Shown one piece after another: positions 1-64,000 of a stretch of DNA of 64,000 bases. Position numbers and translations under genes: made by a program. Source of the DNA: Dictyostelium discoideum. Taxonomy: Eukaryota. The notes under the pieces are model-generated. The model was given only the letters and a program-made list of their open reading frames with translations, did not search any database and was not told the DNA's origin. Position 1 is the stretch's first letter; each line of letters begins with the position of its first letter. Where the stretch lies: the NCBI GenBank assembly GCA_000004695.1, contig CM000153.2:4992001-5056000 (forward strand), in the 5' to 3' direction.

Positions 1-544
1 TTTGTTGTTATTGTTATTGTATTACTTTATTGATTAATATTATAAAGTGAAGTGGTAATCCGTAATTATATATTAGTAATAGTTTTGTAATAAGTCATGG
101 TGTGATGATAGGGATCTTTGGGTGTGTGAGGTGGTGGTGAAATCCTTTGTTAATGGTACTGGTGATGAAATTGGGTGAAAAAAGATCAATTGGATGGTTG
201 ATTATTGAATTGATTTAGAGTTGGTTGATGATTTGGTTGGGTTTGACATAGTAAACTATATATTGGTTTGATATTGGTTGGATTCAAATTGTTTAAAAAA
301 AAAAAAAAAAAAATAATAAAAATAAAAAAAAAGTTTTGTTGGCCTAAAGTTGGAGATTTAAAAATGAAAAGAAAAATTTTATTATCATATGATAATGAAT
401 TAATTATTTTATAATAATTTTGTGTAACTATTTGGTAAAAAATGTTTATTTATTTATTTTTTTATTTTTTTATTATTTTTTTTTTTCCTTCTTATTTATT
501 TATTTTATTTTTTTTTTTTTATAAAAAAAAAGATTATTTAACTT

Positions 545-2267
<1,723 letters not shown>

Positions 2268-2530
2268 TTTTACTTTTGTGTAAAAAAAATTTTATTTAAA
2301 AAAAAATAAATAAAATAAAAAAAATAAAAAGGTAAATAATAATAATTTTATGATTAGTGTAAAATTAAAAAATGGTATATTTAGATTTAAATTAATTTTA
2401 AATAAATACCAAAAAAAAAATTAAATTTACTAATGTATAAATATATAATATGATTTGTTTTAGATGTACAAATTTATGAATAAAAAAAAAAATAAAAAAA
2501 TAAATCATTGTACAGTGTAACACATAAAAA

Positions 2531-2563
<33 letters not shown>

Positions 2564-3252
2564 CTATTTCCTAACACCTAATACACCCATTTTTACAAAT
2601 TAACACAAAAAAAATGTATATAATATATTTATATATTCATATTTAAAAAAATTGCTTCCAATAAAAAATTACCAAACCAATAAAAGCTCATTCTCTAAAA
2701 AAACACCACCAGATTTCAAAAAAAAAAAAAAAAAAAAAAAAAAAAACAAAACAGTTTGGAATTATTTGAGGGTTAATTATTTTTATTATAGTTGTTCATT
2801 GTTTTATTTTCATTTATGTCTAGATTTTCAATATTATTATTTTTATTATTAAAAAAAAAAAATAAAAAAAAATAAAAAAAATGAGTTATAACTTGGTTTT
2901 TTTTTTTTTCAAAATACAAAAATCAATCATCATAACAATTATGGGGTTAGATTAAAAAAAATTATTTAATGTGGGTGTGAATTTTTATAATAATATAACA
3001 AACCTACACAAAAACTTGGTGGTGAAAGTGGTAAAAATAAAATAATCATAATTGTGTTTTTATATTCTTTTGATTTAATTTATTTTTATTTTTTTTTATT
3101 TTTTTTTTTAATGTTGAGTAGGTTACATCACTTTTTCAAACATCATTCACACCCAAATATATATATATATATATATAGTATAAAGGAAACAAATTAATTC
3201 AGAATGCCACAAAAAAAAAAAAATAAAAAAAAAAAAAAATAAAAAAAAAAAA

Positions 3253-3283
<31 letters not shown>

Positions 3284-4052
3284 AGGTAATTAGAAAAGAA
3301 TTGTCCAATGTTAATTCTCTGTTATCCCAATCACCGACAATTTCGAACATGATTTCTATGTTGTACATTTATTAGATCAACAACAACAACAACAACTACT
3401 ACACAACTGAATTAGAATGTCAATTAGATCCAAATTAATGTGTTTGTAATTTAATTACAACCAGTAAACAGGTTCTGGTTTAATATTCCCGAATAATATT
3501 CTAACATTATCAAGTCAATCATATTCAAATAGTACCGTTGCATTAATTTAAAACCAATGGTTACTGTTATTCTCCAACCATTAAAAACAATTAATAAAAG
3601 AAAAAAAATTAAATAAATAAAACAAAATGAATAAAAAATTTAAATTATAATTAATTTATGAATAAATTTATTTAAAGAGTTTTGATTGTGATATTGGATA
3701 TTGTAGTGGGTATTACTGTTTAAAAATTTTAAAAAAAAAAAAAAATAAAAATAATTACTTAAAATATCAATTTACTATATCACTAAAAAATTAATAGTAA
3801 TTTTATTTTATTAATTACCTTTTTAATTTTTATTTTATTTTTAAAATAAATATATACACATATGTATTTTATTTTATTATAGGTAATTATTATAGGTAAT
3901 TATTATTATTATAATTTTGTTTTTTTATTTTTATTTATTTATTTATTTATTTATTTGTATAAAATTTTTATAAAATATAAATTTTCTTTTTTTTTTTATT
4001 ATTTATTACTTATTATTATTTATTATTTATTATTTCTTTATTTTTTTTTTTA

Positions 4053-4460
<408 letters not shown>

Positions 4461-4819
4461 TTACTATTTTTATTACTATTATTACTATTATAATTATAAA
4501 TAAATATCAATATTATAGTATTTATGAATATTGAATTATTCAAATAATTTGTATTATTTGCAAAGGTGATGTTTTGAAACAGAAAAAAAAAAAAAAAAAT
4601 TAAAAACAAAAATAAAAATAAAAAAAAAAATAAAATAATTTTTTTATTTTTTTTTTTTTATTTTTTTTTTCGACTTAGGAGCTATTCTGTCGTGGTTTTA
4701 AAAAAAACCCTATTTCATTAACTGACAAAACGGTTTTTTATTTGAAATCACTGATTGATATGAGTAACAAAATATCAGAAAAAAAAAAAATCGTCGTTTG
4801 ACACAATTTTTCAAAAATA

Positions 4820-4856
<37 letters not shown>

Positions 4857-4971
4857 TTTAATCAAAACCCGAAATTTATTTTGGTTTTTTTTTTTTTTTT
4901 TTTTTTTTTTTATTAATTTATTATTGTGTGCGTTTTAAAATAAGACAACCAAAAACCAAAAAAGAAAAAAG

Positions 4972-5762
4972 ATGGCAACAAACAAATTTGTATTTTTATT
5001 TTTATTTTTTATAATTGTTATTGTTACTGTGACAAGTTCAAATAATATAATAAAAGTTATTGATAGCAGTGATAGTAATAGTGATAGTGATAGCGATAGT
5101 AATAGTGGTAGTAGTAATAGTAAATATAATTTTATATCATCTACAATTACAAGTTTAGAATTATCAAAAGTTTGTCCAAATGAAGATTCAATAGATTATT
5201 ATCGTATTGGTGAATGCATTGATGGATATATGTACAATTGTGACATTGAAAACCAAAATGTATTGGTCAGTAGTTTTGGCGATTTCGAATGTTCAATTCT
5301 AAATACAACTACCACTTTTCCAATTGGTTGTTCATCAAATTCAAATTTAACCTCCTATTATAATTGTGTTGAAGAGATAACTCCAACACCATTATCTTAT
5401 ATTATCACTACTTTTGGTGCTCGTCAATGTGATAAAACTCAAATAATTCACCAAAGATTTGTAAAATTAGGTAAATTTTAAAAATTAAATATAGATTTTC
5501 AAAAAAAAAAAAAAAAAGAAAAAAAAAAAAAAAAAGTGTGTATCTAACTTTTTATTATTATTTTTGTTTTATTATTACTATAGATAATTGTGGATCATCT
5601 ATGTATCCAATAATATATGGATCATGTAATTCAACTTATTATTCTTACACCTATTATAATACAACAACTTGTGAAACACCTATTTATGAAATGGCAGATG
5701 TTTTAAATGTTTGTGTAGAATCTGACATATTCAATCAATCATATTTATCTCAATGTATATAA
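4972..5762 (+). CDS. Small secreted Cys-rich protein; 2 exons (4972..5470, 5584..5762)
   Basis: Signal peptide MATNKFVFLFLFFIIVIVTVTSS, then an SDSNSDSDSDSNS acidic stretch and many Cys. The donor TTAG|GTAAAT and acceptor ctatag|AT keep the frame (…VKL-D-NCGSSMYP…). Confidence 0.5.
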
Positions 5763-7048
5763 TAATTTTAAATTTAAATAAAGAATCTAATAGGTTTTTT
5801 TTTTTAAAGAGATAATTCATGGGTTTTAGTATTAGTTTTTTATTTTTTAAAAATTTAATTTTTTTTTTTTGAAAATTAAATTTAATAAAAATAAAAATAA
5901 AAATTAAAAAAAAAAAAAATTAATCCATTTTAATCAATTTTTTTTTTGGGAAAAAAAAAAAGAAAAAAAAAAAAAAATAAAATAATTAGGACTGATTTGA
6001 ATTAAAAAAAGTAAAAAGTATAATTTTTTTTTTTTTTGGAAATCAAGATCAAAAAATGTTACTTTTTTTGGGTTTACCAAATTTGGTTGATCTTTTATTA
6101 AAAAAAAAAAAAAAAAAAATTTCAATTGGAATTTTTTAGTATAAAAAGACAAAAAATTATTCATTATTTTTAAAAAACAAATATAATTTCAAAAATAAAA
6201 AAAATTAAAATAGAAATTTTACATTTTAGGAAAAAAGAAAATGTAAAAAAAAAAAAAAAATTATAATTCTGAATAGACAATATTAAAAGGTAATTTTAAT
6301 TTTAATTTTCTTATTTTCAAATATTTTATACAAATAAATAACTTACCATTCTCTTTCCAATTATTAGGCAGAATGTAAAATTTCTTTTTGTCCTTAAACT
6401 GTCCCAAAAGGTGTAATTAAATGTCAATACTATAGTTTTTATTTTTTAGAAAAAAAAGATAGTCTTATTAAGTGGTAGTTTATTTAGTATTGGTCGGTAC
6501 TAATTCAATGTCTGAGAATCAAAGGATTTTATTTTTTTTATAAAATAAATCTTTCAATTCTCAGGCTTTGCTAATTGGTAGATTGGTATTAAACAGCTTT
6601 CACTTAATGATAATATTTTTAAATTAAAAATAAACTATTTGATTGTCGACAATAAACTATAATTTAACATGGTAGTTTGGACTTAATGCAAAGGTAAACT
6701 ATAACAATACTTTAATTCCAATACTATTTAATAAATATTGCAATTTTCTAATTATATATTATTTTATAAATTTTTAGGTTGATCCAAGAATTCAATACCT
6801 GTCAACAATACTATTAAATAAAATAAATTAAAATAAATTAAAATAAAATAAATTAAAATAAATTAAAACAACAAACGAAACAAAACGAAACAAAACGAAA
6901 CGAAACAAAACAAAACAAAACAAAATAAAATAAAATAAAATAAAACAATCATTTTAATATTTTAAATTAATTTATTTAAATTCTTAAAAGTTCATTTTTT
7001 AATTCAATCCATTTCCATTATAATTTTAAAAAGTTCTTCATATTAAAG

Positions 7049-7108
7049 AGATTAATAAGATGAAGAGATTAATCTTTAATAAAAGGAAGAGATTAATCTT
7101 CTCTTAAA
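7049..7108. promoter_or_regulatory. Three spaced copies of a 10-bp palindrome AGATTAATCT (first copy imperfect), 85–145 bp upstream of tRNA-Phe
   Basis: The motif 'gagattaatc' is read three times at 7053, 7073 and 7095. The core equals its own reverse complement. Confidence 0.3.
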
Positions 7109-7192
7109 ATGATGTTGGTTTATAAAATAGAAAAAGTAAGGTTTTTATTGAATGGGGACGATTTTTTCTTATAAAAAATTGAATTTCATCAA

Positions 7193-7266
7193 GCCTTAGT
7201 AGCTCAGTTGGTACGAGCGTGAGACTGAAGATCTTAAGGTCGCTGGTTCGATCCCGGCCTGAGGCA
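7193..7266 (+). tRNA. tRNA-Phe (anticodon GAA)
   Basis: Cloverleaf read by hand: acceptor GCCTTAG/CTGAGGC, D-arm GCTC-AGTTGGTAC-GAGC, anticodon stem TGAGA/TCTTA with loop CTGAAGA (GAA), T-arm GCTGG-TTCGATC-CCGGC, discriminator A. Confidence 0.85.
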
Positions 7267-7298
7267 ATTTTTTTTAATAAAAAACCAATTGAGATCAT

Positions 7299-7311
7299 AG
7301 GTTCGATTCTA
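7299..7311 (+). promoter_or_regulatory. External B box (exB), GGTTCGATTCTAG, about 33 bp downstream of tRNA-Phe
   Basis: It matches the B-box consensus GGTTCGAnTCC. Dictyostelium tRNA genes commonly carry an extra B box 20–40 bp downstream. Confidence 0.6.
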
Positions 7312-7347
7312 GTTTAATAAATCCAAAAATTGAAAAAGGTTCTTTTA

Positions 7348-8625
7348 AAGTGACCAAAGCAATCAAAACTTCAAGTATCCACAAATCTCCAGGTTTAGAC
7401 GGTATCAATGCACTATTCTACAAGTACCACATCAACTCAATAGCAAGAATATTGACTATAGCTTTCAACGACCTCCTCACAAATAAGAAAGAAATCCCCA
7501 CAAAATTCAAAGAAGGAGTAATAACAACAATATTCAAAAAAGGAGATGAACTAAACATTTCAAATAGAAGACCAATCACCCTTCTCAATACAGATTACAA
7601 AATTTTAAGCAAAATTCTCAACAGTAGATTATTAGATATCACCAGTAAAATTATCAACAAATTTCAAAACGGCTTTGTTCCAAACAGGTTCATCCAAGAC
7701 AATATTCAGATCATGAAGGAAGTAATAGAAATAAGTAACAAAAGAAAGAACAATACACTCATTACCTTTTACGATTTTAACAAAGCATTCGATTCAATCA
7801 GCCACAAGAGTATCACAAGAACATTAGAGCATATTGGTATCCCCCCAAAATTCACAGCGATCCTACTAAACCTACTCAAAGATACTAAAAACAAAATAAA
7901 GATCAACGACTTTTTAGTCAATGGAATAACAATCAGAAGAGGAACAAAACAAGGAGACCCAATATCACCAACAATCTTAGCTCTAGTTTTAGAACCACTT
8001 CTAATAGATATCATCAATGATAATCAATCAAGAGANNNNNNNNNNNNNNNNNNNNNNNNNNNNNNNNNNNNNNNNNNNNNNNNNNNNNNNNNNNNNNNNN
8101 NNNNNNNNNNNNNNNNNNNNNNNNNNNNNNNNNNNTAAAAAATTTAATACAATTGAATAATAAAAATATAACCGTTTAACAAACACCGCCGAAAAGACAC
8201 AAGGACATTCATTCCTTGAAGGTCTGATCACAGGTAAAAAAAAAAAAAAAAATAATCATAATATATCTAAAATTTAAAAAAAAAAAAAAATCCACAGATG
8301 GTCAATGGATACCTTAGACATATCAAAATACAACAGAACTGAGAGAATCTTCCCCAATCTCATAGGAATAATAGCACACCAATTATGGAAGATAATCTGT
8401 CACAAATTGTTCAACACTGATGAAAGCAAACCAGAGCCAAAATTCGAACAAAAGGTCATAGAAACAGAATTACTAAATCTCATCGAAACTGAAAAATTCA
8501 TCACACTAAAGAAAATCAAACACGACGAAGCAATACTAAAACACCAATCAAGATCTTCACAAATACAAATTCAACAAAGCCTGGCAAACCCCAGCAGCTC
8601 CGAACCCTCTTCCAATTTAAGTAGT

Positions 8626-8671
<46 letters not shown>

Positions 8672-8787
8672 GTTTAAAAAATTTAATACAATTGAATAAT
8701 AAAAATAAAATCGTTTAACAAACACCGCCGAAAAGACACAAGGACATTCCTTGAAGGTCTGATCACAGGTAAAAAAAAAAAAAAAAA
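7348..8787 (+). mobile_element. Tandem pair of 5'-truncated TRE3-type non-LTR retrotransposon copies. Copy 1 is about 7348..8259 and includes an assembly gap. Copy 2 is about 8262..8787. The pair is flanked by a 16-bp target-site duplication.
   Basis: Copy 1 carries a reverse-transcriptase ORF (SPGLDGINALFYK…, FYDFNKAFDSISH, KQGDPISP, motifs of non-LTR RTs). Both copies end with nearly the same 3' module, …tttaatacaattgaataataaaaat..cgtttaacaaacaccgccgaaaagacacaaggacattc(att)ccttgaaggtctgatcacagg followed by poly(A). Copy 2 (ORF 8305..8667) is the C-terminal part of ORF2. The 16-mer gaaaaaggttctttta occurs at 7332..7347 and at 8788..8803, directly flanking the insertion. The position, about 70 bp downstream of a tRNA gene, fits TRE3 target preference. 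Confidence 0.75.
8036..8135. other. Assembly gap (100 N) inside TRE3 copy 1
   Basis: A run of N. Confidence 1.
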
Positions 8788-9178
8788 GAAAAAGGTTCTT
8801 TTATTAATGGCTATAAACACAGAATTGGAGATGACTAGCCTCAAAATAACACCACAAACCTATATATATAGGTTAGAATTTCTAACCAGTCAATATCAAA
8901 AAAAGAAATAATTTTTAACCACTTTTTGTGCAAAAAAAAAAATAAAAAATAAAAAATAAAAAATACAGTCTGTGGTGTTTATTTTTGTAACCAAAGCTTA
9001 AAAATTATGGTGTTTTAAAAAAAAAAAAAGAAAAAGAATGTTCTATTTTTTAATATTTGTCAAGGGTTCTCAGCTTAGTGGTTTAATTTAAATAGTCTTT
9101 AGTGTTCTTTATTTTACAATTAAGATTTAAGGAGGAATTATTAATTTACAATATTTTTCTTTTTAAAAATTTTAAATC

Positions 9179-9412
9179 TTATGGGTTTCTTAGTGAATTA
9201 TCAGATTGGAAAAATTTTGTTATTACTTGATAGCCTGAAATATTAATAGCACCATAATTTGTAAGACCACTTGAAATTGGTTTACCAATTGTAGCATTAT
9301 AGCTTTTTTTATTTAGAGTTAAATTTGAAACTATATCTTTAATTATAATAATAATTAGTAAAAGAGTAAAAATTAATTTTAAAAACCATATAAACTTACT
9401 TAAAATTGTCAT
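9179..9412 (-). CDS. Possible small secreted/membrane protein, 77 aa (hypothetical)
   Basis: True ATG at 9412 and a hydrophobic N-terminus (FIWFLKLIFTLLLIIIII). I recognise no domain, and the region is AT-rich, so this ORF may be chance. Confidence 0.2.
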   Translation of the reverse strand: MTILSKFIWFLKLIFTLLLIIIIIKDIVSNLTLNKKSYNATIGKPISSGLTNYGAINISGYQVITKFFQSDNSLRNP

Positions 9413-9922
9413 TTTTCTTCTTTGGAAACAAATAATAAAAATAATAAAATAAAAAAAATAAAAAATATTTATATCCCTTTAATAAATTTTTATTTTTTTT
9501 AATTATATCTTTTAATATTTATTTTTTTGATAATTTTTTTTTTTAAAAAATTATCTTTTTTTTTGTTACAGTTAATTAGTTAAATAAAATTTTCAATGAT
9601 AAAAAAGGTTTAAAAACATAGATGATCCAATTATGGAAGGAGTCAAAAAAAAAAAAATAATAACATTAATGAAAAACGGTTTAAAAAAAGATTATATCTA
9701 TTAAAAATAACAGTTAACTCTATCATTTATTAGAATGGGTAGCAACATATATTTCATCAGAATAATTTTAAAATTTTTAAATCGAGATTGTGTGTTTTTA
9801 TATTTTTTTTTTTAATATATTTTTTTTTTTTTAATTATTTAAATAAATATTTTTTTATTTGTTTGGGGGTTATATTATTATTTTTTTTATTTTTTTTATT
9901 TATTAATTTAATTATTATTTAT

Positions 9923-12900
9923 TAATTTAAAACTTTTAATTTATTTTTTATATTATTTAAAAGTTTTTTATTATTATTCTTTTTAACAAAATGGTAGGCC
10001 AAAGATATTGAAATCACAGCTACAAATGCTACAGAACCAATAATGATACCAGCTAACTGGCCAGAAGAAAGACCAGATTTTGAATAAGTACAAATATTAT
10101 TTGAATTTGAGTTTTTACTATGATCAATAAGTAGAGAAAAATCTTTTTTTTTTTTTTTTTTTTAAAAATATATAAATAAAAAATAAATTAGTTATTATTT
10201 AGAATAATTAAAAATAATTTTAAAATTTTTAATTATTATTTACCCGGATCAATAATAACATATTCTTTATATTGAGGTATTGAAATTGCTATAAATAATT
10301 GATCTGAATGTGGTGTTGTGTCTATTGTTTTTAATGAATTAAATTCTGATTTTTCTAATATTGTATTTGAAATTGATTTTGGTAAACCATCAATTAATGC
10401 TCTTTTTATGAATCTACCATATAATGAATGATCACCTACTTTAATTTTTAAGTAATTTGAATTATCAATAGAATTTGTTTCACCAAATTCATTTCCAGAA
10501 CAAATATCATTAGTTTTTGAAGATAAAAGAGATGCTGACATAATTAATTCAAGTTGATTTAATTGATTTTTAAAATTATAATTTGAAAATGAAATTGTAT
10601 ATTTTATAGTTGATGGATTCATAATGAGTGATTGATTTGCAAATGAAATATTTGTTTCTTTTGTAAACCATTGTAAAGTTGTATTTATATAGGTTGTTGT
10701 TGTTGAAATTCCATCAATAGTAGTTGGTGGAACAATGATTGATGTTTGGTATAGGTTAGTTTCATTATTAATTTTTGTAAGGTTCCACTTTTCAAAATAA
10801 TATTCATTTACAACCTTTGAATTAAAATCAATTTCTCTAATTCCAATCAATGAAACAATTGATTTAAATGAATAATCTTGAATATTTGATGTTGATGTTG
10901 AATTTGGTGTTATTATAATTTCAGTGGTTGGGTCATTTGGATTTGGTTTTGGTTGTGGAATTATGATTACTTGTGAACTACAATCATTACCAATCCAAGG
11001 TGAATAGCAAACACATCCAACATTTGTTAAACAATAACCTTGATTTTTACCACCACAAATTGGTTCACCAAAACATAATTGTGGTGGATTTGTTGGTAAT
11101 GGAGTTGTTGGTGTGGGTGTTGGAGGTAAATCATATGATATATTGAAAATTTTTGGTACAACTGTAAATTTGTTTGAAATGGAAATTAGATTTCCACTCA
11201 TATCAAATTCCATAATATAAATTATAAATGGTTTTGTAGTTGCATTTACCATTACCGAAAAAGCACTAGAGTATACAGTAATTGGGGGTTGTTCATATTT
11301 ATTTAATGTTTCAGTGTAATTGATATAAACAACAAATGAAGAATACATATTTCCATTAGGATCAATAAAATCTTTATAAAAATTACTACCCAATACCCAT
11401 AATAAACCACCTTTTTCATTAATTGTACTTGTATCTGTAATAGTCATAGTATCAGGCATAAAATCAATAATTAAACCATTATATCTATTTGTCCAACCAT
11501 TTGATCCCAGTGTGTGAGAAGAGTAACCACTATAGTATCCTAAATTATTTATAAATCCATAAACACTAAAAATAAATTCACTTCTAAAACCAAAACCATA
11601 TGGTACATTAATACTACATGTATATCTACAAGTATTTATAGAAGATTGAGAAAATAATTTTGAATAACATTTAATAGAATCAAAAAATAATGTAGATATG
11701 TAAATAATTGGAGTTTGATCAATTCTAATACCAGAATCCAAATCTGTTACAGTGAAATTAAAATTGAAAACACCATTTGGAAATTCATACATTTGGAAAT
11801 CTGTTAAAAATGGAACTGTATTACCACCGGTATTTGAACAAAAGTTTGGGACAATTCTATTATTGAAATCCATAAAATTAATGAACGGATTTTGAATTGG
11901 TTCTACAACATTACCATTTTCTGAAAATATAGCTCTATTCATTTGAGTATCATATAATTCAACATATGTGATTGAATAATTTTGTGGAACACATGATAAA
12001 GGGATTGGTATCCATAATTGATAAAAACCAGATTTATCATCACCACTTGATAATTTAACATTAATTTCATTTCGAAGTAACTGTCTCTTATAATTTTGTC
12101 CTGTTGGTTCTAAATAGAAAATATAAGTTGAACTATCTAATTCACCTGAAATTTTAATAGTACCATTTTTAAAACCATTGATTGGATCATAAATATTAAT
12201 TTTCAAACCAACTTCAAGACTAGTTGAAATTACACTTAAATTATTTATTACAGGACCATATCCATCATAATTTTTACTAATACAAGTTAATTGAACTGAT
12301 TTTGATAGGTATGAACTAAAAAGTGTTGCTAAATTTCCATCAACGATATCTTTTATATATGACCATCCACCAAATACTAATTTCCAAGGAATAACTCCAC
12401 TTTGAGTATTTGATGGTATTTCAAATTCAACTTGAAATAATTTAATTGTTGAATTCCATTTTGAATAATAAACTTTACCAATACCATCATTCTCTATTTG
12501 ATTTAATGAAACCCTATCTAATAATTGAAAACCAATAACTCTTTCCTTTTCAATTGGTTTTGTAAAATTAAAATAAATTATATTTGAAACTGTTTTATTA
12601 GTAATATCAACAACTTGATGTAAATAACTTAAATCACTTATTGAAAATATATCAACATCTAAAATTAATAAATAATAATTATAATTTGTTAATATAAATT
12701 TAAAATAAAATGTAAAAAATTCTTTTTTTTTTTTTTTTTTTTTTTTTTTCAAAAAAATTTACCTTGTAATTTTGGTGGGTATGGTATTCTTTTTAGTGAT
12801 TTTGGACTTGTAATTTCACCAATTTTAAAATCTTGAGTATATCCATAAATATCTTCATATGTTATTATCTCTGGATAATGTAAAAATGTATCAATTACTA

Positions 12901-13571
12901 TTTCATAGGTATAATAATCTGTTGAAATAAAGGTATCCATTGAAGTTGATTGTGCAACCAATCTTTCATGACCATATTCTTTATTATTAATAATAAAACA
13001 TTTTAGCATTAAAGTTTTGTCTATTTGGATTTGAAATAAATATTTAAATTCAAATAAATGAATAACATCTACTGAATATAATGTTGGTTGTTTTATAACA
13101 GCTATTGTTATGAAAATATAAAAATAATATTAATATTAATATTTTTCATTTAAATTTTAAAATAAGAATATAAAAATTAATAAATAACCTTACAAATTGG
13201 AGATGGAATGTTAAAAAAATAATTAAATGGTTGAATTGAAAAACGACGAGTCTTTGAAGTTTCATTTGGTAAAAGGAATGATATTGAAAGTGAAAATCCT
13301 TTTAAATTTGAACCATCTTCAAAACCAAATGGAAAAGTTTCTTTTAATAACCCCTTGTCATATATTTCATATGTATACACTGAAAGATCATACTTTGAAA
13401 CATTGATAAATTGTGTTAGAATTAAATTTCCTTTCGGAGTCAACAAAATATGAGACTCAACGAAAATATAGTTAAAAACCAAAAATTTTTCTTTTTTTTT
13501 TTTTTTAAAAAAAAATAATATGTTTGTTAAAAAAATAAATAAATAAATAAATAAATTAATAAATAAATTAA

Positions 13572-13614
<43 letters not shown>

Positions 13615-13948
13615 AATTAATAATACCAATTATATATATATCGTTTGAACCAATAGAACTCCTCAAAGTTTCATTATAATAAACATAAACATTAGCATTC
13701 GAATTTTTTACAAATAAATATCCAACTGGATTTATATACGTTGTTGTACCATTAATTGAAAAGATTGGTTTTGGTTCATTAATTGAAAAATCATTGTTTA
13801 CAAAAATAATAATTGGATCAATATCTGTAGTTTGAGTTGAAACTGTTTGCAATGGTCCAAACCCATTACCCATTACTTGATATGAAGTAGTTCCAGGTGG
13901 ATATGTTTCTAATTGATATGAAAATTCGTCACTATTTCCTCTTGCTAT

Positions 13949-13994
<46 letters not shown>

Positions 13995-14356
13995 AATTAA
14001 TTAATATTGGAAAATTAAATTAGATATTTAAAAAAAAAAAAAAAAAAAAAAAATAAGAAATACATTACATTCATAAAGATATGGAATTATAATATTATAC
14101 CAAGATTCACCACCATCTGACACATTAAAAAAATTAAATTCCATATTACCACCAGTATAAAATGGTTCAATAATAATTTTAAATGAATTATATGAAATTG
14201 GGGAAAATGCCCTCTCTGCATGTGGGTCTTGTAATCCATTTAATGGTCCATTTAATCCATCAATTATTAATATTGCACAACCATCATCTGTAAATCTATT
14301 TGATCTTAAATTTGGATATACCCTAAATTTCATATTATTAAAATCAATAGCTACAT

Positions 14357-14404
<48 letters not shown>

Positions 14405-14849
14405 AATTAATATTTATTATTTTAAATAAAAAAAAAAAAAAGTATTAAAAAAAATAAAATAAAATAAAATAAAATAAAATAAAATAAAATAATTTACCTA
14501 AACAATTAAAATTAATAGTTAAAATGTCCTCACCATTATCGACCTCACCAGTGAAATTTCCAATTGGAAAATTCCAAAGTTTAACAGTGAAAATAATAAA
14601 AGAATCATTTCTAATATTTGGTTCTCCTGTGGTATTATAAAAACTTGTAAATTTTAAACCACTTGCAATTGGTGATAAAAATTCAAACTTAAAATCACAA
14701 ACGGGGTCATTAGATCCTAATTGATATTTATTATAAGTTGAAAACTTTTGATCAGATACATCTATTATTTTTGTTTTAACTGAAATTAAATTGTTTAAAA
14801 AAAAAAATAATAATAACAGTGTTTGAATGATTTTTATTTTGCGATCCAT
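9923..14849 (-). CDS. Large type-I membrane glycoprotein with one EGF-like domain (gene A); at least 8 exons. Modelled exons include 14849..14498, 14350..14069, 13944..13627, 13490..~13190 and a large block 12752..10236. One or two small exons near 13020–13120 are uncertain. A final TM/tail exon is at ~10142..9923.
   Basis: True ATG at 14849 followed by a signal peptide (MDRKIKIIQTLLLLFFFLNNLISV). Donors are GTAAAT or GTATT and the frame is kept across each modelled junction. The EGF-like motif reads CFGEPICGGKNQGYCLTNVGCVCYSPWIGNDCSS, followed by a PTPTPTTPLP linker. The last exon (donor CCGG|GTAAAT at 10236) codes a TM segment LAGIIIGSVAFVAVISISLAYHFVKK and a short tail, with the stop near 9923. 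It is a paralogue of the gene at 21005..25830. Confidence 0.6.
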
Positions 14850-15467
14850 TTAGAAAAATAATGAGAAATGACCATTTAAAAAAAAAAAAAAAAACAATTG
14901 CTTTGAGGGAAAAAAAAAAAAAAGAAAAAAAAAATCAAAAAAAAAAGTCAAAAAAAAAAAATCTAAAAAATAATTTAATGAAGATATTTTCCTGATAAAA
15001 AAAAAAAAAAAATTCGAAGAACAAATAAAAACCATATCTAAAAAAATATTTTTTTTTTTTTTTTTTTTTTCTCTTTAATGATAATTCTTATTTTAATTTT
15101 TATTTTTTTTTATTAACCATCATTCTTTTTCAATTTTTTTTGACCAGATATTAAAAAAAAAAATTGGAAAAAATATTTATCTTTTTTTTTTTATTTTAAA
15201 AGGTATGGTGAAAACTCTTTTTTAATCTTTTTTTAATAAAAAAAAAAAAAAAACTTAAATTTACATTATTTGCAAATCAAAAAAAAAATTAAAATAGAAA
15301 TTAATTTTTTCTTTTTTATTTTCATTTTATTTAATAACCAATTCTTTGAATAATTTTTTTATTTTTTTTTTTTTTTTTATTTTCCACTTTTTTTTTTTTT
15401 TTTTTTTTTTTTTTGATTTTTATTTTTTTTAAAAAAAAATAATTATATAAAAATTTCCATAGAAATT

Positions 15468-45851: not shown

Positions 45852-48315
45852 ATGAAAATTAATTCATTTTTAATAATATTAATATTATTATTTATATCAA
45901 TAAAAAATAGTAATGGAGAACCAGAAAAAAAATTTAAATTAATTACATTGTTGGCTGCACATGTTCAAGATTTGGGTTTTAATAATATGGTGAATAGAGG
46001 GCATGTTGAAGTTTCAAAAGCAATGAAATTAGAAGATTCTCAAGCAATTGTGGTGGTTGGTTATAATGATACAATTAGAATATTGGCACCACTTGTTGCT
46101 GTTGGCGATGTTGATTTAGTTATTTGTTCAAGTCAAGATCATGCTCAAGCATGTAGAGAATTAGCTACTAAATATAAAGGTTCTTCAATTAAAACTCAAT
46201 TTTTAGTGAGAGGTAGTGGTGAAGCAACTTCCAATTTAATTACCTATTCCTATAATTATGCAAATGCAAATTATATTAGTGGTTATTTTGCAGGTTTATA
46301 TACAAAAACCAATAAAATTGGATTTTTATCACCAGGTGCCATTGATAATAATAATGATTCATTTGTTTATGCTTTTTGGTATGGTGCTAAAAGAGCCAAT
46401 CCAGATATTTCATTTTATTATTATAATATTGGAAATTATTTAAATCCAGATAAAACTGTAGCTGCCACTAAAGATTTACTTGATATGGGATGTGATATGG
46501 TAGCCGATACTTTAAATGATTTTTCAACTGGTAATACTTTAATTGCAAATAATCGTAAAACCGCCATGGGTACAAGTGGTTTCCCTCAAAGAGATGTCTA
46601 TGGTGAAGATGTAATATACAGTTATAATTATAATTGGTTTAAATTATTTTATCCAGTTGCCCAAAGTGTTTATTCAGGTAATACAAATAATACAAATTGG
46701 TATGCTGATTTCAATTTAAATGAAACCATTAGTTTCTTTGGTCTTTCATTTAGTTTTACCGTTCCAAATGAAACTTTAACAAAATTCTATGAAGAATTAG
46801 ATTATTTAAAGAGAACACCAAGATTATCCCATCCATATTTTTGTAATGATTTAATGTATGAATATGCAAAAAAAAATCATTTAACAATGTCTACAAATGA
46901 TTCAACCCATTGTTTAGCTAATAGTCAATTTACAAGAATTAATGCACCTTTCCCTGGTATGACTTGGTTAGGAAATTATGAAATTACATTAACTGAAGTA
47001 AATATTTTTTTAATTTATTTTTCTTTATTTAAAAAAAATAATTATTTTTTTATTAACAAAGTTTAAATTATTTACAAATTAAAAGGTTTATCAATCAAGA
47101 CCAATTCAAATTGCAATTTCATCAATTTCAAGTTTTTTCATAGTTACAGTTTTGGTAATGATGGGTTTAGTAGTCAGATTTAGAAAGAATCCATCAATTC
47201 GTTCTGCAAGTCCAATATTCTTAAATTTTATTTTATTTGGTGCTTTGATTATTTATGTTGGTATTATAATTTGGAGTAGTTCAATTAATTCTGCTTCATG
47301 TAATGCTCAATTTTGGTTGGTTACTCTTGGTTTTACAACTTTAATTGGTAGTTTAGTAGTTAAAAATGTTAGAATTTGGTTAATTTTTGATAATCCAGAA
47401 TTGAAATTAGTTAAAATTACAAATCTTCAATTGGTTCCATGGGTTGGTGTTTGTTTGGTAATTAATATCATTTTAATGAGTATATTAACATCAGTTGGAG
47501 ATTTAAGAGAGGTAAATGCACAAGGAATTGATTCTTTAGGAAAATATGAATTTATGAGAATTTGTAAAATGAATAGTTCTGGTGCATCAACATTGTATAC
47601 TATTTTAGCATACTTTGCAGCTTTACTTTTAATTGGTGTATTTGTTTCTTGGAAAATCCGTATAGTTGATATCTTGGAATTTAATGAATCAAAAGCAATT
47701 GCAAATACTCTTTATGCCATTAGTTTCTGTCTTTTTGTAATTGTACCATTAATGATTTCACCACAAGATAAACAATCTGAAAAGATTATTTTATGTATTG
47801 CAGGTTTATTCATTGTTACAGCCGCTGTCTTAATTATCTTTGTCCCAAAATTCTATAGAGTTTATATATTTGGTTCTGGTGGAACTAGTGATATGTTCTA
47901 TAAGAAGAAAAAGCAATCACCAGTTGCAACTGCTCGTGCAGAAAGTACAAGTAAAGGTTCAAGTGGTGGTGGTGCTGGTAGTGGTGGTGCTACTGGTGGT
48001 AGTGGTGTAAAAACAAATAAAAGAGGTAATTTAGTTTCTGGTGATTTTTCAGATGACACAGAATCTTCATTATCAGAACCAAATAAACCTGTTAAAGTTG
48101 TTGCAGGTGCTGTATTAGCTGAATTTACTGATGATACAATTTCTGATTTAGATAATATTGATCAACCAATTGAAATAATTACAGAAAATGGTCAAGATAG
48201 TAATAATAATAATAATAATGAAGAAAATAAAGATAATAATATAGAAAATAATAAAATTAGCGAAGAAATTAAAGAAAATTTAAAAAATGAAGAAAATAAT
48301 GATGGTGATAATTAA
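45852..48315 (+). CDS. Family-C (GABA-B/mGluR-like, Grl-type) 7TM receptor with an N-terminal BMP/PnrA-like periplasmic-binding domain; 2 exons (45852..46997, 47086..48315)
   Basis: Signal peptide. VVVGYNDTI…FAGLYTKTNKIGFLSPGAIDNNNDSFVYAFWYGAKRANPDISFYYYNIGNYLNPDKTVAATKDLLDMGCDMVADTL fits the BMP-family profile. Exon 2 codes 7 hydrophobic helices (FLNFILFGALIIYVGIII…, FWLVTLGFTTLIGSLVV…, and so on). The donor GAA|GTAAAT and acceptor aaaag|GTT are phase 0. Confidence 0.7.
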
Positions 48316-48460
48316 TAATATTATTATTATTATTATCATTATGTATTTATATATAGAAAAATTGTATAGACAATAAAATAAAATAAAAAATAAAATAATT
48401 TATTTATTTTGTGAAAGTTAATATTTTTTTTTTTTTTATTATTAAAAATTATTAAAATTA

Positions 48461-50885
48461 TTAAAGATTGCCTGATGGTAAAGTATCAGGTATACCTGTA
48501 TAGAATCCATTAACTGGTTGAACATTTTTATTTGATGCTTCAATATAAATATTGAATTCCCAGAAAACATTATAAACTTTAGCACCACCACGTTCAAAGT
48601 ATTCATTACCAGTTAAAGCTAAATTTACAGCTTTGATAAAGAGATGAGTTTGATCGAAATAATATCTTGTACCATTACCATTTCTAACTTCAGAGGCAGA
48701 GTTTGCCAATACAAAGTTGTAATTGAATTTGTTATTCCATCTGTATGCACATCTAATTGAGAATTCTGTATTTGCAGGGTATGGGATAGCCACAAATAAA
48801 TAGTTATTCTTTATGACTTGAGCAACCCAAATATTTATTGAGGTTGGTGTACCTGTTGAGAACCATAAATACCAACCCATATTTGAAACACCAGTGATAC
48901 CTGCATTTCTTGTTATGTTTGTTGATCTTCTATTTGTGATACCATTACCGAATAAAGAAGCAGTACCAACATATGAATCTTCTTCTTGATTAGTATAACC
49001 ACTTTCAATTAATCCAGGAACGAGTACAGATATTGAAGCGATTTCTTTATCACCTTTATCACAAACCCAACATAACCAATCATTATTATAGGAACAAGTA
49101 GCATCATATTGCCACCAATTTTGATGTGAACCAACTAAAGTTGGTGCACCAACAGCAGTTCTACCAGGAACCAAACTTGTATCCCAATCAATGAAATTAA
49201 AGTATCTACTACTTCCAGTTTCAACAACACGATGACCAATCACTTGAGAAGAAGCAACATTGGTTAGTGTGATTTGCTTTGTTGCTGAAATACCTTGAGG
49301 TTTGAAAACATCACTATGTGTCATTGAAATGATGACTCTATTATCAGATTCTGGATTTTCTGAATCTGGATCTTTAATAAAGTTTCTAAAATTAATATTT
49401 GATAAAATGGTTTGAACATAGGTATCATAAAATTGGAAACCTTGTCTGTTTCTACCTTGATTTGAAACGATATTACCAGATTGACCATTAACAATTGCAT
49501 TTGAAAGCCATGCTTGACCAAACAATGTTGATGGTCTAATTGAATCATGACTTTCCAATCCAACCACTTCAACTCTTTCACCCCAATGTTGAATACCTCT
49601 ATTTGAAAGATAAATTTTAGTATTGTTAAATCTCATCCATCTTTCATTTCCATCTTTTTTAGTACCATTGAAATAGGTTGATCTTGAAAATCTACCACTA
49701 TTATAGGTTAAAAGTTGAGTTGCTTCATTAAATGTAAGATTACCACCAACATAAATTGAACCACCTTCTTCAAAATAATAACCACTACTATGTGCTGTAT
49801 TACCTGTAAATTCTTTTAATGGAAATTGTGATGGTATAATTGAAATTGTTCTATGATTACCAATTGGCTTATCCCTATAATTTTAAAAAAAAACAATTAT
49901 TAGTTTATATTTAAAAAAAAAAAATTTAAAAAAAATACTTACAAATTTGGGAAAGCAAAACCACTCCAACCTCCACTTGCAGCATTACCAACCAAAGAGT
50001 TATATGCATTTGTTATATAATAACACCCAGCAGCTATAATTTTAATAATATTAATAGTTAATATAAAAAAAAGTTAGAATTAAAAGAAGAAAAAGAAAAT
50101 AAAAAAAAAACTTACCTGAATCAGCTGGTTGGGTTAATGAGTCAGATTGTTGGAAAATTTCACCAGTTTGACTTGGACCACCAGCTGGCTTTCCAATTGG
50201 ATGTACATATGAAGCAAAATTGAACCAAATGTTATTATCAACTTCAACACCATCTTCTAAATAATAACAATGACCACGAATATCAAAAGCAACATTACGG
50301 ACTAGACTGACATTATTTGTTCCATGAATTGTATAACAACGATAATAACTATTAGTTACTGAACAATCAGAGATATAAGAGTTTTTAACTGTACCTGCTA
50401 AATGATAGTGAAGTGGGTATCTATGTATATTGATAAAGTACAATGATTAATAAAAAAATAAATATATATAAAATAAAAAACTAATTAATCTTTTAAATAA
50501 TTTAAAATTACCTTGCTTTTATATTAGTTTGACCCATACGAATTAATTGAATACCAGAGAATTGACCTTCACCATTTACTAATACATGACCACCAAATGA
50601 TTGAGAATCAGTTTGTTCCTGACCATTACCATCACCTCTAAAAACAATTCTTCTTGAAAGTAATGCAACTTCAGCTTGATATTCTTGACCACCATAATGA
50701 TAATATCTAAGTGGTTTGGTAAATTGAATAACTTTACCTTGAATAGCTGCAATTGTCATAACTTCATTTTGGTTATCAGATTCATCTCTATATACACTAG
50801 TTGTAATTAAAACTTGTTGACCAACTTCCCAATTAATTGAATCTTGAACATAAATAACATAATCACCACTTTTATTTATAAAAAT

Positions 50886-50932
<47 letters not shown>

Positions 50933-53138
50933 AATTGTTAAATATACCACTAATAATGAATAAAGTATATTATAATTTAATTATAAATACTTACGTCCAA
51001 GCAGTTGTAGATAATTTTGTCCAAGTATTATGATATTGTTTACCTTGAACACTAATGAAACCACCAGAAGCAACAGCAATACCTTTTGAACCGAAATATT
51101 GAGCGATTGTATCAGTAGTTGTTTTATTACCATGGAAAATAACATTAATATTGGCATTATATCTACAAGTATTGGTACCCATAGTTAATTTACCTTGAAC
51201 ATAGATATCTTGAACATTGATTGTCATTGGTGAATCACTGAATACTAATTCACTAGTTGGTGGAATTGTAATTTTTTTATAAACTTCTGTTTGTGAGATT
51301 GAACATGGTGAAATCAATACTCTTTTACCTTCTGGTAAAATAATATTTGACGAAGGTAATGGAACAAAACCACTAGCCCAAGTGGATGGATTATGCCAAT
51401 GTACTAAATCAGTTTGTTTATATGTACAACTTGATGAATCTTGTGGATCTAATAAAGTTGATGGTCTTGGTAATGTTAATAACTCAGAATCTTTTGATAA
51501 AATATTTGATGGTGTTGTAATTGATTTAGATGGAATTGTAATTTTCATATCTTTAATACTAATTGAAATCTCACTTGGACCAGTAAGAGCAGCAGTACGA
51601 TTAATTTGAAGTGCAAAAACAGCAGAGCCAATATCTTTAGTTGGTGAAAATGTTATACTTGTTTTGATGAAATTGGAATTGGATATGAAATTAGCACCAC
51701 TAAAAGTTTTCATATATAATGGTGGTTTGTTTGAGTATTGGAAATATCTTGAATTACCATTTGGATTGGTAATATCTTTTGGATTAAAGAAATAGATGGA
51801 AACGTTTGAGATAGATGTATATTCACCCAATGGTTGACCCAATAAAAGCTCAAGACTAAATTCATAATTTACACCAGATTTTAAAGTTGGTGAAGGATCT
51901 TTTGAAACTAACCAATGACTATTTGGACTCCATGTAACATAAGTTATATTGAATGAGTTTTCAACTGGACCATCGAGTAAACTAACATTATTCCATTGTG
52001 CCATGAAAACCAAATTTGATTTTCCATAATTAAAATTAGTAGCAGGTTGAGTTGTGAAAATTGATGGTGAATTTGTTGAAGGTCCACTTGATGCTGGTGT
52101 AACTCTCCAACTATTATCAATTGGGCATGTTATTTCAAGATTTCTAACAATCGCACTATTACCTGCTGATATTGATAGTTTTGAGCTTGAACCACCATTA
52201 CAAGTACCAGTAGTAGTTTGACCGGAAATTGTAGTTGTACAACCTGGATCTAATGTTACACTTGGTGAATCAATTGAGATTGAACCTGAAAAACCATTTG
52301 AAAATTGTAAATCAATATTTCTAGTTGTTTTCAATTCAGCAATGGTATTGGATGGTGAAAGTCCTAAATTGGTGATTTTAATATCAAGACTTGAACAGAC
52401 CTTTAATGATGAGAATACAACCAATTGACCAATTGTTATTGAATGATCTTTCACCATTGAACAACTATCAATTTCAATTGAATTTGCTATTAATCCAACT
52501 ATATTTGAAGAACCAGAATTTAATTTCAATTTAAATGATTCAAATTGATAATTTGATGGTACTCTAATTTCAATTTTAACTGATACATCTGATAATGATA
52601 TTGATTGAATTCCATTAATCATTAATGATAAACAAATAAAACCAATTATTAATATTATAATTGATGACTTTTTATTTGTTGTTGTTGTTGTTGCAAATAA
52701 TCCAATAGATAACAAACTTGCAATTAACATTGAAATCCAATTAAATCCAACTAATTTATTACTTGAAGACAATTCAGTAAAATCACCAAATGTAACTGTA
52801 CTTTTATCTTCAGATACAGTGATAATATCATTAATATTGGTTGCATCACCTTTAATTGATGTAATTATTAATTTTGGTGTTTTAATTGTATCATCTAAAA
52901 TATAATTAATTTTAGTCTTTTTTTTTTTAAAAAAAAAAATAAAAATAAAAATTAATAAAATATATAAATTTTTTTTTTTATATGAACAAAATTTTCTAAT
53001 TTAAATACATACATCGACTACACTTGCATCAATTGCAAAATTTTTGTTTGAGATTTCGATTTCTCCCAACAACTGTTCACATTTGACTATTGTGAAAAAT
53101 AAAAATACAACGAAAATAAAATATTTAAAATAATTCAT
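48461..53138 (-). CDS. G8-domain plus parallel beta-helix protein (TMEM2/CEMIP/PKHD1-like); 6 exons (53138..53009, 52894..50995, 50868..50512, 50420..50116, 50033..49943, 49874..48461)
   Basis: Signal peptide MNYFKYFIFVVFLFFTIVKC. The G8 motif is HWHNPSTWASGFVPLPSSNIILPEGKRVLISPCS…VFSDSPMTINVQDIYVQGKLTMG. Beta-helix-like repeats follow (YPLHYHLAGTVKNSYISDCSVTNSYYRCYTIHGTNNVSL…). Phases were checked at all five junctions (1,2,2,1,2). Donors are GTATTT, GTAAGT ×3 and GTAATT. Confidence 0.65.
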
Positions 53139-53321
53139 TTTTTTTTTTAAAAAAAAAAAAATTAAATTAAATTAAACAAGAATAAATAAATAATAAATAA
53201 ATAAATAATAAATAAATAAATAAAATAATTTATTGAAATAAATAAATTTAATAAATGGGTTTAAGAAAAAAAAAAAAAAAAAAAAAAAAAATATATCCAA
53301 CCAAATCTTTTCAAATGATTG

Positions 53322-53352
<31 letters not shown>

Positions 53353-53799
53353 ATATATAAAAAATAAAAAATAAAAAAAAAAAAAAAGATATTTTTAATT
53401 CTTATAAAGCTTTTTAAAAAGATTTGCCCACATTTTACAATAATAGAAAAAGATATTTTTTCTAATCGGTGGTTTTACTTTTTTTTTTTTCTAATTTTTT
53501 TTTTTTTTTTTTTCTCAAAAATTTTTTCATTAACAAACCATCAAACACTTTGGTGAACTATTTTCTTTTTTATTTTTTTTAGATTGTTTATTATTTTTTA
53601 AAATTCTTATATAATTTTTTTTTAATTCTAATATTATTGATTTATAAAAGATTTCCAATCATTGAAAATTTTGTTTTTTTTTCTAATATATTAGAAAATA
53701 GTTTTTCTTTTTTTTATTTTTTTTATTTAACATTATTCACAATTAATGTTATAATAATAGTAATAAATTCATTAAAGAAATATATGTTTACACTAAAGC

Positions 53800-54095
53800 A
53801 CCACGCTCAACAATATTATCAAAACATTTATTAGCTGATTATAATAATAGTGAAAAACAAATTATAAATGAAATAGAAATTGTTATGTGAAAAGAAAAAA
53901 AGAACAGATTATTTTAAATTAAAGAATTTAGAAGAACTCAAACTGTTACATAACAACCCAGGGATATTGGAACAACCACAAAAGTAAAGAATCAATTGTG
54001 CAATTAAAATGAATGGATGAGGAATTGATTGAATGCTTGTGTAATTGAAAAGAAGGTTTAACTTAAAGATATGAATTCAATTCAGATGTTTTTAC
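53800..54095 (+). pseudogene. Degenerate partial duplicate of 56000..56300 from the large gene that starts at 55649
   Basis: …ataatagtgaaaaacaaattata…tgtgaaaagaaaaaaagaac…aagaatttagaagaactcaaactg…tgtgcaattaaaatgaatgga…gaattgattgaatgcttg…gaaaagaaggttt is collinear with gene sequence 56040–56290. It carries substitutions and an internal deletion and has no intact ORF. Confidence 0.65.
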
Positions 54096-54099
54096 AGGG

Positions 54100-54756
54100 G
54101 CCCAAAAATAATGGTGCATTAATGTTCCACACCCTAATTTCCAGAATCGAACCAGCAATCTAAAATCAACATCCAAATTAATATTATATGAATGCTGTAA
54201 AGCGTGAATCAAAACTAACTTTTCAGTTTTTATAATTTTCGAGTTTTCGTTATTTTCGGCCGAAGAGTTTCGAACGAAAACTCTAAAATATATAAAAACT
54301 AAATAAATTAATTATTATTTTAATTATTATTGTTTAATTGTTAATCATTATTATTCTTATTATTATTACTATTATTAATATTATGATTATTTTTTTTTTT
54401 TACCTAAAGGCGGTGTATTGTTATATTTTATTTCATTTTTAAGTTTTTAAATTTTTATATTGTTATATGTTGATATTTTTGGTTATATTATGATTTCTTC
54501 TACTTGGTTTTTTTTTTTTTTTTATATTATGATTATTTTTTTTTTTTTTTTTTTTTTTTTTTGATATAAATAAACTATTGTAGTATACAATTAGTATGTT
54601 ATTTTTATTTATTTATTTTAGGTTTTTTAGTTTTTGTGAATTTAAAATTGTATGTTATTTTAGATTTGATAATTAATAATTAATTGGTAGTGTAATTGTT
54701 GGAATTGGTTCATTTGTGTTTATGAATTAGTATGTTATTTTTATTTATTTATTTTA

Positions 54757-54793
<37 letters not shown>

Positions 54794-55176
54794 TGGATTA
54801 ACAAGATTGATATATGTCCATCTGTGTTAATACGAGTTTTATTTAATATTTATTTAAAGGCTTATCATTTAAGCTGAAGGGTTATTTTAATCATATGAAT
54901 TGATCAAAAGATATAATATTTGGGAGAGATGATTCTGGAATACAATAGTAATTAGCTGTTGTTTTTCTTAGCTTGATCGTTGAAGTGAGAAGGATCTTAG
55001 GATCTTTGAAGTTATTATGGTCTTTTGCTGATAAGTTTTTCAGATCTTTTGCTTTTTTGATAATTTAGGTTTTTTAGTTTGTGAATTTAAAATGGTATGT
55101 TATTTTAGATATATTATGATTATTAAAACTTATTAATATTAAACAATGTAATTCATTACACAAAAACATTAGTTTG
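54100..55176. repeat. Non-coding repeat-rich spacer downstream of tRNA-Val
   Basis: An approximately 80-bp unit (aattagtatgttatttttatttatttattttaggttttttagtttttgtgaatttaaaattgtatgttattttaga) recurs at about 54590, 54722 and 55060. The motif 'atattatgattatttttttt' occurs at least 4 times. An 11-bp inverted repeat gagttttcgtt/aacgaaaactc lies at 54238–54284. A B-box-like GGTTCGATTCTGG sits on the minus strand at about 54132–54144. Confidence 0.5.
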
Positions 55177-55250
55177 TATTCAGAGCGGGAATCGAACCCA
55201 CGACCTAATCCGTGTTAAGGATTCGTGATAACCGACTACACCATCCGAAC
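55177..55250 (-). tRNA. tRNA-Val (anticodon AAC)
   Basis: Reverse complement reads GTTCGGA-TG-GTGT-AGTCGGTTA-TCAC-G-AATCC-TTAACAC-GGATT-AGGTC-GTGGG-TTCGATT-CCCGC-TCTGAAT-A. The anticodon loop is TTAACAC, giving AAC. The acceptor stem has two G·U pairs. Confidence 0.8.
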
Positions 55251-55528
55251 TAATCGATGAATTTAAAAAAAAATAGCTCTACCCCAATTTTAGAAAATAA
55301 ATGCAAGAATACTTTATATGGACGCAGAAATGATATTTATTTATTTGATAGAATTGGTTTTTTTTTTTTTTTTTTATCAAGATAAAAAATGTAAATTGGA
55401 AAAATAAAATAATCCATATTTAATTTTTTTTTTTTTTTTTTTATCAAGATAAAAAATTTATTTTTTGTAATTTTTTTTTTGCTATTTTTTTGAGAACAAA
55501 ATGGGAATTTATTTTTTAGTAAAAACAT

Positions 55529-55559
<31 letters not shown>

Positions 55560-55648
55560 GCCGACATCCGATTTTTTTTTATTTTTTTTATTCTTTTATT
55601 TTTTTTTTTTCAAAATTATAATTAATTTTATATAAATAATTTTAAAAG

Positions 55649-58777
<3,129 letters not shown>

Positions 58778-58877
58778 AAATAATAAAAATAAATAAAAAA
58801 TAAATAAAAAAATAAATAAATAAAAAATAAATAAAAAAAAAATAAATAAAAAATAAAAGAAAGAATAATTTAATTCG

Positions 58878-58923
<46 letters not shown>

Positions 58924-58965
58924 GTTTGTACAAATTTGTTTTTATTAGTGTGGTATATATTAAAG

Positions 58966-64000
<5,035 letters not shown>

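Follow-up and report, generated by a model that had tools for sequence, protein, structure and literature searches.

Two head-to-tail TRE3-type copies inside one target-site duplication behind a Dictyostelium tRNA-Phe gene, and the case for a single chimeric integration

Introduction

How do two truncated copies of one retrotransposon come to lie head-to-tail inside a single target-site duplication? The question is raised by a locus on chromosome 4 of Dictyostelium discoideum AX4, which we analysed in a stretch of 64,000 nucleotides (the window, to whose numbering all positions below refer). TRE3 elements lie downstream of tRNA genes, share their orientation and are flanked by target-site duplications (PMC5911963, PMC5006619). 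They integrate 40-150 bp downstream, targeted via an external B box (PMC5911963), and are described as "always" found within this 40-150 bp range (PMC5006619, PMC5911963); TRE elements can also hit one tRNA gene sequentially and thereby form tandems (PMC5006619, supplementary Table S2 note).

A first-pass annotation of the locus had seen a nested tandem TRE3 insertion and had offered two explanations for it, either the integration of a tandem element in one step or the arrival of a second copy exactly at the poly(A) end of the first. We find it to be an ordinary, known kind of insertion, except for a 21-base tag between the copies that matches a target site behind a tRNA-Val gene.

The tRNA-Phe gene and the insertion site

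The block lies behind a tRNA-Phe gene, which is called by both ARAGORN and Rfam, and the site is made up of the following features.

7193-7266, + strand: tRNA-Phe(GAA) gene (ARAGORN; Rfam RF00005, 62.5 bits)
7245-7255, + strand: internal B box of the tRNA-Phe gene, GGTTCGATCCC (motif scan)
7268-7275, + strand: run of eight T, read directly, the presumed Pol III terminator of tRNA-Phe
7300-7310, + strand: external B box GGTTCGATTCT, fitting the B-box motif GGTTCGANNC
7332-7347: 5' copy of the target-site duplication GAAAAAGGTTCTTTTA, 16 bp, exact and also in L004
8788-8803: 3' copy of the target-site duplication GAAAAAGGTTCTTTTA, 16 bp, exact and also in L004

(L numbers are our labels for the compared loci.) The external B box, which had been correctly placed between tRNA and insert, lies 33 nt past the end of the tRNA-Phe gene and 21 nt ahead of the 5' copy of the duplication. 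A motif scan for GGTTCGANNC on both strands of the 64 kb gave four matches, two of which are the internal B boxes of the two tRNA genes, and the position of the external B box is kept in the diverged haplotypes L002 and L006 (as GGTTCGAATCC) and in D. citrinum L003 (as GGTTCGATTCC). A B-box-like sequence in the 3' end of the element itself, GGTCTGATCAC, was considered as a recruiter of a second insertion and rejected, as it mismatches the conserved T55, C56 and C61.

The claim of an intact 16-bp duplication holds: the exact 16-mer occurs in the window only at the two places listed, where 0.5 matches would be expected even with two mismatches allowed, and both copies abut the element ends exactly. 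The duplication begins 65 nt, and the first element base lies 81 nt, from the 3' end of tRNA-Phe, for which the earlier "about 70 bp" is acceptable, and the element starts 37 bp beyond the external B box in the orientation of tRNA-Phe. Position and orientation are on target and match the literature (PMC5911963). Comparison with an empty site had been proposed. TRE-free alleles exist in other strains, but the exact pre-insertion target is unreadable from them, because these haplotypes are 78-91% identical here and are without about 85 bp, including the 3' half of the 16-mer.

Structure of the two-copy block

In the AX4 assembly the block is interrupted.

8036-8135: 100-N assembly gap in place of 1512 bp (L004 alignment)

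The gap was sized on an independent, gapless assembly of the tRNA-Phe locus (L004, GCA_054883475.1, strain ACTFIT), with which the window aligns at 1-8031 (L004 14431-6417) and at 8136-13044 (L004 4904-1). The two sequences are 99.6-99.9% identical, and L004 agrees in the 16-mer pair, in the two copies and in the spacer, and is gapless. What the gap hides belongs to copy 1, namely the rest of its ORF2, an internal A-run and the first part of its 3' UTR, and bases adjacent to it are erroneous in the window (7979 and 8024-8035). The real sizes, taken from L004, are 2844 bp for the block, 2314 bp for copy 1 and 492 bp for copy 2. Inside the single 16-bp duplication lie two 5'-truncated copies of one non-LTR element, in this order.

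7348-8252, + strand: TRE3 copy 1, 5'-truncated (RVT_1 match; full sequence from L004)
8253-8275, + strand: spacer TAATCATAATATATCTAAAATTT, 23 nt, its first 21 nt identical to 55122-55102 (- strand)
8276-8290, + strand: A15 ahead of copy 2 at its 5' junction, of which up to four A's are possibly the element's own
8291-8787, + strand: TRE3 copy 2, 5'-truncated (uninterrupted alignment to the single copies L001, L009, L007 and L011)

The truncation and the head-to-tail order, as first annotated, are seen in both the window and L004, and the 3' module said to be shared by the copies is indeed found twice, each time followed by A17 (8136-8252 and 8675-8787, 96% identity). The copies are tandem, as described, but not nested.

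In copy 1 the remainder of ORF2 (reverse transcriptase and a C-terminal region) is followed by an internal A34, by the 3' UTR and by an A17 tail (8236-8252). This copy is 98.0% identical to L009 and 96.8% identical to D. citrinum L001. In the window an RVT_1 fragment is encoded in 7350-8033 (domain at 7536-8018, E = 1e-25); the gapless copy 1 of L004 gives E = 5e-37 over profile positions 3-204 of 205. The copy had been thought to start in the middle of the reverse transcriptase domain, but it starts 62 codons upstream of the Pfam domain, the whole of which is present in the gapless sequence. TRE3 elements have a C-terminal zinc-finger region in ORF2, and a candidate for it in the L004 translation of copy 1 is a C-x2-C-x9-H-x4-C pattern (CKICGHLFRDPYSHLFTLC), to which no Pfam profile matched.

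Copy 2 comprises the 3' end of ORF2, with the canonical stop TAA at 8618-8620 and its reading frame shifted by a private 2-bp deletion, followed by an internal A34 (8629-8662), the 3' UTR (8663-8770) and an A17 tail (8771-8787). This internal A34 belongs to the normal make-up of the element. The ORF of copy 2 gave no exact-protein database match. The insert is without 5' UTR, ORF1 and endonuclease, there are frameshifts in both copies, and it is dead on arrival.

From copy to copy the sequence reads CACAGGT-A17, the 23-nt spacer TAATCATAATATATCTAAAATTT, A15 and then the beginning of copy 2, TCCACAGATGG; the canonical element sequence at this 5' junction is CATCAAAA|TCCACAG. Spacer and A15 together put 38 bp between the copies, which the first-pass annotation had missed along with the internal A-run. 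Both of its explanations are live options, but direct joining at the poly(A) is not what the junction, with A17, 23-nt spacer and A15, displays. Over 510 aligned positions the copies are 97.8% identical, differing at 5 bases and by 2 indels, and each has private changes, so that they are not mutual nearest relatives.

As an N gap with erroneous bases beside it (7979, 8024-8035) sits inside the AX4 block, the structure could be thought to come from sequence wrongly joined at that gap, or from copy 1 having had its 3' end duplicated in tandem. The inter-copy junction, however, lies in one contiguous stretch (8136-8803) and recurs base for base in L004, private substitutions and indels separate the copies, and a foreign 23-nt tag stands between them. 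This explanation is effectively refuted, and the structure is real, as an independent assembly without a gap reproduces it. Two independent integrations, each positioned by tRNA-Phe and each with a duplication of its own, would be in keeping with reported sequential TRE hits on one tRNA gene (PMC5006619, supplementary Table S2 note). Copy 1, however, has the 16-mer at its 5' border and TAATCATAATAT at its 3' border, and copy 2 has an A-run and the 16-mer, respectively; since neither copy has a matching duplication of its own, this origin is refuted as well.

A TRE3-type element

Judged by behaviour and domain content, the identification of the element as a tRNA-targeted non-LTR retrotransposon of TRE3 type is supported, as first annotated, by its reverse transcriptase, an APE-type endonuclease in a relative, the oligo(A) tail, the downstream position in the orientation of the tRNA and the duplication. 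The APE is seen upstream of the reverse transcriptase in a longer relative in L009 (98% identical), as an Exo_endo_phos domain (PF03372, E = 2.5e-9) whose ORF runs into the same reverse transcriptase sequence as that of the window element; the domain is absent from the truncated window copies. The distance from tRNA to element is 81 bp for tRNA-Phe in the window, 66 bp for tRNA-Gln in L001 and about 63 bp for tRNA-Asp in L009. The L011 relative lies 145 bp downstream of a tRNA-Arg, the L012 relative also lies behind a tRNA-Arg, and that in L007 lies 293 bp behind a tRNA-Pro, but within an expanded 13-mer array. All compared copies (window, L001, L009, L011, L012 and L007) share the orientation of their tRNA. 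Tails in the family range from A13 to A21, duplications measure 16 bp (window), 14 bp (L001), 13 bp (L011) and, imperfectly, about 17 bp (L009), and in single copies the tail runs directly into the duplication.

These traits are shared with the TRE3 family (TRE3-A, formerly Tdd-3, and TRE3-B, -C and -D), which has an APE-RT ORF2, an oligo(A) tail and frequent 5' truncation, uses the external B box and forms tandems at one tRNA gene (PMC5911963, PMC5006619). In TRE3 elements ORF2 is preceded by an ORF1, a part of the element that both window copies have lost along with the rest of the 5' half. In its basic insertion the window element does not differ from this family; what differs is that its copies share one duplication and a foreign tag, which we did not find described in the Dictyostelium literature searched. 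The experimentally studied TRE5-A (DRE) is alike in the domain order of ORF2, in target-primed reverse transcription with 5' truncation and in its dependence on landmarks of the Pol III transcription complex. TRE5, however, has A/B/C modules and inserts upstream of tRNA genes, at a distance of about 50 bp and in the orientation opposite to theirs, whereas the window element is downstream of its tRNA in the same orientation. The locus is a textbook TRE3 insertion in the reference strain, which leaves the understanding of TRE3 elements unchanged, and it offers a clean, fully resolved example with tRNA gene, external B box, duplication and element, together with a TRE-free allele in other strains.

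Database proteins that match the element carry only "hypothetical protein" names, and its 3' UTR had no match in the JGI metagenome contigs scanned.

The tag between the copies and the tRNA-Val site

The sequence that follows the A17 of copy 1, TAATCATAATAT (12 nt) plus ATCTAAAAT, has an exact counterpart behind another tRNA gene, 47 kb from the tRNA-Phe block in the same window.

55102-55122, - strand: 21-mer identical to the start of the spacer, 54-74 nt downstream of tRNA-Val(AAC)
55176-55250, - strand: tRNA-Val(AAC) gene

From base composition, about 2.5e-5 chance exact matches to the 21-mer are expected. In the window and the compared loci it was found only at the two window sites and their ACTFIT counterparts (L004, L010), and the full junction only in L004, the ACTFIT copy of the tRNA-Phe locus. 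Its first part, TAATCATAATAT, recurs at 54524-54535 and 54378-54389, being the duplication of a TRE target site that was used repeatedly, and a third copy of this 12-bp duplication lies between units there. One fragment at tRNA-Val, X3, has its 5' end preceded by A16, comparable to the A15 ahead of copy 2.

The match stops at 21 nt, where the spacer goes on with TT and A15 and the tRNA-Val locus with AACATACC, and the last 9 tag bases are part of a repeated module (U) whose continuation at tRNA-Val differs. The 12-mer of the tag, TAATCATAATAT, also resembles the 3' UTR start of a sister subfamily, with AATCATAATATA lying inside X3 at 54484-54495, and part of the tag could accordingly have another origin. 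That the spacer is a degenerate 3' UTR start was considered and rejected, as only about 19 of 27 bases are shared, with gaps, against 21 of 21 exact to the tRNA-Val site. A TRE3 at the tRNA-Val nick site would give exactly the junction A17 + TAATCATAATAT + ATCTAAAAT, and a donor would be expected to show a TRE3 followed by TAATCATAATATATCTAAAAT behind a tRNA-Val gene. No TRE3 of copy 1's family was found at tRNA-Val in AX4 or ACTFIT.

Origin of the block

We propose, with a probability of roughly 55%, that the block stems from one target-primed integration of an RNA-level chimera, in which the copies were joined before or during the event. Reverse transcription would have begun on the A17 tail of one TRE3 RNA, giving copy 2, and would have halted after 492 nt, just beyond an AAAA stretch. 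The reverse transcriptase may then have jumped to another TRE3 RNA, slightly different from the first, at its A-rich 3' end, and 2.3 kb of this other RNA would have been copied as copy 1. This second RNA would have been a read-through transcript carrying, past its own A17, some 21 nt of the 3' flank of its donor, this flank being the TRE target site that lies behind a tRNA-Val(AAC) gene.

A single integration is favoured because one duplication pair surrounds both copies with no 16-mer between them. This contrasts with the reused tRNA-Val site, where the duplication recurs between units, and with the classical tandem in L007, where a duplication of its own and 64 bp of genomic spacer are seen. 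It is favoured over two insertions also because 21 spacer bases match the tRNA-Val TRE target site. The use of two templates follows from the 5 base and 2 indel differences over 510 positions and the private changes of each copy; switching onto A-runs is indicated by A15 before copy 2 and A16 before X3, and microhomology at the switch by the canonical AAAA ahead of the 5' end of copy 2. Against this reading speak the missing donor, the end of the tag match at 21 nt, which leaves the 3' end of the presumed read-through RNA without an explanation, and the likeness of TAATCATAATAT to the 3' UTR start of a sister subfamily.

Endonucleases of the APE type readily target poly(A) tails, as established for L1 and Alu, and two successive insertions have to be weighed. 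In that case a tagged, A15-tailed copy 1 would have come first and made the 16-bp duplication, and copy 2 would have entered later, into the A-tail or at the boundary of tail and duplication, with an all-A duplication that is invisible. Besides the attraction of poly(A) tails for such endonucleases, microhomology-mediated 5' joining is in keeping with the junction A15|TCCACAG, where there is A microhomology of at most 4 nt, and the copies do derive from different templates. Features of template switching are present (one pair of 16-mers, joining on an A-run, different templates), but the layout also fits insertion into a poly(A) tail, and at the level of sequence the block suits a template switch and a later A-tail insertion alike, with 5' microhomology expected under both. 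A second event would, however, have struck some 2.4 kb away from the tRNA gene and beyond the 40-150 bp range (PMC5006619, PMC5911963), and the reused TRE site in the window regenerated its duplication between units, which the tRNA-Phe block did not. We consider successive insertions unlikely, though a serious competitor.

A still less probable source is one long read-through transcript of a pre-existing tandem (copy 1', a 38-bp genomic spacer and copy 2') at another tRNA gene. A single unusual step would then account for both the one duplication and the divergence of the copies, and classical tandems whose copies are set apart by tens of bp of genomic sequence do exist (L007 2755-3285; PMC5006619, supplementary Table S2 note). 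The spacer, however, matches the present tRNA-Val locus for 21 nt only, the last 9 of these lie in module U and continue differently, so that the donor would need another arrangement, and the junction was found in no compared locus except L004.

The proposed single integration of a chimera has parallels in other systems. In LINE-1 3' transduction, read-through of the element's polyadenylation site brings donor flank to a new site. The likeness lies in unique non-element sequence that follows the element's own A-tail and precedes a second A-run, and in a tag matching a plausible donor flank, here a TRE3 target site behind a tRNA gene. The differences are that 21-23 nt are carried here, that no donor element stands at the matching site and that there is no AATAAA close upstream of the second A-run. 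End-to-end template jumping is attributed to R2 (Bibillo and Eickbush 2004, as cited in PMC3159450). Template-switch chimeric retrocopies (L1 U6-L1; R2) resemble the block in having two RNA-derived head-to-tail units within one duplication, the upstream unit being joined at its 3' end or A-run, where there is short microhomology. They differ in that here both partners are of one element family; experimental template switching by a TRE3 reverse transcriptase was not found in the literature searched.

The shared duplication and the flank-derived tag open a route to donor-offspring tracing and to a test of template switching in TRE3, neither of which was found in the Dictyostelium literature searched. 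With somewhat less than even odds, the tag would be the first donor-tracing evidence for 3' transduction and RNA-to-RNA template switching by TRE3, in which a now-missing TRE3 at tRNA-Val would have fathered copy 1 and was later lost or is still segregating in natural populations. If this is true, TRE3 integration would regularly yield chimeras with a single duplication, an example being what lies between the first and second TAATCATAATAT copies at tRNA-Val.

Annotation of the locus

The locus also reveals faults of annotation, namely 1.5 kb behind a 100-N gap and two fusion models of host gene and retrotransposon. The gene models DDB_G0286863 and ACTFIT_005212 each fuse a host gene to the retrotransposon ORF; P0143 is the ortholog of the host gene, and host proteins were drawn into the element's protein cluster by these chimeric gene models.

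Target site at tRNA-Phe

The tandem of TRE3-type copies lies in AT-rich sequence (the window, part of chromosome 4 of D. discoideum AX4, is ~20% G+C), on the 3' side of a tRNA-Phe gene, where the following features were located.

7193-7266, + strand: tRNA-Phe(GAA), on which ARAGORN and Rfam agree
7268-7275: T8 run just 3' of tRNA-Phe
7300-7310: credible external B box GGTTCGATTCT (motif match, and position conserved in diverged haplotypes and in D. citrinum)
7332-7347 and 8788-8803: 16-mer GAAAAAGGTTCTTTTA, exact, with exactly two occurrences in the window

The motif GGTTCGANNC has four matches in the whole window. Two of them belong to the two tRNA genes as internal B boxes, and the match at 7300 sits at an unchanged relative position in D. 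citrinum and in diverged haplotypes. Since the motif is rare in the window and its position is conserved, an external B box at 7300 is credible; the first-pass annotation had placed one between tRNA-Phe and the insertion, and had described a 16-bp duplication bracketing the block, which is likewise found. Window 7052-7099 and 6900-6950 also hold a 24-bp direct repeat TTAATAAGATGAAGAGATTAATCT, in two copies, and a (CAAAA)n/(TAAAA)n microsatellite, the latter just upstream of tRNA-Phe.

Structure of the block and the sequence gap

The translation of 7350-8033 is a reverse-transcriptase (RT) fragment (RVT_1, E = 1e-25), with its best protein match in a D. citrinum protein (97% identity), and 8291-8787 can be aligned without a break, and with 97% identity, to single element copies at comparison loci L001, L009, L007 and L011. 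Because this alignment is unbroken, the A-run at 8629-8662 was rejected as a junction and is a normal internal feature, single copies elsewhere aligning straight through it. The canonical 3' end consists of the ORF2 stop TAA, GTAGTAGT, A24-A40, a unique 3' UTR of ~108 nt ending CACAGGT, and a terminal A13-A21.

Using the neighbouring glyoxalase gene (window 4053-4442, - strand), the locus was recovered from three other assemblies. In D. discoideum ACTFIT (L004, GCA_054883475.1) it is gapless and 99.6-99.9% identical to the window, AX4 differing from it in the length of homopolymers, in a single patch of low complexity and in a few bases at the AX4 contig edge. Since L004 14431-6417 is the counterpart of window 1-8031, and L004 4904-1 that of window 8136-13044, the 100 N stand for 1512 bp. 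Both copies of the 16-mer are present in this independent, gapless assembly, and the 2844 bp between them are arranged as follows.

Copy 1 (upstream unit): 2314 bp, with internal A34 and terminal A17
Spacer: 23 nt, TAATCATAATATATCTAAAATTT
A-run: A15, between spacer and copy 2
Copy 2 (downstream unit): 492 bp, terminal A17 included

Copy 1 has a complete RT domain (profile positions 3-204/205) as well as the C-terminal region, and its frame is shifted near RRTEWR; it had been taken to start in the middle of the RT domain, but its 5' end actually precedes the Pfam RT domain by 62 codons. Copy 2 carries a private 2-bp deletion, because of which its ORF seems to continue into the A-run.

Contig-edge bases beside the gap (7979, 8024-8035) differ from ACTFIT and other element copies (e.g. 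PTILALV versus PTIFALV) and are probably low-quality read ends. A second 100-N gap, at window 61210-61309, is only ~73 bp in ACTFIT (L010), and since one gap spans ~73 bp and the other 1512 bp, such gaps are placeholders of arbitrary true size.

Behaviour of the family at other tRNA genes

Element copies, their tRNA genes, distance from tRNA end to element, and target-site duplication
Window: tRNA-Phe; 81 bp; 16 bp
L001 (D. citrinum): tRNA-Gln; 66 bp, 9 bp past external B box; 14 bp
L009: tRNA-Asp; ~63 bp; imperfect, ~17 bp
L011 (D. citrinum): tRNA-Arg; 145 bp; 13 bp
L007: tRNA-Pro; 293 bp, inside an expanded 13-mer array; within array
L012: tRNA-Arg

All of these copies share the orientation of their tRNA gene, and in the L009 copy ORF2 also encodes an APE-type endonuclease, located upstream of RT. 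Position downstream of tRNA genes, the tRNA's orientation and duplications of 13-17 bp are TRE3-type behaviour and support the TRE3 interpretation, the element being assigned to TRE3 by this behaviour and its domain content.

TRE3-family copies of D. discoideum and D. citrinum are 95.6-97.6% identical (L001 8308-10513, L011 5314-5841), whereas orthologous flanks at the tRNA-Phe locus are ~72-91% identical, mostly 77-82%; because the copies are more alike than the flanks, the family was active around or after the species split, or moved between species. The 13-mer TTCCTTTTTTCAA forms a long array at L007 9480-10580 (- strand), on the 3' side of a tRNA-Phe/tRNA-Pro pair. Two distinct TRE3 3' ends sit within it, one a stub of only 17 nt with A16, the other 740 bp long with A21, and each is flanked by array sequence.

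The tRNA-Val site and the spacer

A second tRNA gene in the window serves as an internal control.

55176-55250, - strand: tRNA-Val(AAC)
54378-55122, - strand: cluster of 5'-truncated, poly(A)-ended TRE fragments downstream of tRNA-Val(AAC)

The 12-mer TAATCATAATAT occurs three times in this cluster (ahead of the first unit, in between units and behind the last one), which implies at least two uses of the site. The first two 12-mers enclose a pair of poly(A)-ended units: one is module U plus 300 bp that match the 3' end of another RT element (L007 2755-3053) with 100% identity, and the second carries U/V-like modules. An A16 run precedes the final unit, X3 (54402-54507), which is a 3' UTR from a sister TRE3 subfamily. 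A site hit twice at the same nicks regenerates the duplication between units; in the other classical form, seen at L007, two units are separated by a 64-bp genomic spacer and have separate flanks. The tRNA-Phe block shows neither arrangement.

The fourth B-box motif, GGTTCGATTC (54144-54153, - strand), lies ~1 kb downstream of tRNA-Val, or ~290 bp without the TRE cluster, and adjoins a G+C-rich near-palindrome GAGTTTTCGTTCGAAACTCTTCGGCCGAAAATAACGAAAACTCG (~54240-54282); it may be a displaced external B box or the remnant of another element.

The first 21 nt of the spacer, TAATCATAATATATCTAAAAT, are identical to 55122-55102 (- strand), that is, the tRNA-Val target 12-mer and the next 9 nt, beginning 54 nt downstream of tRNA-Val. 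Base composition predicts ~2.5e-5 exact 21-mer matches, on which ground random AT-rich filler was rejected, and among the window and ten comparison loci the 21-mer occurs elsewhere only in the ACTFIT counterparts of the two window sites. The join of copy 1's A17 to TAATCATAATAT is exactly that expected if a TRE3 had integrated at the tRNA-Val nick. Read most simply, the template of copy 1 would have been a read-through RNA from a donor at tRNA-Val or a paralogous site, carrying ~21 nt of flank; a TRE3 donor at the tRNA-Val site is absent from AX4 and ACTFIT today. The match stops before TT and A15.

Origin of the tandem

The tandem first noted at tRNA-Phe is real, and three origins were rejected: an assembly artefact, as the junction falls within an unbroken stretch of sequence and recurs in L004; local duplication, as 510 aligned positions show 5 base differences and 2 indels between the copies, and each copy has private changes; and classical repeated targeting of one tRNA gene, as neither copy has its own matching flanks. 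We favour a single on-target integration (probability roughly 0.55), in which reverse transcription would have started on the RNA of copy 2, halted directly after AAAA had been copied, and then switched to the tagged RNA of copy 1 at its A-rich 3' end. This is favoured because there is one duplication only, and because the A-run at the 5' junction of copy 2 is paralleled by A16 at the 5' junction of X3. The main rival, a later insertion of copy 2 into the A-tail of copy 1, is less likely, since it would be off-target, 2.4 kb away, whereas TRE3 copies always lie close to tRNA genes (PMC5006619). Third in rank, and distinctly improbable, is read-through of a donor tandem that already existed. 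Sequence alone cannot separate these three possibilities. The insertion is of a known kind, in a well-studied reference genome, and its shared duplication and flank-derived tag are a small but real curiosity.

TRE-free alleles and gene models

The insertion is not fixed, since TRE3 is absent from the alleles of ACTFIW (L002/L005), ACTFIR (L006/L008) and D. citrinum (L003), in which both tRNA-Phe and the external B box are present. The empty-site comparison yielded TRE-free alleles, but not a readable, unduplicated target, as their flanks are just 78-91% identical to AX4 and ~85 bp are missing, including the 3' half of the 16-mer. This ~85-bp segment (window 8796-8880), which overlaps the 3' duplication and continues past it, is missing from both the ACTFIW and the ACTFIR haplotype. 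An 18-bp palindrome, AACCTATATATATAGGTT, lies in it at 8857-8874, and among the loci compared the segment matches only L004, the ACTFIT copy of the same locus.

ACTFIW and ACTFIR, labelled D. discoideum, have 78-93% identity to AX4 over window 1-20000 (compared: L002, L005, L006, L003), which carries tgr-like genes (DUF7035/ComC_SSD, TIG/Ig_TgrO1); an 838-codon ORF at 10236-12752 is 92% identical between AX4 and ACTFIW. These values point to deeply diverged haplotypes at a polymorphic cluster of recognition genes.

The AX4 protein DDB_G0286863 (marked partial) maps to the window with 100% identity at 4972-5469 and 7296-7916 and 95% at 5574-5753. In this model and ACTFIT_005212 (939 aa), a small secreted cysteine-rich host protein is joined to a TRE3 ORF2 remnant via a predicted intron across tRNA-Phe, almost certainly an annotation artefact; orthologs in TRE-free strains have 222-236 aa. 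As a consequence of these fusion models, host and TRE proteins are grouped in one 90% cluster.
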